64,000 nucleotides of DNA from Opitutaceae bacterium (GCA_965227745.1 OZ245769.1:6296974-6360973), one strand, 5' to 3'. Shown: positions 1-64,000, numbered from the stretch's first letter. Numbers and translations are program-made. The notes: generated from the sequence alone by a model not told the origin.

Positions 1-1995
1 GAAGCCGAGCACGGCGGCCTCGGAGAGGAGGGAGTTGTAAACGCAGAACTTGGCCTGCTTGCCGTCGAGATTCTTGAGCGGCGAATACGTCTCATTCGTC
101 TCCATGTCGTGCATGACGGCATGGCGGTGGGAGAACGTGCCGCGCTCGCAGTCCTGGCCGGAGATGCGGACGGGCTTGCCCTCGAGGACGAGCGTGCCGA
201 AGGCGAGGGCCTCGGCGAAACCCCAATCGACCGGGCCGCCGTCCTTGTGGGCGGTGGCGCGGGCATCGAGGAAGCGCTTGATCTTCGGGTTGGGCTTGAA
301 GCCCTCGGGCAGCTTGACGAGGCCATTGGCCGTGCGGTCGAGCAGCTCGCGGGAAACGCCCGTGGCGACGGGCTTGAAACTGAAGTCGGCCTGGATGATG
401 CCGGTGGAGCCCTCGATCTTTTTGGTCTCGGCGGCGGCGGCGCGCTTGGCGGTCTTGATGACCTCGGAGGCCTTGGCCTTTTCGAGATTCTTTTCGAGGG
501 CTTCGGTGTACTGGGCCTTGATGGCTTCGGCCTTGGCCTCGTCGATGGAGCCCTCGGCGATCAGCTTGCGGGTGAGGACGGTCGAGATCGGAGGATGCGC
601 GGCGATGACCTTGTAGAGGAGCGGCTGCGTGAACGCAGGCTCGTCGGTCTCGTTGTGGCCGTGTTTGCGGTAGCAATACATGTCGATGACGACATCGCGG
701 GCCCACTTGGCGCGGAATTCGAGTGCGAGCTGCGAGACCATGCACACGGCCTCGGCGTCGTCGCCGTTCACGTGGAAGATGGGCGCCTCGATCATCTTGG
801 CCACATCGGTGCAGTAGCGAGTCGAGCGGGAGTCGCGCGGCTCGGTGGTGAAACCGATCTGGTTGTTGATCACGAAGTGCACCGTGCCGCCCGTGCGATA
901 GCCGGGGAGCTGGGAGAAATTAAGCGTCTCCGCCACGATGCCCTGGCCGGCGAACGCGGCGTCACCATGGATAAGGAACGGGAGGACGCGGTTGCGATTT
1001 TCCATCGCGCCGCGGATGCGCTGGCGGGCGCGGGCCTTGCCCTCGACCACGGGATTGACGATCTCGAGGTGAGACGGATTGGCCGCGAGGCGGACCTCGA
1101 CTTTTTTGCCGGAGGTGGTGGTGAGCTCGGCCTCGTAACCGAGGTGATACTTCACGTCGCCGTCGCCGCCGACCATCTCGGGAATGTAGTTTTCGGAGAA
1201 CTGTTCGAACAGCACGTCGAACTTCTTCCGCATCACGCTGGTGAGGATATTGAGACGGCCGCGGTGGGCCATGCCCATGACGACTTCCTCGATGCCGACA
1301 TCGGGGCAGTGCTCGATGATGGCATCGACGGCCGCGATCATGGTCTCGCCGCCCTCGAGCGAAAAGCGTTTCTGGCCGACATACTTCGTGTGGAGGAAAC
1401 GCTCGAAGAGCTCGGCTTTATGAATGCGGCTCAGGATGCGGACCTTGCCCTCGGTGGAGAAACTCGGCTGGTTGCGCGTGGACTCCATTTTCTCCTGGAG
1501 CCACTGGCGGACCTCGACGTCTTGGATGTGCGTGTACTCGACGCCGACGTGGCCGCAGTACGTGGCGCGAAGAGCCTCGATGATCTCGCGGAGCTTCATC
1601 TGGCCGCCGCCGAGGTAGGTGCCGACGTCGAACGACGTCTCGAGGTCGTCCTCGGACAATTTAAACTGCGCGAGCGAGAGCTTCGGATGCGCCGGGGGCG
1701 GAGGGCTGAGCGGATCGAGATGGGCGTCGAAGTGACCGATGCTGCGATACGTGCTGATCAGGTGATGGACGTGCGACTGCTTCAGGCTGTCGATGATGGG
1801 TGCGCCGACCGCGGTGTCGCCGGAAGAGACGAGGGCCGCCGGGGAGCCGCCGCTGTTACCGAGGGTGAAACCTTGGAAGAAGGCGCGCCACGTCGGATCG
1901 ACGGAGTCGGGATTTTGCAGCCAGGATTCGTACGCCGCTTCGATGACGGCGGAGTTGGCATGCGTGGGAAGGGTGGAGGAGGTGGTCGCAGACAT
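1..1995 (-). CDS. sucA: 2-oxoglutarate dehydrogenase E1 component, N-terminal 665 codons (3' end runs off the window)
   Basis: Own minus-strand translation from ATG at 1995: MSATTSSTLPTHANSAVIEAAYESWLQNPDSVDPTWRAFFQGF...; the frame stays open to position 1, where it reads ...NSLLSEAAVLGF, a typical SucA motif. It is absent from the ORF track because no stop lies in the window. The plus-strand ORF 109..2037 is its antisense shadow. Confidence 0.8.
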   Translation of the reverse strand, partial: MSATTSSTLPTHANSAVIEAAYESWLQNPDSVDPTWRAFFQGFTLGNSGGSPAALVSSGDTAVGAPIIDSLKQSHVHHLISTYRSIGHFDAHLDPLSPPPPAHPKLSLAQFKLSEDDLETSFDVGTYLGGGQMKLREIIEALRATYCGHVGVEYTHIQDVEVRQWLQEKMESTRNQPSFSTEGKVRILSRIHKAELFERFLHTKYVGQKRFSLEGGETMIAAVDAIIEHCPDVGIEEVVMGMAHRGRLNILTSVMRKKFDVLFEQFSENYIPEMVGGDGDVKYHLGYEAELTTTSGKKVEVRLAANPSHLEIVNPVVEGKARARQRIRGAMENRNRVLPFLIHGDAAFAGQGIVAETLNFSQLPGYRTGGTVHFVINNQIGFTTEPRDSRSTRYCTDVAKMIEAPIFHVNGDDAEAVCMVSQLALEFRAKWARDVVIDMYCYRKHGHNETDEPAFTQPLLYKVIAAHPPISTVLTRKLIAEGSIDEAKAEAIKAQYTEALEKNLEKAKASEVIKTAKRAAAAETKKIEGSTGIIQADFSFKPVATGVSRELLDRTANGLVKLPEGFKPNPKIKRFLDARATAHKDGGPVDWGFAEALAFGTLVLEGKPVRISGQDCERGTFSHRHAVMHDMETNETYSPLKNLDGKQAKFCVYNSLLSEAAVLGF

Positions 1996-2156
1996 TGGGT
2001 TATGAGGCCACGGCGAGCCGTGGCGTTGCTAAAATAGAAGGGGTTAAACGAAACAGGCCCGGGGCCGGAACTCAAGCGCCAGACAACCGATAGGGAAGGG
2101 ATTGCAAAGCCGCTTAAGGTGGGTAACAGCGGGATTAGTTAATACGCGTTCGCCCC

Positions 2157-2444
2157 ATGGAAACCCAGATAAAAGAATCCCTCATCTCACTCCTCGCCGC
2201 CATCAAGGCCTCTGATGGACAAGTAATTGCGGACGAGATGACCAAGCTCGACGGCTATCTGGACCGCGGCCGGGCTACGGGCGAACTCCACCCCCAACTC
2301 GTCCATTTTCTCGAAAAACGCAGCTACGCCAAGGCGGTGATGTTCTTGGGCGGCGAGAGTAATATCCCGGTGGGTATCTGCGGCGGCCGGGCGGCCCCGG
2401 CGGGGAAAAACGCGGTGCCGAATGCGGGCGCGGGAAAGGTGTAA
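2157..2444 (+). CDS. hypothetical small protein (95 aa)
   Basis: ORF track. The stop at 2442-2444 lies 1 nt before the yciH ATG (2446), which suggests co-translation. No family recognised. Confidence 0.45.
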   Translation: METQIKESLISLLAAIKASDGQVIADEMTKLDGYLDRGRATGELHPQLVHFLEKRSYAKAVMFLGGESNIPVGICGGRAAPAGKNAVPNAGAGKV

Positions 2445-2445
2445 T

Positions 2446-2889
2446 ATGGCGTCAGACAATAAGATATCAACCGACGGAGGGCAGGGCCTCGGCCAGAATC
2501 CCTTTGGGGCATTGAGCGCGGCGGGTCTGCCCACGGCACCCGTGAACCCCCCGATAGTTAAACCTCTGGACGGCAAAGGCCCGGCCGGCGGGCAGGCGGG
2601 CGGTAAATCGACCGGCAAACCGGCCGCTCCGGAGAAGAATATGAATCGTGGCCGGGTGGAAATCCGGCGCGAGACCGGTGGACGCGGCGGCAAGACCGTG
2701 ACGACCGTCAGTGGCTTCGTCGGCATCGGCCTGCCGGAAAAAGAGCAGCTGACCAAAAAGATGCGCGGGGCCTGCGGCTGCGGGGGCACCGTCAAAGACG
2801 GCGTGATCGAAATCCAAGGCGACCAACGCGAGACCATCGCGCGGATTTTGACCGAGGCGGGTTTTCGTCCGGTGATGGCCGGCGGTTGA
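2446..2889 (+). CDS. yciH: SUI1/eIF1-family translation initiation factor (YciH-like)
   Basis: C-terminal RGGKTVTTVSGF...KKMRGACGCGGTVKDGVIEIQGDQRETIARILTEAGF matches the SUI1/YciH signature. Start chosen at MASDNK inside ORF 2422..2889. Confidence 0.85.
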   Translation: MASDNKISTDGGQGLGQNPFGALSAAGLPTAPVNPPIVKPLDGKGPAGGQAGGKSTGKPAAPEKNMNRGRVEIRRETGGRGGKTVTTVSGFVGIGLPEKEQLTKKMRGACGCGGTVKDGVIEIQGDQRETIARILTEAGFRPVMAGG

Positions 2890-2953
2890 ATAAAAAGCGC
2901 TACCGGGCGCGGTATGTGAAACTTGCCCGCGACCCGCGTGTCACCTCCTAGCC

Positions 2954-3643
2954 ATGCGTCATATATTCACTGCGGTTGTCGTCGGTGCTGGTTTGTCACT
3001 CAGCGGTCCGTCGCTTCTCGCGCAGAGTGAAACGCACTCCCCGGCCTCCGGCACCGTCTTGAATAATGCGACCGTCTTCCGCGGCCCCGACGGCACGCGT
3101 GATGCCCGGGTCGGCGATCCGGCCACCCCGCGCCTCTCGGCCCTCACGGAGACGGCCACGTTTTGGCTGACCTACGGCGACCTGCTCAAAGAAGTGAAAG
3201 GCGCGAAATCGCTGACGGTCTATGCCGGCGTACCGCGCGAAAAATTGGCAAACGGCGGTCCCACTGACGACGAAAAGAAAACGCTCCTCCAATCCGACGG
3301 GCAGTGGTTTCGCCCCTCCGCCAAGCCCGTGCCGACCTCCGTCGAAGAACAACTCCGCGCCGCGATCTTCGCCGGCGTGCGCCAGGGCCGCGGCGTGAAA
3401 CTCTGCGGCGGTTTCCACGCCGATGTCCGGCTGAAATGGGAAGGTGGCGTCACGTCCGATGTCGAGGTGTTGATTTGCTTCGGCTGTAGCGAAATCAAAC
3501 TCTACGGCGTCACCGGCGCGCTATACGCGGATCTCGCCAACGACCAAGCCAAGGAACTCCGCGCCCTCCTCGCGCCGCTGCTGGAAACGCGTAACGAGGA
3601 TGGCTCGAAGGAAGTGCAGCCCAGCGCAGTGCCGCGGTTTTGA
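2954..3643 (+). CDS. secreted hypothetical protein
   Basis: Signal-peptide-like N-terminus MRHIFTAVVVGAGLSLSGPSLLAQS; GC3-rich codons; no family recognised. Confidence 0.55.
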   Translation: MRHIFTAVVVGAGLSLSGPSLLAQSETHSPASGTVLNNATVFRGPDGTRDARVGDPATPRLSALTETATFWLTYGDLLKEVKGAKSLTVYAGVPREKLANGGPTDDEKKTLLQSDGQWFRPSAKPVPTSVEEQLRAAIFAGVRQGRGVKLCGGFHADVRLKWEGGVTSDVEVLICFGCSEIKLYGVTGALYADLANDQAKELRALLAPLLETRNEDGSKEVQPSAVPRF

Positions 3644-3672
3644 GCGCACCGCGCGCCTCGGTGCCGCCTGCA

Positions 3673-4413
3673 TCAATAATGCGCGAGTTCCACTCCGCGC
3701 AGGGCGGCGTCGATCAACTTCGCCGCGTAGGCTTGGTCGGCGGTTGCGGGAGTGCCGATGGACAATCCGCGCCGCCAGCTTTCCGGAGCTTCCGGGTGGA
3801 CGCCGCAGAGAACCACGAAGCCCCGGCCAAATTTTCCCTCGACGATGGCGGGCGTGCCGTCGGGGTACTTGCCCACCACCGAGCCCCAGCCCGTGAACTG
3901 CGGACCGTCCTCCCAGTAGTGTTCGAGCGTCGGCGTATCGGGAGACTTAATCGCCACGGCGGCCTTGTGGATCCCCTGATTCACGATGCCGTAAAAATCG
4001 AAACGCACGCCAGCGGTCAGGTTGAGACTATTGCCACGCGCATCGCCGGCCAGGATGCCCCCGGCGCAAATTCCCAGATAGTTCATCCCGCTTTGCACGG
4101 CGCCGCGAATGGCGGAGGTCGCTTGCGGGGTCAGGCCGCTGCCGATCGTGAGGTAGTTTCCACCGGGGATGATCATCAGCCGATAGGCGCGCAGCTGCGC
4201 TTGGCTCATGGCGTTGATCTGGTTGGTGTTGGCCGTGGTGTACTTGAGGTGGCTCTCCTTCAAGACGCTTTCCACCGCCACGACATCGTTGGGCGAGGTC
4301 CCGGTGCCGTTGAACAGCAGGATCGCCGCCGACGGGTCGGGCGCGCTCGGCCGGCAGGCCGACAGCGCCAACACGACTAGACAGGCGAGGAGTGGGAGTT
4401 TTCGGTACGGCAC
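3673..4413 (-). CDS. lipoprotein with class-I glutamine-amidotransferase-like (BPL_N-type) fold
   Basis: Lipobox-like LALSAC at the N-terminus; MIIPGGN ... NYLGICAGG nucleophile-elbow-like motif. Confidence 0.55.
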   Translation of the reverse strand: MPYRKLPLLACLVVLALSACRPSAPDPSAAILLFNGTGTSPNDVVAVESVLKESHLKYTTANTNQINAMSQAQLRAYRLMIIPGGNYLTIGSGLTPQATSAIRGAVQSGMNYLGICAGGILAGDARGNSLNLTAGVRFDFYGIVNQGIHKAAVAIKSPDTPTLEHYWEDGPQFTGWGSVVGKYPDGTPAIVEGKFGRGFVVLCGVHPEAPESWRRGLSIGTPATADQAYAAKLIDAALRGVELAHY

Positions 4414-4470
4414 GGTTGTTCTCCCGGTTAGTTCAAGCGCGCGAGCCGGTATCCGAATAATAGATACACC

Positions 4471-5394
4471 TCACTTCGCCTGCTGCCGCTCGTAGGCGAA
4501 GAGGAATTGCTGGGCGAGCCCCGCGAGCGGCCCGAAGTGGGCGCGGCCGAATTGGGCGACGTGCGCGGGCTTGAGGCCCTCGAGGCCGTAGCGGCGCTCC
4601 ATCGTGCGGAGGATCCAGACATCGACAGGGAAGGCTTCCAGCCGGCCCGCGCCAAAGAGCAGCACGCAATCGGCGACTTTCTCGCCCACGCCCGGGAGGG
4701 AGCAGAGGCGTTCCTTGGCGGCGGGGTAGGGGAGGGCTTCCGTTTCATCGAGCCAGCCGGGGTGCGCCGCGAGGTAGCGGGCGGTCTCCGCGATGTACCG
4801 CGCGCGAAAACCAAGGAGGCAGGCGCGCAGTTTTTCCTCGGGGAGGACGGCGAGCTCGGCCCAGGTGGGCAGGCGGTGCGTGCCGGGTAAAATCTCCGCG
4901 CCGTGCCGTTCCGCGAGCAGGGCCATCATCTGCTTGATCTGCACGATCTGCTTCGTCGCCGAGCAGAGAAAACCCAGCAGCGTCTCGCCAAACGGTTGAC
5001 GCAAAATCCGCAGTCCCGGAAAGGCCGCGAGACACGCCGCGAGGTGCGCGTCACTGCGCCACGGCAACGTATCCGTGAACGCGGAGAAATCGCGGTCGAG
5101 CCCGAGGTAACGCCGCAAGGCCAATGCAGTGGTGGCGGCGAGCGACGCCGGCGCGGCCCATTCGACGGCGCCGTTGGCACCGAGGCGCACGCGGACGACA
5201 TGCCCGTCCCACACGCCGAAAAATATGCCATCGGCCTCGCGCGTCCACCGAAAGGCCTGGCCGCCATCGAGCGTCTCGGCGAGCACGGCGGGTGAAAAGG
5301 CGGGCAGACCCTCGAGCGGTTGCCACGCGGACCACGGGCCGTCGGGCCGCAGGGGGGCGGGCGCGGCGGGGCTTACTTCGCGGGCTTTTCCCAC
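4471..5394 (-). CDS. ogg: 8-oxoguanine DNA glycosylase / AP lyase (OGG1-type HhH-GPD)
   Basis: GQAFRW N-terminal OGG motif; HhH-GPD region LCSLPGVGEKVADCVLLFG...FPVDVWI. Confidence 0.8.
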   Translation of the reverse strand: MGKAREVSPAAPAPLRPDGPWSAWQPLEGLPAFSPAVLAETLDGGQAFRWTREADGIFFGVWDGHVVRVRLGANGAVEWAAPASLAATTALALRRYLGLDRDFSAFTDTLPWRSDAHLAACLAAFPGLRILRQPFGETLLGFLCSATKQIVQIKQMMALLAERHGAEILPGTHRLPTWAELAVLPEEKLRACLLGFRARYIAETARYLAAHPGWLDETEALPYPAAKERLCSLPGVGEKVADCVLLFGAGRLEAFPVDVWILRTMERRYGLEGLKPAHVAQFGRAHFGPLAGLAQQFLFAYERQQAK

Positions 5395-5864
5395 AGGAAG
5401 CTCTTGTGCTCGACGAGCACACGGTCGTCGGCGGTGCGGAGCGTGAGCTTAAAGGCGACGGGGTTGGCCGTCTTGCCGCCGGGCCAGTCGTCGCCCGTTA
5501 CGCCGAGATCGAAGACGGTCGAGCCCGCCTCGCCATTGACGACGAAAGTAAACGTCTTCGGCTCCGGGGAATCGGGCCGGATGACCTGCAGCTCAAACTT
5601 CGCGTCGCGATACGCGCTCGGGCTGCTCACGCGCAGCAGAAAATAATAACCGGAGCGCTGATCCGGGTGCGAGCGGATGACCGTGCGGCGGACAGGCTTT
5701 TCCGATCCGCCGAAAAATTCCCCAATGCGCTCAAAAGACTCCGCCTCGCGCCAGCCCGGCCAGAGGTGGACGATCTCCGCGTCGGCCGCCGAAACGCGCA
5801 GCGCGCCGCCCGTGAAGGCGAGTAGGGAGACGAGGAGGAAGAGGGCGCTGCGGAGGCGGGACAT
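5373..5864 (-). CDS. secreted hypothetical protein
   Basis: Internal start MSRLRSALFLLVSLLAFTGGALRVSAADA (signal peptide) within ORF 5373..5939. The 3' end overlaps the ogg start by 22 nt, so the two are probably one operon. Confidence 0.55.
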   Translation of the reverse strand: MSRLRSALFLLVSLLAFTGGALRVSAADAEIVHLWPGWREAESFERIGEFFGGSEKPVRRTVIRSHPDQRSGYYFLLRVSSPSAYRDAKFELQVIRPDSPEPKTFTFVVNGEAGSTVFDLGVTGDDWPGGKTANPVAFKLTLRTADDRVLVEHKSFLWEKPAK

Positions 5865-6003
5865 GCGAAAGGTGAGTGCGAAAGCGAGGAGATTGGTGAG
5901 GGTGGGGCGGCGGGGCAAGCGAAGGGTTTGGGGCGACATAGCTGAATCACGCTCAGAGGCAGCGCGATCGGAGTCTCTTTAGCTCCAATTCCCCGACGTT
6001 TCC

Positions 6004-6876
6004 TCACAGCGGAAACACTCGCACTCTAATTTCTCCACCAGGCATCGAACGCTCGCCCTCAAGGTCAGACTTCAACCCTTCGGCGTTGGGAATAAGGTGG
6101 TCCGGATCGTAGATCACGCACCACAATACGCGACACTGGGGGTGCTTGCGGTAGTGTTCTATATCAACGATCAGTTCATTGCCGATTTCCTTTGCGTGCG
6201 ACCGGTCACGTACGATCTTTGTCTCAATCACCAAATGGTGCACGGGGAGTAAAAAATCCATCCTAGTAGCACTGCCCGCATAGCTTGGAGTATACTCCTC
6301 TGCTCGGATATCCCTAATCCACGGTCGGAGTAAAGCATGGAGCAAGTCCTGAACGTCATACTCGTTCTTGAATGACAGAACTGGGCAATTCTTCCGCCTA
6401 TGGGAGAGCGGGTACATCGCTCTTCTCAGGCCCTTAATCAACGTTTCTACTAAATCTTCCACTTTGTCAGGCTTTGTCGGCCCTGCACGAGCCGGTGCCG
6501 ATTCTGCGCCAAAAGTACCAGACGGCTGCGGCATTTCACCGATAGGTATAACGCGGCCAAAACGATAGTAACGTAGTCCGTTTTCTTCGAGTACCTGTTC
6601 CACACGTGCGTGTAGTTCAACCCAAGCGGTGTGCGCTGGAGTTCCGCTCGACGGAGGCAAGTCCATGAATTCTTCTAAAAGGTTTCCCACGATAGCTAGG
6701 CTATCGACTGACGGATCTTGTCCCGCTTGGAAGAGCCATTCCTTCCATTTGAACTGATGGGGCAATTTCGGTGGGTCACTTTTAATTCCTGCTGACTTGA
6801 ATATTGCCTCACGGGTTTCGTGTGAACCAGTGAGAGTATCTGCTATTACGGCGCAAAGTGCTTTGGAAAGTCGCAT
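6004..6876 (-). CDS. orphan protein with a C-terminal PD-(D/E)XK-like nuclease motif, in a low-GC islet
   Basis: 290-aa ORF with visibly lower G+C than its neighbours. The C-terminal half has a D...E-x-K arrangement (ATRMDFLLP...HHLVIETKIV) preceded by NEYDVQDLLHALLRPW. The N-terminal half is helical and unassigned. Confidence 0.6.
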   Translation of the reverse strand: MRLSKALCAVIADTLTGSHETREAIFKSAGIKSDPPKLPHQFKWKEWLFQAGQDPSVDSLAIVGNLLEEFMDLPPSSGTPAHTAWVELHARVEQVLEENGLRYYRFGRVIPIGEMPQPSGTFGAESAPARAGPTKPDKVEDLVETLIKGLRRAMYPLSHRRKNCPVLSFKNEYDVQDLLHALLRPWIRDIRAEEYTPSYAGSATRMDFLLPVHHLVIETKIVRDRSHAKEIGNELIVDIEHYRKHPQCRVLWCVIYDPDHLIPNAEGLKSDLEGERSMPGGEIRVRVFPL

Positions 6877-7122
6877 TGGCTAATGGGTGCAGTGTGGCAT
6901 CTGAATTCATTGCATTCAATTGCGTTCGTATCGCTTTACTCGGGCACAGCTGAAAAGGAACGGACGCATATTTAAATTCCTCGTTCGATAGCAGCGCTTA
7001 TTGCGCACCGCATTAATCGGGATGAGCTAGCATCCCGTCATTGACGCTCATTTAATAAGCTGCGATTGGGAACGGCTGAACGTATGAGCGATTCGGGCAT
7101 GAGCCTACGGACAACATCCTGA

Positions 7123-7145
7123 ATCGCCTGCAGGCAGGCTCCTAC
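7123..7145. repeat. single arm of the REP-like element ATCGCCTGCAGGCAGGCTCCTAC
   Basis: Near-identical to the arms of the 24-bp inverted repeat at 37081..37160 (ATCGCCTGCAAGCAGGCTCCTACC). Confidence 0.75.
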
Positions 7146-7198
7146 ATCATGAAATGAGCTTCGATGCCAGGACGCTAGGGAGGTCGCGTTCCCGAACC

Positions 7199-8830
7199 TC
7201 ACTTCTCCAACCGCAACAAATGATAGCGGTGGATATCCAGCGGGGCGGCCTGCCAGTTTTTTACGCTGGGGTGCATGAGGTAGGTGCGGGCGCGGAAGGT
7301 GAGGGGGGCGATGGGGGCTTCGTCGAGGATGACGGTCTCGGCTTTTTTGAGGAGGGCGTAGCGTGCGGCGGGGTCGGCGGTGGCGGCGGCTTGGTCGAGG
7401 AGGGAGTCGTATTCCTTGCTGCCCCAGCCGGTCCAGTTTTGGCCGCCGCCGGTGCGGAAGACGTCGAGGAAGGTGATGGGGTCGGGATAGTCGGCGGTCC
7501 AGCCCAGGAGACCGATGGTGTGGGAGAGGGTCTGCTGGTTTTGCAGCCAGGTCTTTTGCTCGTAGGGCTCGATGGTGATTTTCACGCCGAGCTCGCGAAG
7601 CCAGATGGCCTGGATGGCTTCGGCGGCGCGGGGGAGCTTGTCATCGTTCATGACTTGGATCGCCATTGAGGGCAGGCCCTTGCCGCCGGGGAAACCGGCC
7701 TCGGCGAGCAGGGCGCGGGCGGCTTCGAAATTATCCTTTTGCCCCTCGGGCCCGACGTAGCCGTTGCAGTTGGGTGGGACGAGGGTGGAGGCGGGCGTCT
7801 GGGCGCCGGAGAACACATTCTGCGCGATCGAATTGCGGCCGAGCGCGAGGGAGAGGGCGCGGCGGACCTTGGGGTTGTTGAGCGGGGGCTTGGTCGCGTT
7901 GAAATTGACGTAGTAGAGCGAGAGCACGGTGTCGATGTGCAGCAGCTCTGGGGACTGCTGGCGGTAGCTCGCAATCTTCGACGGCGGCAACTGGAAGGTG
8001 AGGTGAAGCTGACCGGCGCGGAAATTCAGCTCCTCGACGTCGGATTTTTCCGTCGGGAAAAACGTGACGCCCTCGAGTTGATTAGTGGCGGCGCCCCAGT
8101 AGTGCGGGTTTTTCTTGGTCACGATGCGGGCGTTGGAACGCCACTCGGTGAGGACAAAGGGGCCGTTGCCCACGAGATTGCCGGCGCGCGTCCAAGCGGT
8201 GTCGCGCGCATCCATCTTACCGAATTTTTCGATGGTGGGCTTGTGCACCGGCATCCAAGTGCAGTGCGCCGCGAGGCCGAGGACGTAGGGGGTGGCCTGG
8301 CCGAGCGTCACGCGGAGCGTGCTATCGTCGATGGCCTTTACGCCCACTTCCGCGAAGTCCTTTACCTTACCCGTGTAAAACGCCTCGGCGTTTTTGATGG
8401 GGTACAACATGTACGCATACGTGGACCCGAGCGCGGGGCTGAGGATGCGGTGAAACGAATACTCGAAATCCCCCGCCGTCACGCGGTCGCCGTTCGACCA
8501 TTTGGCCGTGGGGCGGAGATGAAACGTATAAATGAGCCCGTCCGGCGAGATCTCCCATTTCTCCGCGACGGCGGGCACGGGTCCACCGGTTTTCTCGTCG
8601 TAAGCCGTGAGCCCCTCAAAGAGGGCCACCGCGACGTTCATATCGGTCGCCGCATCGATGAGGTGAGGATCGAGCGTGGCGGGCTCGTTCTGATTGCCGA
8701 TCAACAACGTATGGGTCCGGATACCCTCCTCGACGGGCGTTTCGCGTTTGGCACAGGCGCCGAGTCCGAGGAGCAAGGCAACCGGCGCGAGCACGAGGAA
8801 TCGGCGAAAAAGGGGGAGTCCGAGAGACAT
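7199..8830 (-). CDS. ABC transporter peptide-binding lipoprotein (family 5, OppA/DppA-like)
   Basis: Start MSLGLPLFRR...LGLGAC (lipobox); EPATLDP, FEGL, AEKWEISPDGLIYTFHLR...KWSNGDRVTAGDF are typical SBP_bac_5 motifs. Confidence 0.85.
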   Translation of the reverse strand: MSLGLPLFRRFLVLAPVALLLGLGACAKRETPVEEGIRTHTLLIGNQNEPATLDPHLIDAATDMNVAVALFEGLTAYDEKTGGPVPAVAEKWEISPDGLIYTFHLRPTAKWSNGDRVTAGDFEYSFHRILSPALGSTYAYMLYPIKNAEAFYTGKVKDFAEVGVKAIDDSTLRVTLGQATPYVLGLAAHCTWMPVHKPTIEKFGKMDARDTAWTRAGNLVGNGPFVLTEWRSNARIVTKKNPHYWGAATNQLEGVTFFPTEKSDVEELNFRAGQLHLTFQLPPSKIASYRQQSPELLHIDTVLSLYYVNFNATKPPLNNPKVRRALSLALGRNSIAQNVFSGAQTPASTLVPPNCNGYVGPEGQKDNFEAARALLAEAGFPGGKGLPSMAIQVMNDDKLPRAAEAIQAIWLRELGVKITIEPYEQKTWLQNQQTLSHTIGLLGWTADYPDPITFLDVFRTGGGQNWTGWGSKEYDSLLDQAAATADPAARYALLKKAETVILDEAPIAPLTFRARTYLMHPSVKNWQAAPLDIHRYHLLRLEK

Positions 8831-8967
8831 GCGCGCAATCAAACGAGGAGAGGGTGGAGACGCCAAGGCGTTTTATAGATACATTATTGCGGGATTTAGT
8901 TGCTTCGCAGGCGCAGGGCGGATTTCAACACGTCCGTCCCCTCCCATTCCCGAGTCCCCTTCTACCT

Positions 8968-9771
8968 ATGCAATGGTATTACGCGCTTAACGGTCAACGG
9001 CTAGGACCCATTTCCCAAGAGGAATTTGTAAAGCTGGTCACCGACGGCGTCGTGAGGTCCGACACCCTGGTTTGGACGCAAGGCATGGCCGAGTGGAAAC
9101 CGTATTCCACCGTGGCCGCAAGCGGCCCGGCACCGGCCTCGTTCGGAGCCCCGGCCACGTCCGGTGCGGCCGTAGATGACGGCACCGAGGTCTGCGCGGT
9201 AAGTGGCAAGCGCTACCCGCGGAGCCAAATGATCAACTACGGTGGCAAGTGGATCAGCGCCGAGTATCGCGATGAATTTTTCCAGCGGCAGCGGGAAGGT
9301 GTCGCCCAGCAATTCGTCGGTGAATCGGCCGTCCCCGGACCGTTCGGCTATGGGGGATTTTGGCGGAGATTTTGCGCGGTGTTTCTCGACGGCCTGATCA
9401 CGGGTGTGATTGGCATGGTGGTGGGCGCGATCGTGGGCTTCATCTTCGGGGCCTCCGGAAGCTTGAGGAATACCAACGGGGCGATCTTGATGCAGGTCAT
9501 TATTCAACTGATCAGCATGGGTATCGGTATAAGCTATTACGTATATTTTATTCGGAAGAGCGATGCCACGCCGGGTAAGATGGCGATGGGGCTAAAAGTG
9601 CTCCGCTCCGATGGCTCCAAGCTTTCCGTCGGACGCATCATTGGCCGATACTTTGCTCATATTCTAAACGCCTTCACGATTGGCATCGGGTATCTAATCG
9701 CGGCTTTCGACGATCAAAAACGCGGCCTGCATGATCACGTGTGCGACACCAGGGTCGTCAAAACTCGCTGA
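8968..9771 (+). CDS. GYF_2 (DUF4339) domain plus RDD-family membrane protein
   Basis: Start MQWYYALNGQRLGPISQEEFVKLVTDGVVRSDTLVWTQGMAEWKP (GYF_2 signature). The C-terminal TM region has ...TPGKMAMGLKVLRSDGSKLSVGRIIGRYFAH...DDQKRGLHDHVCDTRVV (RDD signature). Confidence 0.75.
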   Translation: MQWYYALNGQRLGPISQEEFVKLVTDGVVRSDTLVWTQGMAEWKPYSTVAASGPAPASFGAPATSGAAVDDGTEVCAVSGKRYPRSQMINYGGKWISAEYRDEFFQRQREGVAQQFVGESAVPGPFGYGGFWRRFCAVFLDGLITGVIGMVVGAIVGFIFGASGSLRNTNGAILMQVIIQLISMGIGISYYVYFIRKSDATPGKMAMGLKVLRSDGSKLSVGRIIGRYFAHILNAFTIGIGYLIAAFDDQKRGLHDHVCDTRVVKTR

Positions 9772-9894
9772 GGCGAACCCGGTCGCGCCTATCGTGATGG
9801 GTAGCCATTCGTATGTTTCTTCTTGTGCCGATAGACTCTTGGCCCGCGCTTCGTGGTGGGGCAGAGTGGGCAACGGGCGACTGAGCGAGTCTCG

Positions 9895-10470
9895 ATGATC
9901 AAACTGGGACCCGCGCTGCCATGTCCGCGTTGTAAAAGGGTGCTCGCTTCGAGTTCCTGGCACGACGAGCACTCGGGGCGGTGTGAGAAGTGCACCGCGG
10001 AGTTTAAGTTCTTCCCGTTTCCGGCCCTCCATGCGAAGGCTGCGCGCATCGCGCCTCAGGCGGTGGTGGTGGCCGAGGAATCCGTTTGCTTCTTTCATGC
10101 GGGAAATCGCGCCGAGAGCGTCTGTGAGGAATGCGGGCGTCTGCTTTGCTCGGTCTGCGCCGTAAACTTCGGCGGCCGGAAAATCTGCCCGACCTGCATC
10201 GCGACCGCGAAAGAATCCCCCGCGACCCAAGTCGTGCGCGAGCGCGCATTGGTCGACAGTATCGCCCTCACTCTGGCCTTGGCGCCCTTGCTTGTCTGGC
10301 CGCTGACTCTGGTATCGGCGCCGATCGCGCTTTGGTACACGTATCGAAACTGGAAGATGCCCGGCAGCCTGGTGCGCGGGTCAAGCCGCACTCGGCTGGT
10401 GCTGGCGATGGTCTTCGCCGGGGCAGAATTGATCGGCTGGACGATCTTTTTCATTTCGCTCGCCACCTGA
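9895..10470 (+). CDS. zinc-ribbon plus B-box-like zinc-finger membrane protein
   Basis: CPRC...CEKC, then C-x2-H-x8-C-x2-C-x4-C-x2-C-x9-C-x2-C (CFFHAGNRAESVCEECGRLLCSVCAVNFGGRKICPTC), followed by 2-3 hydrophobic helices. Start at MIKLG. Confidence 0.65.
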   Translation: MIKLGPALPCPRCKRVLASSSWHDEHSGRCEKCTAEFKFFPFPALHAKAARIAPQAVVVAEESVCFFHAGNRAESVCEECGRLLCSVCAVNFGGRKICPTCIATAKESPATQVVRERALVDSIALTLALAPLLVWPLTLVSAPIALWYTYRNWKMPGSLVRGSSRTRLVLAMVFAGAELIGWTIFFISLAT

Positions 10471-10480
10471 TCCCACCTCC

Positions 10481-11146
10481 ATGGCAAAAGCTCCCAAGCT
10501 TTATACTCGGCTTTCCCGCAACATGGCTAGTGTCGGGACCTATCAGAGCCTCTGGCTGGGGGCCGACCATATCCTCATTGTAACGAGCACCGGCTACACC
10601 GAGTCGTATGCGCGCCTGCAACTACGCGACATCAAGGGCTTTTTCATCACCACCAGCGAGCGGCGGTTGGCGTGGGGGGTGACATGGGGGTGTTTTAGCG
10701 CGGTCTTTCTCCTCGCCGTCATTGTCAATTCCGGCGGGCCTGATCTCCCGTATTTTTCCGGCGGTGGGCTGCTTTTCTTCGGGGCTCTGCTTTTGTGGAA
10801 TCACTTGCTCGGCCCGTCGTGCCACGCCTTTGTGGTCACGGGCGTGCAGACGGCGAAACTGCCCGCGATGGTGCGCGAAAAGAAGGCGCTCCGACTGCTG
10901 GGTCGATTGCAGCCCTTGATCGAGGCCGCGCAGGCCGATCTAGTAGTTGCTCCGTCCGTTTCTCCGGTGCTCCCACCGATGCCCCCGGCGGCAGTGGACG
11001 TTTCAACTTCGCTGGCACCGTCACCGGTGCCGCCGGCTGACGTGGTGGCAGCCCCGCTCGCGAGCCCGCTGCCGAGCCCGCCAGTGCCCAGTGAATTGCC
11101 GCCTCCCGTTTCGGGTACGCCGCCTCCGACCCTGCCGCCGCCATGA
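10481..11146 (+). CDS. membrane protein with proline-rich C-terminal tail
   Basis: Two hydrophobic helices and a P/A/V-rich tail (PPMPPAAVD...PPPVSGTPPPTLPPP). The stop overlaps the next start (ATGA at 11143-11146). Confidence 0.6.
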   Translation: MAKAPKLYTRLSRNMASVGTYQSLWLGADHILIVTSTGYTESYARLQLRDIKGFFITTSERRLAWGVTWGCFSAVFLLAVIVNSGGPDLPYFSGGGLLFFGALLLWNHLLGPSCHAFVVTGVQTAKLPAMVREKKALRLLGRLQPLIEAAQADLVVAPSVSPVLPPMPPAAVDVSTSLAPSPVPPADVVAAPLASPLPSPPVPSELPPPVSGTPPPTLPPP

Positions 11147-11511
11147 ATCCGCCGCTTATTCCCCCGGTGGCGGCGGGCGGGCCTCAGCTTCATGCCCGGC
11201 GGTGTGTGCGGCACTCCACGCGCGAAGCCGCGGTCCGGTGCCCGGCGTGTGGCGAGTTTTTCTGCCGCGAGTGCGTGGTCGAGCATGCCGGTAAATTTCT
11301 CTGTGCCTCCTGCCTCGCGAAGCGTTCGGCCACCGGTTCGAAACGGCGGCAGGTGCGATGGGCGGCGGTGCGCCGCGTCCTCCGTGCGAGTGCCGGCGCC
11401 GTGATGGTGTGGATTCTTTTTTACTGGCTCGGTGATCTCCTCTTGCGCGTGCCGCTCGACGTGCACGACGGCACGATCTGGAAGAAATTCGCGGAGGGCG
11501 CGCCGCCGTGA
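11143..11511 (+). CDS. B-box-like zinc-finger membrane protein
   Basis: CVRHSTREAAVRCPACGEFFCRECVVEHAGKFLCASC has the same Cys/His spacing as the 9895..10470 product. One C-terminal TM helix. The stop overlaps the next start (GTGA). Confidence 0.65.
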   Translation: MNPPLIPPVAAGGPQLHARRCVRHSTREAAVRCPACGEFFCRECVVEHAGKFLCASCLAKRSATGSKRRQVRWAAVRRVLRASAGAVMVWILFYWLGDLLLRVPLDVHDGTIWKKFAEGAPP

Positions 11512-13184
11512 GTGCCCGTAACTCCACGCCCAAGAGCCGCGCGGGCGAACCCCGAGCGGTCGAACTCATCGAGGAAGCGGTGCAACTGCTCCGGCGCGCG
11601 CCGGCCTCGGCGCTGGCGATTTATTTTTCGGGGGCGGTGCCGTTTGTGCTCGGCCTCCTATTTTTCTGGGCGCACACGACTTGGTTTCACCCACCGAGCG
11701 AGATCGTGGCGTGGGGAGCCTTGGGCTTGGCGGCGCTCTATCTGGTGATGCAGGCCTCGCAGGCAGAGTTTTGCGCGCGACTTATGGCGCTGCGCCTCGG
11801 CGATCAGCCCCCGAGTTGGTCATGGCGGAAGTTCGGCCAATTAGTCTTGCTGCAACTGCGCCTCCAACCCTGGATCGCCCTCGCCGGAATCCCGGTGACA
11901 ATCATTTCCGTGCCGCTGGGATGGTGGTATGCGTACGCGCAAAATGTCACGGTGCTAGGCAACGAGGAGCGGCTGCACGACGAGGCGCTGACGCAGGCCA
12001 AGCTCTGGCCCAAACAGAACCACACGGCCCTCCTCCTCCTCGCGGTGCTCGCGGGCTGCACGTGGCTGAACTTTGCCGGAGCCTTCTTTTTGATCCCATG
12101 GATGGCCAATCGGTTTCTCGGGATTGAGAACATGTTTGGATTCTCCGGCTGGCGGTTTCTCAACAGCACGTTTCTGGCGTCGGTCACTGTGCTTACGTGG
12201 CTGGCGGTCGATCCGCTCGTCAAGGCGTTCTATACCCTGCGCATCTTTCACGGTCGCGCGCGGGCGACCGGCGAAGACGTACGGGTGGAATTGCGACTGG
12301 CGCAGCAGCAACGCAGCGGGCGGATGCGCGCGGCGGCCGTGATTTTATTGGCGACCGTATTATTTGTTCCGGATCGCTCGGCCCGCGCGGCGGAGCCCGC
12401 GCCGGTGAGTGCACCTCAGGCAGTGGCACCCGGCCAACTCGACCGGGCCCTCGATGACGTGCTCTCCACGGGAGATTTTCGCTGGCGTCTGCCGCCGCCC
12501 GCCAAGGCCGAAACCGCCCAGCGCGGGGTGGTCGGGCGATTTATCCAACAGGGGTACGAAACAGTCCGGGAGATGTTTCGCAGTGTCGGGAGATGGCTGG
12601 ATCGCGTGCGCGATTGGATCGATCGCCACTTCAAAAAATCGGATGACAAGGAAGTCAAAGAGCCCACGCGGTCATCCGGGTCCGGCGCGGGGTTGGAGGT
12701 GGTTCGTTTCCTCCTCTACGTCTTTATTGGCGTGGCCGTGCTGTTGATCCTCTGGGTGGTTTGGCTGATTATAGCCCGCGCGCGGCGCAGCGTCACGCCG
12801 TTGCTCACGGCCCGAGCGGTAGCGGCGGCCAGTCCGGACCTGCGCGACGACAATGTCCAAGCCGCGCAATTGCCGGCCGATGGCTGGCTGGCTCTGGCCC
12901 AAGAGCAGATGGCAAAGGGGGAGTGGCGCCTCGCTTGGCGAGCGCTGTACCTGGCGACGCTCGCGCGGCTCGCGGCCGAGGGGCTGGTCTCACTCGCCAA
13001 GTTTAAGACCAATCTCGACTACGAGCGCGAAGTGCGGCGCCGGGCGCTTTCGCGCACGGAAATTGTAACTCGTTTCGCGTTTCGCCGACGCGCCTTTGAG
13101 GATGTGTGGTACGGCCGGGAGCAGGCGGCGGAAGCGGCCGTGCGGGAGTGGCTCGCCGAACTGGAGCGGCCGACTTCACCATGA
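11508..13184 (+). CDS. polytopic membrane protein with C-terminal DUF4129-like domain
   Basis: Multiple TM helices. C-terminus ...DGWLALAQEQMAKGEWRLAWRALYLATLARLAAEGLV...TNLDYEREV...FEDVWYG resembles DUF4129. Confidence 0.7.
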   Translation: MSARNSTPKSRAGEPRAVELIEEAVQLLRRAPASALAIYFSGAVPFVLGLLFFWAHTTWFHPPSEIVAWGALGLAALYLVMQASQAEFCARLMALRLGDQPPSWSWRKFGQLVLLQLRLQPWIALAGIPVTIISVPLGWWYAYAQNVTVLGNEERLHDEALTQAKLWPKQNHTALLLLAVLAGCTWLNFAGAFFLIPWMANRFLGIENMFGFSGWRFLNSTFLASVTVLTWLAVDPLVKAFYTLRIFHGRARATGEDVRVELRLAQQQRSGRMRAAAVILLATVLFVPDRSARAAEPAPVSAPQAVAPGQLDRALDDVLSTGDFRWRLPPPAKAETAQRGVVGRFIQQGYETVREMFRSVGRWLDRVRDWIDRHFKKSDDKEVKEPTRSSGSGAGLEVVRFLLYVFIGVAVLLILWVVWLIIARARRSVTPLLTARAVAAASPDLRDDNVQAAQLPADGWLALAQEQMAKGEWRLAWRALYLATLARLAAEGLVSLAKFKTNLDYEREVRRRALSRTEIVTRFAFRRRAFEDVWYGREQAAEAAVREWLAELERPTSP

Positions 13185-14452
13185 AGGGGCGCGGTTCACT
13201 TTGGGCGCTAGTGGCGGCGCTGGTCCTGCTCGTCGGGGGACTTGCGCTGCTCTTCCAACTGCGACTGGGGCAGGGCGACATATTTCCCGCCTACTCCTCG
13301 TTTCGGGTCGATCCGCTCGGTACCCGCGCGCTTCATGATGGATTGGAGCAAGTGCCAGGCCTGCGCGTGGAGCGCTGGTTGAAACCCATCAAGGACATCC
13401 CGGTTACTCCGCCCCGGACCATTCTCTTTGCCGGCGTCAGCGTGTGGGGCTGGCACACCACCACTACGGATGAATTCAACGCGCTCGATGCCGCGGTTCG
13501 CGCTGGCAGTCGCGTGGTGATCACGATCCGCGCCAAGTCTGCATCCGATGAAACCACGCAAGAAGCCTTTGAGGAAAAGGCCGATCGGAAGAAAGAAAAG
13601 GCAGGGAAGGGAAAGGCCGAAAAGAAAAAAGAGCCGCCGGGGAAGGCCGCAAAAAAGGAGCCCGAAAAAAAAGAAAACCGCCCGCCCGCCCGCGAGCGTG
13701 AGGAACGCGAGAGCCGGGAGTCCAGTGGAGACAACAAGCGGACTGTGGTCGACCTCAAGCAGCTATGGGGCGTGGATCTCAAAGAGCGCATGCTCTTCGA
13801 GCGCGGGGATGATCTGGGAGCGACTCGGGTCATGGCGGGCGATTTGCCGGCCACCGTTCCCTGGAAGAGTGACGTCTATTTCAAAGCCGAGCAGGGCGTG
13901 GAGTGGCGGACCATCTACCAACGCGGAGGTGAAGCGGTATTGGTGGAGCGACAGCTCGGTCGCGGCAGCATCGTGCTGGCCGCCGATTCGTATTTCGTGA
14001 GCAATGAAGCGCTGCAGGCCAACCGCGCGACCTCGCTGCTCACCTGGATGATCGGGCCGCACTCCCGGGTGCTGTTCGATGAGAATCATTTGGGCGTGGA
14101 GCTGCAGCCGGGAGTCGCGGCATTGGCGCGGCGCTATGGGTTGGCGGAAGCGTTCTTCACGCTGCTCCTCCTTGCGGCGCTCTTTGTGTGGCAACGGATG
14201 GCGTTGTTTGTGCCTCCGCCGGAGGAAGTGCGGGAGGTTACGCTCTCTTATCAACCGGCGGCGGGGCTCGAGGCGTTGCTGCGCCGTTCGGTGCCGCCGA
14301 CGGAATTGGCTGCCGTCTGTGTGGAGGAATGGAAACGCACGGCCCGTCCCGGTGACGTCGCCAAGGCCGCCGCTGTCACCGCGTCCGCCCCGAAAAATAC
14401 CTCCGCGGCCGCGCTCCATAATCGGATCCTCCAAGCGCTGCGCCGTCGCTAA
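13181..14452 (+). CDS. DUF4350-like membrane-anchored protein with K/E-rich insert
   Basis: Start MKGRGSLWALVAALVLLVGG overlaps the upstream stop (ATGA). ...SIVLAADSYFVSNEAL...VLFDENHLG is typical of DUF4350. Low-complexity EKKKEPPGKAAKKEPEKKE insert. Confidence 0.65.
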   Translation: MKGRGSLWALVAALVLLVGGLALLFQLRLGQGDIFPAYSSFRVDPLGTRALHDGLEQVPGLRVERWLKPIKDIPVTPPRTILFAGVSVWGWHTTTTDEFNALDAAVRAGSRVVITIRAKSASDETTQEAFEEKADRKKEKAGKGKAEKKKEPPGKAAKKEPEKKENRPPAREREERESRESSGDNKRTVVDLKQLWGVDLKERMLFERGDDLGATRVMAGDLPATVPWKSDVYFKAEQGVEWRTIYQRGGEAVLVERQLGRGSIVLAADSYFVSNEALQANRATSLLTWMIGPHSRVLFDENHLGVELQPGVAALARRYGLAEAFFTLLLLAALFVWQRMALFVPPPEEVREVTLSYQPAAGLEALLRRSVPPTELAAVCVEEWKRTARPGDVAKAAAVTASAPKNTSAAALHNRILQALRRR

Positions 14453-14481
14453 CCAATTTTCGCACTTTCCCCCTTTACGCC

Positions 14482-15447
14482 ATGAATCCAGCCATTGCCC
14501 AGCTCAACGCCACCCTCGCTGCCGCTCGCCAAGAAGTCGCCAAAGTCGTTATCGGACAGGATGCGGCGGTCGAGCTCGCCCTTATCACCCTGCTCACGCG
14601 CAGCCATGCGCTCATCGAGGGCGTGCCCGGGGTGGCCAAGACCCTGCTCGTCCGCACGCTCGGCCACGTGCTCGGAGTATCGAGCGGCCGCGTGCAGTTC
14701 ACTCCCGACCTCATGCCCGCCGACATCACGGGCACCAATGTTTTCAATCTCCAGAGCAATCAGTTCATGCTGATCAAAGGACCGGTTTTCACGGCCTTTC
14801 TCCTCGCCGATGAAATCAATCGCGCCCCCGCCAAGACCCAAGCGGCTCTGCTTCAGGCGATGCAGGAGCGCTCGGTGACCATCGACCGCGACACCCATGC
14901 CCTCGATGATAACTTTACCGTCTTCGCCACCCAGAACCCTGCCGATTCCGAAGGTACCTATCCCCTCCCGGAAGCGCAGAAGGATCGTTTCATGGTGAAG
15001 ATCAAGATGGAGGCACCCTCCCGCGACGAGGAACTCGCCCTAGCGCGCCGTATGCTCGGAACGGATACACCGGAAGCGGTTCTCGCGTCCGGCGCCGTGC
15101 GGCCCGTGCTGGGGGCAGGGGAGCTGGCCCGCCTCCGCGACACCCTAAAGGAAGTCGCGATGCGGGATGAGCTGGCGGCCTATGTGGTGGACTTGGTGCG
15201 CGCGACGCGGTCGCACGAAAGCGTTCTCATCGGTGCCGGCCCCCGTGCGACGCAAGCACTGCTGCTCGGCGGGCGCGCCCGGGCCGCGCTGGACGGGCGG
15301 GACTATGTTTCCCCCGACGATGTGCGGGCGTTGACGGCGGCCGTGCTGGGCCACCGCCTCGTGCTCCGGCCGGAATTTGAGATCGAAGGTCTCACGATCG
15401 ACGAGGTGGTAAACCGCGTGCTCGAACAAGTCGCCGTGCCCCGCTGA
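14482..15447 (+). CDS. MoxR-family AAA+ ATPase
   Basis: VVIGQDAAVELALITLLTRSHALIEGVPGVAKT (Walker A), FLLADEINRAPAKTQAALLQAMQE (Walker B / sensor), ATQNP. Confidence 0.9.
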   Translation: MNPAIAQLNATLAAARQEVAKVVIGQDAAVELALITLLTRSHALIEGVPGVAKTLLVRTLGHVLGVSSGRVQFTPDLMPADITGTNVFNLQSNQFMLIKGPVFTAFLLADEINRAPAKTQAALLQAMQERSVTIDRDTHALDDNFTVFATQNPADSEGTYPLPEAQKDRFMVKIKMEAPSRDEELALARRMLGTDTPEAVLASGAVRPVLGAGELARLRDTLKEVAMRDELAAYVVDLVRATRSHESVLIGAGPRATQALLLGGRARAALDGRDYVSPDDVRALTAAVLGHRLVLRPEFEIEGLTIDEVVNRVLEQVAVPR

Positions 15448-15464
15448 CGGATTGAATCGTTGCG

Positions 15465-16799
15465 ATGCGCTTCGTCCCCTCCACGCGTTTACTCTGGCTG
15501 ATGCTGGCGGTCGCAATCGTCGCGACGGTGGCCGGGCCGTTTCGCGAGTTGCAGCCCCTCTGGTTGCTCTCGATCGGCGGAGTAGTGCTGGCGGCTTTGG
15601 CGGATGTGGCTCTGACGCTCAAGCGGACTCGTCCTCCGACGGTGACCCTGCCGGCGGTGACGCGGTTTTCCCGCGACCGCGAAGGGGTGCTGAGCGTCAC
15701 CTTCGAAAATCCCGACGGCCAGGCGCGCCGCCTCCGCTTTGCGCTCGCATTGCCGTCGGTCTTTAAATCGGCGGCGGAAGAAATCATGGTGGATCTTCCC
15801 GCCGGCGCGGCGCGCGCGCGAATCGACTGGCGCTGCACCCCCTCCCGGCGCGGGAGCTTTGCTGGCGTGATGGCTTGTTTTGAGGGAGCCTCCGGTCTCG
15901 GGTTGTGGCGGGTGCGAATGCGGACTGAACTGCAGGCCGAACTGCGCGTTCATCCGAATCTCTTTTCGGAGCGGAGGCAACTGGCGGCGCTTTTCCTCGC
16001 GCAAGGCCGGCCGGGGGCGCGCGTCCAGCGCATCCTCGGTCGCGGTCGTGAGTTCGAAAAACTGCGCGATTACCAGCCCGGCGACGGATTTGACGAGGTA
16101 CATTGGAAAGCGACGGCCAAGCGCGGGCGGCCGGTGACCAAGGTATTTCAGGCGGAGCGCACCCAGGAAATCTACGTCGTGATCGATGCCTCTCGCCTGA
16201 GTGCGCGGCCGGTCACGCACGATGGCATCGAGCAGACGGCGTTGGAGCGCTACGTGACCTCGGCGCTGGTCTTGCTCCTGGCGGCGGAGCGACAAGGAGA
16301 CAAATTTGGCCTCGTGGTGCATGATGATCGCGTGCGCATTTTCGTGCGGGCGGGCAGCGGTTCGAAGCACTACACGGCGTGTCGCGAGTCGTTGCTGGCG
16401 TTGAAGCCCAGTGATGCGACGCCGGATGTGGCGGAGATCGTGCGCTATCTACGCGGGCAGATTCGCCGCCGTGCGCTGTTGTTTTTCCTGAGCGATTTGA
16501 CGGACCCGGTGCTGGCGGAGGATTTTACCCGCCATGTGCGACTGCTTTCGCGGCAGCATCTCGTGTTGGTCGGTCAACTCCGGGAGCCGCAGGTGACCCC
16601 GCTCTTTTCCGGGGCGGAGACGGCCACGGACCTGGAGGTTTACCGACGATTGGCGGGCCACGCCCGCTGGTCCGAATCGCGGACTCTCGCGCAAAAGCTG
16701 AAGCCCATCGGTGTCACTCTGGTGCTACTGGAGAATGAGACGATGGCCGGCCAACTGGTGGAGCACTACATGAAGATCAAACGGAGGCAGGCCCTATGA
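15465..16799 (+). CDS. DUF58 domain protein (vWA-like partner of MoxR)
   Basis: GREFEKLRDYQPGDGFDEVHWKATAKRGRPVTKVFQAERTQEIYVVIDASR is the DUF58 signature. Confidence 0.85.
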   Translation: MRFVPSTRLLWLMLAVAIVATVAGPFRELQPLWLLSIGGVVLAALADVALTLKRTRPPTVTLPAVTRFSRDREGVLSVTFENPDGQARRLRFALALPSVFKSAAEEIMVDLPAGAARARIDWRCTPSRRGSFAGVMACFEGASGLGLWRVRMRTELQAELRVHPNLFSERRQLAALFLAQGRPGARVQRILGRGREFEKLRDYQPGDGFDEVHWKATAKRGRPVTKVFQAERTQEIYVVIDASRLSARPVTHDGIEQTALERYVTSALVLLLAAERQGDKFGLVVHDDRVRIFVRAGSGSKHYTACRESLLALKPSDATPDVAEIVRYLRGQIRRRALLFFLSDLTDPVLAEDFTRHVRLLSRQHLVLVGQLREPQVTPLFSGAETATDLEVYRRLAGHARWSESRTLAQKLKPIGVTLVLLENETMAGQLVEHYMKIKRRQAL

Positions 16800-17812
16800 T
16801 CGTCAATTTGGAAAAATTCATCGCGGAGGAGCGTCCGCGTTGGCAGCGGCTCGATGCGATGTTGCAGCGCATCGCCAACGATCCGTGGGCGAAGATCCCC
16901 CTCGCCGACGCGCGCGAGCTGGAGCTGCTGTACCAACGGGCCGCCGCCGATCTCGCGCGGCTGGCGAGTTACTCGGCGGAGCCGGAAGCGCGGCGGTACC
17001 TCGAAAACTTGGTAGCCCGCGGCCATGCGGAGATTCACGGCGCGCGGGCGGAGGGCGCGCGGTTTCGTCCCCTTCGGTGGCTGACGCATACGTTTCCCCA
17101 GACCTTTCGGCGGCAAAGCCGAGCGTTTGTCCTGACGGTGGTACTCACATTAGCCGGAGCGATCTTCGGCGGTGCAGCATTGGCCCTTGATCCCGAAGCG
17201 AAGGCGGTGCTGATGCCGTTTGACCACTTGCAGGGCAGCCCGACGGAGCGCGTGGCCCGCGAGCGGGAAGATCAGGGGCGGCACCTCGACGATCACAAGG
17301 CCAGCTTCTCCGGCCACCTCATGACGCATAACACGCAGGTCTCGCTCACGGCGATCGCGCTGGGAATGTCGTGGGGCGTGGGCACTTTAATTCTACTCTT
17401 TTACAATGGCATCACGCTGGGGGCGGTGGTGATCGAATACATGCTCGCCGGCGAAACGACCTTTATGCTCGGGTGGTTGCTGCCCCACGGAGTGATTGAG
17501 ATCCCGGCAATTCTCGTGGGTGGACAAGCCGGCTTCGTCTTGGCCGGCGCGTTGCTCGGCCGAGGTAAACGAGAGCGGCTTTCGGCCCGGCTGCGGTCCG
17601 TCATGCCGGATGTCGTCACTCTCGCGGCGGGTACAGCGCTGATGTTGGTGTGGGCGGGTATCGTGGAGGCGTTTCTTTCGCAGTACCACGAGCCGGTGCT
17701 GCCGTACTGGGTGAAAATCGCCTTCGGGGTGATCGAATTTATCGCCCTCATTTGGTACTTGGGGGGCTCGGGTCGTTCGGCCGATAAACAATCTACGGGA
17801 GGAACGAAGTGA
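16796..17812 (+). CDS. SpoIIM-like (DUF95) membrane protein
   Basis: N-terminal helical region (RPRWQRLDAMLQR...ELELLYQRAAADLA) plus a C-terminal multi-TM region with LPHGVIEIPAILVGGQAG. The start overlaps the DUF58 stop (ATGA). Confidence 0.75.
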   Translation: MIVNLEKFIAEERPRWQRLDAMLQRIANDPWAKIPLADARELELLYQRAAADLARLASYSAEPEARRYLENLVARGHAEIHGARAEGARFRPLRWLTHTFPQTFRRQSRAFVLTVVLTLAGAIFGGAALALDPEAKAVLMPFDHLQGSPTERVAREREDQGRHLDDHKASFSGHLMTHNTQVSLTAIALGMSWGVGTLILLFYNGITLGAVVIEYMLAGETTFMLGWLLPHGVIEIPAILVGGQAGFVLAGALLGRGKRERLSARLRSVMPDVVTLAAGTALMLVWAGIVEAFLSQYHEPVLPYWVKIAFGVIEFIALIWYLGGSGRSADKQSTGGTK

Positions 17813-18576
17813 CCGCCGACCGCACCCATTTGTTGCGGGTCCGCACTCCGGAAGGGGTCGCGTTTACGTTCAAGCTCGCTAGTCCGGTGCTGCGCGCCGG
17901 CGCGCTCGTGATCGATTGGACAGTCATTTCCGTGACATGGTCGGTGGTGGCCTTGATCTTGAGCTTGCTCTCGCTGGTGAGCGCGGACTTCGCGGGCATG
18001 GTCATGGCCATCGGATACTTTGCGCTCTCCCAAGGGTATGGCATCGCGATGGAGTGGCTCTATGGGGGCCGCACGATCGGAAAGCGGGTAATGAAACTTC
18101 GCGTGGTGGACGCGCGGGGGCTGCGGCTGAATTTTTCCCAGATCGTGCTGCGTAATCTACTCCGCTTCATCGACGGCCTGCCGGTATTTTATTTGGTGGG
18201 CGGGATCGCGGCCCTCCTCAACCGCCGCGGCCAGCGCCTCGGTGATCTCGCGGCTGATACGCTGGTGATTTGGGAGCCCACGGAGCCGACACCCGATTTT
18301 TCGAAGCTCCAGGGCGAGAAGTACAATTCACTGCGGGGCCACCTCCAGGCGGTCGCGCGACTCCGCCAGTTTGTCTCGCCGGCGGAGGCCAAGGCCGCGT
18401 GGTCGGCCTTGGTACGGCGCGACGAATTGGATGAAGCCGCGCGGGTAAAACTCTTCGCGGATTTGGCTGCGCACTTCCGGGCCTTGGCCGACGCCCCACC
18501 GGAAGTCTCGGAGGGAGTGGCAGATGAGCAATTTGTGCGTAATGTCGTCGACGTTCTCTACCTGACGCGTAATTAG
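17809..18576 (+). CDS. RDD-family membrane protein
   Basis: GRTIGKRVMKLRVVDARG...LLRFIDGLP...RGQRLGDLAADTLVI. The GTG start overlaps the upstream stop. Confidence 0.8.
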   Translation: MTADRTHLLRVRTPEGVAFTFKLASPVLRAGALVIDWTVISVTWSVVALILSLLSLVSADFAGMVMAIGYFALSQGYGIAMEWLYGGRTIGKRVMKLRVVDARGLRLNFSQIVLRNLLRFIDGLPVFYLVGGIAALLNRRGQRLGDLAADTLVIWEPTEPTPDFSKLQGEKYNSLRGHLQAVARLRQFVSPAEAKAAWSALVRRDELDEAARVKLFADLAAHFRALADAPPEVSEGVADEQFVRNVVDVLYLTRN

Positions 18577-18626
18577 TAATTTGTTCTAAGAAATCGCGCC
18601 GCGGCGCGTCTAATCGGAGTACGCTC

Positions 18627-19169
18627 ATGTCCACTGAAAACCCGACCCCCCGGGCCACCATGCATGAAGACGCCGGTTTTCTTGAACGCACGTTCGCGGA
18701 CCAACAGGTGCCGCTGCTCCGCTATGCGACCCGCCTGCTGGGTGGCGATGTCGATCGGGCGCGAGATGTCGTGCAGGACGTATTTGTTAAACTCATGGGG
18801 CAGCGCCACGAGGCGGTCGATGGCCACGCGGTGGAGTGGCTCTTCACCGTCTGCCGCCACCGGGCCCTCGACATTTTGCGCAAAGAAGGCCGCATGAAGC
18901 GCTTCGCCGATGGCGAGGCCGAGCGCGTCACCACCGTGGAGCCCCGGCCGGGCCGCGAACTTGAAGCCGCCGAGACCCATGCCGCCCTCGTCCGCCTCAT
19001 CGAACACCTCCCGCCCAACCAGCAGGAAGTCGTCCGGCTCAAATTCCAGAATGGTTTCAGCTACAAGGAAATCGCCCGCATCACCGAGCTCTCCGTGAGC
19101 AATGTCGGTTTCCTGATTCATACCGCCGTGTGCCGACTACGCACGGAGTTCGCCGCCCAGCGGCCGTAA
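18627..19169 (+). CDS. ECF-type RNA polymerase sigma factor
   Basis: Region 2 (LLRYATRLLGGDVDRARDVVQDVFVKL ... EWLFTVCRHRALDILR) and region 4 (LPPNQQEVVRLKFQNGFSYKEIARITELSVSNVGFLIHTAVCRL). Confidence 0.85.
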   Translation: MSTENPTPRATMHEDAGFLERTFADQQVPLLRYATRLLGGDVDRARDVVQDVFVKLMGQRHEAVDGHAVEWLFTVCRHRALDILRKEGRMKRFADGEAERVTTVEPRPGRELEAAETHAALVRLIEHLPPNQQEVVRLKFQNGFSYKEIARITELSVSNVGFLIHTAVCRLRTEFAAQRP

Positions 19170-19182
19170 GGAGACAGTACCA

Positions 19183-21819
19183 ATGAACGATACCAAGCTC
19201 TCGCCCAACGATCCCCGGATCACGGCCTACGCCCTCGGCGAAATCGAGGCCGGAGACCGCGAGTTCGTGGAGGCGGCGCTACGCGCAGACCCCGGTCTGC
19301 GTGCCACCGTGGAGGCGATCCGCACGACCAGTGCCCACCTCCGCAACGCCTTGGCGGAAGAAGCCGCGCAAGCCCTCCCGACCGAAAACAAAGTCGTGGA
19401 AATGTTTCCCCTGCAAATGGGACCGGCGATCCAGCAACCGGATGCCGTTCCTCCCATGGCTCAGCCGAAGACGCAGCCGACCGGGGCCGATCCGTATTCC
19501 CGCTCGCGGCGGAGCCGGCTTTTCCGCTTTCCGCAGGTCGCCTACCTCGGAGGTGGCCTCGCGGCGGCCTGTTTCGCGGTTTTGGCCATTCTAAATCCCC
19601 CGGCGTCTTCGCCGGCCCCGGTTGCAAAGTCCACCAAGGTCCTCGTCGACATGAGTGGGCTCGTGCTCGCCCCGACTAAGCCGGCGGTCGAGACCACGTC
19701 CTCCAATTCCACCACGTCCGCCGTCCCCGGCACCGATAAGGCCGGTACTGGCAGCGTCCGTCTCGCCGAGGCTGGCCAGTCCGACCGATCCGGGACGGCA
19801 CCGTCCAACCGCAGTACGGACGGGACGTCGCCACGCGTCGCGGCCAATCCGACGGACAAGAAATCGGTTGCGGAGGCCGGCTCCACGTCGGCGCAGGCGC
19901 TGGCTCCCGGGAGCGAGTTGCCCACACTCACGGTGGTATTTCCGCCTGAGTCTCCGACCGCTCGCCCCCGTGAGACGGGAGATTCCGGCGCGACCGCCGA
20001 GTCGAATGCCTCGCATGCGACCGCCAGCCCGACTCAGGTCGCCGCGCAGGTGCCGGCCTCCGGTCTCAGTGGGTCGGGCCTGCCGGCCAATGCCACGGTC
20101 AGCGGTGACAAGCTTTACATTCCGAGCTTCACGATGTCGGCTGACCGGCTGAAAAATCGCAGTGCCGCCGCGAACCAGCCCCCGGCCGAAAAAGCTCCGG
20201 CCACTGTCGCGTCGGTCAGCGGCGGAGGCGGCTCAGCCTCGACGGCAAAATCCGCCGATTCGGTCGCCGATGGTATCGTAAAATTGGATACAGTCACGGT
20301 GGCGGAGCGGGCGGATAACTCGCTTGCGGCGGCGCTGACGCCGAATCAGGCCCGCCGAGCTGCCTTTAAGGCTCCGCCGCGGACGTTTCTGCCCGAGAGC
20401 AAATTCGTTAAATCGAAGGAGCACCCGTATTCCACGTTCCTCGCCGAGCACGATACGGCGAGCTACTTTGCGATCCGGCAGGCGGTTCAGGCCAAGCATC
20501 GGCCCTCGCCGGATTCGGTCCGCATCGAGGAGTTGCTCAATTATTTCCCGTATCACTATGCCGCGCCTTCGGCCAAGAGCGACGCCCCCATCGCGGCCAC
20601 GCTCGAGGTTGCCAATGCCCCGTGGGCACCAGAGCACCGGCTCGTGCGCATCGGCCTGAAAGCGCGGGAAGTCACGACGGCAGAGCGCCCGGCCGCCAAT
20701 CTGGTTTTTCTCCTCGAGACATCGCCGACGATGAACGCCGGACGACTTCCGCTCGTGAAGGAATCCCTTCGCCTTCTGCTCGGCAAGCTGCGGCCCGATG
20801 ACCGTGTGGCGATCGTGACCTATGGCGCCACGCCTGGCCTCGTGCTTCCCTCGACGCTCGTCTCGCGGGCGAGTGAAATTCTCAACTCCCTCGATCGCCT
20901 GCGCCCGGCGCGCGCGCCCAACGGTCTCACCGGCATCCGCCTGGCCTACGACGTGGCCCGCGCGAATCTCGTCAACGATGGGATCAATCGCGTCATCCTC
21001 TGTACGGGTGGCGACCTGAATGTCGGTGTCGGCAGCGACCGCGAGCTCACGCGCCTCGTCGAAGAAAAGGCCGAAGCCGGCGTGCTTCTCACCGTGCTGG
21101 GCTTCGGCATGGGTGAGCTTCGCGACCGCCGTATCGAGCGCCTGGCCGACAATGGCAACGGCATGCACGGCTACATCGATTCGCGCAAGGAGGCCGAAAA
21201 GCTCCTCGTGCAGCAGGTCAACGGCACGCTCGTGATGATCGCGAAAGACGTGAAGATCCAAGTCGATTTCAACCCCTCGCAAGTCGCGAGCTACCGGCTG
21301 ATCGGTTACGAAAATCGCGCGCAGCCCGGCGAGGAAATCGCCAACAATAAAGTCGACGCCGGCGAGATCGGCGCGGGCCATACCATCACCGCGCTCTACG
21401 AAGTCATCCCGGCCAACGTCGGCAACAAGGTCGCGAAAGGCACCAAGAGCGAGGTCGAGGACCGCCGCTATAATTTCTACAGCAGCGTCAGCGACAATGT
21501 GCCGAAGGCCGACGATCCCCGCGCCCGCGAACTCATGATGGTGCGCGTGAGCTATAAGAAGCCGGGCGGCTTTTTCCCCCGCCAACTTGATTTTCCGCTC
21601 GCCGATGCCGGTGGCACCTTCACCGACGCCAGCTCCGATTTCAAATTCGCCGCCGCCGTCGCCGGCTTCGGCATGATCCTCCGCGAGTCTCCCTATCGCG
21701 GCACGGCCACGATGTCCGACGTGATTGATTGGGCCCAGGCTGGCGTCGATGACGACGTGGGCGGGTACCGCAGCGACTTCATCGAGCTCGCGCGGATGAC
21801 CGATAGCCCGGAGAAGTGA
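19183..21819 (+). CDS. anti-sigma-like N-terminus, TM helix, S/T/A/P-rich linker, YfbK-type vWA domain protein
   Basis: N-terminus DPRITAYALGEIEAGDREFVEAALRADPGLRATVEAIR (anti-sigma-like); one TM helix (GGGLAAACFAVLAIL). The C-terminal half has STFLAEHDTASYFAIRQ...IRIEELLNYFPY...NLVFLLETSPTM...RVILCTGGDLNVG...YRLIGYENR, a vWA plus YfbK-like extension. Confidence 0.8.
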   Translation: MNDTKLSPNDPRITAYALGEIEAGDREFVEAALRADPGLRATVEAIRTTSAHLRNALAEEAAQALPTENKVVEMFPLQMGPAIQQPDAVPPMAQPKTQPTGADPYSRSRRSRLFRFPQVAYLGGGLAAACFAVLAILNPPASSPAPVAKSTKVLVDMSGLVLAPTKPAVETTSSNSTTSAVPGTDKAGTGSVRLAEAGQSDRSGTAPSNRSTDGTSPRVAANPTDKKSVAEAGSTSAQALAPGSELPTLTVVFPPESPTARPRETGDSGATAESNASHATASPTQVAAQVPASGLSGSGLPANATVSGDKLYIPSFTMSADRLKNRSAAANQPPAEKAPATVASVSGGGGSASTAKSADSVADGIVKLDTVTVAERADNSLAAALTPNQARRAAFKAPPRTFLPESKFVKSKEHPYSTFLAEHDTASYFAIRQAVQAKHRPSPDSVRIEELLNYFPYHYAAPSAKSDAPIAATLEVANAPWAPEHRLVRIGLKAREVTTAERPAANLVFLLETSPTMNAGRLPLVKESLRLLLGKLRPDDRVAIVTYGATPGLVLPSTLVSRASEILNSLDRLRPARAPNGLTGIRLAYDVARANLVNDGINRVILCTGGDLNVGVGSDRELTRLVEEKAEAGVLLTVLGFGMGELRDRRIERLADNGNGMHGYIDSRKEAEKLLVQQVNGTLVMIAKDVKIQVDFNPSQVASYRLIGYENRAQPGEEIANNKVDAGEIGAGHTITALYEVIPANVGNKVAKGTKSEVEDRRYNFYSSVSDNVPKADDPRARELMMVRVSYKKPGGFFPRQLDFPLADAGGTFTDASSDFKFAAAVAGFGMILRESPYRGTATMSDVIDWAQAGVDDDVGGYRSDFIELARMTDSPEK

Positions 21820-21960
21820 GGGTGGGGGTTGAGTTAAGAGGGCAAAGGACCAATCACCGCAGTTTCGGCGGATGGGTTGCGGTTCACTGACGCGTACTGC
21901 CCGGTTGATCGCGCTCAAGATTCCGGCGGCGGAGTCGTACTAGACTATAAGCCAACTTGG

Positions 21961-24705
21961 ATGACCACGGAATCGCCCACCGCCTCGAGGACTGCGGCTC
22001 CCGCCCCGCTCGAACTCAGCGTCGGGCAGCGCGAAGCCTTGACCCGCTATGCCGCGCAGTTGCTCGAAGGTGCGTCCGTTCACGCCGCCCACGTGGTCGC
22101 GGCTGCGATCGCTTCCGTGCAGGCGCGCGAGCCGGTCACGGACAGCGAACGTCCGGGCACCGCCACCGCTGGACCGGAACAGGCAGAAATTTACTTCAGC
22201 GCCGTCCGCCGCCAGGCGTTGGCCCGCCTGCGAAGTGAAGGTGGGGCGCAGCGCAAGAGCACTGCCGAAGGCGATGATGCTCCGACCTCGCTGGCACAGC
22301 GCGTCGAGCGCCTCACCCCCAAACAGCGCGAGGCAGTGTGGCTCACGTTTGCGCAGGGTTTTGGCTACGAACGCCTCACGCGGATCACTGGGCTTTCGCT
22401 CCACCACGTTGGCTTTCTGCTGCACTCGGCCTTGACCAACCTGCGCGACTCCACGGCGGCGAGCGACGATACCCGCGTCACCGATCACGTGCTCGGCGAA
22501 ATGAGTGCGGCGCAGGAAGAGACGTTTACCGAGGCCTGTCGGGGCGATCCGGCCTTGAAAGAGGCGGTGGCCAAAGCCCGGGCACTCGTCGCCGAACTGC
22601 GCGCGACCATGGGATTCGAGGCGGCGTGGACGACTGGCACGACGTCCAAGCCGGCACCGAAGAAGATCGGATCGCGCCGTCGCGCACTCTGGGTTAGCGC
22701 CGGTGCTTTGTTGGCGCTGGGCATCGGCGCGGCATATTGGTGGCTGTGGGCACCGCAGCCGCCTCCGGGGCAAGTTAACGCAGGGACCACGGAGGAGTTT
22801 CGCTTGCGGCCTGACTCTTGGAAAATGACGAAGCCGCTCCCGGAGCGGACGGAGGAGCGCACCACGGGAAATGCCGGTTCTTCTTCAGTACCGGGAGTTC
22901 GACCGGCTGCGCTGAGTGAACCGCGGCGGACTACATCGACGCGCTCCGATGACCCGGGCGACCAAGCACGACTGCCGCCCGTGAACTCGTCCGCCGGTGA
23001 CGGTGGTGGGAGTAGTGGGTCGGTGCCGAGCGGGGCCGGGCGCGGTCCGAGTGGGAAGCCGCAGTCCGGCGATTCTGCCGCCCCGTCAATGGCGAAAGCT
23101 GCAGGCAGTTCAGGTCGTGACCACGAGATTCCTCGCGCGGCAAGCGCGGTAAAAGACCGATCCAGCGGCGAGGTGAGTGAAGCGGCGAAAGGCGGAGCCA
23201 AAGATCGCCCTTTGCCGGGCGGTTTGAACCGAACGTCGGTCGCTTCGACGGGGAAAGCGCTGCCACTTTCCTCTTCAGCCGCAAAGGATCCAGCGGCGTC
23301 GGCGGGGCAATCGAAGGCTTCGGAAAAAGCGGGCGGCGTGACCGCAAGCGGGACCTCTGACGCGGTGGAGAAAGCTGCCGGCGACCGCGTCGATGATGGG
23401 CTGCCGGCGACGAGTCCGCTTTCGGCGCTCAAGGCCGTGATTAAAGAAAAGCGGACACCGGATGCGGGCGCCGCAGATGTATCGGCGTTGTTGGATGAGT
23501 ATTCGCCAATGGCGCGGCCGGCGGCGGCGGAGACGATACCTGAGCTGGCGGTCGGAGTTGAGGCGGCGCCTGCACCGTGGGCGGAGGATCGCCGCCTCGT
23601 GCGCGTGGTGCTCACGGCGGCCCCGGCCCGGGAAGCGCGCCCAGCGGCGGCGCACGTGGTGCTGCTCGTCGATGTTTCGGCTTCCATGGATGCGCCTAAT
23701 CGCCTTCCGCTCGTCGTGGCGTCGGCGCGTCGTCTCCTGCGCGGCCTCGCTCCGGCGGACCGCGTGAGCATTGTCACCTACGCGGGCGAAGCGCGGGTGG
23801 CGTTGCCCCCGACGACGCTCGAGCACGCGAGTGAAATCCAGGCGGCCCTCACCGCGCTCAAACCGGAAGGCATGACGAATGGCGGCGCGGGCCTGCGGCG
23901 GGCCTACGCGTTGGCGCACGCGGGCTTCGTTCCCGGGGGCGTAAATCGCGTGCTGCTTTGCACCGATGGCGATTTCAACATGGGGATCACGAGTGAAGGC
24001 GAGCTGACGGCTCTGGTCGCGAGCGAAGCGAAGGCGGGCATCGAGCTGGGGGTATTTGGCTTCGGGCGCGGGCGGCAGATCGATCCGCGGCTGGAGGCCC
24101 TCGCGACGGCGGGGCAGGGCGGGAGTGGCAATGTAACTACGCGGCGCGACGCTGAGAGGCGCATGGCGGCGGAGGTTAACGGCTGGTCGCCGACCCGCGT
24201 GCGCGATCTGAGTGTGATCTTGGAGTGTGATCCGAGGCGCGTCGCGGCGTGGCGACTGATCGGGTACGAGGAAAACTTTCTGCCGCCGGAAGCGCTGGGA
24301 CGGCGAGGTTTTGAGCAAAGTGAACTGCCCCCCGGCGAATCCGTCACGGTGCTGTTTGAACTGCGGTCGGCGGAAGGGACTTCCACGCGTGATGTGGCCG
24401 ACGCTGCCGCCGCGGTGATTGCCTGCGTGCGCTACCGGGACGGAAACGGAACCGCCCATGTGATCCGCGCCCCACTGGGCGACTCCGTGGCACGACTGAG
24501 CGAGGCGAGCGCGGAGTTTCGTTTCACGGCTTCCGTCGCTGATTTGGGACTCGCGCTGCGGGTGTCGCCGTTGCCGCATGCCCGGCTCGATGGCGTGGTG
24601 CGGCGAGCCGAGAGCGCCGCCGCCGATCTCGCCGAGCGCGACTACGGCGGTTATCGCGAAGAGTTCCTTTCGCTCGCGCGTGAAGCGCGCGAGCTGGCGA
24701 AGTAG
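21961..24705 (+). CDS. single-polypeptide fusion: degenerate ECF-sigma-like domain, anti-sigma-like segment, TM helix, low-complexity linker, vWA domain
   Basis: Residues after the start (MTTESP) align by eye to the 18627 sigma (ALTRYAAQLLEG..HVVAAAIASV; LTPKQREAVWLTFAQGFGYERLTRITGLSLHHVGFLLHSAL). Then DDTRVTDHVLGEMSAAQEETFTEACRGDPALKEAVAKAR parallels the 19183 N-terminus, followed by TM LWVSAGALLALGIGAAYWWLW. The vWA domain has an intact DVSAS MIDAS motif and YRLIGYEEN-like WRLIGYEEN. Confidence 0.75.
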   Translation: MTTESPTASRTAAPAPLELSVGQREALTRYAAQLLEGASVHAAHVVAAAIASVQAREPVTDSERPGTATAGPEQAEIYFSAVRRQALARLRSEGGAQRKSTAEGDDAPTSLAQRVERLTPKQREAVWLTFAQGFGYERLTRITGLSLHHVGFLLHSALTNLRDSTAASDDTRVTDHVLGEMSAAQEETFTEACRGDPALKEAVAKARALVAELRATMGFEAAWTTGTTSKPAPKKIGSRRRALWVSAGALLALGIGAAYWWLWAPQPPPGQVNAGTTEEFRLRPDSWKMTKPLPERTEERTTGNAGSSSVPGVRPAALSEPRRTTSTRSDDPGDQARLPPVNSSAGDGGGSSGSVPSGAGRGPSGKPQSGDSAAPSMAKAAGSSGRDHEIPRAASAVKDRSSGEVSEAAKGGAKDRPLPGGLNRTSVASTGKALPLSSSAAKDPAASAGQSKASEKAGGVTASGTSDAVEKAAGDRVDDGLPATSPLSALKAVIKEKRTPDAGAADVSALLDEYSPMARPAAAETIPELAVGVEAAPAPWAEDRRLVRVVLTAAPAREARPAAAHVVLLVDVSASMDAPNRLPLVVASARRLLRGLAPADRVSIVTYAGEARVALPPTTLEHASEIQAALTALKPEGMTNGGAGLRRAYALAHAGFVPGGVNRVLLCTDGDFNMGITSEGELTALVASEAKAGIELGVFGFGRGRQIDPRLEALATAGQGGSGNVTTRRDAERRMAAEVNGWSPTRVRDLSVILECDPRRVAAWRLIGYEENFLPPEALGRRGFEQSELPPGESVTVLFELRSAEGTSTRDVADAAAAVIACVRYRDGNGTAHVIRAPLGDSVARLSEASAEFRFTASVADLGLALRVSPLPHARLDGVVRRAESAAADLAERDYGGYREEFLSLAREARELAK

Positions 24706-24713
24706 TCCAACGC

Positions 24714-25607
24714 TTACGCGGCGAGACCGGCCGTGAGAGCGAGTGCACCCTTCGCGCGATTCAAGATGTAGAGGTGGTATCCCGGCGCGCCGTGGGCGAG
24801 GAGATCGCGGATTTGCGTGAGGGCCCAGTCGATGCCGATGGTCTCGACCACGTCGGTGTTTTCGGCGGCGACTTCGAGGCGCGTGGTGAGCTTGCCGGGG
24901 AGGCTGGTGCCGCACATCGCGGTGAAGCGCTGGATTTGTTTCAGCGACAGCACGGGCATGATGCCGGGCACGATCGGGACTTTGATCCCGGCGGCGCGGC
25001 AGCGATCGACGAAACGGTAATACACGTCGTTGTCGAAAAAGAGCTGGGTCGTGACGAAGTCCGCGCCAGCGTCGACCTTGCGCTTTAGGTTGACGAGATC
25101 GACCTCGAGCGAGGGGGCTTCGGGATGGCGCTCCGGGTAGCCGCCGACGCCGAGGCAGAAATCGGCGTGGCGCGCCTTGAGCAGCGCCACGAGGTCGCTG
25201 GCGTAGCGGAGGCCGTCTTTGTAGGGCGTGAACGTCGACTCGCCCTTGGGCGGGTCGCCGCGGAGGGTCATGATGTTGCGAAAGCCGCCGGCGTGGATGC
25301 GGTCGGCGACGCCATTCAGATCATCGCGCGAGTGGCCCACGCAGGTGAGGTGGGGCATGACGGTGAAACCGAAATCCCGCTTCAGAAAATCGCTGACCTG
25401 CGCGGTGCGGTCGCGCGTGGTGCCGCCCGCGCCGTAGGTGACCGAGACGAAGTCCGGATTCATGCGCTTGAGCGCGGTGGCCGTGGCCCGCAGGGCCTCG
25501 ACGCCCGCCTCATCCTTCGGTGGGAAAAACTCGAGGGAGCGGAGGGGGCGCGATTGCGCGAAGAGTTCGGAGATGGGTCGGTCGGCCTGCATGTGACGTA
25601 TCAACAA
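24714..25607 (-). CDS. metF: 5,10-methylenetetrahydrofolate reductase
   Basis: SLEFFPPK...FVSVTYGAGGTTRDRT...MPHLTC...NIMTLRGDPP...TTQLFFD are MetF hallmarks. Confidence 0.9.
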   Translation of the reverse strand: MLIRHMQADRPISELFAQSRPLRSLEFFPPKDEAGVEALRATATALKRMNPDFVSVTYGAGGTTRDRTAQVSDFLKRDFGFTVMPHLTCVGHSRDDLNGVADRIHAGGFRNIMTLRGDPPKGESTFTPYKDGLRYASDLVALLKARHADFCLGVGGYPERHPEAPSLEVDLVNLKRKVDAGADFVTTQLFFDNDVYYRFVDRCRAAGIKVPIVPGIMPVLSLKQIQRFTAMCGTSLPGKLTTRLEVAAENTDVVETIGIDWALTQIRDLLAHGAPGYHLYILNRAKGALALTAGLAA

Positions 25608-25652
25608 ATAAGTAAGTGATGATATGTGTAAAGTTCCGTTTTCAAACTAACC

Positions 25653-27515
25653 TTAGCGCGCCGGGGGCGGCTCGACGATGACTTCGACGATGAGGTAAGC
25701 GTCGGATTGCCAGACAGGGCGGAAGGCGAAGCGTTCGGAATTCCAGCGCGCGTGGCGGTTGATAAACTCCAGGAAAGCAGGCGCGGGCGACGTCACGACG
25801 TAGCGGATACGGGAGGCATGCCACTTGTCGGCGGCCACGTTGAGCGGAGTCTTCGGGTCGAATAGCCAGGCGACCTCGGGGCTCCAGATCGGCACGAACG
25901 TGATGTCGGTGTCGGCGAGCAAGTGCGGCAGGCCGGCGTAGTCGCTCAGGAGGCGCTTGCGACCGGGTAGGGCGTGGAGCGCGGCCATGAGCTGGGCCGA
26001 AGACTCCTCGCCGATCGCTTCGAAACGCCGCGCCGCCGTGGGCCACTCGCGCGGAGAGGAGCGATAGGCATTGTCGGGGAGCGTCAGCGTAAAGGGAAGG
26101 GTGGCGAGCAGGGCGACGATCAGGGCACCGTCGGCGACCTTTCGCCAAACGGTGGGCGCAGCGAGGATCGCGTAGCCGGCAAAGGCCGCAGCGAGCGCAA
26201 GCGCCGGACTCAACACGCGCAACGAGTAGAACGTACCGCCGGCGGTAAACGGCACCGACGCCATCCACAGCGCGCCGCACAGGCCCACGCAGACCGCGCA
26301 CCACCGCGCCTCGCGGAGCCCACGCTTGGCGTGCAACACGAGTGCGACGCCGCCGAGCAGAGCGGCGGGGGCGAAGAGGACGAAGTACCGCGTGACCTGC
26401 CGCCAGGTCTCGAGAGAGAACAGCGCGCCCCGCGCTACGGTGTGAAAGTTGGCCGACCAAGTGGCGAAGAATTCGTTAGTACGGAAGAGACCGGCGAGGT
26501 TGATCGCGAAGAACGGGTTGCCTGTGAGAATCCACGTGCGCAGCGGCCAGATCGCCACCAGCGGCAGGGCGATGGCCGCGAAACGAATCAGCGCGGAGCG
26601 CGGGGCCTGCATCAGCGCAAGAAGTCCAAGCCCGAGGAGAGGGAAGGCTAGGCCGTACTCGCGGGCTCCGGCCCCGGCGATGGAGGCGGCGGCCGCCAAG
26701 ATGAGCCAGGCGGGGGCGCGCGTTTTTTGCCAGCGGAGCAGGCCGTAGAGCAGGCCGGCGACGGAGAGGGCGGTGAGGCCGGTTTCCTGGCCAATGATCG
26801 CAGACCAGGTGAGCAGGGGTGTCGCCGCGGCGAGCAGCACCGCGCGACGCGCCGCGAGTTGCCCACCCCATGAATAGGCGATGCGCCAGAGGAATTCGTG
26901 GAGTGCGACCAATTGCAGCAAGATCGCGGGGGACGTCCACAGAGCCTTGATCGAGCCGCCACAGAAGTACGACCAAGCGTGCAGCGCGGCGATGCCGGGC
27001 GGGATGCTCTCCGGCCACGCGTAGGCCGCGTAGTCGGCGGCGCTGCGGGGCGGGTAAAAACTGAGCGAGCCCAGCTCGACCATCTGCTCCGCCAGCCAAC
27101 TCCAGCGGAAATAAACATCCGCCCCGGAGAGCGGCTGGGTCGCCAGCCGCCAGCCGACGATGCCCCAAAAGATGACGTAGAGGGGAGTCCAAGCGCCGAG
27201 CTGGGTGAAGCAGGCGAACGAAGATGTTTCCTCTTTCGCGGGGGGCTGGCCTTTGCGCTTAAGCGGGCGATAGGTGAAGTAGAGCGCGCCAGTGATCAGG
27301 GCTAGCGTGCCGGCCAGAGTGAGTAAGGTGATCGGGATATGCAGCACCGCGAAGATCACGACCAGCAGGTAGAGCAGTGCGGTCGAGATGATCACGCTGC
27401 CCGCGAAAGAGCGCGGCAGGTGCAGCGCGCGCAGGAGAGCTGCGCCCGGGGCCAGCAAGCCGGCGATCAACAGCGCCAGCCGGAACGGCAGCAGGATAAG
27501 TTCAAGCGCACCCAT
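25653..27515 (-). CDS. large polytopic membrane protein (possible GT-C-type glycosyltransferase)
   Basis: 620 aa with at least 12 hydrophobic helices and a C-terminal soluble region. No catalytic motif recognised with confidence. Confidence 0.6.
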   Translation of the reverse strand: MGALELILLPFRLALLIAGLLAPGAALLRALHLPRSFAGSVIISTALLYLLVVIFAVLHIPITLLTLAGTLALITGALYFTYRPLKRKGQPPAKEETSSFACFTQLGAWTPLYVIFWGIVGWRLATQPLSGADVYFRWSWLAEQMVELGSLSFYPPRSAADYAAYAWPESIPPGIAALHAWSYFCGGSIKALWTSPAILLQLVALHEFLWRIAYSWGGQLAARRAVLLAAATPLLTWSAIIGQETGLTALSVAGLLYGLLRWQKTRAPAWLILAAAASIAGAGAREYGLAFPLLGLGLLALMQAPRSALIRFAAIALPLVAIWPLRTWILTGNPFFAINLAGLFRTNEFFATWSANFHTVARGALFSLETWRQVTRYFVLFAPAALLGGVALVLHAKRGLREARWCAVCVGLCGALWMASVPFTAGGTFYSLRVLSPALALAAAFAGYAILAAPTVWRKVADGALIVALLATLPFTLTLPDNAYRSSPREWPTAARRFEAIGEESSAQLMAALHALPGRKRLLSDYAGLPHLLADTDITFVPIWSPEVAWLFDPKTPLNVAADKWHASRIRYVVTSPAPAFLEFINRHARWNSERFAFRPVWQSDAYLIVEVIVEPPPAR

Positions 27516-27671
27516 GAAGGAATCGGAAGGGGCCTAGGGATGGAGAGAGATGGGCGCGGATACAATCAAAGGCGTGTGAGTAAGAACCCTGCCTCGGAGG
27601 GAACTGAGCGGGCGAAGACCGTGGGCACGGTTTGAGGTGAACGCGACCTCCGGGCGCGTTTCATCGGGGTT

Positions 27672-27733
27672 GACTGCCGATGAGATTTTAAAGTTCGCCC
27701 TCCCGACGGCGCCACGGAGGTCGCCGTCCACCT
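27672..27733. repeat. about 60-nt dispersed repeat, copy 1 (GACTGCCGaTGAGATTTTA...CGCCCTCCCGACGgCGCCaCGGAGGTCGCCGTCCACCT)
   Basis: Aligns by eye with 62028..62088 with few mismatches. Confidence 0.8.
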
Positions 27734-27762
27734 TTCGATCCACGTGGCGGTGCGCGGGCACG

Positions 27763-27789
27763 AAAAAGGGCGGACTGAAGGTCCGCCCT
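27763..27789 (-). terminator. intrinsic terminator downstream of the DUF4340/GldG/ABC operon
   Basis: Minus strand reads GGGCGGACC-TTCA-GTCCGCCC followed by TTTTTCG. Confidence 0.7.
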
Positions 27790-27831
27790 CGTGGTGCGCT
27801 GAGGCTGCGCGAAATTGGCTGGGGCTGGTGG

Positions 27832-28992
27832 TTACGGGACCTTCTTCTCGTCGGGCTTCACGGGAGCGGCGACGGGCGCGGGCTCGAAGAGTTCGGAGGC
27901 GGTTTGCGGCAAGCCGTTGAACGTATAGTCCGCGACCTGAAAGGCGCGCTTTTGCATCAGCTTGTTGACCGGAGCGGCGGCGTCGCTGCTTGAGATATTC
28001 GCGAAGACGGGGCCGGCCGGGATGGTTTCAAACTCGGGCGTCACCGGCTTACTGGGATCGGCGGGTTTGCCGTCCGCGGGCTTGGCGGGCTCTTCCTTTT
28101 TCACCAGATCGGTGGCCGAGCCGAGGGAGGCGGGGCCGGCTTTGGCATCGGCGACGGGCTTCAGCTTCTTTTCCTCGGGCTTACGACCGAGGCCGACTTG
28201 ATAGGTCTTCTTGTCGAAGGTCTCGACCTTGAAAACGCGTTCGTTGGCGCGGGCGGCGGTGACGTTGGCGTCCGTCAGATCGTTGGTATCCGAAAAACGA
28301 ATACTCGAAATCGTGCCGAGCGTGGCGGCGACTTTATCGCCTTTCACGGCCTGGCCGGCGGGGGTCTTGTCGGAAGTCCACGGGTCGTCTTTTTTCGCGC
28401 GGGAGAACGTGATCGGGCCATCGGGGAAGGGCATCGTGACTTTGGCGATGTCGTCGGCCTTGAGGATCAGGAGCTCGGTGTTGGCCCAATTCTTCGGCTC
28501 CGCGTCGAGATAGGCGGTTAGCGTGGCGAGGAAGGCCTTTTGCTCGGTGCCGAAGCGCACGTAGCGCCCGCCGGTGTCGGAGGTCTTGCCGAGGAAGGCA
28601 GACCAAAGTTCCTTGTCGGAGGCGTCGAGGAGGTCGATCTTGGTGCCGTTGAACTCAAGACGGGAGATGCGATCGGCGCTGCTCGTGACGAGGCGCTCGA
28701 GTTTCGCGTCGGTGAGGCTGCCGGTGAAGCTGGAGAGCTTCGCAAAATCGGCCGGCATGTCGAAGTAGTCGGTTACGCGCCAAGTGCCGTCGGACTGGCG
28801 GACGAGATTCACCGTCTTGCCCTGATCGGTGAGGCGGACCTTGGCGGCTTTTTCGACAATCGCGCTGGCGACGAGGGGCTGGCCCACGCGGGCGTCGGCG
28901 ACCGGTGGCGGAGCCGGGCGCGTGGCGAAGAAGGCGACGCCGGAAAGTACGGCGAGGACGGCGATGGTGATGACAAGGGTGCGGAGTTTCAT
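27832..28992 (-). CDS. DUF4340 domain protein (accessory to GldG-type ABC system)
   Basis: N-terminal TM anchor plus repeated beta-rich modules. Position immediately downstream of a GldG-like gene is typical for DUF4340. Confidence 0.65.
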   Translation of the reverse strand: MKLRTLVITIAVLAVLSGVAFFATRPAPPPVADARVGQPLVASAIVEKAAKVRLTDQGKTVNLVRQSDGTWRVTDYFDMPADFAKLSSFTGSLTDAKLERLVTSSADRISRLEFNGTKIDLLDASDKELWSAFLGKTSDTGGRYVRFGTEQKAFLATLTAYLDAEPKNWANTELLILKADDIAKVTMPFPDGPITFSRAKKDDPWTSDKTPAGQAVKGDKVAATLGTISSIRFSDTNDLTDANVTAARANERVFKVETFDKKTYQVGLGRKPEEKKLKPVADAKAGPASLGSATDLVKKEEPAKPADGKPADPSKPVTPEFETIPAGPVFANISSSDAAAPVNKLMQKRAFQVADYTFNGLPQTASELFEPAPVAAPVKPDEKKVP

Positions 28993-29007
28993 CGCAGGGA
29001 CGGAGAG

Positions 29008-29072
29008 GGGAGCTTAGAGTCTGGAGCTAAGAGCTGAGAGTCGAAGTCAGCTCAACTGAGAGTGAAAGTGAG
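29008..29072. repeat. quasi-periodic GAGCT/GAGAG intergenic element with internal hairpin
   Basis: GGGAGCTTAGAGTCTGGAGCTAAGAGCTGAGAGTCGAAGTCAGCTCAACTGAGAGTGAAAGTGAGG; GAGCTGA/TCAGCTC stem. A related AGAGCTGAGAGCGG lies near 63270. Confidence 0.6.
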
Positions 29073-29076
29073 GAAT

Positions 29077-30984
29077 TTACTTCTTCCGCGACTGGTAGAA
29101 CCAGAGGCCGAAGCAGCCGACCAAGATGACCGGGATGGCGAGGTTCATGATGAGGAGCTTTTTCTCCAGCCAGTCGATGTCCTGGTTGAGCGCGCGGCGG
29201 ATTTGGCGGCGCTGGCCGTTCATCTCGGCCTGCTTCTTTTGGAAGTCGGAGATGGCCTTGGCGACCTCGGGCGAGGCGACGATGCGGTTGCCCTCGGTCT
29301 TCTTGCCCTGCATCTCGGACAGCTTTTTCTGGATGTCGGCGAGGCCGGCATCGAGCGAAGTGAGCTTCTCCTGATACTTCTTCTGCGCTTCGGCCTGCAT
29401 GAGGCGGACGACGGTAAACGGGCGGTCGGCGCTGCCCTTGCCGCGCACGCCGATCAGGTCCTGCGAGCCGCCGAGATACTCGATGGTGTTCGAGGCGAGG
29501 GAAATGTTGTCGTTGTAAGGCTGATACGCGGTCTGGCCGAAGAAATTCATCTTCTGCATGCTATAGGTGTCGAGCAGCCAGTCGGTGTCGGCGATGATGA
29601 AGAGCGTGGAAGTGGTCTTCGACTCCTTGATGGCGTCAACTGGCTTGGCGGGCTCGGGCTTTTTCTCGTCCTTCTTCGCGGGGTCGTCCTTTTTCTCTTC
29701 TTCCTTCGGCGCGCCGTCGGGGAAGGCGGACTTGAACTTGCCCGTGACGAGCGCGGCGATGGTCTTTTTGCCGGTGGGCGTGATCTGCTTCGAAATGTCG
29801 TCGGGCTGTGCAAACTGCAGCATCATGCTGGCGATATCGCCGGATTGCGCGGAGGTCTCGACCAGCGGGGTGAAGGTGAGATTGGAGCCGGACTTGAGAG
29901 AAACGCTGCCCGCCTCGAAGAACCACGCGGTATTGAGCTGCGCGGTGGGAAGGGCCTTGGCGTTGAAGTTTTCCTTGCGGAGGCCGAGCCAGGTCGGGTT
30001 GCGCTGATTGCCATTCGGCACGGGGTTTTCGAGGTCGCCGACGATCTTCTGCGCGTCGTACGCGATGCCGTAGGCATTGAGGAGCACGGGCAGATCGCTC
30101 GTCACATTCGGCGGCGGCATGCCCATCTGCTGCTGCTGGGGATTGCTCTGGCGCTTGAAGTGGTGCGACGACGGATCGACGGCGAGGAAGACGGGCTTCC
30201 CGCCGAGAAGAAACTGATCGATGGCAAACTGGAGCTTCGGCGTGACGCCCTGCGGATGGATCACGGCGAGCGCGGCGAGACCGGTGGGCAACTCCGTGGC
30301 GGAGGCCTCGATCTTCACAATGTTAAAGGACTGCTCCCACTCGCTGATGACGTACTGGGCGGGCTGCGGCTGCTGGCGCATCATCATCATCATTTGCATT
30401 TCCTGCGGACTGGTTCCCTGCAACGGCAGGCTCGTGATGAGGCCGAGCTTCGGCTTGTCGATTTGCTGGACGCTAAAGATGACCTTGGAGAGATCGAACT
30501 CGAGGAACGGCTCGCGCGAGAGGGCGTTGCGGCCATCGGCGGAAAGGAAGGTGGGGATGCTCTTCGTTTGGTCGGCCTGCGTGACGACGAGGCCGAAGAA
30601 GAAGTTATCGTTGGCGGTCAGAGGCGTGGGCGCGACGCCGAGGGTGGTGGCCTTTTCCTCGGCCGGGGTATCGGGCTGGACGTTGATGACGTTGAGCGTG
30701 AGCTTGCCGCGCGAGGCGCGGACGTACTGGCGCAGCATCTCCTGCACGCGCGTCGCGTAGTTTTTGATGTTGATCGGCAGGGCTGCGGCATCGCGCGAGT
30801 AGTAGAAGTCGAGCGTGATGGGCTCCTCGATCTTGCCCAGCATGGCCTTGGTGCCGGCGGAGAGGGAGTACAGGGAATCGGCCGTGGTATCGAGGCGGAG
30901 CGGGATCGACGACGCGAGGTAGTTGACCAACACGAGGCCGACAAAGAGCAGGACGATCGCGAGGGCTTTGCTTCTGAGTTTCAT
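29077..30984 (-). CDS. GldG-like ABC-transporter auxiliary protein
   Basis: N- and C-terminal TM anchors. RLDTTADSLYSLSAGTKAMLGKIEEPITLDFYYSRD is the typical GldG / ABC_transp_aux opening. Confidence 0.8.
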   Translation of the reverse strand: MKLRSKALAIVLLFVGLVLVNYLASSIPLRLDTTADSLYSLSAGTKAMLGKIEEPITLDFYYSRDAAALPINIKNYATRVQEMLRQYVRASRGKLTLNVINVQPDTPAEEKATTLGVAPTPLTANDNFFFGLVVTQADQTKSIPTFLSADGRNALSREPFLEFDLSKVIFSVQQIDKPKLGLITSLPLQGTSPQEMQMMMMMRQQPQPAQYVISEWEQSFNIVKIEASATELPTGLAALAVIHPQGVTPKLQFAIDQFLLGGKPVFLAVDPSSHHFKRQSNPQQQQMGMPPPNVTSDLPVLLNAYGIAYDAQKIVGDLENPVPNGNQRNPTWLGLRKENFNAKALPTAQLNTAWFFEAGSVSLKSGSNLTFTPLVETSAQSGDIASMMLQFAQPDDISKQITPTGKKTIAALVTGKFKSAFPDGAPKEEEKKDDPAKKDEKKPEPAKPVDAIKESKTTSTLFIIADTDWLLDTYSMQKMNFFGQTAYQPYNDNISLASNTIEYLGGSQDLIGVRGKGSADRPFTVVRLMQAEAQKKYQEKLTSLDAGLADIQKKLSEMQGKKTEGNRIVASPEVAKAISDFQKKQAEMNGQRRQIRRALNQDIDWLEKKLLIMNLAIPVILVGCFGLWFYQSRKK

Positions 30985-31035
30985 GATGAACGCGAAGACG
31001 AAATTTAAAATGGGCAGGGTGGGCGCAGGGGGCGA

Positions 31036-31761
31036 TCAGCGCTCCAGGGCGACGACGTTGAGGAACAGCGTGAAGGCCATCATCGAGAGGAAATACGCGA
31101 TGTCCTTGGGATCGATGATGCCTTTGCTGAACGACTCGAAGTGCGGCATGAAGCTGAAATTCGAGAGCGCATCCACGACGGGCACCGGCAGCGACATCGA
31201 GACCAGCAACTCCGTAAACACGCTCCAGCCGACGAGCATGATCACGAAGCACGCGACGACGCTCAGCACGAAGCTGATGACCTGATTTTTCGTCAGCGCC
31301 GAGGTAAGCGTGCAGACGCCGAGGTAAGCGCCGGCCATCAAAATGCCGCCGAGGTAGGTGCTAAAAATAATGCCCCAATCCGGCGAGCCGAGGTAGCCGA
31401 CGGTGAGCGCAAGTGGCAGGCTCAGCAGAATCGCGATGGTGAGAAAAGCCCACGCGGCGAGAAACTTTCCGAGCACGGCCTCGAGCGTCGTGATCGGCAG
31501 CGTGAAGAGCAGTTCGACCGTGCCCACGCGCTTTTCTTCCGACCAGAGGCGCATGCCGGCGGCAGGAATGAGGAAAAGGAACAGCCACGGGTAGAACATG
31601 AAGTAGCTCTGCATCGTGGCCTGATTGGCCTTGAAGAACTGGCCGACGAAGAAGGCCAGCACGATGCTCGAGAGCACAAAGACGCCGAGGAACACGTAGG
31701 CGACCGGCGAGCGGAAGTAGCCGAGGAACTCGCGTTTGAAGACGGGGGAAATCTGGGTCAT
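31036..31761 (-). CDS. ABC-2 type transporter permease (GldF-like)
   Basis: FKREFLGYFRSPVAYVFLGVF... and six TM helices. Confidence 0.8.
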   Translation of the reverse strand: MTQISPVFKREFLGYFRSPVAYVFLGVFVLSSIVLAFFVGQFFKANQATMQSYFMFYPWLFLFLIPAAGMRLWSEEKRVGTVELLFTLPITTLEAVLGKFLAAWAFLTIAILLSLPLALTVGYLGSPDWGIIFSTYLGGILMAGAYLGVCTLTSALTKNQVISFVLSVVACFVIMLVGWSVFTELLVSMSLPVPVVDALSNFSFMPHFESFSKGIIDPKDIAYFLSMMAFTLFLNVVALER

Positions 31762-31766
31762 GGGGA

Positions 31767-31800
31767 GCGAAATTACGAATTACGAATTTCGAATTACAAA
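31767..31800. repeat. ACGAAT-type quasi-periodic intergenic repeat
   Basis: GCGAAATTACGAATTACGAATTTCGAATTACAAA; same motif family as 61696..61750, 61878..61910, 62238..62285 and 63214..63239. Confidence 0.75.
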
Positions 31801-31835
31801 GGCCGGAAAGAGGGGAGCGGGTGGAAAGTCGCTGA

Positions 31836-32558
31836 TTAGACATCCGAGGACGTCAGCGTGCGGAAGATCTCGTCGAGGCGGGCACCGGGTTTACGGGCGC
31901 GGAGGAGGGCGGGGGTTTCGTCGGCGACGACGCGGCCCTGCGAGATGATGATCACGCGATTACAGATCGCATCGACCTCCTCGAGGATGTGCGTCGACAT
32001 GATTACGGCCTTTTCGACGGCCATGTTCTTGATGAGGGAGCGCACCTCGTTTTTCTGGTTTGGATCAAGACCATCGGTGGGCTCGTCGAGGATCAGCGCG
32101 GGCGGATCGTGGAGGAGCGTCTGGGCAAAGCCCACGCGCTGCTTGAAGCCCTTGGAAAGGGTCTCGATGGTCTGCTTGCGGACGGGGGCGAGGTGAGTGA
32201 GGCCGATGGCGCGGTCGACTTGGGCGCGCTTGGCGTCGCGGGAGCGGAAGCCACGGACCTCGGCGATGAAACCGAGAAATTCCTCGACGGTCATCTCGGG
32301 GTAGGCCGGGGCGCTCTCGGGAAGATAGCCGAGCTTGCGCTTCACGGCCACGGGATCGACGGTGACATCGACGCCATCGACCGTCGCGCTGCCGGCGTCG
32401 GGCCGGAGGAAGCCGGTGATCATCTTCATCGTGGTGGACTTGCCGGCGCCGTTGGGGCCGAGGAAGCCGAGGATATCGCCGCGATTGACGCGAAACGAGA
32501 CGCCATCGACTGCGCGCTTGGGGCCGTAGGTTTTAACCAGACCTTTGACTTCGATCAT
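31836..32558 (-). CDS. ABC transporter ATP-binding protein (GldA-like)
   Basis: Walker A GPNGAGKST, signature LSKGFKQRV, Walker B ALILDEPTDGLD. Confidence 0.9.
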   Translation of the reverse strand: MIEVKGLVKTYGPKRAVDGVSFRVNRGDILGFLGPNGAGKSTTMKMITGFLRPDAGSATVDGVDVTVDPVAVKRKLGYLPESAPAYPEMTVEEFLGFIAEVRGFRSRDAKRAQVDRAIGLTHLAPVRKQTIETLSKGFKQRVGFAQTLLHDPPALILDEPTDGLDPNQKNEVRSLIKNMAVEKAVIMSTHILEEVDAICNRVIIISQGRVVADETPALLRARKPGARLDEIFRTLTSSDV

Positions 32559-32756
32559 GAGGGGAGGGTGGAGCGGGAGGGCGCTGAGAAAGAAAACCGG
32601 AGTGATTGTTCCAACATTCGGTGTTGGGCAGGGATTTCGGAAAAAATAAAAGACGCCGGGGCCTTCAAGCGATTTTTTAAAGGCTCCGGAGGCCTGAAAG
32701 ACGCCCCGGGGAGGCGGAGGTTGCGAGTGGGTTATACTAGATCAAGACAGGAGGGA

Positions 32757-32849
32757 CCACAGATGGACACAGATGAACACTGATACGAACTGCAAGGAGG
32801 GGGTGGGATAATGGGGAATTAATCCGCCATCGGTGCCCATCCGCAGTTT
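32757..32849. repeat. inverted pair of CCACNGATGGNCACNGATG-family repeats
   Basis: CCACAGATGGACACAGATGAACACTGATA (32757-32785) and, in inverse orientation, AATCCGCCATCGGTGCCCATCCGCAGTTT (32821-32849). Confidence 0.7.
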
Positions 32850-32861
32850 ACTTCACTGACA

Positions 32862-34241
32862 TCAGGCGGATTTGGGCCGCTTCACATCAGGCAGGAAGGC
32901 CGTGAGCAGGCCGAGCAGGGGAAGATAAGCGCAGACGTGGAAGACGAAGTTGATGCTCGTATGGTCGGCGAGGCGGCCGAGGACCGCGGAGCCGATACCG
33001 CCCATGCCAAAGGCGAAGCCGAAGAAGAGACCCGAGATGAGGCCGACGCGATTGGGCACCAGCTCTTGCGCGTAGACGAGAATGGCGGAAAACGCCGAGG
33101 CCAAGATCACGCCGATGATCACCGTCAGGACGGCGCACCAGAAAAGATTGGCGTAGGGCAAGAGGAGCGAGAATGGCGCGACACCGAGGATCGAGACCCA
33201 GATCACGGCCTTGCGCCCGATTTTGTCCCCGACGGGACCGCCGATGAAGGTGCCCGCGGCGACGGCGGCGAGGAAGAGGAAGAGCAGGTATTGGGCGTTC
33301 TGCACCGAGACGTGAAACGTATCGATGAGGTAGAACGTGTAGTAGCTCGTGAGGCTCGCGAGGTAGAAGTATTTCGAGAAAATCAGCAGGCCGAGGATCG
33401 CGATCGCGGCGATGATGCGACCGCGCGAGAGTTTTAACGCGGTGTCGTGATGCGAGGATTTCGGGGCGCGCTTCAGGGCGGCGAGGCGGTCGCGATACCA
33501 CGCGCCGACGCGCGTGAGCAGGAGAAAACCGAAGAGCGGAAGCACGGCAAACCACGCGACGCGCGACTGCGAGCGGTGCGCGATGACAAGGCCGGCGAGC
33601 AGCGGGCCGAGGGCGCTGCCGGCATTGCCGCCGAGTTGGAAGAGTGACTGCGCGAAACCGTGGCGTCCCCCAGAGGCGAGACGGGCGACACGCGAGGCCT
33701 CGGGATGGAAAATCGAAGAGCCGAGGCCGATGAGCGCGGCGGCCACGAGGACGAGGCCGAAGCTATTGGCAAAGGCGAGGAGGAGGACGCCCGAGAGCGA
33801 GAGCACCATGCCGGTCGCGAGCGAGTAGGGCTGCGGATAACGGTCGGTGAAAATGCCGACGCAGGGCTGCAAGATTCCCGCGGTGAGCTGGAACGCGAGG
33901 TTGATATTTCCGACGGCGGTGAAGTCGGTTTGGAAGCGTTCCTTGAGTACCGGGAAGAGCGCCGGGAGCAATGACTGGATGGTATCATTGAGCAGGTGGG
34001 CGCTGCTGATCGCGAAGATGATCGGCAGGACAACGGAGGAGGCGGCGGGGGTGGGCGCGAGGTCGGAGGCGGAGAGGGAGGCGGTGGCGGGTTTTGCTTT
34101 CAACGGAAGGAAGACGGTACCGAGTTCGCGTGGCTTGTGGATACTAAGTTTGGGCGGAGCGGTACAGCGGATGGGAAATAAGCGGAGGTATGCGTGGGTA
34201 GGTACGGGGTGAATGGGTGACGTGAGTGAGAACTGGATCAA
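32862..34241 (-). CDS. MFS transporter (Fsr / fosmidomycin-resistance-like)
   Basis: 12-TM profile; HLLNDTIQSLLPALFPVLKERF motif. The first ~50 codons look non-genic, so the true start may be an internal TTG near 34103. Confidence 0.7.
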   Translation of the reverse strand: MIQFSLTSPIHPVPTHAYLRLFPIRCTAPPKLSIHKPRELGTVFLPLKAKPATASLSASDLAPTPAASSVVLPIIFAISSAHLLNDTIQSLLPALFPVLKERFQTDFTAVGNINLAFQLTAGILQPCVGIFTDRYPQPYSLATGMVLSLSGVLLLAFANSFGLVLVAAALIGLGSSIFHPEASRVARLASGGRHGFAQSLFQLGGNAGSALGPLLAGLVIAHRSQSRVAWFAVLPLFGFLLLTRVGAWYRDRLAALKRAPKSSHHDTALKLSRGRIIAAIAILGLLIFSKYFYLASLTSYYTFYLIDTFHVSVQNAQYLLFLFLAAVAAGTFIGGPVGDKIGRKAVIWVSILGVAPFSLLLPYANLFWCAVLTVIIGVILASAFSAILVYAQELVPNRVGLISGLFFGFAFGMGGIGSAVLGRLADHTSINFVFHVCAYLPLLGLLTAFLPDVKRPKSA

Positions 34242-34257
34242 AAGGGGCCGGATCTTG

Positions 34258-34558
34258 TCACAGAGAACACGGAGGAGGCACAGAGGTCACAGAGTAAGGC
34301 AGGGAGCTGTGGGCCGAATAATGAGAGGGCTTTTTGTGACATGAATGGGCGCGAAGCGCGCCGGGATGAGGCAGATGGATTGCTTCGTCGCTGCGCTCCT
34401 CGCAATGACAGCACTTAGTTTTGACCGTTGAGGAACTCGTCTGATTGCCGTGGTTCGCAACTTGGATGTCATCCCGACCACTCGCTCTCGCTCGCGGCTA
34501 CCAGAAACTCTGGCGGGCTTGCTCTGCGACCTCGGTGCCTCCTCCGTGCTCTATGTGC
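34258..34558. repeat. MITE-like 300-bp segment bounded by 37-nt imperfect inverted repeats
   Basis: TCACAGAGAACACGGAGGAGGCACAGAGGTCACAGAG (34258-34294) versus the reverse complement of CTCTGCGACCTCGGTGCCTCCTCCGTGCTCTATGTG (34522-34557), about 4 mismatches. It encloses one copy of the GATTGCTTCGTCGCTGCGCTCCTCGCAATGAC repeat. Confidence 0.65.
34348..34411. repeat. dispersed repeat GGGCGCGAAGCGCGC...GATGGATTGCTTCGTCGCTGCGCTCCTCGCAATGACAG, copy 1
   Basis: Near-identical to 39981..40044; diverged third copy at 40103..40148. Confidence 0.85.
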
Positions 34559-34621
34559 CGCAAGATCGGTCACAGGATTCCAGCGGGGCCGCTGAGCGGG
34601 CGGTTGAAAAACGCCCCACCC

Positions 34622-35737
34622 TTATGCGGTCGCGAGCTCGCGCTCTTTTTCGGTCTTGAGGCGGAGCTGGCCGCAGGCGGCGTCGATGTCGTGGCCTTTT
34701 TCGCGGCGCAGCGTGACGGGGATGCGCGCGGCACGGAGGATATCGGCGAACTTTTCCTGGCGCGTGTTGCTCGGGCGCTTCCACGGCAGGCCCTCGACGG
34801 TGTTGTACGGGATCAGGTTGACGTGGGCGTGAAGGTCGCGGGCGATGTCGCGCAGGGCCTCGGCTTGCTCGAAGGAATCGTTGACGCCCTCGATCAAGAT
34901 GAACTCGAGGGTGACCATGCGGCCGTGTTTTTCGGTGAACTGCGAGATGGCGGGGATCAACTTGGCGAGCGGGTAGGCCTTGTTGACCGGCATGATCTTT
35001 TCGCGGACCTCGTCGGTCGCGCCGTGGAGTGAGATGGCGAGGCGGAAGCCGAGGGGTTCGTCGGCGAGCTTGAGGATCTTCGGGACGAGGCCGCTGGTGG
35101 AGAGCGTGATGCGCCGCGCGCCGAACCCGAGGCCCCACTCGGCGTTGACGATGGTGAGGGCGAGGAGGGTGTTGTCGTAGTTGGCGAGCGGTTCGCCCAT
35201 GCCCATGACCACGATGTTGTCGAAAGAGGCGAGCTCCATGCGGGCGCGCGGCGTGCGGGCATCCTCGCGGTAGCACACTTGGAGGAGTTGCGCGACGATC
35301 TCGCCGGCGCTAAGGTCGCGCTTGAAGCCGGCGAGGCCGCTGGCGCAAAACGCGCAGGCCATGGCGCAGCCGACCTGGGTGGAAATGCAGATGGTCTTGC
35401 GCGAGTGCTCGGGGCCGACGCCCTCTTGCGGCACGCGGATGATGACGGTCTCGACGAGGGATTTGTCACCGAGCTCGAGGAGGAGTTTGTCGGTGACGTC
35501 TTCGGACTGCTTGTTGAAGACGAGCGTCGTCGGCATCAGTTCAAACGTATCCGCCAGCCAAGTACGCAGGGGCTTCGAAAGATTGGTCATCTCCTCCCAG
35601 GAGCGGACGCGCTTCTTGTAGAGCCACTCGAGGATCTGCTTCGCGCGAAATGCGGGCTCGCCCGCCTCGCGCAGGCGCGCGGTGAGGGAGTCGAGGGTCT
35701 CGCCGGTAAGCGGCGGCTTGGCGGGCGTGTATTTCAT
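34622..35737 (-). CDS. rlmN: 23S rRNA/tRNA (adenine-C2)-methyltransferase, radical SAM
   Basis: AFRAKQILEWLYKK, radical-SAM CAMACAFCASG, GMGEPLANYD, SLHG, and C-terminal IDAACGQL. Start MKYTP at 35737; the upstream part of ORF 34622..35836 lies in a repeat. Confidence 0.9.
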   Translation of the reverse strand: MKYTPAKPPLTGETLDSLTARLREAGEPAFRAKQILEWLYKKRVRSWEEMTNLSKPLRTWLADTFELMPTTLVFNKQSEDVTDKLLLELGDKSLVETVIIRVPQEGVGPEHSRKTICISTQVGCAMACAFCASGLAGFKRDLSAGEIVAQLLQVCYREDARTPRARMELASFDNIVVMGMGEPLANYDNTLLALTIVNAEWGLGFGARRITLSTSGLVPKILKLADEPLGFRLAISLHGATDEVREKIMPVNKAYPLAKLIPAISQFTEKHGRMVTLEFILIEGVNDSFEQAEALRDIARDLHAHVNLIPYNTVEGLPWKRPSNTRQEKFADILRAARIPVTLRREKGHDIDAACGQLRLKTEKERELATA

Positions 35738-35812
35738 GCGAACGGAGGACGGTACGACGTGGGCGCGGGGGTGCAAGCGGGACGTGACTTGGGCGTGGAC
35801 GTGGTTTTTTGA

Positions 35813-35988
35813 CCACAGATGGACACACATGAACACGGATACAGACCCAAGCAGAAGTAACCGCGAAGAACGCGAAGAGACGCGAAAATAAAAATCGACC
35901 TTCGCGTCTCTTCGCGTTCTTCGCGATTAAATTAGTACCACGCCGCGTCAGGTGTCTTGATCCGTGTTCATCTGTGTCCATCCATGGT
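35813..35988. repeat. nested palindrome in the rlmN / lactonase divergent intergenic region
   Basis: Outer arms CCACAGATGGACACACATGAACACGGAT (35813-35840) and GATCCGTGTTCATCTGTGTCCATCCATGG (35959-35987). Inner perfect arms CGCGAAGAACGCGAAGAGACGCGAA (35862-35886) and TTCGCGTCTCTTCGCGTTCTTCGCG (35901-35925). Confidence 0.8.
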
Positions 35989-36059
35989 TCAAGAGGATTG
36001 GGGGTTTGGGAGTTGGGGATTGAACGGCGGGCGGTGGCTGCTAGACCAAAGGCACCTCT

Positions 36060-37064
36060 ATGAAGACACTTACCCCGGTCTTGGCAGTACTGGCATTGGC
36101 GGTGTCCGCGTTCGCGGCGGAGCCTGCGGCGAAGAAGCCGTTTGAGCGGCGTGTGGAGCGGCTTGATCCGGCGCTCGACCAGCTCATCGCGGTCGACGCA
36201 AAGATCGAGAAACTGGCCGACGGCTTTACGTGGTCCGAAGGGCCGGTGTGGTATGAGGGCGCGGTCGTGTTTTCCGATGTGCCGGCCAATATCGCGTACC
36301 GCTGGAAAGAGGGCATGGCGAAGGCCGAGGTGTTTATCCAGCCGAGCGGTCAGCTCACGCCAGCGCAGGGATTTCGCGAGCCGGGGAGCAATGGCATGAC
36401 ACTCGACAGCAAGGGCCGGCTGATCGTTTGCCAGCACGGTGAGCGGCGCGTGGCGCGGTATGAGAATGGGAAATTTACGGCGGTGGCGGATCGCTTCGAC
36501 GAGAAACGTTTCAATAGTCCCAACGATGTCGTGGTGCGGAAAAATGGTGAGGTGTATTTTACGGATCCCTCTTACGGGCTGGAAAAGATGGAGGCCTCGC
36601 CGCTGAAGGAGATTCCGTTTAACGGCGTGTATCGCGTGGCGACCGACGGCAAGGTCTCCCTGCTGACGAAGACCATCAATTTTCCCAATGGCATCGCGTT
36701 TTCGCCGGATGAGAAAGTGCTCTACGTCGCGGTGAGCGATGGCGCGGCGCCGCGCGTGATGGCGTACGATGTGAAGGCCGACGGCTCGGTCGCGGGTGAG
36801 CGGATTTTCTTCGATGCGCGGCCGCTGAGAGCGAGCGGGCCGGGGTCGTGCGATGGCATGAAAGTCGACCGTGACGGGAATGTGTGGACGACGGGGCCGG
36901 GTGGGGTGTTGGTGATTTCGCCGGCAGGGAAATTACTGGGGCGCGTGCTGACGGGGGTGCCAACGGCGAACTGCAACTGGGGCGGTGATGGCAGCACGCT
37001 CTATATCACGGCGAATCATGAACTGCTGCGGATTAGAACGCTGACCAAAGGGGCGGGGTGGTGA
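36060..37064 (+). CDS. SMP-30/gluconolactonase/LRE-family protein, secreted
   Basis: Signal peptide MKTLTPVLAVLALAVSAFA; WSEGPVW, SNGMTLD, NSPNDVVV, FPNGIAFSPD, PDG-like CDGMKVD and NCNWGG propeller motifs. Confidence 0.85.
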   Translation: MKTLTPVLAVLALAVSAFAAEPAAKKPFERRVERLDPALDQLIAVDAKIEKLADGFTWSEGPVWYEGAVVFSDVPANIAYRWKEGMAKAEVFIQPSGQLTPAQGFREPGSNGMTLDSKGRLIVCQHGERRVARYENGKFTAVADRFDEKRFNSPNDVVVRKNGEVYFTDPSYGLEKMEASPLKEIPFNGVYRVATDGKVSLLTKTINFPNGIAFSPDEKVLYVAVSDGAAPRVMAYDVKADGSVAGERIFFDARPLRASGPGSCDGMKVDRDGNVWTTGPGGVLVISPAGKLLGRVLTGVPTANCNWGGDGSTLYITANHELLRIRTLTKGAGW

Positions 37065-37080
37065 GCGAGGCCGACCTGAG

Positions 37081-37160
37081 GGTAGGAGCCTGCTTGCAGG
37101 CGATGGATCGTGGGGTGACTGCACGGGCCATAGCCCATCGCCTGCAAGCAGGCTCCTACC
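37081..37160. repeat. REP-like perfect 24-bp inverted repeat between convergent genes
   Basis: GGTAGGAGCCTGCTTGCAGGCGAT (37081-37104), 32-nt spacer, ATCGCCTGCAAGCAGGCTCCTACC (37137-37160). Confidence 0.85.
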
Positions 37161-37168
37161 TCCGATCC

Positions 37169-37564
37169 TCAGAGATTCACCCGCAGTGAGGTAAGGGGTG
37201 CGAAGAAGGCGAGGCAGAGCACTCCGGCGGCGAGGCACCAGAGGGCGAGCATGCCGAAGGCCACGCCCTGGCGCACCGGGGTGGAGCGTATCCGGAGATG
37301 TAATACGGACCAAAGAATCAAACCGGCGAGAACCGCGACCGACGGAATCAGCGGGTGCAGGGAGAACACCGCGCGGCTGAAGGCGGGGACATCGTCCTTG
37401 CCGAAGATGCTCCAGAATTTGAACCGGAGAAACCAAGCGATCACGGAGAAGCCGACCCAGAGCAGCGAGGTCGTCACGAGGATTTGCATCCGCAGGGCGC
37501 GACGCTGCTGCGCCGCTTGCGCGGGCGTGGGCTCGGGGAGGACGGGAGCGGATTCGGCGGACAT
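37169..37564 (-). CDS. small membrane protein (4 predicted helices), hypothetical
   Basis: ORF track; hydrophobic segments; no family recognised. Confidence 0.5.
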   Translation of the reverse strand: MSAESAPVLPEPTPAQAAQQRRALRMQILVTTSLLWVGFSVIAWFLRFKFWSIFGKDDVPAFSRAVFSLHPLIPSVAVLAGLILWSVLHLRIRSTPVRQGVAFGMLALWCLAAGVLCLAFFAPLTSLRVNL

Positions 37565-37604
37565 GCTAACGGTGATTGGATAGGTAGGTGAAGAAGCCGC
37601 GAAC

Positions 37605-38681
37605 TCAGGGCTTAAGCTGTTTCACAAACCACTGGCGCGCGGTGACGATGGAGTCGGGGTTTACTTTGTGCGCTGTGTTGGGCTGCAGGAGGAAGGTGAA
37701 TTTGTCGTCGGCGCGGGCGGCGTGGTAGACGGCGCGGGTGGCGTTGATGCAGAGCTTGAGGCCGGGCTGCGGGGTGCGGGGATCGGAGTCGCCGTTGATG
37801 ACGAGGAGGGCGCGCGGGGCGATGAGCGGGACCATTGCAGGGCCGTCGAAGCGGTCGACGATGCCGGGATTGGTGCGCTCGTAGAACGTCTTGAGGAATT
37901 TGGCATCGGGGGCGACGCCGGCGTCCTTCGCGGCGGCGTCGAAGGCGGCTTGGATCGTGCCGATGCGCGAGTGCCACGAATCGTTTTCCATCGCCCAGCG
38001 GAAGCTTTGTACGCCGATGCAGGGCACGACGGCGATGAGGCGCGGATCGACGGCGGCGGCGAGGTAGAGTTCGGTGCCGCCCTTGGAAAAGCCAATGCCG
38101 CCGATGCGCGCGGGGTCGACGTCGTCGCGCGTGACGAGGTGGTCGATCAGGCGCATGATCTCCGGCACGGTGTCGTAGTAGAACGGATGCTCGTGCGGCT
38201 CGGGGGCGCGGTAGGCGCGGAGGATGGCATCGGTGTAGTCGACGCCTTTCGCCCCGGGTGCGCGCTCGCCGTGGTACGGGGCGTCGAAGGCGACGGCGAT
38301 GAAGCCGTCGCCAGCCAATTCGCGAAGGAGGCCGAGTTGGCCCTCTTTGTTGCCGCCGGTGCCGTGAAGCACGATCACCACGGGGCGGCGGGCGGGCGCG
38401 GCGGCGGAGGCGGTGGTTGGGACCGTGGGTTTGACGAGCAGGGCGGGCACGCGCTGACCGGTGCCGGAGGTAAAGGAAAAGGTTTGCTCGCTGAAGCCCG
38501 TCTTGGGGTCGGTTTTGGGGTGGGGCGAAAATTCGACGGCGAGCGGCGCGCGCTGGGGGCCGAGAACCTGGAGGAAGGCGGCGCGCGTCTCAGCGGGGGA
38601 ATCGGCGGCGGTGAGGGGAGCGGCGGTCACGAGGGTGAGCAGGGCGGCGAGAAACGAGAGCGTGGGGTGGCGCTGGCTCAT
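37605..38681 (-). CDS. secreted alpha/beta hydrolase (dienelactone-hydrolase / S9-like)
   Basis: Signal peptide; VIVLHGTGGNKEG; nucleophile elbow GGIGFSKGG; C-terminal GDSDPRTP ... H. Confidence 0.75.
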   Translation of the reverse strand: MSQRHPTLSFLAALLTLVTAAPLTAADSPAETRAAFLQVLGPQRAPLAVEFSPHPKTDPKTGFSEQTFSFTSGTGQRVPALLVKPTVPTTASAAAPARRPVVIVLHGTGGNKEGQLGLLRELAGDGFIAVAFDAPYHGERAPGAKGVDYTDAILRAYRAPEPHEHPFYYDTVPEIMRLIDHLVTRDDVDPARIGGIGFSKGGTELYLAAAVDPRLIAVVPCIGVQSFRWAMENDSWHSRIGTIQAAFDAAAKDAGVAPDAKFLKTFYERTNPGIVDRFDGPAMVPLIAPRALLVINGDSDPRTPQPGLKLCINATRAVYHAARADDKFTFLLQPNTAHKVNPDSIVTARQWFVKQLKP

Positions 38682-38732
38682 GGTGGGTGGACGAAGAGAT
38701 AGCGCGGGCGTGGCGGAGGGCCAATCATTTTG

Positions 38733-38960
38733 AACAGAAGAGAACGAGGGAAACGAAGAGCTGAAAGCGATCAGGGGAGTCTATGTTCTCAAAATAGAGT
38801 CTCAGAAGAGGAGGTGCCCACGAAACACACTAAACACACGAAAGTATTTTTCGTGTGTTTAGTGTGTTTCGTGGGCCAGTTAGCCTGTTCAAGAGCCGGG
38901 ATATGAAAACATTCGTGCGTCGTTCCGCTTCAGCTCTTGGTCACCTTCGTTTTCTTTGTT
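38733..38960. repeat. nested palindrome (outer imperfect ~36-nt arms enclosing a perfect 27-bp hairpin)
   Basis: Outer arms AACAGAAGAGAACGAGGGAAACGAAGAGCTGAAAGCG (38733-38769) versus the reverse complement of CGCTTCAGCTCTTGGTCACCTTCGTTTTCTTTGTT (38926-38960). Inner hairpin CCCACGAAACACACTAAACACACGAAA / TTTCGTGTGTTTAGTGTGTTTCGTGGG (38817-38875). Confidence 0.8.
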
Positions 38961-39781
38961 TAAACTGATCGCGTGAAGCACTCTTTCAAGTACGCGAGGC
39001 TGCGGGTGGCGATGGCTTCGGGGCCTTCGTCGAAGTTGAAGACTTCCACGGAGACAGTGCCGTCGTAGCCGACTTCGCGGAGGGCGGCGGCGATGGGGCG
39101 GAAGTCGACGGGGCCGAAGCCGGGGCCTTTGAGGCTTTTGTCGTTGGCGTGGAGGTAGGCAAAGTGGCCGCGCGATTCGCGCAGGATATCAGGGATGGAT
39201 TTTTCCTCCCAGCTCATCGCGCGCACGTCGAGGATCACTTTGAAGTGGGGTGAGGCGAGTTGCTGGGTGAAGCGCACGGCCTCGGCGGCGGTGTTGATGA
39301 AGTTGGTGTCTTCGGCGGGGAGGGGCTCAAAGCAGAGCGTGACGCCACGGTCTTCGGCGCGGCGCACGGAGGGGCGGAAGAGGTCGGTGGCCCACGCCCA
39401 CGCTTGCTCGTATGAGACGCCGGGGGCGAGGCTGCGCTGCTTCGGCGAGCCGACGATGATGGAGCGGCCGCCGAGGTCGGCGCAGAAATCGACGAGGTCG
39501 CAGAAGTATCGGGCGGTCCGGGCGCGCATGGCGGAGTCGGGCGAGGTGAGGTGCATGCCCTCGGTGCGGACGAGGACCCAGTGAATGCCGGAGATGGCGA
39601 CGCCGGCGTGGGCGGCGGCCTCGCGGATGCGGACGCGCTCGGACGCGGGGATATCGGTGACGTGCGCCGCGAGTTTAAACGGAGCGACCTCGACGGCATC
39701 GTAGCCGATGCGCGCGGCCGCGGCGAAGACCTCGGCGATGGGGAGGTCTTGGAAGATTTCCTGGCAGATGCCGAACTTCAT
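38960..39781 (-). CDS. sugar phosphate isomerase/epimerase (xylose-isomerase-like TIM barrel)
   Basis: MKFGICQE..., GYDAVE, HWVL, CFEPL and HANDK motifs typical of AP_endonuc_2-fold proteins. Confidence 0.8.
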   Translation of the reverse strand: MKFGICQEIFQDLPIAEVFAAAARIGYDAVEVAPFKLAAHVTDIPASERVRIREAAAHAGVAISGIHWVLVRTEGMHLTSPDSAMRARTARYFCDLVDFCADLGGRSIIVGSPKQRSLAPGVSYEQAWAWATDLFRPSVRRAEDRGVTLCFEPLPAEDTNFINTAAEAVRFTQQLASPHFKVILDVRAMSWEEKSIPDILRESRGHFAYLHANDKSLKGPGFGPVDFRPIAAALREVGYDGTVSVEVFNFDEGPEAIATRSLAYLKECFTRSV

Positions 39782-39980
39782 GGGTGGGGCGTGGAGGCGA
39801 AATTTTCGATTTTGGATTCTCGATTCTCGATTGGGGCGGATGGTTTAACCACGAAGGCACACGAGGTGACACGAATGAAATGCAGCGAGTGCGGGCGCAT
39901 GGCCGGCGAAGCGCGGGATAAAAATTTGGACTAAGGCAGAAGAATTTAACCACGGATGGACACCGATGGGAAGGGCCGTG

Positions 39981-40044
39981 GGGCGCGAAGCGCGCGGGCG
40001 AGATCTAAATGGATTGCTTCGTCGCTGCGCTCCTCGCAATGACA
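39981..40044. repeat. dispersed repeat GGGCGCGAAGCGCGC...GGATTGCTTCGTCGCTGCGCTCCTCGCAATGACAG, copy 2
   Basis: Matches 34348..34411. Confidence 0.85.
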
Positions 40045-40102
40045 GGGAAGAGATGGGAGGGAAAGCATGGCAGGTCCGGCTCGGCCGGACGTGGGGTGGC
40101 GA

Positions 40103-40148
40103 GATGGATTGCCGCGTCGTCCGCTATGCGGACTCCTCGCAATGACAA
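40103..40148. repeat. diverged copy 3 of the ...CTCCTCGCAATGACA repeat
   Basis: GATGGATTGCCGCGTCGTCCGCTATGCGGACTCCTCGCAATGACAAG. It explains the spurious N-terminal extension of ORF 40067..42262. Confidence 0.7.
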
Positions 40149-40213
40149 GGGGGGCGGTTGTGGTTGATTTTTGCGGGCTGGAAATGCGCGGGGGTTTGCT
40201 GTGGCGTAGGGTG

Positions 40214-42262
40214 ATGTCTGTTGATCGAACTCACGTTGCCGCGCCGCGTCCCTCGGAGGGGTGGCAGGTGCGGGCGTGGGCGGTGGGCATCGCGGTGGCG
40301 ACGGTGGTGGCGTATTCCAATAGTTTTTCGGGGACGCTGTTTTTCGACGACACGGCGTCGATTGTGGAAAATAAATCGATTCGGCAGCTCTGGCCTTTGA
40401 GCGACGTGCTGTTTGCTCCCGCGATAGCGGGCACGGCGGGACGGCCGCTCCTTAATCTTTCCTTTGCGCTTAACTTTGCGGCGGGCGGCCTCGCGCCGAG
40501 CGGCTATCATGCGGTTAATCTCGCGATTCATCTCGCGGCGGCGCTGGTGCTCTTTGGGCTCGTGCGGCGCGCGTTGTCGCTGGCGTGGGCGCGGGCGAGG
40601 TTCGCAGCGCATGCGACGGAGTTGGGGGCACTCGTCGCGCTGTTGTGGGCGGTGCACCCGCTGCAGACGGAGTCGGTGACGTATGTTTCGCAGCGGGCGG
40701 AATCGTTGGTCGGTTTGTTTTACCTGCTGACGTGGTACGCGTTCGTGCGGGCGGCGGAGCCGGGGGCGCCGCGGCGCTGGGGCGTGCTTTCCGTGGCGGC
40801 CTGCGTGGCGGGCGTGCTGACAAAGGAGATCATCGTGACGGCGCCAGTGGTGATTTTAATTTTCGACCGCGTGTTTTTGAGCGCGTCGTGGCGTGAGGCG
40901 TGGACGCGTCGGCGCGGGATTTACCTGGGTTACGCGGGGGCTTTGCTCTTGCTGGGTGTGATGATGCTTGGGTCGCGGTTGCAGGAACGCGGGGTGGGAT
41001 TCGGCGGTAAGATTGGCTGGGGGACTTATCTCGCGACGGCGTGCGAGGCGCTGGCACTGTACTTGAAACTCAGCGTTTGGCCGCACCCGCTGATCATCGA
41101 TTATGGGCCGACGCCGGCGCGCGGGGGCGGGATACTGGTGCTGAGCGGAGCGGTGCTCGCGGCGTGGCTCGGCTTAGTGGCCGCGACGTGGCGGCGGTGG
41201 CCCGGGGTGGCCTTTGCGAGCTTCGCGATTCTCGCGATGCTGGCGCCGACGCTGGTGGTGCCGATTGCCAATCAACCGGTGGCTGAGCATCGCATGTATT
41301 TGCCGCTGGCGGTGGTGGTGACGTTAGTAGTGGTGATGGGATTTCTCTGGCTGGGGCGGCGTGGAGTGATGGCGGGCGGGCTCGTCTTGGCGGTGGCGGG
41401 AGTGGGGGGCACCATGGCGCGCAATGCCGATTACCGTACAGAGGTGACGATTTGGCGGGATGCCGCGACCAAGCGGCCTGACAATTGGCGGGCGCACGCC
41501 ACGCTCGCGCTCGCATACTTTAGCGAGCAGCGCCTCGACGAAGGCGTTGCGGCCCTCGAGGTCGCACTGCGACTCAACCCGACGGAAGGGAAGCTCCATA
41601 ACAACTACGCCAACGCGCTCGCGGTGGTGGGGCGCTTGCCGGAGGCCATCGCCGCGGGCCAGCGTGCGACGCAACTCGATCCGACCTATGCCGAGGCGCG
41701 CAGCAGTCTGGCGCAGGCGCTGCTCAAGGCGGGGCGCGCCGCCGAGGCCGTGGTGCAACTCGAGGCGGCGCGCGATCTGAAGCCGGAGTCGGTCGAGATT
41801 CGCAGTAATCTTTGCGACGCGCTCCGCCGTGTCGGGCGCGCGACGGAGGCGGTGAAGGAGGGCGAAGTGGCGGTGCGGCTGCGGGACGATTTTTCCCCGG
41901 CGCATTGCAATCTCGGGCTCGCGTTGGTCGAGGTCGGGCGCACCGATGAGGCCATCGCGCATTATGAGACGGCGCTGCGCTTGAAACCGGATTATCTCGA
42001 GGTGCGGAACAATCTCGGCGTCACGCTCATGAATACCGGACGCCTGCCGGAGGCGCAGGCGCAACTCGAAGAGGCGATTCGATTGAAGCCGACGTATGCC
42101 GAGGCGCACAACAGCCTCGGCATCGTTTTCGCGAAAGTCGGGCGGTTGGACGAGGCGGGGCGGGAGTTTGAGACGGCGCTGCGGCTGCAGCCGGATCATG
42201 TGAATGCGCAGAATAATTTGAAGCTGCTGCGCAGCATGCAGGAGCAGGCGGCGAAGAAATGA
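40214..42262 (+). CDS. TMTC-like protein: N-terminal GT-C-type multi-TM domain plus C-terminal TPR repeats
   Basis: Start MSVDRT at 40214. YSNSFSGTLFFDDTASIVENKSI (DD motif of PMT/TMTC-like glycosyltransferases), about 10 TM helices, then at least 7 TPR units (A..Y..AL.L.P....A..NLG...). Confidence 0.75.
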   Translation: MSVDRTHVAAPRPSEGWQVRAWAVGIAVATVVAYSNSFSGTLFFDDTASIVENKSIRQLWPLSDVLFAPAIAGTAGRPLLNLSFALNFAAGGLAPSGYHAVNLAIHLAAALVLFGLVRRALSLAWARARFAAHATELGALVALLWAVHPLQTESVTYVSQRAESLVGLFYLLTWYAFVRAAEPGAPRRWGVLSVAACVAGVLTKEIIVTAPVVILIFDRVFLSASWREAWTRRRGIYLGYAGALLLLGVMMLGSRLQERGVGFGGKIGWGTYLATACEALALYLKLSVWPHPLIIDYGPTPARGGGILVLSGAVLAAWLGLVAATWRRWPGVAFASFAILAMLAPTLVVPIANQPVAEHRMYLPLAVVVTLVVVMGFLWLGRRGVMAGGLVLAVAGVGGTMARNADYRTEVTIWRDAATKRPDNWRAHATLALAYFSEQRLDEGVAALEVALRLNPTEGKLHNNYANALAVVGRLPEAIAAGQRATQLDPTYAEARSSLAQALLKAGRAAEAVVQLEAARDLKPESVEIRSNLCDALRRVGRATEAVKEGEVAVRLRDDFSPAHCNLGLALVEVGRTDEAIAHYETALRLKPDYLEVRNNLGVTLMNTGRLPEAQAQLEEAIRLKPTYAEAHNSLGIVFAKVGRLDEAGREFETALRLQPDHVNAQNNLKLLRSMQEQAAKK

Positions 42263-43173
42263 AGACCCCGGCGATCAAGGCACTAGGCTTTATGCTACCG
42301 ATGCTCGTGATCGCGGTGGCGGTCGCGATCTGGAATCCGCGCGGCGACGTATGGGGTACGGTCGAGCCGCCGAAGGCGCAATGCGAGGCGTACGATGCGG
42401 AGCGGCTCAGTCGCGCAACGGTGGTGTCGTCGGAACTGTACGATCAACGCAAACTAGACCGGCTTTTCCGGGAGCCGCAGAACACGGTTTCGAATCTCGG
42501 TTATGTCTACGTCGGCCTCGCGGTGTGGTTCGCGGCGCGGCGGCGGCTGGCGCGGAGCTTTGGCGTGGCGTGCATTTTTCTCGGGATCGGCAGCGGGCTT
42601 TATCACGCCTCGCTCCTGCCGGAGTGGCGGCTGTGGGATATTCTCGGCGTGTACGCGGCGCTGTTTGGGCTCTGCGGCATCGGGGTGTCGCAGTTGCTGC
42701 GCTGGCGTGGGACGCGCTATGATTCGATTGCGGCGCTGATGATATGGTTTGGGGCGTTTGTGGCGGGGATCTTTCGCAATGACGTGCGCATCGCGGGCTT
42801 CAAGCCGCTCGACTCGGCGACGGTGGTCGTGGCCTGCGTGACGGTGGGGAGCGTGTGTGCGGTGCTGTGTGGGCTGGTGGGGTGGCGCGACAAAAGTGGG
42901 CGAGGGGCGATGGATCGCCGGCGGTATGCGCGGGCGATGACGGTGCTCGCGGTGGGTGCGCCGGTGGCGTTTGTGGGCGGGGCCGCGGATCGTTTCGGGG
43001 GATTTCTCGCGGCGCCGGAGGCGTGGGTACAAGGGCACGCACTGTGGCATTTATTTGGCGCGGTGGCGCTGCTCGCGGCGTATGAGGTTTTCTCGGCGGC
43101 AGGGTTTGATTCGTCGGTGTTTGGGGGCGGAGAGCGGGAGTGGGGAAGGAGGGAGGAGGGATTTAGGGAATGA
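42259..43173 (+). CDS. ceramidase-like (alkaline ceramidase/PAQR-type) integral membrane hydrolase
   Basis: 7-TM profile with NTVSNLGY, GSGLYHASL and GHALWHLFGA His motifs. The ATG overlaps the upstream stop (ATGA). Confidence 0.55.
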   Translation: MKTPAIKALGFMLPMLVIAVAVAIWNPRGDVWGTVEPPKAQCEAYDAERLSRATVVSSELYDQRKLDRLFREPQNTVSNLGYVYVGLAVWFAARRRLARSFGVACIFLGIGSGLYHASLLPEWRLWDILGVYAALFGLCGIGVSQLLRWRGTRYDSIAALMIWFGAFVAGIFRNDVRIAGFKPLDSATVVVACVTVGSVCAVLCGLVGWRDKSGRGAMDRRRYARAMTVLAVGAPVAFVGGAADRFGGFLAAPEAWVQGHALWHLFGAVALLAAYEVFSAAGFDSSVFGGGEREWGRREEGFRE

Positions 43174-43448
43174 GGGATGGGGGATTTCAGGAGGATGGTT
43201 TTTTGGGGGGATGCTTGGGGCGGAGGTGGCTTTGACGTTTTGATTTTACCGCGGATGGCGCGGATGGGCGCGGATTTTTCAGAGATGAAGAGGGTAGTTG
43301 CGCGGATCGTGGGGATGATTTTTAGGCCTTGTCGTTTGGCGGGCGGGTACGAGCCGAGCGGCCCAAGGTACGGCTGAGGCGACAAAAAATGGGCGGACTT
43401 CAGTCCTCCCTGCTTTACTTAGACTGCGGCTGCGCCGCAGGGGTGACT

Positions 43449-43481
43449 CGAAGACTCTGAGGCAAGATGCCGCAGCCACTT
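43449..43481. repeat. hairpin repeat CGAAGACTCTGaGGCAaGATGCCGCAGCCACTT, copy 1
   Basis: Matches 60363..60395 (CCGAAGACTCTGCGGCAGGATGCCGCAGCCACTT); the core CTGCGGCA-GGA-TGCCGCAG is a hairpin. Confidence 0.8.
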
Positions 43482-43625
43482 TCCAGGCGTCGGCTCACTG
43501 GTGCGCGCCGCCGCGATAACTGGGATGAGAGTAGGCCTCGGCGGGCGGGCGGGCGGGCGCTTGCGACTCGTGAGTGTTCCTCGGCTCGCTGGCGCTCGCC
43601 GCTACAGAGACACGGTGGCTGGGCG

Positions 43626-43659
43626 CAAAAAAGCCCGCCGGGTTTTTGAGCCGACGGGC
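43626..43659 (-). terminator. intrinsic terminator of leuA
   Basis: Minus strand: GCCCGTCGG-CTCAAAAAC-CCGGCGGGC followed by TTTTTTG, about 30 nt after the leuA stop. Confidence 0.75.
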
Positions 43660-43688
43660 CGTAGGTGATTCGCGAGGGAAGTCAGCGC

Positions 43689-45356
43689 TTACTTCCGCGC
43701 GAGGGTGCGGTTGAGGGCGCTGACGACGGCTTTGATCGAGGCGAGTTCGATGTTGGTGTCGATGCCGGCGCCGTAGAGGCTCTGGCCGCGTTCGGTCTTG
43801 ATCTGGATGTACGAGACGGCGCGGGCTTCGGCGCCTTTGCCGAGGGAGTGTTCGGAGTAGGAGAGGACTTCGAATTTCGGGAGGGCGGTGGTGCTGAGGG
43901 CGCGCACGAAGGCGTCGATCGGGCCGTTGCCGCTGGCGGTGAGGACGTGGACTTTCTTGTCGAGGGCGATCTCGGCGTCGCAGGTGACGATGCTGTCGCG
44001 CTCCGTGGTCTTGAAGTGCAGCAGCTCGACGGGCGACGTGCGGCCGAGGTATTCGCGTTGGAAAACATCGTGCACCTCATCGGGCGTGATCTCGCCGCCC
44101 TTGGCGTCAGCGTAGTCGTTGATGATCTTGCCGATCTCCTTGTGCATGATCTTCGGCAGGGTAAAGCCGAACTCGTTTTCGAGCACGTAGGCGACGCCGC
44201 CTTTGCCGGACTGGCTGTTGATGCGGATGATGGCTTTGTAGCTGCGGCCGATGTCCTGTGGGTCGATAGGAATGTAGAGGACGTCCCATGGCTCGTCGGC
44301 TTTTTGGACGGCCCAGGACTTCTTGATGGCGTCCTGATGCGAGCCGCTGAAGGCGGTGAACGTGAGCTCGCCCGCATAGGGCTGGCGGGCGGGGACCTCG
44401 AGGCGCGTGCAGCGCTCGTAGACGTCGCGGATGTGATTGATATCCGAGAAGTCGAGGCCGGGGTGGATGCCGTGCGTGTAGAGATTCAGCGCGACAGTGA
44501 CGATATCGAGATTGCCCGTGCGCTCGCCGTTGCCGAAGAGCGTACCCTCGACGCGGTCGGCGCCGGCGAGTAGGGCCAACTCGGTGGCGGCGACGCCGGT
44601 GCCGCGGTCGTTGTGCGTGTGCAGGGAGACGAGCGTGAGGTCGCGGCGAGTGAGGTGCGTGCACATCCACTCGATCTGGTCGGCGTGCACATTGGGCGTG
44701 GCGTACTCGACGGTAGCCGGGAGATTAAGGATGATCTTGTTGTCCTTGGTCGGCTGCCAGGCGTCGGTGACGGCCTCGCAAATCTCCAAAGCGAAATCCA
44801 ACTCCGTGCTGGTGAAGCTCTCCGGTGAATATTGGAAACGGACATGCGTGCCGGCAGCGGCGAGCGGCGCGGCGTAATGCTTCACCCACTTCGTGCCTTG
44901 GACGGCGATATCGACGATGTCCTGGCGCGTGGCGTTGAAGACGTATTTCCGCTGCGCGGGCGAGGTGGAGTTGTAGAGATGGAAGATGATGTTCTTCGCG
45001 CCGGCGAGGGCCTCGATGCTGCGCTTGATCAGCTCCTCGCGGCATTGGCAGAGGATCTGGATGGCGACGCCATCGGGGATGCGGTTTTCCTCGATCAGGC
45101 GGCGGCAGAAATCGAACTCGATCTGGGAGGCGGAGGGGAAACCGACCTCGATCTCCTTGAAGCCGATCTTCACCAGCAACTCAAAGTACTCGAGCTTCTC
45201 CTCGACGCTCATGGGCTGGGCGAGGGCCTGGTTGCCATCGCGGAGGTCGACGCTGCACCAGAGGGGCGCACGGTCGAGGGTGCGGCTGGGCCACTGGCGG
45301 TTGGGCAAATTAACGGGAGGGAACGGGCGATACTTGCTGACAGGTGCGGGTTGCAT
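43689..45356 (-). CDS. leuA: 2-isopropylmalate synthase (long, actinobacterial-type LeuA)
   Basis: Start MQPAPVSKYRPFPPVNLPNRQWP...WCSVDLRDGNQAL...EIEVGFPSAS...HTHNDRGTG...; regulatory C-terminal domain present. Confidence 0.9.
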   Translation of the reverse strand: MQPAPVSKYRPFPPVNLPNRQWPSRTLDRAPLWCSVDLRDGNQALAQPMSVEEKLEYFELLVKIGFKEIEVGFPSASQIEFDFCRRLIEENRIPDGVAIQILCQCREELIKRSIEALAGAKNIIFHLYNSTSPAQRKYVFNATRQDIVDIAVQGTKWVKHYAAPLAAAGTHVRFQYSPESFTSTELDFALEICEAVTDAWQPTKDNKIILNLPATVEYATPNVHADQIEWMCTHLTRRDLTLVSLHTHNDRGTGVAATELALLAGADRVEGTLFGNGERTGNLDIVTVALNLYTHGIHPGLDFSDINHIRDVYERCTRLEVPARQPYAGELTFTAFSGSHQDAIKKSWAVQKADEPWDVLYIPIDPQDIGRSYKAIIRINSQSGKGGVAYVLENEFGFTLPKIMHKEIGKIINDYADAKGGEITPDEVHDVFQREYLGRTSPVELLHFKTTERDSIVTCDAEIALDKKVHVLTASGNGPIDAFVRALSTTALPKFEVLSYSEHSLGKGAEARAVSYIQIKTERGQSLYGAGIDTNIELASIKAVVSALNRTLARK

Positions 45357-45909
45357 GGACGAAACGGGTCGAGACGTTGAGAAAAGAGTTTTGAGAGCGA
45401 ACGAGCCGGGTAAAACCGGACAGAGTGTCATCACGTCACCGGGAAGGCGACGGCAGAATTCTTCGAACTTACGCACGACCAGCCGCTAAGCGGCCTCCTC
45501 TTAGAGGTCGTGCGCGGTGGTAAGTCGAAGAGCCTGCGGCAAAACTTGCATTTCTAAGGAGTGAGGTTTGGAGCGGGCGGGCAAATGTCAAGGGTGGGGC
45601 GGTCTAGGAGAGAAGCGGGAAGGACGGATTTTTTGCCGCGGAGGGCGCGGATTCGGGAATGGGTTCAGAGAAAAAATAAAGATGCCTTCACATCGATTTT
45701 TATCCGCACCCATCCGCGCGATCTGCGGAAAAAGGATTGCTAGACTTACTTCGTAAACACCTCTGGTGGAACTGACTGGTGAAACTGCCGCAGCTCGGGC
45801 GTCGACGTATCGCCACCGGATTCAATCGAGAATCGCTGGCATCGTCTCTGTAACCCACCTGACGCACGCGCGTCTTGCGTGGTGTGCATGACCTTGCCTC
45901 CATCTCCGT

Positions 45910-46503
45910 ATGCCTGACGACGATCCGCCGTTCGATCTGGCCGGATGCCTCGAACGGGTACGCCGGCAAGATCAACTGGCTGCGCGCGAACTCGTCGATC
46001 ATCTTTACCCCTTGGTTATCCGCATTGTGCGTTCCCATCTCCCCCGGCGCGTTGCTGAGGAAGACCTCGCGCAGGAGATTTTTCTGAAGATGTTCACCCG
46101 CCTCGCACAATATCAGGGAGCGGTTCCTTTTCCGCATTGGGTCTCCCGGATCGCGGTCACGACGTGCATCGATCATCTCCGCGCGCAGAAGCGCCGTCCG
46201 GAGTTTCGGTGGGCCGACCTTTCCGAAACCGAGGCCGAAGTGCTCGATAACATCATCACCAACGAGAACGATGTCCCGGCCAACGATGCGATGGCCGCGA
46301 GCGAACTCGTCCATAAACTCCTCGCCCAGCTCAAGCCCGACGACCAGACCGTGATCCGCATGCTCGACCTCGAGCAAAAGACCATCGCCGAGATCGCCCA
46401 ACTCACGGGTTGGAACCAATCACTCATCAAAGTCCGCGCCTTTCGTGCGAGACGGAAGTTGCAGAAGCTATTTCAAGAACTACAAAAAACCGAACGGTCA
46501 TGA
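45910..46503 (+). CDS. ECF-type RNA polymerase sigma factor
   Basis: Region 2 (ELVDHLYPLVIRIVRSHL...EDLAQEIFLKMF...WVSRIAVTTCIDHLR) and region 4 (LKPDDQTVIRMLDLEQKTIAEIAQLTGWNQSLIKVRAFRARRKL). Confidence 0.85.
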   Translation: MPDDDPPFDLAGCLERVRRQDQLAARELVDHLYPLVIRIVRSHLPRRVAEEDLAQEIFLKMFTRLAQYQGAVPFPHWVSRIAVTTCIDHLRAQKRRPEFRWADLSETEAEVLDNIITNENDVPANDAMAASELVHKLLAQLKPDDQTVIRMLDLEQKTIAEIAQLTGWNQSLIKVRAFRARRKLQKLFQELQKTERS

Positions 46504-46805
46504 ACTCCTCTCAGCCCAATTCTCCTTGGACCCGTCTGGCGGCCGCCGCGCGCACCGCGCCCGACACTCGTGATACCGCCGCGCCTTACGCCTTTTCCAC
46601 GCGCATCGCGGCTCTCGCGATGGCGCAGGAGCGCAAGGTCGTCTCCCTCATGGAGCGCTTCGCCCTCCGGGCGCTTTGCGCCGCCGCCCTGCTTGCCGTG
46701 CTCGGTGCCGTGGTGAACTATCCCGCGATTAATTCCGCCAACGCCACCGCCGAGGATGAGCAACTCTTTGAAGACGATCCTGTAGCCGTGCTGCTGGACG
46801 TCTAA
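46500..46805 (+). CDS. putative anti-sigma / membrane partner protein (101 aa)
   Basis: The ATG overlaps the sigma stop (ATGA at 46500-46503). One TM helix LRALCAAALLAVLGAVV. Assignment is from position only. Confidence 0.5.
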   Translation: MNSSQPNSPWTRLAAAARTAPDTRDTAAPYAFSTRIAALAMAQERKVVSLMERFALRALCAAALLAVLGAVVNYPAINSANATAEDEQLFEDDPVAVLLDV

Positions 46806-46809
46806 GCGG

Positions 46810-47493
46810 ATGGAAAAGCCCTGGAAAGTCATCGTCGCCTTCATCGGCGTATTCATCGCCGGTTCCGTTTTTGGCGCCCTGCTCGCGTTGCGCTTGAACA
46901 AGCAGCGTGAATTGCAGCTGCCGCCGCGCTACGTGGTGCAGCCCGTGCCGCAGACTCCGTCCGCTCAAGCGACGCCGCCCGCCACCGCGACCTCCGCTGC
47001 CGGCACGCCTGCCCAGACCCAAGCGACGACGCCCCAAGGCCAAGTGGCCGGCGTCCGCCCGAATCCTAATTCCGCGTCTGCGGTTGCTCCGACTCTGCCG
47101 CCCACGATGGCCGTGCAGGCCCCGCCGCTGATGCGCCGTTACGTCGACAAACTCGACCTCACCCCGGAGCAAAAGGAGCGCGTCAATCCCCTCATCGTAC
47201 GCGCGACCAACGATATCCGTCGCCAGCAACAGACCAATCTGCGCGAGACAGGCGTCATCCTCGCGCACCTGCAGGAAGACATCTCTCGCGAGCTTACGCC
47301 CGCCCAGCGCGCCAAGCTCGAGGACCTGACCGAGCGCCAGCGAGTCTTCATCGAACAGCGCGAGCGCCAGCAGCAGGAGCTGTTGCGCCAGCAGCAGATG
47401 GACAAAGCCGAGAAGCGTAAGGCCAACAAGGACACCAAGGACGGGAATATTAAGTCCAAGTCCGGCAAGCCGCCCGAGGACGGGAATAACTAA
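46810..47493 (+). CDS. periplasmic LTXXQ-motif (Spy/CpxP-like) protein with N-terminal anchor
   Basis: TM anchor VIVAFIGVFIAGSVFGALLAL; two LTxxQ motifs (LDLTPEQKERV, ELTPAQRAKL); Q/E/K-rich tail. Confidence 0.6.
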   Translation: MEKPWKVIVAFIGVFIAGSVFGALLALRLNKQRELQLPPRYVVQPVPQTPSAQATPPATATSAAGTPAQTQATTPQGQVAGVRPNPNSASAVAPTLPPTMAVQAPPLMRRYVDKLDLTPEQKERVNPLIVRATNDIRRQQQTNLRETGVILAHLQEDISRELTPAQRAKLEDLTERQRVFIEQRERQQQELLRQQQMDKAEKRKANKDTKDGNIKSKSGKPPEDGNN

Positions 47494-47541
47494 CTGAAAT
47501 TGGTTGTTGCGCGTCGCTGAACCCGACGCATGGTTCGCGTC

Positions 47542-47637
47542 GGCCAGGTGCCATGCATGGGCAGGCGCGTGAACTCCGCCAGGACCGGAAGGTAGCAACG
47601 GTAACGACGTTCTCCTAGTGCCGTGGAGTGCCTGGCC
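47542..47637 (+). ncRNA. ffs: small (4.5S-type) signal recognition particle RNA
   Basis: Conserved domain-IV core CCAGGACCGGAAGGTAGCAAC (GGAA tetraloop flanked by the symmetric-loop consensus). The 5' GGCCAGG and 3' CCTGGCC ends pair, followed by a T6 run at 47641-47646. It lies immediately upstream of dnaX, a common synteny. The ends are approximate. Confidence 0.7.
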
Positions 47638-47798
47638 ACTTTTTTTATCCGAGCGGTGAGGCTCGTTTTTTCGAGTGGCGGTGAGTGGAGTGCGGCGCGG
47701 AATGAACCCGCAGCAGAGGTCGGAGCTTGCTTGCCAGCGGTTCGCGCGTTGCGCTGACTCCTCGCTTCCTAAATCTTCAGAGGATTTAACACGAACTC

Positions 47799-48953
47799 AT
47801 GTCGGGCACCTACCAAGTCATCGCGCGCAAGTGGCGCCCCCAGACCTTTGCTGACGTCGTCGGTCAGGACCACGTCGTCCGCACCCTGCGCAACGCCATC
47901 TCGCGCCAGCGCATCGCCCACGCCTACCTCTTCGTCGGTCCCCGTGGCACCGGTAAGACTTCCACCGCCCGCATCTTCGCCAAGGCCCTCAACTGCACCG
48001 ACGGCCCCAAGGCCGACTTCGATCCCAACGATCCGGCCTGCAAGGCCATCGCCGAGGGCTCACATCTCGACGTGATCGAGATCGACGGCGCCTCCAACAA
48101 CGGCGTCGATCAAGTCCGCGACCTTCGCGAGACCGTTCGCTACGCCCCCGCGATGGGGAAGTACAAAATCTACATCATCGACGAGGTGCACATGCTCTCG
48201 GCCGCGGCTTTTAATGCCCTCCTCAAGACCCTCGAGGAGCCCCCGGCCCACGTGAAGTTCGTCTTCGCGACGACCGACCCGCAGAAGGTGCTCCCGACGA
48301 TCATCTCGCGCTGCCAGCGCTTCGATCTCAAGCCCATCCCGAACGATCTCATCATCGAGCGCCTCAAGAAAATCGCGATTGAGGAAAAGATCAAAGTCTC
48401 CGACGACGCCCTCGCCTGTATCGCCCGCATGGCCGATGGCGGCATGCGCGATGCCCAGTCCATTTTCGATCAGATGATCTCCTTCTGCGGCGCCGAGATC
48501 TCCGAGCCGGATGTGCTCGACGTCTACGGCCTCGTCGCGGCGGAAAAGATCACCGCGCTCGCCGCCGCCCTCGCCGCCGGCGACCACCAGAAGCTCGTCG
48601 CCATCGTCGATGAGTGTGATGCCGCCGGGCGCGATCTCGTCCGCCTCCTCGTCGACCTCCAGGCCCTCGTCCGCGTCGCCCTGCTCGATGCCATCGCCAA
48701 GGGTGGCAAGAGCGCCGCGCTCGGCGGCGTCGCCATGACCACCGAGCAACTCACCCGCATGCTCGACGGCCTCCGCGAAGGCGAGGGCAACGTGAAGCTC
48801 GGCCTGGCGGAGAAAATCAATTTCGAGGTCACCCTCCTTAAAGCCGTCGAAGCCTCCCGCGCGCGCGCCATCGATTCCCTCATCAAGGAACTCACCGCCC
48901 TCGCCGACGAGTCCGGCTCCGCCACCGACGATAGCGAAAAAAAAAAGGGCTGA
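47799..48953 (+). CDS. dnaX: DNA polymerase III subunit gamma/tau, 0-frame product (384 aa, gamma-length)
   Basis: [30 protein letters not shown]...[40 protein letters not shown]. The 0 frame ends ...[11 protein letters not shown] just after an A10 run. Confidence 0.9.
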
Positions 48954-49558
48954 CTGATCGCTTAGGCCAGCTCGACGCCCGGCTCGGCGTCGCCCTGTTG
49001 GCGAGCAAGCGCGATGTGTTTGTCACTGCCCCGGTGGGCCGCGTCGACGAACGCCCCCTGCCGATTACCGCCCCCGCCGACGCCGGGCGACGTTTCGCGA
49101 ATAGTTCGAGTCGTACGCCGGCGGTCGGAGCGCCGGGTGCAGCCGGCGGAGGGGCGATCCCGGCGTCAAACGCGGCGACCTCAGCGTCCGTAGCAAATTC
49201 CGAGTTCGCTGGGGCTGAGGCCTCCAGCGATGATACCTCCGAGGCCGTCGTGGCCACCGCCGGGCCGATCGATTCGCCGTTCGACGACGCCCCGGTCTCC
49301 TGGCCCGATGATGCGGCGGAATCCTCCTTCATCGCCGAGGCGAAGCAGCGCGGTGAGCCCGTGAAAGCGAGCACCGCCGCCGCCGAAATCATCGACGAAA
49401 AAGACACGAAGTCGCTCCCGCCCATGGCCGACCTCCTCGCACGCATCACGCCCGAAGTCCGCGAGGCGCTGGAGGAATTATTCCGCGCCAAGTTTACCGT
49501 CGTGCGGCGGACGCCGAAGAAGTGGTTTAAGAGTGAGGATGCCTCCTCGACAAAATGA
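48938..49558 (+). CDS. dnaX: -1-frame continuation of dnaX (tau-like C-terminal extension, ~206 codons); alternatively an independent ORF from TTG 48998
   Basis: The frame is open from the A run to TGA 49556-49558. Codon use is GC3-rich. Acidic/Ala-rich linker, then ...[30 protein letters not shown]. Confidence 0.5.
48941..48947 (+). other. A_AAA_AAG slippery heptamer, in phase with dnaX, inside an A10 run (48937-48946)
   Basis: 0-frame codons are GAA AAA AAA AAG GGC TGA. The heptamer and its phase are identical to the E. coli dnaX -1 frameshift site. Confidence 0.6.
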
Positions 49559-50001
49559 GCATGTCGCCGAGCTGGGAAAAGATACCAAGCTTACCTTAGA
49601 CGCTCTGGCCAAGTTGGATACCCGCAACGTCCAAATCCGCGTTCGAAGTTCATCTGGAGAAGCCATTCTCACTTGGGAGGGATACGACGGCGACGATGGC
49701 TTCGATCAATTTCGCATCGACGCTCAGCGTAAAGGCGAAGCGCCCTTTCACTTTGAATTTGGCGGTTGTGTCGTATGGGGCCTGCGCCACACAACGCGCT
49801 TCTTCTCACATGAGACAGACATCGTCGAAGGGGGGATTTCGCCACCCCGATATTCGCACCTACGTATGGTGTCGTGTCGGCTTAGACATAAAGCTCACCG
49901 TCCACTACGACGGCGGCTCGCTTCATGAGGACTTTCTTTTTCGCGGTCCTGTCATCGAGATGGATCGGACCTTCATCGACAGCTACGATGGAAAAATCTA
50001 G
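49533..50001 (+). pseudogene. small hypothetical gene apparently split by a +1 frameshift at a G6 run (49830-49835)
   Basis: Frame A (49533..) reads plausibly up to ...FFSHETDIVE, then becomes R-rich. Frame B (ORF 49696..50001) reads plausibly only after the G run (GGFRHPDIRTYVWCRVGLDIKLTVHYDGG...). Lower-GC region. Start uncertain. Confidence 0.3.
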
Positions 50002-50056
50002 CCGCCAATGAGGCGGGTATCTCTGTCGATTGTCGCCTAGGTGACTTTGTACTAGG

Positions 50057-50599
50057 CTAGGGCTTCTTCGCTTCCGGGCCGGTTCGCAGATCAAACGACT
50101 GCTTATCGCCCATCGAATCCAAGGTCACGACTGAGCCGTCCACTTCGAAGTCCCATGGTGGCTCGACAAACATGGACCATTTTTTCTGGCCGTTTAGTGA
50201 CCAGGCGGCGAACTCTAGCTCGGCTGACATCAGCACAACATCCGCGTAACGGTGCCATCCCCAGAACCCGATATCGGCTGTATCGGTCCATAGGCGGCGC
50301 GGCTGCGCAAGATCGTAGGCGAGGATTCGTGCGCCTGCGCCAACGAAAAAAACCGAGGTCTCCGGTATTAGTAGCGCGCCCGGAACGAATCCGGCTTCCG
50401 ATGGCGAATAGCGCTGTGCCACCGTTAAAGAAGGCCAGGTGGTGCCTCGACTAACAGCGAAGAACGACAGCCCGCCTTTAGCTGACAAATCGATCTCGTC
50501 AGCGAGCGCGGCATGCGCGCGATAGCTTTCGTACAGCGACGGAAACGTGCCCACTGAACAGAGGACGCGAAACTCGCCATATGAAATTTCAACGTGCAT
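50057..50599 (-). CDS. hypothetical protein (180 aa) in lower-GC islet
   Basis: ORF track; balanced composition; no family recognised. Confidence 0.5.
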   Translation of the reverse strand: MHVEISYGEFRVLCSVGTFPSLYESYRAHAALADEIDLSAKGGLSFFAVSRGTTWPSLTVAQRYSPSEAGFVPGALLIPETSVFFVGAGARILAYDLAQPRRLWTDTADIGFWGWHRYADVVLMSAELEFAAWSLNGQKKWSMFVEPPWDFEVDGSVVTLDSMGDKQSFDLRTGPEAKKP

Positions 50600-50625
50600 C
50601 GCGCTTTCGTGCAGAGTGGACCGAC

Positions 50626-51318
50626 TTACCGCACTCCCGGATACGTCCCTGGGGCTGGCTTTGGCGACATCATTGTCGCGGCGTTTTGGAAATCCGCGGG
50701 GGCGCTAAACATGGCGTCGCTCAGGGTTTTCTTGGTCACTTCGCTCGCTTCCATGCGCAGGGATTCCTTGCCGGCTTCGATGATGATCACGCGCAGGGGG
50801 AAAAGATTCAGGTCGCCCATCACGGCTTCCCAGGAGCCGCCCATGCCGCCCATCATGGGGTTGCCGCCGCCAAAGGCCGCGAAGGCGCCCAGCTTGTCCG
50901 TCGCCCACAGTTCAGTGATCGAGTTGGCGGAGCGGGCGATATATTTCACGCAGTCGTAGCCGGCGATCTTCTCGGTGATCGCGGTTTTTTGAATGCCCGC
51001 TTCGGCCAGGGCCGCGCCGGCGTTTTCGCTCGGCTTCGCCGCCGGCGGGATTGGCTGGCTGAGGTACAGCTTCCGGTCGAGCACGAGGATCAGCATCGAG
51101 GGCTTCGTCGAATCCATCACTGCCGCCAAGCGCCCCGCGCCGGGCGCGACCATATCCACGCGAAAGGCACTGCCCTTAATGCTGTAGGTCATTTCCCCCG
51201 GCAGGGGGGAGCCCGCCTGCCCGGTGACTTTCATGACCACTGTGCCCTCGAAATCCGCGGCCCAGGCCGCCGACACTAGCGCGAGACAGACACCCACGAG
51301 CGACACGAATTTTTTCAT
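50626..51318 (-). CDS. secreted DUF4412-like protein
   Basis: Signal peptide MKKFVSLVGVCLALVSAAWA. ADFEGTVVMKVTG...MTYSIKGSAFRVDM...IAGYDCVKY... has the layout typical of DUF4412. Confidence 0.65.
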   Translation of the reverse strand: MKKFVSLVGVCLALVSAAWAADFEGTVVMKVTGQAGSPLPGEMTYSIKGSAFRVDMVAPGAGRLAAVMDSTKPSMLILVLDRKLYLSQPIPPAAKPSENAGAALAEAGIQKTAITEKIAGYDCVKYIARSANSITELWATDKLGAFAAFGGGNPMMGGMGGSWEAVMGDLNLFPLRVIIIEAGKESLRMEASEVTKKTLSDAMFSAPADFQNAATMMSPKPAPGTYPGVR

Positions 51319-51413
51319 TGGAGGGAGGCGCTATCTCATCACGCGTTCGACCCCCGCGGCAATCCCGGGTTTCGCGGCTTGCCAGTGCCGCTCTCGCCGG
51401 GTGAAGTCACCGA

Positions 51414-51914
51414 ATGGCTCTCTACGGTAATATCGACAAAGTGCGCGCCCAGACCGCGCAGCTCCCCGGTTTCGCCACCGCGTTTTCCTACGCGGATGAA
51501 TTGCTCAGCCCCGGCTCAGCGGTGCAGGCGCGTGTCCGCGCGCTCTCGGCTGGCCAGCGCCAGCGCACTGAGCTCGGCGGCGGCGTCTTCGTCAGCGAGG
51601 AGTGCTACCAATCCAAAGCCCGCCCCGATGGCTTTTTCGAGTCTCACCGCAAGTACATCGATATCCAGATCATCTTCGAAGGCGAAGAACTCATGGAGGT
51701 CGCCGATATTGGGTCGCTGAAGCCCACGATGGAGTACAATGCCGAGCGCGACCTCCTCAAGTACGCGGACACCGCTGAGGCCTCCGTGCTCAAGGTTTTC
51801 CCCGGGCAGGCCGCCGTGTTTTTCCCGTCGGATGGCCATATGCCCACGCTCCGCGTTCGCGAAGCCGGCGGCCTCGTGCGCAAGAGCGTGATCAAGATCC
51901 CCGTGGCCTCGTAA
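51414..51914 (+). CDS. YhcH/YjgK/YiaL-family (DUF386, EbgC-like) protein
   Basis: FESHRKYIDIQIIFEGEE...PGQAAVFFPSDGHMP cupin-like signature. Confidence 0.8.
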   Translation: MALYGNIDKVRAQTAQLPGFATAFSYADELLSPGSAVQARVRALSAGQRQRTELGGGVFVSEECYQSKARPDGFFESHRKYIDIQIIFEGEELMEVADIGSLKPTMEYNAERDLLKYADTAEASVLKVFPGQAAVFFPSDGHMPTLRVREAGGLVRKSVIKIPVAS

Positions 51915-51951
51915 GGCCCGCGCCTTCCCTCTGTCGGCCCCCGCGCCGCCC

Positions 51952-52827
51952 ATGAATTACCGGCACCATTTTCACGCGGGCAATTTCGCCGACGTGATGA
52001 AGCACTTTCTGCTCACGCGCCTCGTCGCCGCGTTGCAGAAGAAGGACAAGGGCTTCCTCTACCTCGATACCCACGCCGGACGCGGTGGCTACGATCTTAC
52101 CATCGCCGCCACGGGCGACACCCTCGCGCGCCAACCCGAGTGGCCCGATGGGGTGGGGCGCCTCACCGCGCGCACCGATCTCCCGCCGCTGCTCGCCGAG
52201 TACCTGGCTCTCGCGCGGAAATTCGACGCCAGCCGCCAGGCCGGGGCCGATGCCTCGGCCGATCTTAAATACTATCCCGGCTCACCGTGGTTCGTCCGCG
52301 AGCTCGCCCGGCCGCAGGATCGCCTCGCGCTCTGCGAGCGCCAGCCCGACGAGTGCGCGGCGCTGCGCGAGCTGTTTCAATTTTCCCCGCGCACTACCGT
52401 GCAGGAGAGCGACGGCTACGTGGCCGTGCGCGCGATGCTCCCGCCGCCCGAGCGCCGCGCCCTCATCCTCATCGATCCGCCGTTCGAGGCGCAGGACGAG
52501 TTCACCCAGATCGTCTCCGCCCTCGCCGAGGGCCTGAAGCGATTCCCCAGTGGCGTCTTCGCCGTCTGGTATCCGCTCACCGAACGCGCCCGCGTGGAAA
52601 AATTCTTCACGCAGCTCCGCACGCTGCCCCTGCCGCCCACGCTCGTCGCCGAGCTCATCATCGCCGGCCTCGAGTCCCCGATTATGATGAAGGGCTGCGG
52701 CCTGCTCATCATCAATCCCCCGTGGCAGTTTGATCGCGAGGTAAGGCCGATCCTAGGATATCTCGGGCGATTGCTGGCGCAGGCGCAGGGCGGGGGCGGG
52801 GGAGTGACATGGTTGGTAGAGGAATGA
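51952..52827 (+). CDS. rlmJ: 23S rRNA (adenine2030-N6)-methyltransferase
   Basis: MNYRHHFHAGNFADVMKH...YLDTHAGRGGYDL...YPGSPW...IDPPFE...WYP are RlmJ hallmarks. Confidence 0.85.
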   Translation: MNYRHHFHAGNFADVMKHFLLTRLVAALQKKDKGFLYLDTHAGRGGYDLTIAATGDTLARQPEWPDGVGRLTARTDLPPLLAEYLALARKFDASRQAGADASADLKYYPGSPWFVRELARPQDRLALCERQPDECAALRELFQFSPRTTVQESDGYVAVRAMLPPPERRALILIDPPFEAQDEFTQIVSALAEGLKRFPSGVFAVWYPLTERARVEKFFTQLRTLPLPPTLVAELIIAGLESPIMMKGCGLLIINPPWQFDREVRPILGYLGRLLAQAQGGGGGVTWLVEE

Positions 52828-52963
52828 AACGGGGAATTTGCGATTTAGAAATTATGGTTTGAGAAAAGCTAGATGCTAGCCGGCAAGATACCACTCGCTC
52901 TTAGCTACTATTTGGGGGAAATATGGAATCGCCTCGATATTCACGGGTGCATGTTCCGCCACC

Positions 52964-53392
52964 ATGCTTACGATTTTTCGCAATATCTTCGCAGTCATTT
53001 TGGGCTTTATTGCCGGAGGGTGCGTCAATACGGGGCTCGTTCGGGCCGGGCTTCATGTGATCGCGGCACCTCCGGGCGTGAACATGGAAGACGCCGAAAG
53101 TCTCGCCGCTTCGATCCACTTGCTAGAACCAAAGCATTTTATTTTTCCCTTGTTCGCTCACGCTATCGGCACGTTCGCCGGAGCGCTCGTTGCGTTTCTT
53201 ATCGCGGGCAGTCGCTGGACGATATTTGCCTATGTGATTGGGATATTTTTCCTAGCGGGTGGGATTGCGGCCTGTTTCATGATTCCGGCGCCAATCTGGC
53301 TCATGGCACTTGACGTCGTTGTTGCATATTTGCCAATGGCGTGGCTTGCCGCCCGCGTTGGCGCCAAGCTTAAAAGAAGGTGGCCCAACTGA
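52964..53392 (+). CDS. small 4-helix membrane protein, hypothetical
   Basis: ORF track; hydrophobic helices; lower local GC. Confidence 0.5.
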   Translation: MLTIFRNIFAVILGFIAGGCVNTGLVRAGLHVIAAPPGVNMEDAESLAASIHLLEPKHFIFPLFAHAIGTFAGALVAFLIAGSRWTIFAYVIGIFFLAGGIAACFMIPAPIWLMALDVVVAYLPMAWLAARVGAKLKRRWPN

Positions 53393-53414
53393 CTGAAATG
53401 TGGGACGAGAGCCG

Positions 53415-53438
53415 GATGACGAAATCGAATTCGTCATT
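53415..53438. terminator. hairpin between convergent genes (ATGACGAA ... TTCGTCAT), possible bidirectional terminator
   Basis: GGATGACGAAATCGAATTCGTCATTC; 8-bp stem; no strong U tract. Confidence 0.4.
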
Positions 53439-53441
53439 CGC

Positions 53442-55346
53442 TCAGCCTGGCGGCAAGTGCCGCTGCAGCACTCCGGCGAGTAACTCGAAGCGCACTGGCT
53501 TGCTGAGGAAATCGTTCATGCCGGCATTCAGGCACGCTTCGCGCACGTGCGTGCTAGCATTGGCGGTGAGCGCGATGATCGTAAGTTTTTTCTCGCCGAG
53601 GCGGGAGCGGATCTGGCGCGTGGCCTCCATGCCGTCGATGCCCGGGAGCTGGCAGTCCATCAACACGAGGTCGAAATCCTGCGTGGTGGCCTCCGCGATG
53701 GCATCCTCGCCATCGGGGGCAAAGACCGCGCTGAGCCCCATTTTCTTGAGGAACAGATCGATGACTTGGCGGTTTACCGAGTCGTCTTCCACGACGAGTA
53801 CGCGACCGGCGAGCACCGGTGTGACGAAGCGCGGACCCTCTTCGTGGCGCGGGGCCGGGGCGACATCCGGGAGCTTGCAGGGCAGGAGGAGGCGGAACGT
53901 GGAGCCCTGGTTGACGGCGCTCTGCACTTGGATCGCGCCGCCCATGGCCTGAGCGAGGCGCATCGAGATCACGAGGCCGAGGCCCGTGCCGCCATAGCGA
54001 CGGCTCATCGAGGTATCGGCCTGCGTGAAGGGCTTGAAGAGCCGCGCCTGCGCCGTGGAGTCGATACCGATGCCGGTGTCGGTCACGGTGAAGTACATGA
54101 CCGCGCGCTGCGCCGTGCGCTCGGAACAGCTCACGGCGAGCTCCACGCGGCCGCGCTCGGTAAACTTGATGGCATTGCCGAGGAGATTGACGAGGATTTG
54201 GCGGAGGCGGGTGGAGTCGCCGATGATCACACCGGGCAGATTTTCGCCGAGCTGGAGATCGAATTGCAGGCCCTTGTCGCGCGCGCGCGCGAGCATGAGA
54301 TCGGCGATGGATTTCGCGATGGTCGTCGGCTGAAACGGCGCGTGCTCCAACTCGAGCCGGCCGGACTCGATTTTGGAAAAGTCGAGCACGTCATTGAGCA
54401 GGAGGAGGAGCGATTCCGCCGAGTCGGAAGCGGTCTTGAGGTAGCTGCGCTGCTCCGCGGAGAGCTGCGTATCGCGCACCACGCGGAGCATGCCGAGCAC
54501 GCCATTCATCGGGGTGCGGATTTCGTGCGAGATGACGGCGAGGAATTCACCCTTGGCCTTGCTCGCGGACTCCGCCTTTTCGCGAGCCTCGTCGAGTTCG
54601 TTCTCGCGAGCCTCGCGGCGATTATTTTCCGCCGTGAGCGCATCGGCGATCGCTTCGCGTTCGAAGCGCATCACGAGCGCATTCGAGAGCACGCGATGCT
54701 GGTGAAGCGTGGCGCTTGCGAGGAACCACACGTAGAGGATCGCGGCCACGCCCAGGCCGAGCCCGAGGAGGTCGCCCTGGATGAAAAACGTAAACGCGAT
54801 GGGCGTCATGATCGCGATGAGGTACGCGACCGCGCCCTTTCGCATCGGCAGGAGCAACCGGGCGGAACCCGTGGTCAGACCGGCCAAGAGCAAAATATGC
54901 GGCACGGTGTAAGCCGAGTCGCGATTGAGGAAGGGAAACAGCAACGCCGTCGCACCCCAGCCGAGGCCTGTTGCGACTGTGGCGTACACGAGGCGCAGAG
55001 CCCACTTCGGCGTCTCGTCAGGCCCGGGATTCGCCGCGAGAAAGGCCTTGGCCAGCCAGATGCGATAGCCCACCGCGCCGAGCATGAGCAGCGACCAAAT
55101 CGCGATGGTCACCGACGGATGGTTTACCACGCAGACCGTGATCGCAAAGGTGATGGCCAGCGCTCCGGAGATGAGCGCGCCCGATTGGAGTTCCGCAAAG
55201 GCCATGCGCACCAGCTCGACGCGCGTCCGCACCTCGACGGGATGCGTGCTCCGCGTCGGCGAAGCCGGCTCAGTCGCTTCCGACTTGGGGGTCGGGGCTG
55301 GGGCGGGCGCGGCGGGTGGTTTTTCGGTCGGGGCGGCGGCTGGCAT
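53442..55346 (-). CDS. hybrid sensor histidine kinase / response regulator with multi-TM sensor
   Basis: About 6 TM helices, coiled coil, HisKA FLAVISHEIRTPMNGVLG, HATPase N/G boxes (NLLGNAIKFT, DTGIGI, GGTGLGL), and a receiver domain VLVVEDDSVNRQV...DLVLMDCQLPGIDG. Confidence 0.85.
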   Translation of the reverse strand: MPAAAPTEKPPAAPAPAPTPKSEATEPASPTRSTHPVEVRTRVELVRMAFAELQSGALISGALAITFAITVCVVNHPSVTIAIWSLLMLGAVGYRIWLAKAFLAANPGPDETPKWALRLVYATVATGLGWGATALLFPFLNRDSAYTVPHILLLAGLTTGSARLLLPMRKGAVAYLIAIMTPIAFTFFIQGDLLGLGLGVAAILYVWFLASATLHQHRVLSNALVMRFEREAIADALTAENNRREARENELDEAREKAESASKAKGEFLAVISHEIRTPMNGVLGMLRVVRDTQLSAEQRSYLKTASDSAESLLLLLNDVLDFSKIESGRLELEHAPFQPTTIAKSIADLMLARARDKGLQFDLQLGENLPGVIIGDSTRLRQILVNLLGNAIKFTERGRVELAVSCSERTAQRAVMYFTVTDTGIGIDSTAQARLFKPFTQADTSMSRRYGGTGLGLVISMRLAQAMGGAIQVQSAVNQGSTFRLLLPCKLPDVAPAPRHEEGPRFVTPVLAGRVLVVEDDSVNRQVIDLFLKKMGLSAVFAPDGEDAIAEATTQDFDLVLMDCQLPGIDGMEATRQIRSRLGEKKLTIIALTANASTHVREACLNAGMNDFLSKPVRFELLAGVLQRHLPPG

Positions 55347-55444
55347 GGAAGGCTGCGGCGAAGACTTCAGAAGGGACTAGCCTGCGCCGCGCGACACGAG
55401 ATGGCGAGCGCAGACACGTGTAATCGGCCCGCCGCGCGCAAAAT

Positions 55445-57097
55445 TCATCTCTCTTGCAACAGATGTTCGGCTGTCCGGAACGCCAGCGCCATGATCGTGA
55501 GCGCGGGATTGAAACCCCCGTTCGTCACATGCAGCGAGCCGTCGCACACGTAGAGGTTGTCGTGACCGTGCACGCGGCCGAAGGCGTCGGTGACGCCCTC
55601 GCGCGGGTCGGCGCTCATGCGACACGAGCCTGCCTGGTGCTGGCCCGCGCTGAACTTTTTCTCCGGCGGCCAACTCCACACCTGCTCGGCCCCGCTCGCG
55701 CGCAGCCACTCTTCGGCGCGCTGTCGGATAAATTCCGCAGTGCGGATTGTCTCCGCGTGCGTCGTCCCGCTGAGGCGCGCCACCGGCAGGCCAAGGCGGT
55801 CGCGCACTTTCTCATCCAGCGTGACGCGCGAATCGGGCGAGGGGATTTCCTGCACGGGCCCGCGCACATCGATGCCACGACGAAACAGCGCCCGCATCGC
55901 GCGCTTCCCCGCGAGGCCCCAGCGCGGCGTACCCGGCGGCAGCGACTGCCGCCAGAAGATGAGCGGGAGCTTCACGAAATCATTCGCGAGCATCGCGCCG
56001 CCGATCACACCGGGATTGCCGTGATTAAAACGCGTGGTGGCCACCGACACTCCCGGCCCTTGCAGCGTCTGCTCCACGCCCGGCGGGAGGAGCCCGTAGG
56101 CAATCGGGTAATAATGCCCCTGCACATGCCGGCCCACGTGCCCGCTGTGATTGCCGAGGCCCTGCGGATGCTGCGGCGACGCCGACAACAAGAGCAACCG
56201 CGCGGACTCGATCGCGCCGCTCGATACGATCACCCGCGGTGCATTCGCCGTATACTTTGCAAACGATGCCGACCCCGGCGAGACCGGCGCGCTGTACTCG
56301 ACGCCCGTTGCGCGACCCGCCGCATCGGTGAGTATTCGCGCCGCCTGTGCGCGCGTGACAAGCGTGCACCGGCCGGTCGCGAGGGCGCGGGGCAAGAGCG
56401 TATTGTGCGAACCATTTTTCGCCTCCGTGGGACATGCGAAGCCGATGCACTGCGCGCACTGGATGCACGCGCCGCGCCCTTGATACGGGCGGGTGTTGAC
56501 GGCGAGCGGAGGAGTAAACGTCGGCCAGCCTAGCTTACTCGCGCCGCCCGCGAGCCACTCCGCCGCCGGCGTGCGGGGCACCGGCGGTAGTGGAAAATCT
56601 CGCGCGCGGGGCGCGTGTGTCGTCCCGGCGTGATCGCCCGCGACACCAATCTCGTGCTCTGCGCGCTCGTAGTAAGGCGCCAGCTCATCGTAACTGATCG
56701 GCCAGTCCGCCAGCGAGCTGCCCGCGGGCACGCCGTAGCGCGACGCCATGTGAAAATCATCCGGGTGAAACCGCCACGCCTGCATGCCCCACACGCGCGT
56801 TCCGCCGCCCACGGTCCACGCATTGAGATTGTAGCGCGCATCATGCGGCAGCACCTGCGTCTCACGCCCGGCGGCATCGACGTACACGCGCGGGTGGCCC
56901 GCCGGGTCGGGCGTGGTATTGTCGCCGTACAGCGAGAGCCGATGATTGCGCAGGTGATCGCCCGGGACGTCGTCGTAGGCGAGCGCGAGCCCGCGCTCCA
57001 GCAACAGCACGCGCCGCCCGCCCTCGGCGAGGACGCCGGCCAAAATACCGCCGGCGAGCCCCGCGCCGACGATGATCACATCATACTGCGTGTTCAT
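55445..57097 (-). CDS. GMC-family FAD-dependent oxidoreductase
   Basis: Start MNTQYDVIIVGAGLAGGILAGVLAEGGRRVLLLERG (FAD fold); C-terminal ...HQAGSCRM...GHDNLYVCDGSL. Confidence 0.85.
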   Translation of the reverse strand: MNTQYDVIIVGAGLAGGILAGVLAEGGRRVLLLERGLALAYDDVPGDHLRNHRLSLYGDNTTPDPAGHPRVYVDAAGRETQVLPHDARYNLNAWTVGGGTRVWGMQAWRFHPDDFHMASRYGVPAGSSLADWPISYDELAPYYERAEHEIGVAGDHAGTTHAPRARDFPLPPVPRTPAAEWLAGGASKLGWPTFTPPLAVNTRPYQGRGACIQCAQCIGFACPTEAKNGSHNTLLPRALATGRCTLVTRAQAARILTDAAGRATGVEYSAPVSPGSASFAKYTANAPRVIVSSGAIESARLLLLSASPQHPQGLGNHSGHVGRHVQGHYYPIAYGLLPPGVEQTLQGPGVSVATTRFNHGNPGVIGGAMLANDFVKLPLIFWRQSLPPGTPRWGLAGKRAMRALFRRGIDVRGPVQEIPSPDSRVTLDEKVRDRLGLPVARLSGTTHAETIRTAEFIRQRAEEWLRASGAEQVWSWPPEKKFSAGQHQAGSCRMSADPREGVTDAFGRVHGHDNLYVCDGSLHVTNGGFNPALTIMALAFRTAEHLLQER

Positions 57098-57666
57098 CGT
57101 TCCGTGCGCGGCGCGTAGCCCAGCATCGCCCACGATGCGCCATCGCGATTACCGCCATTGGCCGGGTCGGCGTAGAAGCCCTCGTGCGCAAGCTCGACGA
57201 AGCGACTGAAAAACGCCGTCCCCGATAGATCCTCCGGCCACGCCGCCACGGTGCGCCCGGCCTCGAGTTCGACGAGCAGCGCATCTTGCTGCGCCGTGGA
57301 GAGCGCGTGGTAGGCCTTCACCTCCGGGTGCCTTAAGGAAGTTTCCGTATCCAATAATTCAAGACCGCGCAGGAGTCGCGGCACCTCCGCGGCGCAATCG
57401 CCCGCGAGCTGCTTCAAGATATAGTGCTCGGTGCCCGCCGCGAGCGCCCCAGGAAACTCATCGGCCGGGATCAGCCGATCGAGCAGCGCGCGCAGGGCGA
57501 CGAGGTGGGGAGGGGAGAGCGTCACACCAGCAGTGTGAACCGAAAGACACTCTCGCCGCCAAGCGCGTAATCTCACACGCCCGGCGCATTTTACTGCGGC
57601 CCCTTCCGCGAAACGGGCCGCGCTCGCCGCCCAGGCAAAAAAAGGGCCGGTCTTTCGACCGGCCAC
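57094..57666 (-). CDS. gluconate 2-dehydrogenase subunit-3-family small subunit
   Basis: LRALLDRLIPADEFPGALAAGTEHYI... is typical of this family. The stop overlaps the GMC start. The true start may be GTG at 57525 because the upstream part looks non-genic. Confidence 0.65.
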   Translation of the reverse strand: MAGRKTGPFFAWAASAARFAEGAAVKCAGRVRLRAWRRECLSVHTAGVTLSPPHLVALRALLDRLIPADEFPGALAAGTEHYILKQLAGDCAAEVPRLLRGLELLDTETSLRHPEVKAYHALSTAQQDALLVELEAGRTVAAWPEDLSGTAFFSRFVELAHEGFYADPANGGNRDGASWAMLGYAPRTER

Positions 57667-57684
57667 TTTTGAGGGTTCAGGCTT

Positions 57685-57879
57685 TTATGAGACGAAGCTC
57701 AACTCGCGACGACGTTCAGCGGCGAGGGCGGCCACATCGGCCAAGGGCGGCCGCACGTCGAGCGGGGGCGCCTTGAATTGTGGCCGGTTCCAAGTCACAT
57801 CCGCGTGCGAGACGACACGCATCAAGGCCGAAGGCTGGTTGATGAATGCCGGAGGAGTGATGGGAATCGGGAGTTGCAT
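57685..57879 (-). CDS. small ORF 1 (64 aa), paralogue of small ORF 2
   Basis: MQLPIPITPPAFINQPSALMRVVSHADVTWNRPQFKAPPLDV.... It shares M-x-LP and D-x-x-WNRP-x-F-(K/R)-AP with 57946..58155, and the conserved codons differ at synonymous third positions. Confidence 0.45.
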   Translation of the reverse strand: MQLPIPITPPAFINQPSALMRVVSHADVTWNRPQFKAPPLDVRPPLADVAALAAERRRELSFVS

Positions 57880-57945
57880 GACAGAAATCAGTGACCACGA
57901 AGACGGGGAGAGGTGCCGCGGGTTTCGGAGAAAGTTGAAACTTTC

Positions 57946-58155
57946 TCACGCGCAATCGCGCGAGGCGTGGTGCGTTGCCCGGAAATTTACCGAGAAGGGT
58001 AATTCGCTGCTGATTTGGCGGGGCGTGGGGAAGGACGGGGCGCGAAATACCGGACGATTCCAGATGATATCCGTCTCGGTCGCGAGGTGCACCGTCTCGC
58101 TGTCGCGCTCGGTGGGGGCGGGCTCAAGACGGAAGAGATGCAGCGGGAGATTCAT
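57946..58155 (-). CDS. small ORF 2 (69 aa), paralogue of small ORF 1
   Basis: MNLPLHLFRLEPAPTERDSETVHLATETDIIWNRPVFRAPSFPTP... (start at M39 of ORF 57946..58269). The hairpin GAGAAAGTTGAAACTTTCTC (57928-57947) overlaps its stop. Confidence 0.45.
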   Translation of the reverse strand: MNLPLHLFRLEPAPTERDSETVHLATETDIIWNRPVFRAPSFPTPRQISSELPFSVNFRATHHASRDCA

Positions 58156-58459
58156 CGCGGATAAAAAAGGCGTGGTCGGGAAAATTTTGAGAGTAACTAC
58201 GGGAGGCATCGTCACGTCTCGCGGGGCAGTTGAGCGCAAAGTAAGACACGGGATGCAAATCCCTGCCAAACTGCGCCCTTGCCGAACGCGGGCGCGCCGC
58301 TCAACTTCGCCACCGCTTGCTTTCCACCCCCATCCCAGCTTCCCCGCCGCCCCGCGTGGACCGGGCGCTTTGAGCGCTTGGTCACGATTGTGTCACGGCT
58401 ACCCCGCCTCCGCCCCTTTTGCTTATCCCCATCCATAAAACCCACGCTTAACGACCTCT

Positions 58460-60058
58460 ATGAGTAACGACCTAGCAAGTAACGAGGGCATCGTGCCCAA
58501 CGCGAAACGCCTCCTCTGGGCAGGCTTCGCCGCCATCTTCGCCGCCGGCGTTGGCTTTGCCATCCGCGGTGGCATCTTCGACAACTGGGGCGCGGAATTC
58601 GGCTTCACCGCCACCCAACTCGGCGCCATCGGCGGTGCCGGCTTCACCGGCTTCTGCTTCGGCATCATCATCGGCGGCGTGCTCGCCGACAAGATCGGCT
58701 ACGGCAAGCTGGTGATCGCCGCCTTTGCGTTTCACGTGATCTCGGCCTTCGTGACGTTCGGCGCGACGACGCCGCAGAACGCTGAGCGCATGCTGACGAT
58801 CGGCATGTTTATCTTCGCCCTGGCGAACGGCACGCTCGAAGCCGTGGCCAATCCGCTGGTCGCGACGCTGTTCCCCAAGAACCGCACGCACTATCTCAAC
58901 ATCCTCCACGCCTCCTGGCCCGCGGGCCTTGTGGCCGGCTCCATCCTCGGCTGGATCCTCGACGACAAGATGCATGTGAGCTGGAAAATCCAACTCGCCC
59001 TCTACCTCATCCCGACGGTCGCCTACGGCTTGATGTTCATCGGCCAGAAGATGCCCAAGTCCGAAGCCTCGGAAAAGGGCGCCAAGCTTGGCGAAATGTT
59101 AAAGGATGTCGGCATCCTCGGTGCCCTCGTGATCGCTTACTTGATCGCGCTCTTCGTCTCCGGGCCCCTCGGCCTACCGGCCGCAGTCGGCTACGGGATC
59201 GCGGGCGTGCTGGTGATCACGGTCGGCGTGCTGACCAAGTTCTCCATCGGCTCCGTCCTGCTCTTCGTCCTCTTCATCACGCACGCCCTCCTCGGCGCGG
59301 TCGAGCTCGGGACGGACGGCTGGATTCAGAATATCACGGGCAATCTCTTCACGTCGGAAGACGGCAAGTTCCTCTTCATCTGGACCTCGGTCATCATGTT
59401 CAGCCTGCGCTTCTGCGCTCACTGGATTGAGAAGAATCTGAAGCTTTCGCCGGTCGGCCTCCTCGTCATCTGCGCGATCCTCGCCGTCATCGGCCTCCGC
59501 CTCGCGAGCACGATGCAGACCTTTACCATGGCACTCATCGCCCTCGGCATCTACGCCACTGGCAAGACCTTCTTCTGGCCGACGATGCTTGCCGTCGCCT
59601 CCGACCGCTACCCCCGCACGGGCGCGATCGCGATCTCCATCATGGGTGGCATCGGCATGCTCTCGGCCGGTCTCCTCGGCGGTCCCGGCCTCGGCTACTC
59701 CAAGGATCGTTTCGCCGCCGATGCCCTGCAGGCTTCCAACCCCGCCGTCTACCAGACGGTGAAGGTCGCGGCGCCCTCCGAATTCCCCATCCCGGGTGTC
59801 TTCTCGCCGGTGTACGCCATCGACGGCAAGAAGCTCGCCGAGGCCAAGGAAGCCAAGACCCCGAGCAAGGACCAAAAGGACATCGTCGCGGCCGACCAAG
59901 TCGGCGACCGCCACACCCTCGCGGCGGATTCCTACATCCCGCTGACGATGGGCGTCATCTACATCTGCATCCTCCTCTACTTTAAGACGATCGGTGGCTA
60001 CAAAGTCATCACGATCGCCGAAGCCGAGGCGAAGGAGAAGGCCGGCAGCGCGGCGTAA
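58460..60058 (+). CDS. MFS-type transporter (532 aa)
   Basis: 12-14 TM helices; G-rich TM1-2 region ([26 protein letters not shown]). Confidence 0.75.
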
Positions 60059-60114
60059 GCGCCGGGTGGTGCCGTCGCCCGCTGGCGACCAGATCGTTTA
60101 AGTTTAGGCAATAA

Positions 60115-60146
60115 GGCCGCACCTTTCGGGGTGCGGCCTTTTTCTT
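60115..60146 (+). terminator. intrinsic terminator of the MFS gene
   Basis: GGCCGCACC-TTTCGG-GGTGCGGCC followed by TTTTTCTT. Confidence 0.8.
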
Positions 60147-60215
60147 GGTCTGTTGGCGAGGTAGCGGGTGACCGAGAAAGTGGTGGAAGGAGTGGTGGCT
60201 CGATTCCGAACGTGG

Positions 60216-60290
60216 GTTGCGAGCTGGCTCGCAACGACGCACAGGTCATTTCGCGGCGGCGGTTGAAATTGTTGCGACGGAGGTCGCAAC
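60216..60290. promoter_or_regulatory. two GTTGCGA-N6-TCGCAAC palindromes 55 bp apart (operator pair or two RNA hairpins)
   Basis: GTTGCGAGCTGGCTCGCAAC (60216-60235) and GTTGCGACGGAGGTCGCAAC (60271-60290). Confidence 0.35.
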
Positions 60291-60362
60291 CCACAAGCAG
60301 CTCCGGATGTGGGTCCTGAAGCCGGCGCATATGGGATGATCGGCCTCGGGCCGCGGGAGGCT

Positions 60363-60395
60363 CCGAAGACTCTGCGGCAGGATGCCGCAGCCACT
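60363..60395. repeat. hairpin repeat CCGAAGACTCTGCGGCAGGATGCCGCAGCCACTT, copy 2
   Basis: Matches 43449..43481. Confidence 0.8.
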
Positions 60396-60405
60396 TCAAA
60401 CAGAA

Positions 60406-60440
60406 GGGCCGCACCCTGGTGAGGTGCGGCCCTTTGTTTC
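60406..60440. terminator. bidirectional terminator-like hairpin
   Basis: GGGCCGCACC-CTGGTGA-GGTGCGGCCC with TTTGTTT on the plus strand and TTCTGTTT on the minus strand. It lies about 130 nt downstream of the hsp20 stop. Confidence 0.6.
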
Positions 60441-60566
60441 CACCTGACGGTGGGATGGTTTGAAGAGATTTGCCCGGCTGGGGCGGTGGCCTTGAGGCTC
60501 GGAAGAGGTTGCCGCCTCCTCCGCCACTCACGCGATCCGCCGCAGCCGAAGCGAAAGTTATTATGG

Positions 60567-60974
60567 TTAGGCCGCAGCGCGCCGCAGCCGGGAGCTGACG
60601 CGCGGGACGACCGCGGCGACACGCTTGGGCAGGGTCACACTGAGGACGCCATGCTGGATCTCAGCCTGCATGGACGAGTAGTCGAAGCCGGCGCCGAGGC
60701 GCAGGCGAAGTTGGTAATCGCGCTGGGCGGACTCGAGATGGAGGGCTTGCCAATTGACGCGGACGACATGCGATTTCTTCGCAGTCACGGTCAGGTCGGA
60801 GCCCCGGGCCTCGATTTCAACACCGGCGGCGTCCACACCTGGCACATAGACGACGAGTTTCATCGCGTCGGGGTGCTCCTGGCAGTCGTAGTTCGGCTGA
60901 CGGAACGCGACGTGAGCCGCGGCCTTGGCCTTACTGCGAGTGCTGGGAATCAGGGGGTGGATGGTTGTATGCAT
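60567..60974 (-). CDS. Hsp20/alpha-crystallin family small heat-shock protein
   Basis: ...MKLVVYVPGVDAAGVEIEARGSDLTVTA...AEIQHGVLSVTLPK alpha-crystallin core. Confidence 0.85.
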   Translation of the reverse strand: MHTTIHPLIPSTRSKAKAAAHVAFRQPNYDCQEHPDAMKLVVYVPGVDAAGVEIEARGSDLTVTAKKSHVVRVNWQALHLESAQRDYQLRLRLGAGFDYSSMQAEIQHGVLSVTLPKRVAAVVPRVSSRLRRAAA

Positions 60975-61301
60975 GGGAGGAAAAAACGAACGCGTTTCCT
61001 CGGGGACCTTGGAAGGGCCTCCGGGCTTGAGGACTAAACGCGTTCCGTAGGGACGGAAGGTTTAGAACTGGAAGCCCGAGCCGGTCTGTTTATTCCAAAT
61101 GGAAGCGACGACCAGTCGGACAACGTGACAACGCTGCTGCATGGCCTTCGTGGACGAAGTGCCTGCATGGCAGAGTTGATGTTGAGACTGATTCATTTGG
61201 AACGCTGGTCACTCTACATATTGCAACTGGCGTGCCAAGCAGTTTATTTTTTGTATCGGTGAAGATTGCGTGACGCTGCCTGCACTGCATAGGGTCGCCG
61301 C

Positions 61302-61676
61302 ATGGCCGCTCTCACCGATTCCACCACTACTGTCGCGGAGCTAAAGACCAAGGTCTTAGCCTTTGTCCAAGAACGAGATTGGGAACAATTTCACTCCCCG
61401 AAAAACTTGTCCATGGCCCTCGCCACCGAGGCCGGCGAGCTGATGGAGCACTTCCTGTGGGCCACTCCCGAAAAATCCAAAGAAATCGCCGCCGATCCTA
61501 TAAAGCGCGGAAAAATCGCCGACGAACTCGCCGATGTGGTCGTATATGCCCTGGAATTCGCCAATGCCACGGGGCTTGATGTGGCCGCTGCCATCGAGGC
61601 CAAGATGGCCGCGAATGCGAAAAAGTATCCGGTGGAAAAAGCGAAGGGGCGGTCGGAGAAGTATAATGAGCTCTGA
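61302..61676 (+). CDS. MazG-like nucleotide pyrophosphohydrolase
   Basis: FVQERDWEQFHSPKNLSMALATEAGELMEHFLW...ELADVVVYALEFANATGLD...KYP (EExxE/D motifs). Confidence 0.85.
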   Translation: MAALTDSTTTVAELKTKVLAFVQERDWEQFHSPKNLSMALATEAGELMEHFLWATPEKSKEIAADPIKRGKIADELADVVVYALEFANATGLDVAAAIEAKMAANAKKYPVEKAKGRSEKYNEL

Positions 61677-62027
61677 GCGCGCAGGTGCTGGTGAGGGATT
61701 TAAGATTTGGGATTTACGAATTACGAATGACGAAACCCGAATGACGAACTCCTAAATGATTCTGCGGGCCCACACGGACTCGACGGAAAATTAAAAGGTG
61801 ACGGAATTAAGCGCGAAGACGCGAAGACGCTAAGGCCGGGGCGAAGAAGCTGAGGAGCGGGGGATGGGAGCGCGTGAAGATTACGATTTCGGAATGACGA
61901 ATTCGGAAAAGACTCGGATTGAGGATCCACGAAACCACGCGTAAGTCGGAGGAGTTGAGAGCAGGGCGGACTAGCCCGCGGGTTTATCGTTGAAGGGCGA
62001 TCCCCGAGTAACGTTTTCAAGAGGTCG

Positions 62028-62088
62028 GACTGCCGGTGAGATTTTAGTATGCGCCCTCCCGACGCCGCCCGGAGGTCGCCGTCCACCT
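62028..62088. repeat. about 60-nt dispersed repeat, copy 2
   Basis: GACTGCCGGTGAGATTTTAGTATGCGCCCTCCCGACGCCGCCCGGAGGTCGCCGTCCACCT; compare 27672..27733. Confidence 0.8.
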
Positions 62089-62204
62089 CAAACCTCGCGA
62101 TGGGATGACGGAGACGGAGGACCGCCGCCCGGGCGCGGAGGGTTGATTTCTTCTTTCGCGTATTTCGAGGTGAATAATCCCGGCGGTGCTTCTCTTGAGC
62201 GCAC

Positions 62205-62232
62205 AAAAAAGCGGGTAGCTCGCGCCACCCGC
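62205..62232 (-). terminator. intrinsic terminator downstream of the DUF5069-like gene
   Basis: Minus strand: GCGGGT-GGCGCGAGCT-ACCCGC followed by TTTTTTG. Confidence 0.65.
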
Positions 62233-62289
62233 TTCCAAATTCGATTTCGATTTCCTGTCTCAGGAAATCGTCATTCGTAATTCAAAAAA

Positions 62290-62736
62290 TCACGCCTTCC
62301 CGCCGTAGCTATAATAATCATCCATATCGAGGATGTCGGCGAAGGAGCGGATATCGTCGCGCTCGGATTTGTTGTCCTCGATCATGCTCGCGGCCCACTT
62401 GTGGCCGGGTGCGCCGCCGGGACCGTGCTGCTCGACCCAGGCCGACCACGCCACGACCTCATACTTTTGGCGCTTCGACGTCTCATTGACCCAATTCAGG
62501 ATCTGCAGGTCCGTCTTGCCGCTCTTGATCTCGGCGAGCATCGCTTCCTGCGTGATGCCGGTGAAGGCGAAGAACAGCTGGTCGAGCGGGCAGTTGTAGT
62601 GGTAGTCACCGGCTTTGCCAGCGATCACGGCACGCGCCTTGTCGAGCAGGCGGCTCAAGTGGGCGTAGCCGCCGAGGCGGACGCGCAGGCTGCGCGGCGG
62701 ATGCTGGGTGAGATCGGGAGCGGAATAGTTGATCAT
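62290..62736 (-). CDS. DUF5069-like protein
   Basis: PRSLRVRLGGYAHLSRLLDKARA...GDYHYNCPLDQ... matches my recollection of DUF5069. Confidence 0.6.
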   Translation of the reverse strand: MINYSAPDLTQHPPRSLRVRLGGYAHLSRLLDKARAVIAGKAGDYHYNCPLDQLFFAFTGITQEAMLAEIKSGKTDLQILNWVNETSKRQKYEVVAWSAWVEQHGPGGAPGHKWAASMIEDNKSERDDIRSFADILDMDDYYSYGGKA

Positions 62737-62823
62737 GGACGAGTTATTTTATTTTCGTGGCGCGAGCCAAGGGGGGATCGCGTCCCTGCTTGAGGTGTGG
62801 AGACTGGCGGTTAAGTCAAATCG

Positions 62824-63195
62824 TTGCCCGTGAAAAACCAGAATGTCGTCCGCAATTACTACGTGCTGCCCTGCTGTCTGCTCCTGCTCAACCTCTGCGT
62901 CGAGCTCGTGAGCTACAAGGCCAAGATGATCGATGAGCCGCTCCTGCGCACGGCCGCGATCATGGGCATGGTGCTCTTCGGCGCCTCGTTCGTCGGCTTC
63001 GTCATGGCTCCCGCCATCGGCCTGCTCATCGTCTGGATGCAGCGCAGCAGCCGCCAAAACTGGGGCGGCCTCGGCGAGGCGCTGTTTCTCGTCGTGCTGG
63101 GCTTCGTGATCTTCTGGCTCTACTACCAGATTTATATCGTGGGGCCGGAATCGGTGCTGCCGAAGGAGTGGCATAATCCGATGGGGAAGGGGTAA
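62824..63195 (+). CDS. small membrane protein, hypothetical
   Basis: Three hydrophobic helices; the start codon is TTG/other per the ORF track; no family recognised. Confidence 0.45.
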   Translation: MPVKNQNVVRNYYVLPCCLLLLNLCVELVSYKAKMIDEPLLRTAAIMGMVLFGASFVGFVMAPAIGLLIVWMQRSSRQNWGGLGEALFLVVLGFVIFWLYYQIYIVGPESVLPKEWHNPMGKG

Positions 63196-63322
63196 GGCAG
63201 GAAGGAAGGGGATGAATTACGAATGACGAATGACGAATGGCGGCCGGTGAAGGGCAGAGAGCGGAAAGGCTAGAGCTGAGAGCGGGATGTCGGAGGCTCG
63301 GGCGAGGCGGCGGCTTGAGAGG

Positions 63323-63389
63323 GTGGGAGGGGCTTTGTGCCCCGACTGTGTGCGGACGCGGGTGAGTCGGGGCATAAAGCCCCTCCCAC
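63323..63389. repeat. REP-like 24-bp inverted repeat GTGGGAGGGGCTTTGTGCCCCGAC / GTCGGGGCATAAAGCCCCTCCCAC
   Basis: Arms at 63323-63346 and 63366-63389, one mismatch, 19-nt spacer. Confidence 0.8.
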
Positions 63390-63446
63390 AGTTTTCGATT
63401 CTCTCCGGTCTCGTCGCGTGGCGCGCGACTGGCTACGGTGCGGGGT

Positions 63447-64000
63447 ATGAAGCGTGTCCTGCTTTTTCTTTTTTTCTCGGTCGCAGTGGCATCGGCGATG
63501 ATGCGGGCGCAAACGCCTGCGCCGGCGCAAGCGGCGACGGTGGCGGCTGGAGCGTCATCAGTGCCCGAGGCGGCGGTGGTGTGGTTGAAACCGGCGCGCG
63601 TCTTCGACGGTGAGGCGATGCACGAGGGCTGGGTGGTGGTGGTGCGCGGGGATAAGATTTTATCGGCGGGGCCGGTGAACGCGGTGCGGCCGCCGGACGG
63701 AGCGGCGGTGAAGACGGTGGAGTTGCCGGGTGCGACGCTGTTGCCGGGGCTCATCGATGTACACAGCCACGTGCTGCTGCATCCTTACAACGAGACGTCG
63801 TGGAACGACCAGGTGGCGCGCGAATCGCTTTCGCTGCGCGTGGTGCGCGCGACGAATCACCTGCGGGCGACGCTGCAGGCGGGCTTTACGACGCTGCGCG
63901 ATCTCGGCACGGAGGGCGCGGCGTTTGCGGATGTGGGCATCAAGCAGGCGGTCGAGCAGGGCCTCATGCCGGGTCCGCGCATGCTGGTCGTCACCAAGGC
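63447..64000 (+). CDS. secreted amidohydrolase-family protein (metal-dependent hydrolase), 5' part
   Basis: Own translation from ATG 63447: MKRVLLFLFFSVAVASAMMRAQ...LPGLIDVHSHVLL...TTLRDLGTEG (HxH metal motif). It continues beyond the window end. Confidence 0.8.
   Translation, partial: MKRVLLFLFFSVAVASAMMRAQTPAPAQAATVAAGASSVPEAAVVWLKPARVFDGEAMHEGWVVVVRGDKILSAGPVNAVRPPDGAAVKTVELPGATLLPGLIDVHSHVLLHPYNETSWNDQVARESLSLRVVRATNHLRATLQAGFTTLRDLGTEGAAFADVGIKQAVEQGLMPGPRMLVVTK

What the first reader, a model, noticed from the sequence alone, without database searches (positions are those of the whole stretch)
48930..49558. dnaX ends just after an in-phase A_AAA_AAG heptamer in an A10 run; the tau-like C-terminus sits in the -1 frame (inverse of the E. 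coli logic)
Seen directly:
- The 0 frame reads GAT AGC GAA AAA AAA AAG GGC TGA, with the stop at 48951-48953, giving a 384-aa gamma-length protein.
- The -1 frame (AAA AAA AAA GGG CTG ACT GAT CGC ...) is open from 48938 to TGA 49556-49558, about 206 codons.
- That frame has genome-typical GC3-rich codons and a plausible protein: an acidic/Ala-rich linker, then ...[30 protein letters not shown].

Established knowledge: in E. coli the same heptamer in the same phase causes -1 frameshifting that makes the short gamma, while tau is the 0-frame product. Thermus uses transcriptional slippage on an A run for the same purpose.

Inference: here slippage (ribosomal -1, or insertion of one A in the mRNA) would be required to make the long clamp-loader subunit. 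That would set the tau:gamma ratio by recoding in the opposite direction.

Alternatives: a homopolymer sequencing error (A11 would fuse the frames), or an independently translated downstream ORF.
Basis: partly seen in the sequence, partly recalled or inferred. Interest (0 to 1): 0.7.

Follow-up and report, generated by a model that had tools for sequence, protein, structure and literature searches.

The report
Split dnaX needing slippage for tau
This Opitutaceae dnaX gene stops just after a run of ten A's, so the long tau subunit of the replicative polymerase can be made only if the RNA polymerase or the ribosome slips by one base; the arrangement is real and conserved, but it was already described for other bacteria in 2013.

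Summary
dnaX (47799-48953) ends as GAA AAA AAA AAG GGC TGA after an A10 run (48937-48946). The -1 frame stays open to 49556-49558, which would give a 586-aa fusion.

It is not a sequencing error. Fourteen independently assembled Opitutaceae loci carry an A9 or A10 run at the same codon position, each followed by a -1 ORF of 105-168 codons, and 13 of them have a 0-frame stop 1-2 codons later. One is an isolate genome and one is a raw-read assembly.

The -1 ORF is under purifying selection. It ends in a conserved motif, LPPLdELvxRIPxeVREALDDLFRAKFTxVRR. In protein databases this extension appears only as short stand-alone "hypothetical" ORFs.

No conserved downstream hairpin or upstream Shine-Dalgarno-like stimulator was found. 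Rare A-ending codons keep the run at 9 or more A's, beyond what the heptamer needs. Relatives keep the A run but carry tau in frame 0 or +1. I therefore favour transcriptional slippage (insertion of one A), with stimulator-free -1 ribosomal frameshifting as the main rival.

The "inverse" dnaX organisation was published by Antonov et al. 2013 (12 genera, including the verrucomicrobium Coraliomargarita) and restated by Atkins et al. 2016. This is a new member of a known kind. No experimental test was found, and the feature is missed by annotation.

The parts
47799..48953 (+). dnaX 0-frame ORF: gamma-like product, 384 aa, 41.4 kDa, DnaX domains I-III
   Evidence: Pfam DNA_pol3_delta2 (1e-44), DNAX_ATPase_lid and DNA_pol3_gamma3. 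NCBIfam TIGR02397 dnaX_nterm, 428 bits. Mass.
48937..48946 (+). A10 homopolymer, the slippage site (GAA AAA AAA AAG)
   Evidence: A9 or A10 in the same register in all 14 Opitutaceae loci examined. Built from rare A-ending codons. Its nine A columns are among only 13 invariant nucleotide columns in the flank alignment.
48941..48947 (+). A_AAA_AAG heptamer in phase with the 0 frame (potential -1 ribosomal shift site)
   Evidence: Present in 12 of 14 relatives. L009 and L013 have A_AAA_AAC instead.
48951..48957 (+). TGAcTGA: 0-frame stop (48951-48953) and +1-frame stop (48955-48957), so transcripts that do not give tau yield gamma-like products
   Evidence: A +1 stop within 2 codons in 8 of the 10 A10 GTDB loci, and the same TGAnTGA in L081. 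mRNAs modelled with A8 to A14 give only 384-386 aa or 585-587 aa products.
48947..49558 (+). -1-frame tau extension (203 codons plus stop); the fused tau is 586 aa, 62.4 kDa
   Evidence: Homologous -1 ORFs in all relatives. pN < pS in 89 of 91 pairs over the whole extension.
48947..49009 (+). Conserved helix right after the slip site ([21 protein letters not shown]; consensus GLI[DE]RLExRL), lying upstream of the first start codon in the -1 frame
   Evidence: Alignment A1. The first ATG/GTG/TTG comes 52 nt after the run. AlphaFold helix at residues 2-21, pLDDT about 80.
49301..49357 (+). Conserved acidic motif [19 protein letters not shown] (consensus WPdeaeEaaFLAEArxRGE)
   Evidence: Predicted helix at residues 122-134.
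49415..49510 (+). Conserved C-terminal motif [32 protein letters not shown]. It is inferred to bind Pol III alpha
   Evidence: pN < pS in 90 of 91 pairs; variation by codon position 41/30/74. Predicted helices 160-166 and 169-182, pLDDT about 90. It aligns with the extreme C-termini of single-ORF tau proteins, but only weakly.

Best explanation
This is a two-ORF dnaX gene. Ordinary decoding gives a 384-aa gamma-like clamp-loader subunit that ends just after an A10 run. The tau subunit (586 aa) is made when a one-base frame change at the run joins the 0 frame to the -1 ORF. That ORF carries a disordered linker and short conserved helical motifs, of which the last about 32 residues are probably the Pol III alpha-binding element.

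The most likely mechanism is transcriptional slippage, as in Thermus thermophilus dnaX. RNA polymerase reiterates on the T10 template and produces a mix of mRNAs: A11 (also A8 and A14) encodes tau, while A10, A9, A12 and A13 encode gamma-like proteins, because the 0 and +1 frames both stop within two codons. A contribution from -1 ribosomal slippage on A_AAA_AAG is possible.

Shown here: the anatomy, its conservation, selection on the -1 ORF and the absence of conserved stimulators. Inferred: that two products are made, the mechanism, and alpha binding.
For: 1. Anatomy.
2. N-terminal part is DnaX domains I-III.
3. Conservation. An A9 or A10 run in the same register, followed by a -1 ORF of 105-168 codons, is present in 13 GTDB Opitutaceae loci, including the isolate Cephaloticoccus primus, and in a raw-read Logan assembly. 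In 13 of these 14 loci the 0-frame stop falls 1-2 codons after the run; in L012 a TAG comes two codons before it. None of them has a fused ORF.
4. Database picture. A profile of the extension finds 603 cluster representatives at 50% identity (449 at E <= 1e-10). The best 150 are all 85-197 aa and none is fused to DnaX.
5. Selection in the -1 frame. pN < pS in 90 of 91 pairs in the core motif, and third-position variation is 74 against 41 and 30.
6. The conserved peptide starts right after the run and before any start codon.
7. For slippage rather than an E. coli-type cassette:
 - Folds of the 70 nt downstream have z-scores from -1.25 to +1.0.
 - RNAalifold predicts 0 conserved pairs.
 - There is no conserved Shine-Dalgarno-like sequence upstream.
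 - Rfam gives no match to any frameshift-element family at E <= 10.
 - The codon 5' of the Lys codons lies outside the heptamer and always ends in A: GAA in 11 of 11 A10 loci and TCA in 3 of 3 A9 loci. Elsewhere in the same genes GAA is 23% of Glu codons and TCA 4% of Ser codons.
 - Two loci have AAC in place of AAG.
 - PVC and neighbouring lineages keep an A9-A11 run at the same boundary between domain III and the linker, but carry tau in frame 0 (L015, L037, L039, L042, L050, L064, L076) or frame +1 (L073).
 - Every mRNA modelled with A8 to A14 gives a clean gamma-like or tau-like protein.
8. Literature. Antonov et al. 2013 proposed transcriptional realignment for A10 two-ORF dnaX genes by alignment with the experimentally shown Thermus A9 site.
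Against: - No RNA or protein data exist for this organism, so the mechanism and the two products remain inferred.
- A_AAA_AAG is in phase in 12 of 14 relatives.
- The bare E. coli dnaX heptamer shifts about 14-16% in vitro without stimulators (bioRxiv 10.1101/2025.10.02.679949), so ribosomal frameshifting could supply some or all of the tau.
- The +1 stop is not universal: L010 has a 127-codon open +1 frame.
- Homology of the extension to tau C-termini of single-ORF relatives is weak at sequence level: hhalign probability 4%, and HMM E = 0.002 and 0.25 in a 42-sequence set.
- There is no Pfam or PDB match.
- Most relatives are MAGs, whose homopolymer lengths could occasionally be wrong.
Confidence: 0.6

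Rival explanations
1. Programmed -1 ribosomal frameshifting on A_AAA_AAG. Ribosomes that decode AAA-AAG slip back one base and continue into the -1 ORF to make tau. Those that do not slip terminate two codons later as gamma. This is E. coli dnaX chemistry with the roles of the two products reversed.
For: - The heptamer is in the correct phase here and in 12 of 14 relatives.
- The frame change needed is exactly -1 in all Opitutaceae loci.
- The bare heptamer gives about 14-16% shifting in vitro.
- Atkins et al. 2016 discuss the reversed arrangement as frameshift-derived tau and name a Chlorobium candidate with E. coli-like stimulators.
Against: - No conserved 3' hairpin.
- No conserved 5' Shine-Dalgarno-like element.
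- No Rfam match to any frameshift-element family at E <= 10.
- L009 and L013 carry A_AAA_AAC, which the review reports as much less shift-prone in E. coli.
- The run is held at 9 or more A's by a rare synonymous A outside the heptamer.
- Relatives with the same run need a different shift or none (L073 +1; L015 and others frame 0).
Confidence: 0.3
2. The downstream ORF is translated on its own, from an internal start or by termination-reinitiation coupling. It would then be a separate small protein, and the cell would have only a gamma-length DnaX.
For: - Gene callers and NCBI annotate it this way: P0001 (180 aa) and P0021, 'hypothetical protein' of Cephaloticoccus primus.
- A TTG lies at 48998.
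Against: - The conserved motif GLI[DE]RLExRL starts immediately after the run, upstream of the first possible start codon: 52 nt here and 67-115 nt in L001, L005, L010 and L017.
- No start codon is conserved in position.
- In all 11 A10 loci the first 0-frame stop after the run overlaps the second or third codon of that conserved motif.
- A tau C-terminus not tethered to the clamp loader could not couple the polymerase to it (established knowledge of tau function).
- Sister lineages L015 and L016 carry a similar C-terminal motif fused in frame to DnaX.
Confidence: 0.05
3. An artefact or decay: a homopolymer sequencing or assembly error (the true DNA being A11), a recent pseudogenising indel, or DNA-level phase variation of the A run.
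For: Homopolymers are error-prone in some sequencing chemistries, and A11 would fuse the two frames.
Against: - The same out-of-frame state is seen in 14 independent assemblies from different projects and species.
- None of the best 150 representatives is fused.
- Purifying selection on the -1 ORF persists despite near-saturated synonymous divergence, pS about 0.6.
- dnaX is an essential gene (established knowledge).
Confidence: 0.03

Closest known systems
Two-ORF dnaX genes in which recoding is required for tau (Antonov, Coakley, Atkins, Baranov, Borodovsky 2013, NAR 41:6514, PMC3711429; restated in Atkins et al. 2016, PMC5009743)
   Same: - The DnaX N-terminal ORF ends right after a poly-A run (A10 in 9 of 17 genes).
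- Tau continues in the -1 frame.
- The feature is not annotated in RefSeq.
- One listed member, Coraliomargarita akajimensis, belongs to the same verrucomicrobial class, with ...GACGAAAAAAAAAAG....
   Different: - Opitutaceae are not among the nine A10 species shown in their Fig. S3.
- The extension here is a lineage-specific sequence family with no Pfam model.
- Family-wide conservation, the A9/AAC variants and the test for missing stimulators are added here.
Thermus thermophilus dnaX transcriptional slippage on A9 (Larsen et al. 2000, as cited)
   Same: - A long A run lies at the boundary between domain III and the linker.
- Stop codons follow shortly in the two frames that do not encode tau.
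- The result is a heterogeneous mRNA population giving gamma-like and tau products.
   Different: In Thermus the DNA-encoded 0 frame is tau and slippage gives gamma. Here the 0 frame is gamma and slippage is needed for tau. Slippage has not been shown experimentally here.
E. coli dnaX programmed -1 ribosomal frameshifting (Rfam RF00382; Blinkowa & Walker 1990, Tsuchihashi & Kornberg 1990, Flower & McHenry 1990)
   Same: The same gene, the same in-phase A_AAA_AAG heptamer and the same two classes of product.
   Different: - The shift yields the short product in E. coli and the long one here.
- The E. coli run has only 6 A's and depends on a 5' Shine-Dalgarno-like sequence and a 3' stem-loop. 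Neither is conserved or detectable here.

Membership tests
Two-ORF ('inverse') dnaX, Antonov et al. 2013 | ORF1 encodes DnaX domains I-III | tested here: met
   TIGR02397 at 428 bits; Pfam DNA_pol3_delta2, DNAX_ATPase_lid and DNA_pol3_gamma3
Two-ORF ('inverse') dnaX, Antonov et al. 2013 | Poly-A stretch (7-10 A) at the end of ORF1, with a 0-frame stop directly after it | tested here: met
   A10 at 48937-48946 and TGA at 48951-48953
Two-ORF ('inverse') dnaX, Antonov et al. 2013 | A -1 frame transition at DNA level into an ORF that encodes the tau C-terminal part | tested here: met
   A -1 ORF of 203 codons, conserved and under purifying selection. Its identity as the tau C-terminus rests on position, architecture and weak motif similarity to single-ORF tau proteins.
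Two-ORF ('inverse') dnaX, Antonov et al. 2013 | Position and direction of the frameshift conserved among related genomes | tested here: met
   14 of 14 Opitutaceae loci with a complete region
Two-ORF ('inverse') dnaX, Antonov et al. 2013 | Both gamma and tau proteins are actually produced | not testable with these tools
   Needs western blotting or proteomics. No experimental paper was found in the held library.
E. coli-type dnaX -1 PRF cassette (Rfam RF00382) | In-phase A_AAA_AAG slippery heptamer | tested here: met
   48941-48947
E. coli-type dnaX -1 PRF cassette (Rfam RF00382) | 3' stimulatory stem-loop a few nucleotides downstream | tested here: not met
   Fold z-score +0.28 here and -1.25 to +1.0 in relatives. 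RNAalifold gives 0 pairs. No Rfam frameshift-element match at E <= 10.
E. coli-type dnaX -1 PRF cassette (Rfam RF00382) | 5' Shine-Dalgarno-like stimulator about 10 nt upstream | tested here: not met
   The upstream 30 nt are variable, with no conserved GGAGG-like block
E. coli-type dnaX -1 PRF cassette (Rfam RF00382) | The frameshift product is the truncated gamma | tested here: not met
   Here the -1 frame encodes the long product
Thermus-type dnaX transcriptional slippage | Homopolymeric A run of about 9 or more in the coding strand at the gamma/tau junction | tested here: met
   A10 here and A9 or A10 in all relatives, maintained by rare codons
Thermus-type dnaX transcriptional slippage | Stop codons close by in both frames that do not encode tau | tested here: met
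   TGA at 48951 (0 frame) and TGA at 48955 (+1 frame). Seen in most relatives but not all.
Thermus-type dnaX transcriptional slippage | Tau is encoded in the DNA 0 frame | tested here: not met
   Tau needs the -1 frame. Sister lineages such as L015 do have tau in frame 0 with an A10 run.
Thermus-type dnaX transcriptional slippage | mRNA population heterogeneous in A-run length | not testable with these tools
   Needs cDNA sequencing

The most novel reading that the evidence does not exclude
The A-run slippage site at the boundary between DnaX domain III and the linker may be ancient across the PVC superphylum and neighbouring lineages. The frame carrying tau would then have toggled between 0, -1 and +1 by single-base changes. 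Opitutaceae would be fixed in a state where gamma is the default product and the essential tau depends entirely on high-efficiency RNA polymerase slippage. That could make the tau:gamma ratio responsive to transcription conditions such as NTP pools or elongation rate.
Probability: 0.2. Interest if true: 0.5.

Novelty: new member of a known kind. Interest (0 to 1): 0.3.

Why it matters
Tau is the subunit that links the clamp loader to the polymerase and the helicase. In this bacterial family it seems to be obtainable only through a deliberate decoding "error".

The case matters mainly for annotation. Across public databases the tau C-terminus of this lineage is called as a separate hypothetical protein. 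The best 150 of 603 cluster representatives are all short stand-alone ORFs.

It also offers a natural system for asking how efficient transcriptional slippage must be to supply an essential protein, and how the same A run has been used with different frame logic in related lineages. It does not reveal a new principle, since the organisation was described in 2013.

Tried and rejected
- Pfam and NCBIfam on the extension gave no family.
- PDB sequence searches with the extension profile (A1) and with the single-ORF tau C-terminal profile (A2) gave only chance hits.
- hhalign of A1 against A2 aligned the extreme C-terminal motifs, but with probability 4%. A local HMM search put L016 (E = 0.002 in 42 sequences) and L015 (E = 0.25) at their C-termini. 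I treat this as weak support only.
- The AlphaFold model of the extension has mean pLDDT 61.6 and pTM 0.24. It shows four short helices in a disordered chain. It is not globular, so I did not run a Foldseek search, which would have been meaningless.
- The look-up of encoding contigs for P0001 found no record, and the listing of cluster members gave no name or accession. The organism is therefore identified only as Opitutaceae, from the nearest loci.
- There is no tRNA gene in the window, so the tRNA-Lys repertoire, which bears on how slippery AAG is, could not be assessed.
- L051 was set aside as evidence because its assembly has several frame breaks. L012 has an in-frame TAG two codons before the run.
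- Literature searches found no experimental test of any inverse dnaX gene.

Full report
**Observation**

- The ORF starting at ATG 47799 reads ...GAT AGC GAA AAA AAA AAG GGC TGA and stops at 48951-48953 (384 aa).
- The A run is ten bases long (48937-48946), and A_AAA_AAG is in phase at 48941-48947.
- The -1 frame opens just after a TAG at 48932-48934 and stays open for 203 codons past the run, to TGA 49556-49558.
- The +1 frame closes at TGA 48955-48957.
- A fusion across the run gives 586 aa (62.4 kDa), against 384 aa (41.4 kDa) for the 0-frame product.
- About 0.002 A10 runs are expected by chance in this 63% GC window. This is the only homopolymer of 9 or more in 64 kb.
- GC by codon position in the extension peaks at position 3 in the -1 frame (0.78), matching the upstream part of the gene (0.87).

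**What the parts are**

The 0-frame product is DnaX domains I-III. It matches TIGR02397 at 428 bits and Pfam DNA_pol3_delta2, DNAX_ATPase_lid and DNA_pol3_gamma3, the last ending at residue 361. The extension has no Pfam, NCBIfam or PDB match. A bacterial small SRP RNA gene lies directly upstream at 47542-47640 (63.8 bits).

**Comparative evidence that the split is real**

A scan of one genome per GTDB species returned 80 dnaX loci. All 13 Opitutaceae loci with a complete region share the arrangement. These are L001-L010, L012, L013 and L017, and they include the isolate Cephaloticoccus primus.
- Each has an A run in the same register: A10 as GAA AAA AAA AAG in ten loci, and A9 as TCA AAA AAA AAG or AAC in three.
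- In 12 of the 13 a 0-frame stop follows one or two codons later; L012 instead has an in-frame TAG two codons before the run.
- A -1 ORF of 105-168 codons continues.

A raw-read Logan assembly of the closest relative shows the same A10 followed by GGACTGAGTGA. No locus has the fused state. A homopolymer sequencing error, a recent pseudogene and DNA-level phase variation are therefore effectively excluded.

**The -1 ORF is a real coding sequence translated as a fusion**

The fourteen extensions align with three conserved blocks separated by variable Ala/Pro/acidic linkers:
- GLI[DE]RLExRL, immediately after the run;
- WPdeaeEaaFLAEArxRGE;
- the C-terminal block LPPLdELvxRIPxeVREALDDLFRAKFTxVRR.

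In the C-terminal block pN < pS in 90 of 91 pairs. Variation by codon position is 41/30/74, while synonymous sites are near saturation (pS about 0.6). The first block lies upstream of the first possible start codon in the -1 frame: 52 nt after the run here, and 67-115 nt in L001, L005, L010 and L017. This argues against independent initiation.

AlphaFold with 27 sequences predicts four short helices at these blocks in an otherwise disordered chain (mean pLDDT 61.6, about 90 over the last helices). That fits a flexible tether with interaction motifs. By analogy with E. coli tau, whose unstructured C-terminal end binds the alpha subunit (Jergic et al. 2007, recalled from my own knowledge), I infer that the last block binds Pol III alpha. 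This was not tested.

**Link to tau of relatives**

Other Verrucomicrobiota encode tau as a single ORF of 540-650 aa ending in FKNDPLIxKALEIFKGxIVEVR. Two Opitutia outside Opitutaceae, L015 and L016, have single ORFs of 451 and 441 aa. These end in ...LPAAAREALKEQLNGKFRSVRV... and ...LPDSTKNILESRLRAQFSEV..., which resemble the motif here.

Statistical support is weak because the motif is short:
- BLASTP E = 0.049;
- hhalign probability 4%;
- HMM E = 0.002 for L016 and 0.25 for L015 in a 42-sequence set.

All of these alignments fall at the extreme C-termini.

**Database picture**

Two searches of 5.8 billion proteins found only short stand-alone ORFs of 66-180 aa, named "hypothetical protein" where a source gave any name. 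An exhaustive HMM search of 1.84 billion cluster representatives found 603 hits (449 at E <= 1e-10). The best 150 are all 85-197 aa, and none is fused to a DnaX N-terminus. The extension is thus a sizeable lineage-specific family that gene callers always split from dnaX.

**Mechanism**

Both candidate mechanisms give the identical protein ...[11 protein letters not shown].... Several observations favour transcriptional slippage over an E. coli-type ribosomal cassette.

1. There is no downstream structure. The 70 nt after the run fold no better than shuffles (z from -1.25 to +1.0), RNAalifold finds no conserved pair, and Rfam gives no match to any frameshift-element family at E <= 10.
2. There is no conserved Shine-Dalgarno-like block upstream. 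The A run accounts for nine of the 13 invariant nucleotide columns.
3. The run is kept at 9 or more A's by an A at a synonymous position outside the heptamer. The codon there is GAA in 11 of 11 A10 loci and TCA in 3 of 3 A9 loci. Elsewhere in the same genes GAA is 23% of Glu codons and TCA 4% of Ser codons.
4. Two loci have A_AAA_AAC. The review reports this heptamer as much less shift-prone in E. coli.
5. Other PVC and neighbouring lineages keep an A9-A11 run at the same protein position but use different frame logic.
 - Tau is in frame 0, with early stops in both other frames (Thermus-like), in L015, L037, L039, L042, L050, L064 and L076.
 - Tau is in frame +1 behind an A11 run in L073.
6. 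The 0 and +1 frames stop within two codons here, so modelled mRNAs with A8 to A14 all encode either a 384-386 aa gamma-like protein or a 585-587 aa tau-like protein.

Some points count against a firm conclusion. The heptamer is in phase in 12 of 14 relatives. A bare dnaX heptamer shifts about 14-16% in vitro. There are no transcript or protein data. I put transcriptional slippage at about 0.6 and ribosomal frameshifting as the main route at about 0.3. The two may operate together.

**Comparison with what is known**

Antonov et al. [quoted passage not shown] They found 17 genes from 12 genera, nine of them with A10, none annotated in RefSeq, and they proposed transcriptional realignment. Their Fig. 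S3 lists Chlorobi, Bacteroidetes and the verrucomicrobium Coraliomargarita akajimensis. Atkins et al. [quoted passage not shown] I found no experimental test in the held library.

The present locus meets every sequence-level criterion of that class. It fails the stimulator criteria of the E. coli cassette, and it differs from Thermus only in which frame carries tau.

**Verdict**

It is a new member, and a family-wide one, of an already described kind. Its value lies in correcting annotation and in providing a test system for the mechanism. It does not establish a new principle. Interest 0.3.

Noticed in passing
window 47542-47640 (+), and 47650-47672: A bacterial small SRP RNA gene (Rfam RF00169, 63.8 bits against a gathering score of 40) lies directly upstream of dnaX. 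It is followed by a terminator-like hairpin and a T run.
   Followed up: partly
L073:2565-2575 and downstream to about 3062: A Leptospirales MAG has an A11 run followed by a 0-frame stop two codons later. Its tau C-terminus (161 codons, ending ...IKNAFYGEIIKKGE) lies in the +1 frame, which -1 ribosomal frameshifting cannot reach. It needs loss of one A or gain of two, or else the homopolymer length is misassembled.
   Followed up: partly
L015:4124-4133; L037:4182; L039:4206; L042:2612; L050:4137 and 4200; L064:4193; L076:4241: Other PVC and neighbouring lineages carry A9 or A10 runs at the same boundary between DnaX domain III and the linker. These include Puniceicoccaceae, Akkermansiaceae, Kiritimatiellales, Lentisphaerae and Leptospirales. 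Tau is in frame 0 and both other frames stop early, which is a Thermus-like layout. This suggests that the frame carrying tau has toggled around a conserved slippage site.
   Followed up: partly
L012:3120-3122; L051 whole locus: L012 (a MAG) has an in-frame TAG two codons before the A10 run, so its 0-frame product would end before the slip site. The L051 dnaX is broken by several frame changes, pointing to a poor assembly, but locally it shows the same inverse layout: CCC GAA AAA AAA AAG CCC TAG with the -1 frame continuing.
   Followed up: partly
window 13665-13672: The only other homopolymer of 8 or more in the window is an A8 run. It sits in a Lys/Glu-rich stretch inside an uninterrupted 448-aa ORF (13106-14452, +), with no sign of a frame change.
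   Followed up: yes
window 45910-46503 (+) and 49533-50001 (+): An ECF-type sigma-70 factor gene lies upstream (Sigma70_r2, Sigma70_r4_2). The region just downstream of the tau stop holds only ORFs with no Pfam match. The ybaB/recR genes that commonly follow dnaX in other bacteria (from memory) were not found there.
   Followed up: partly
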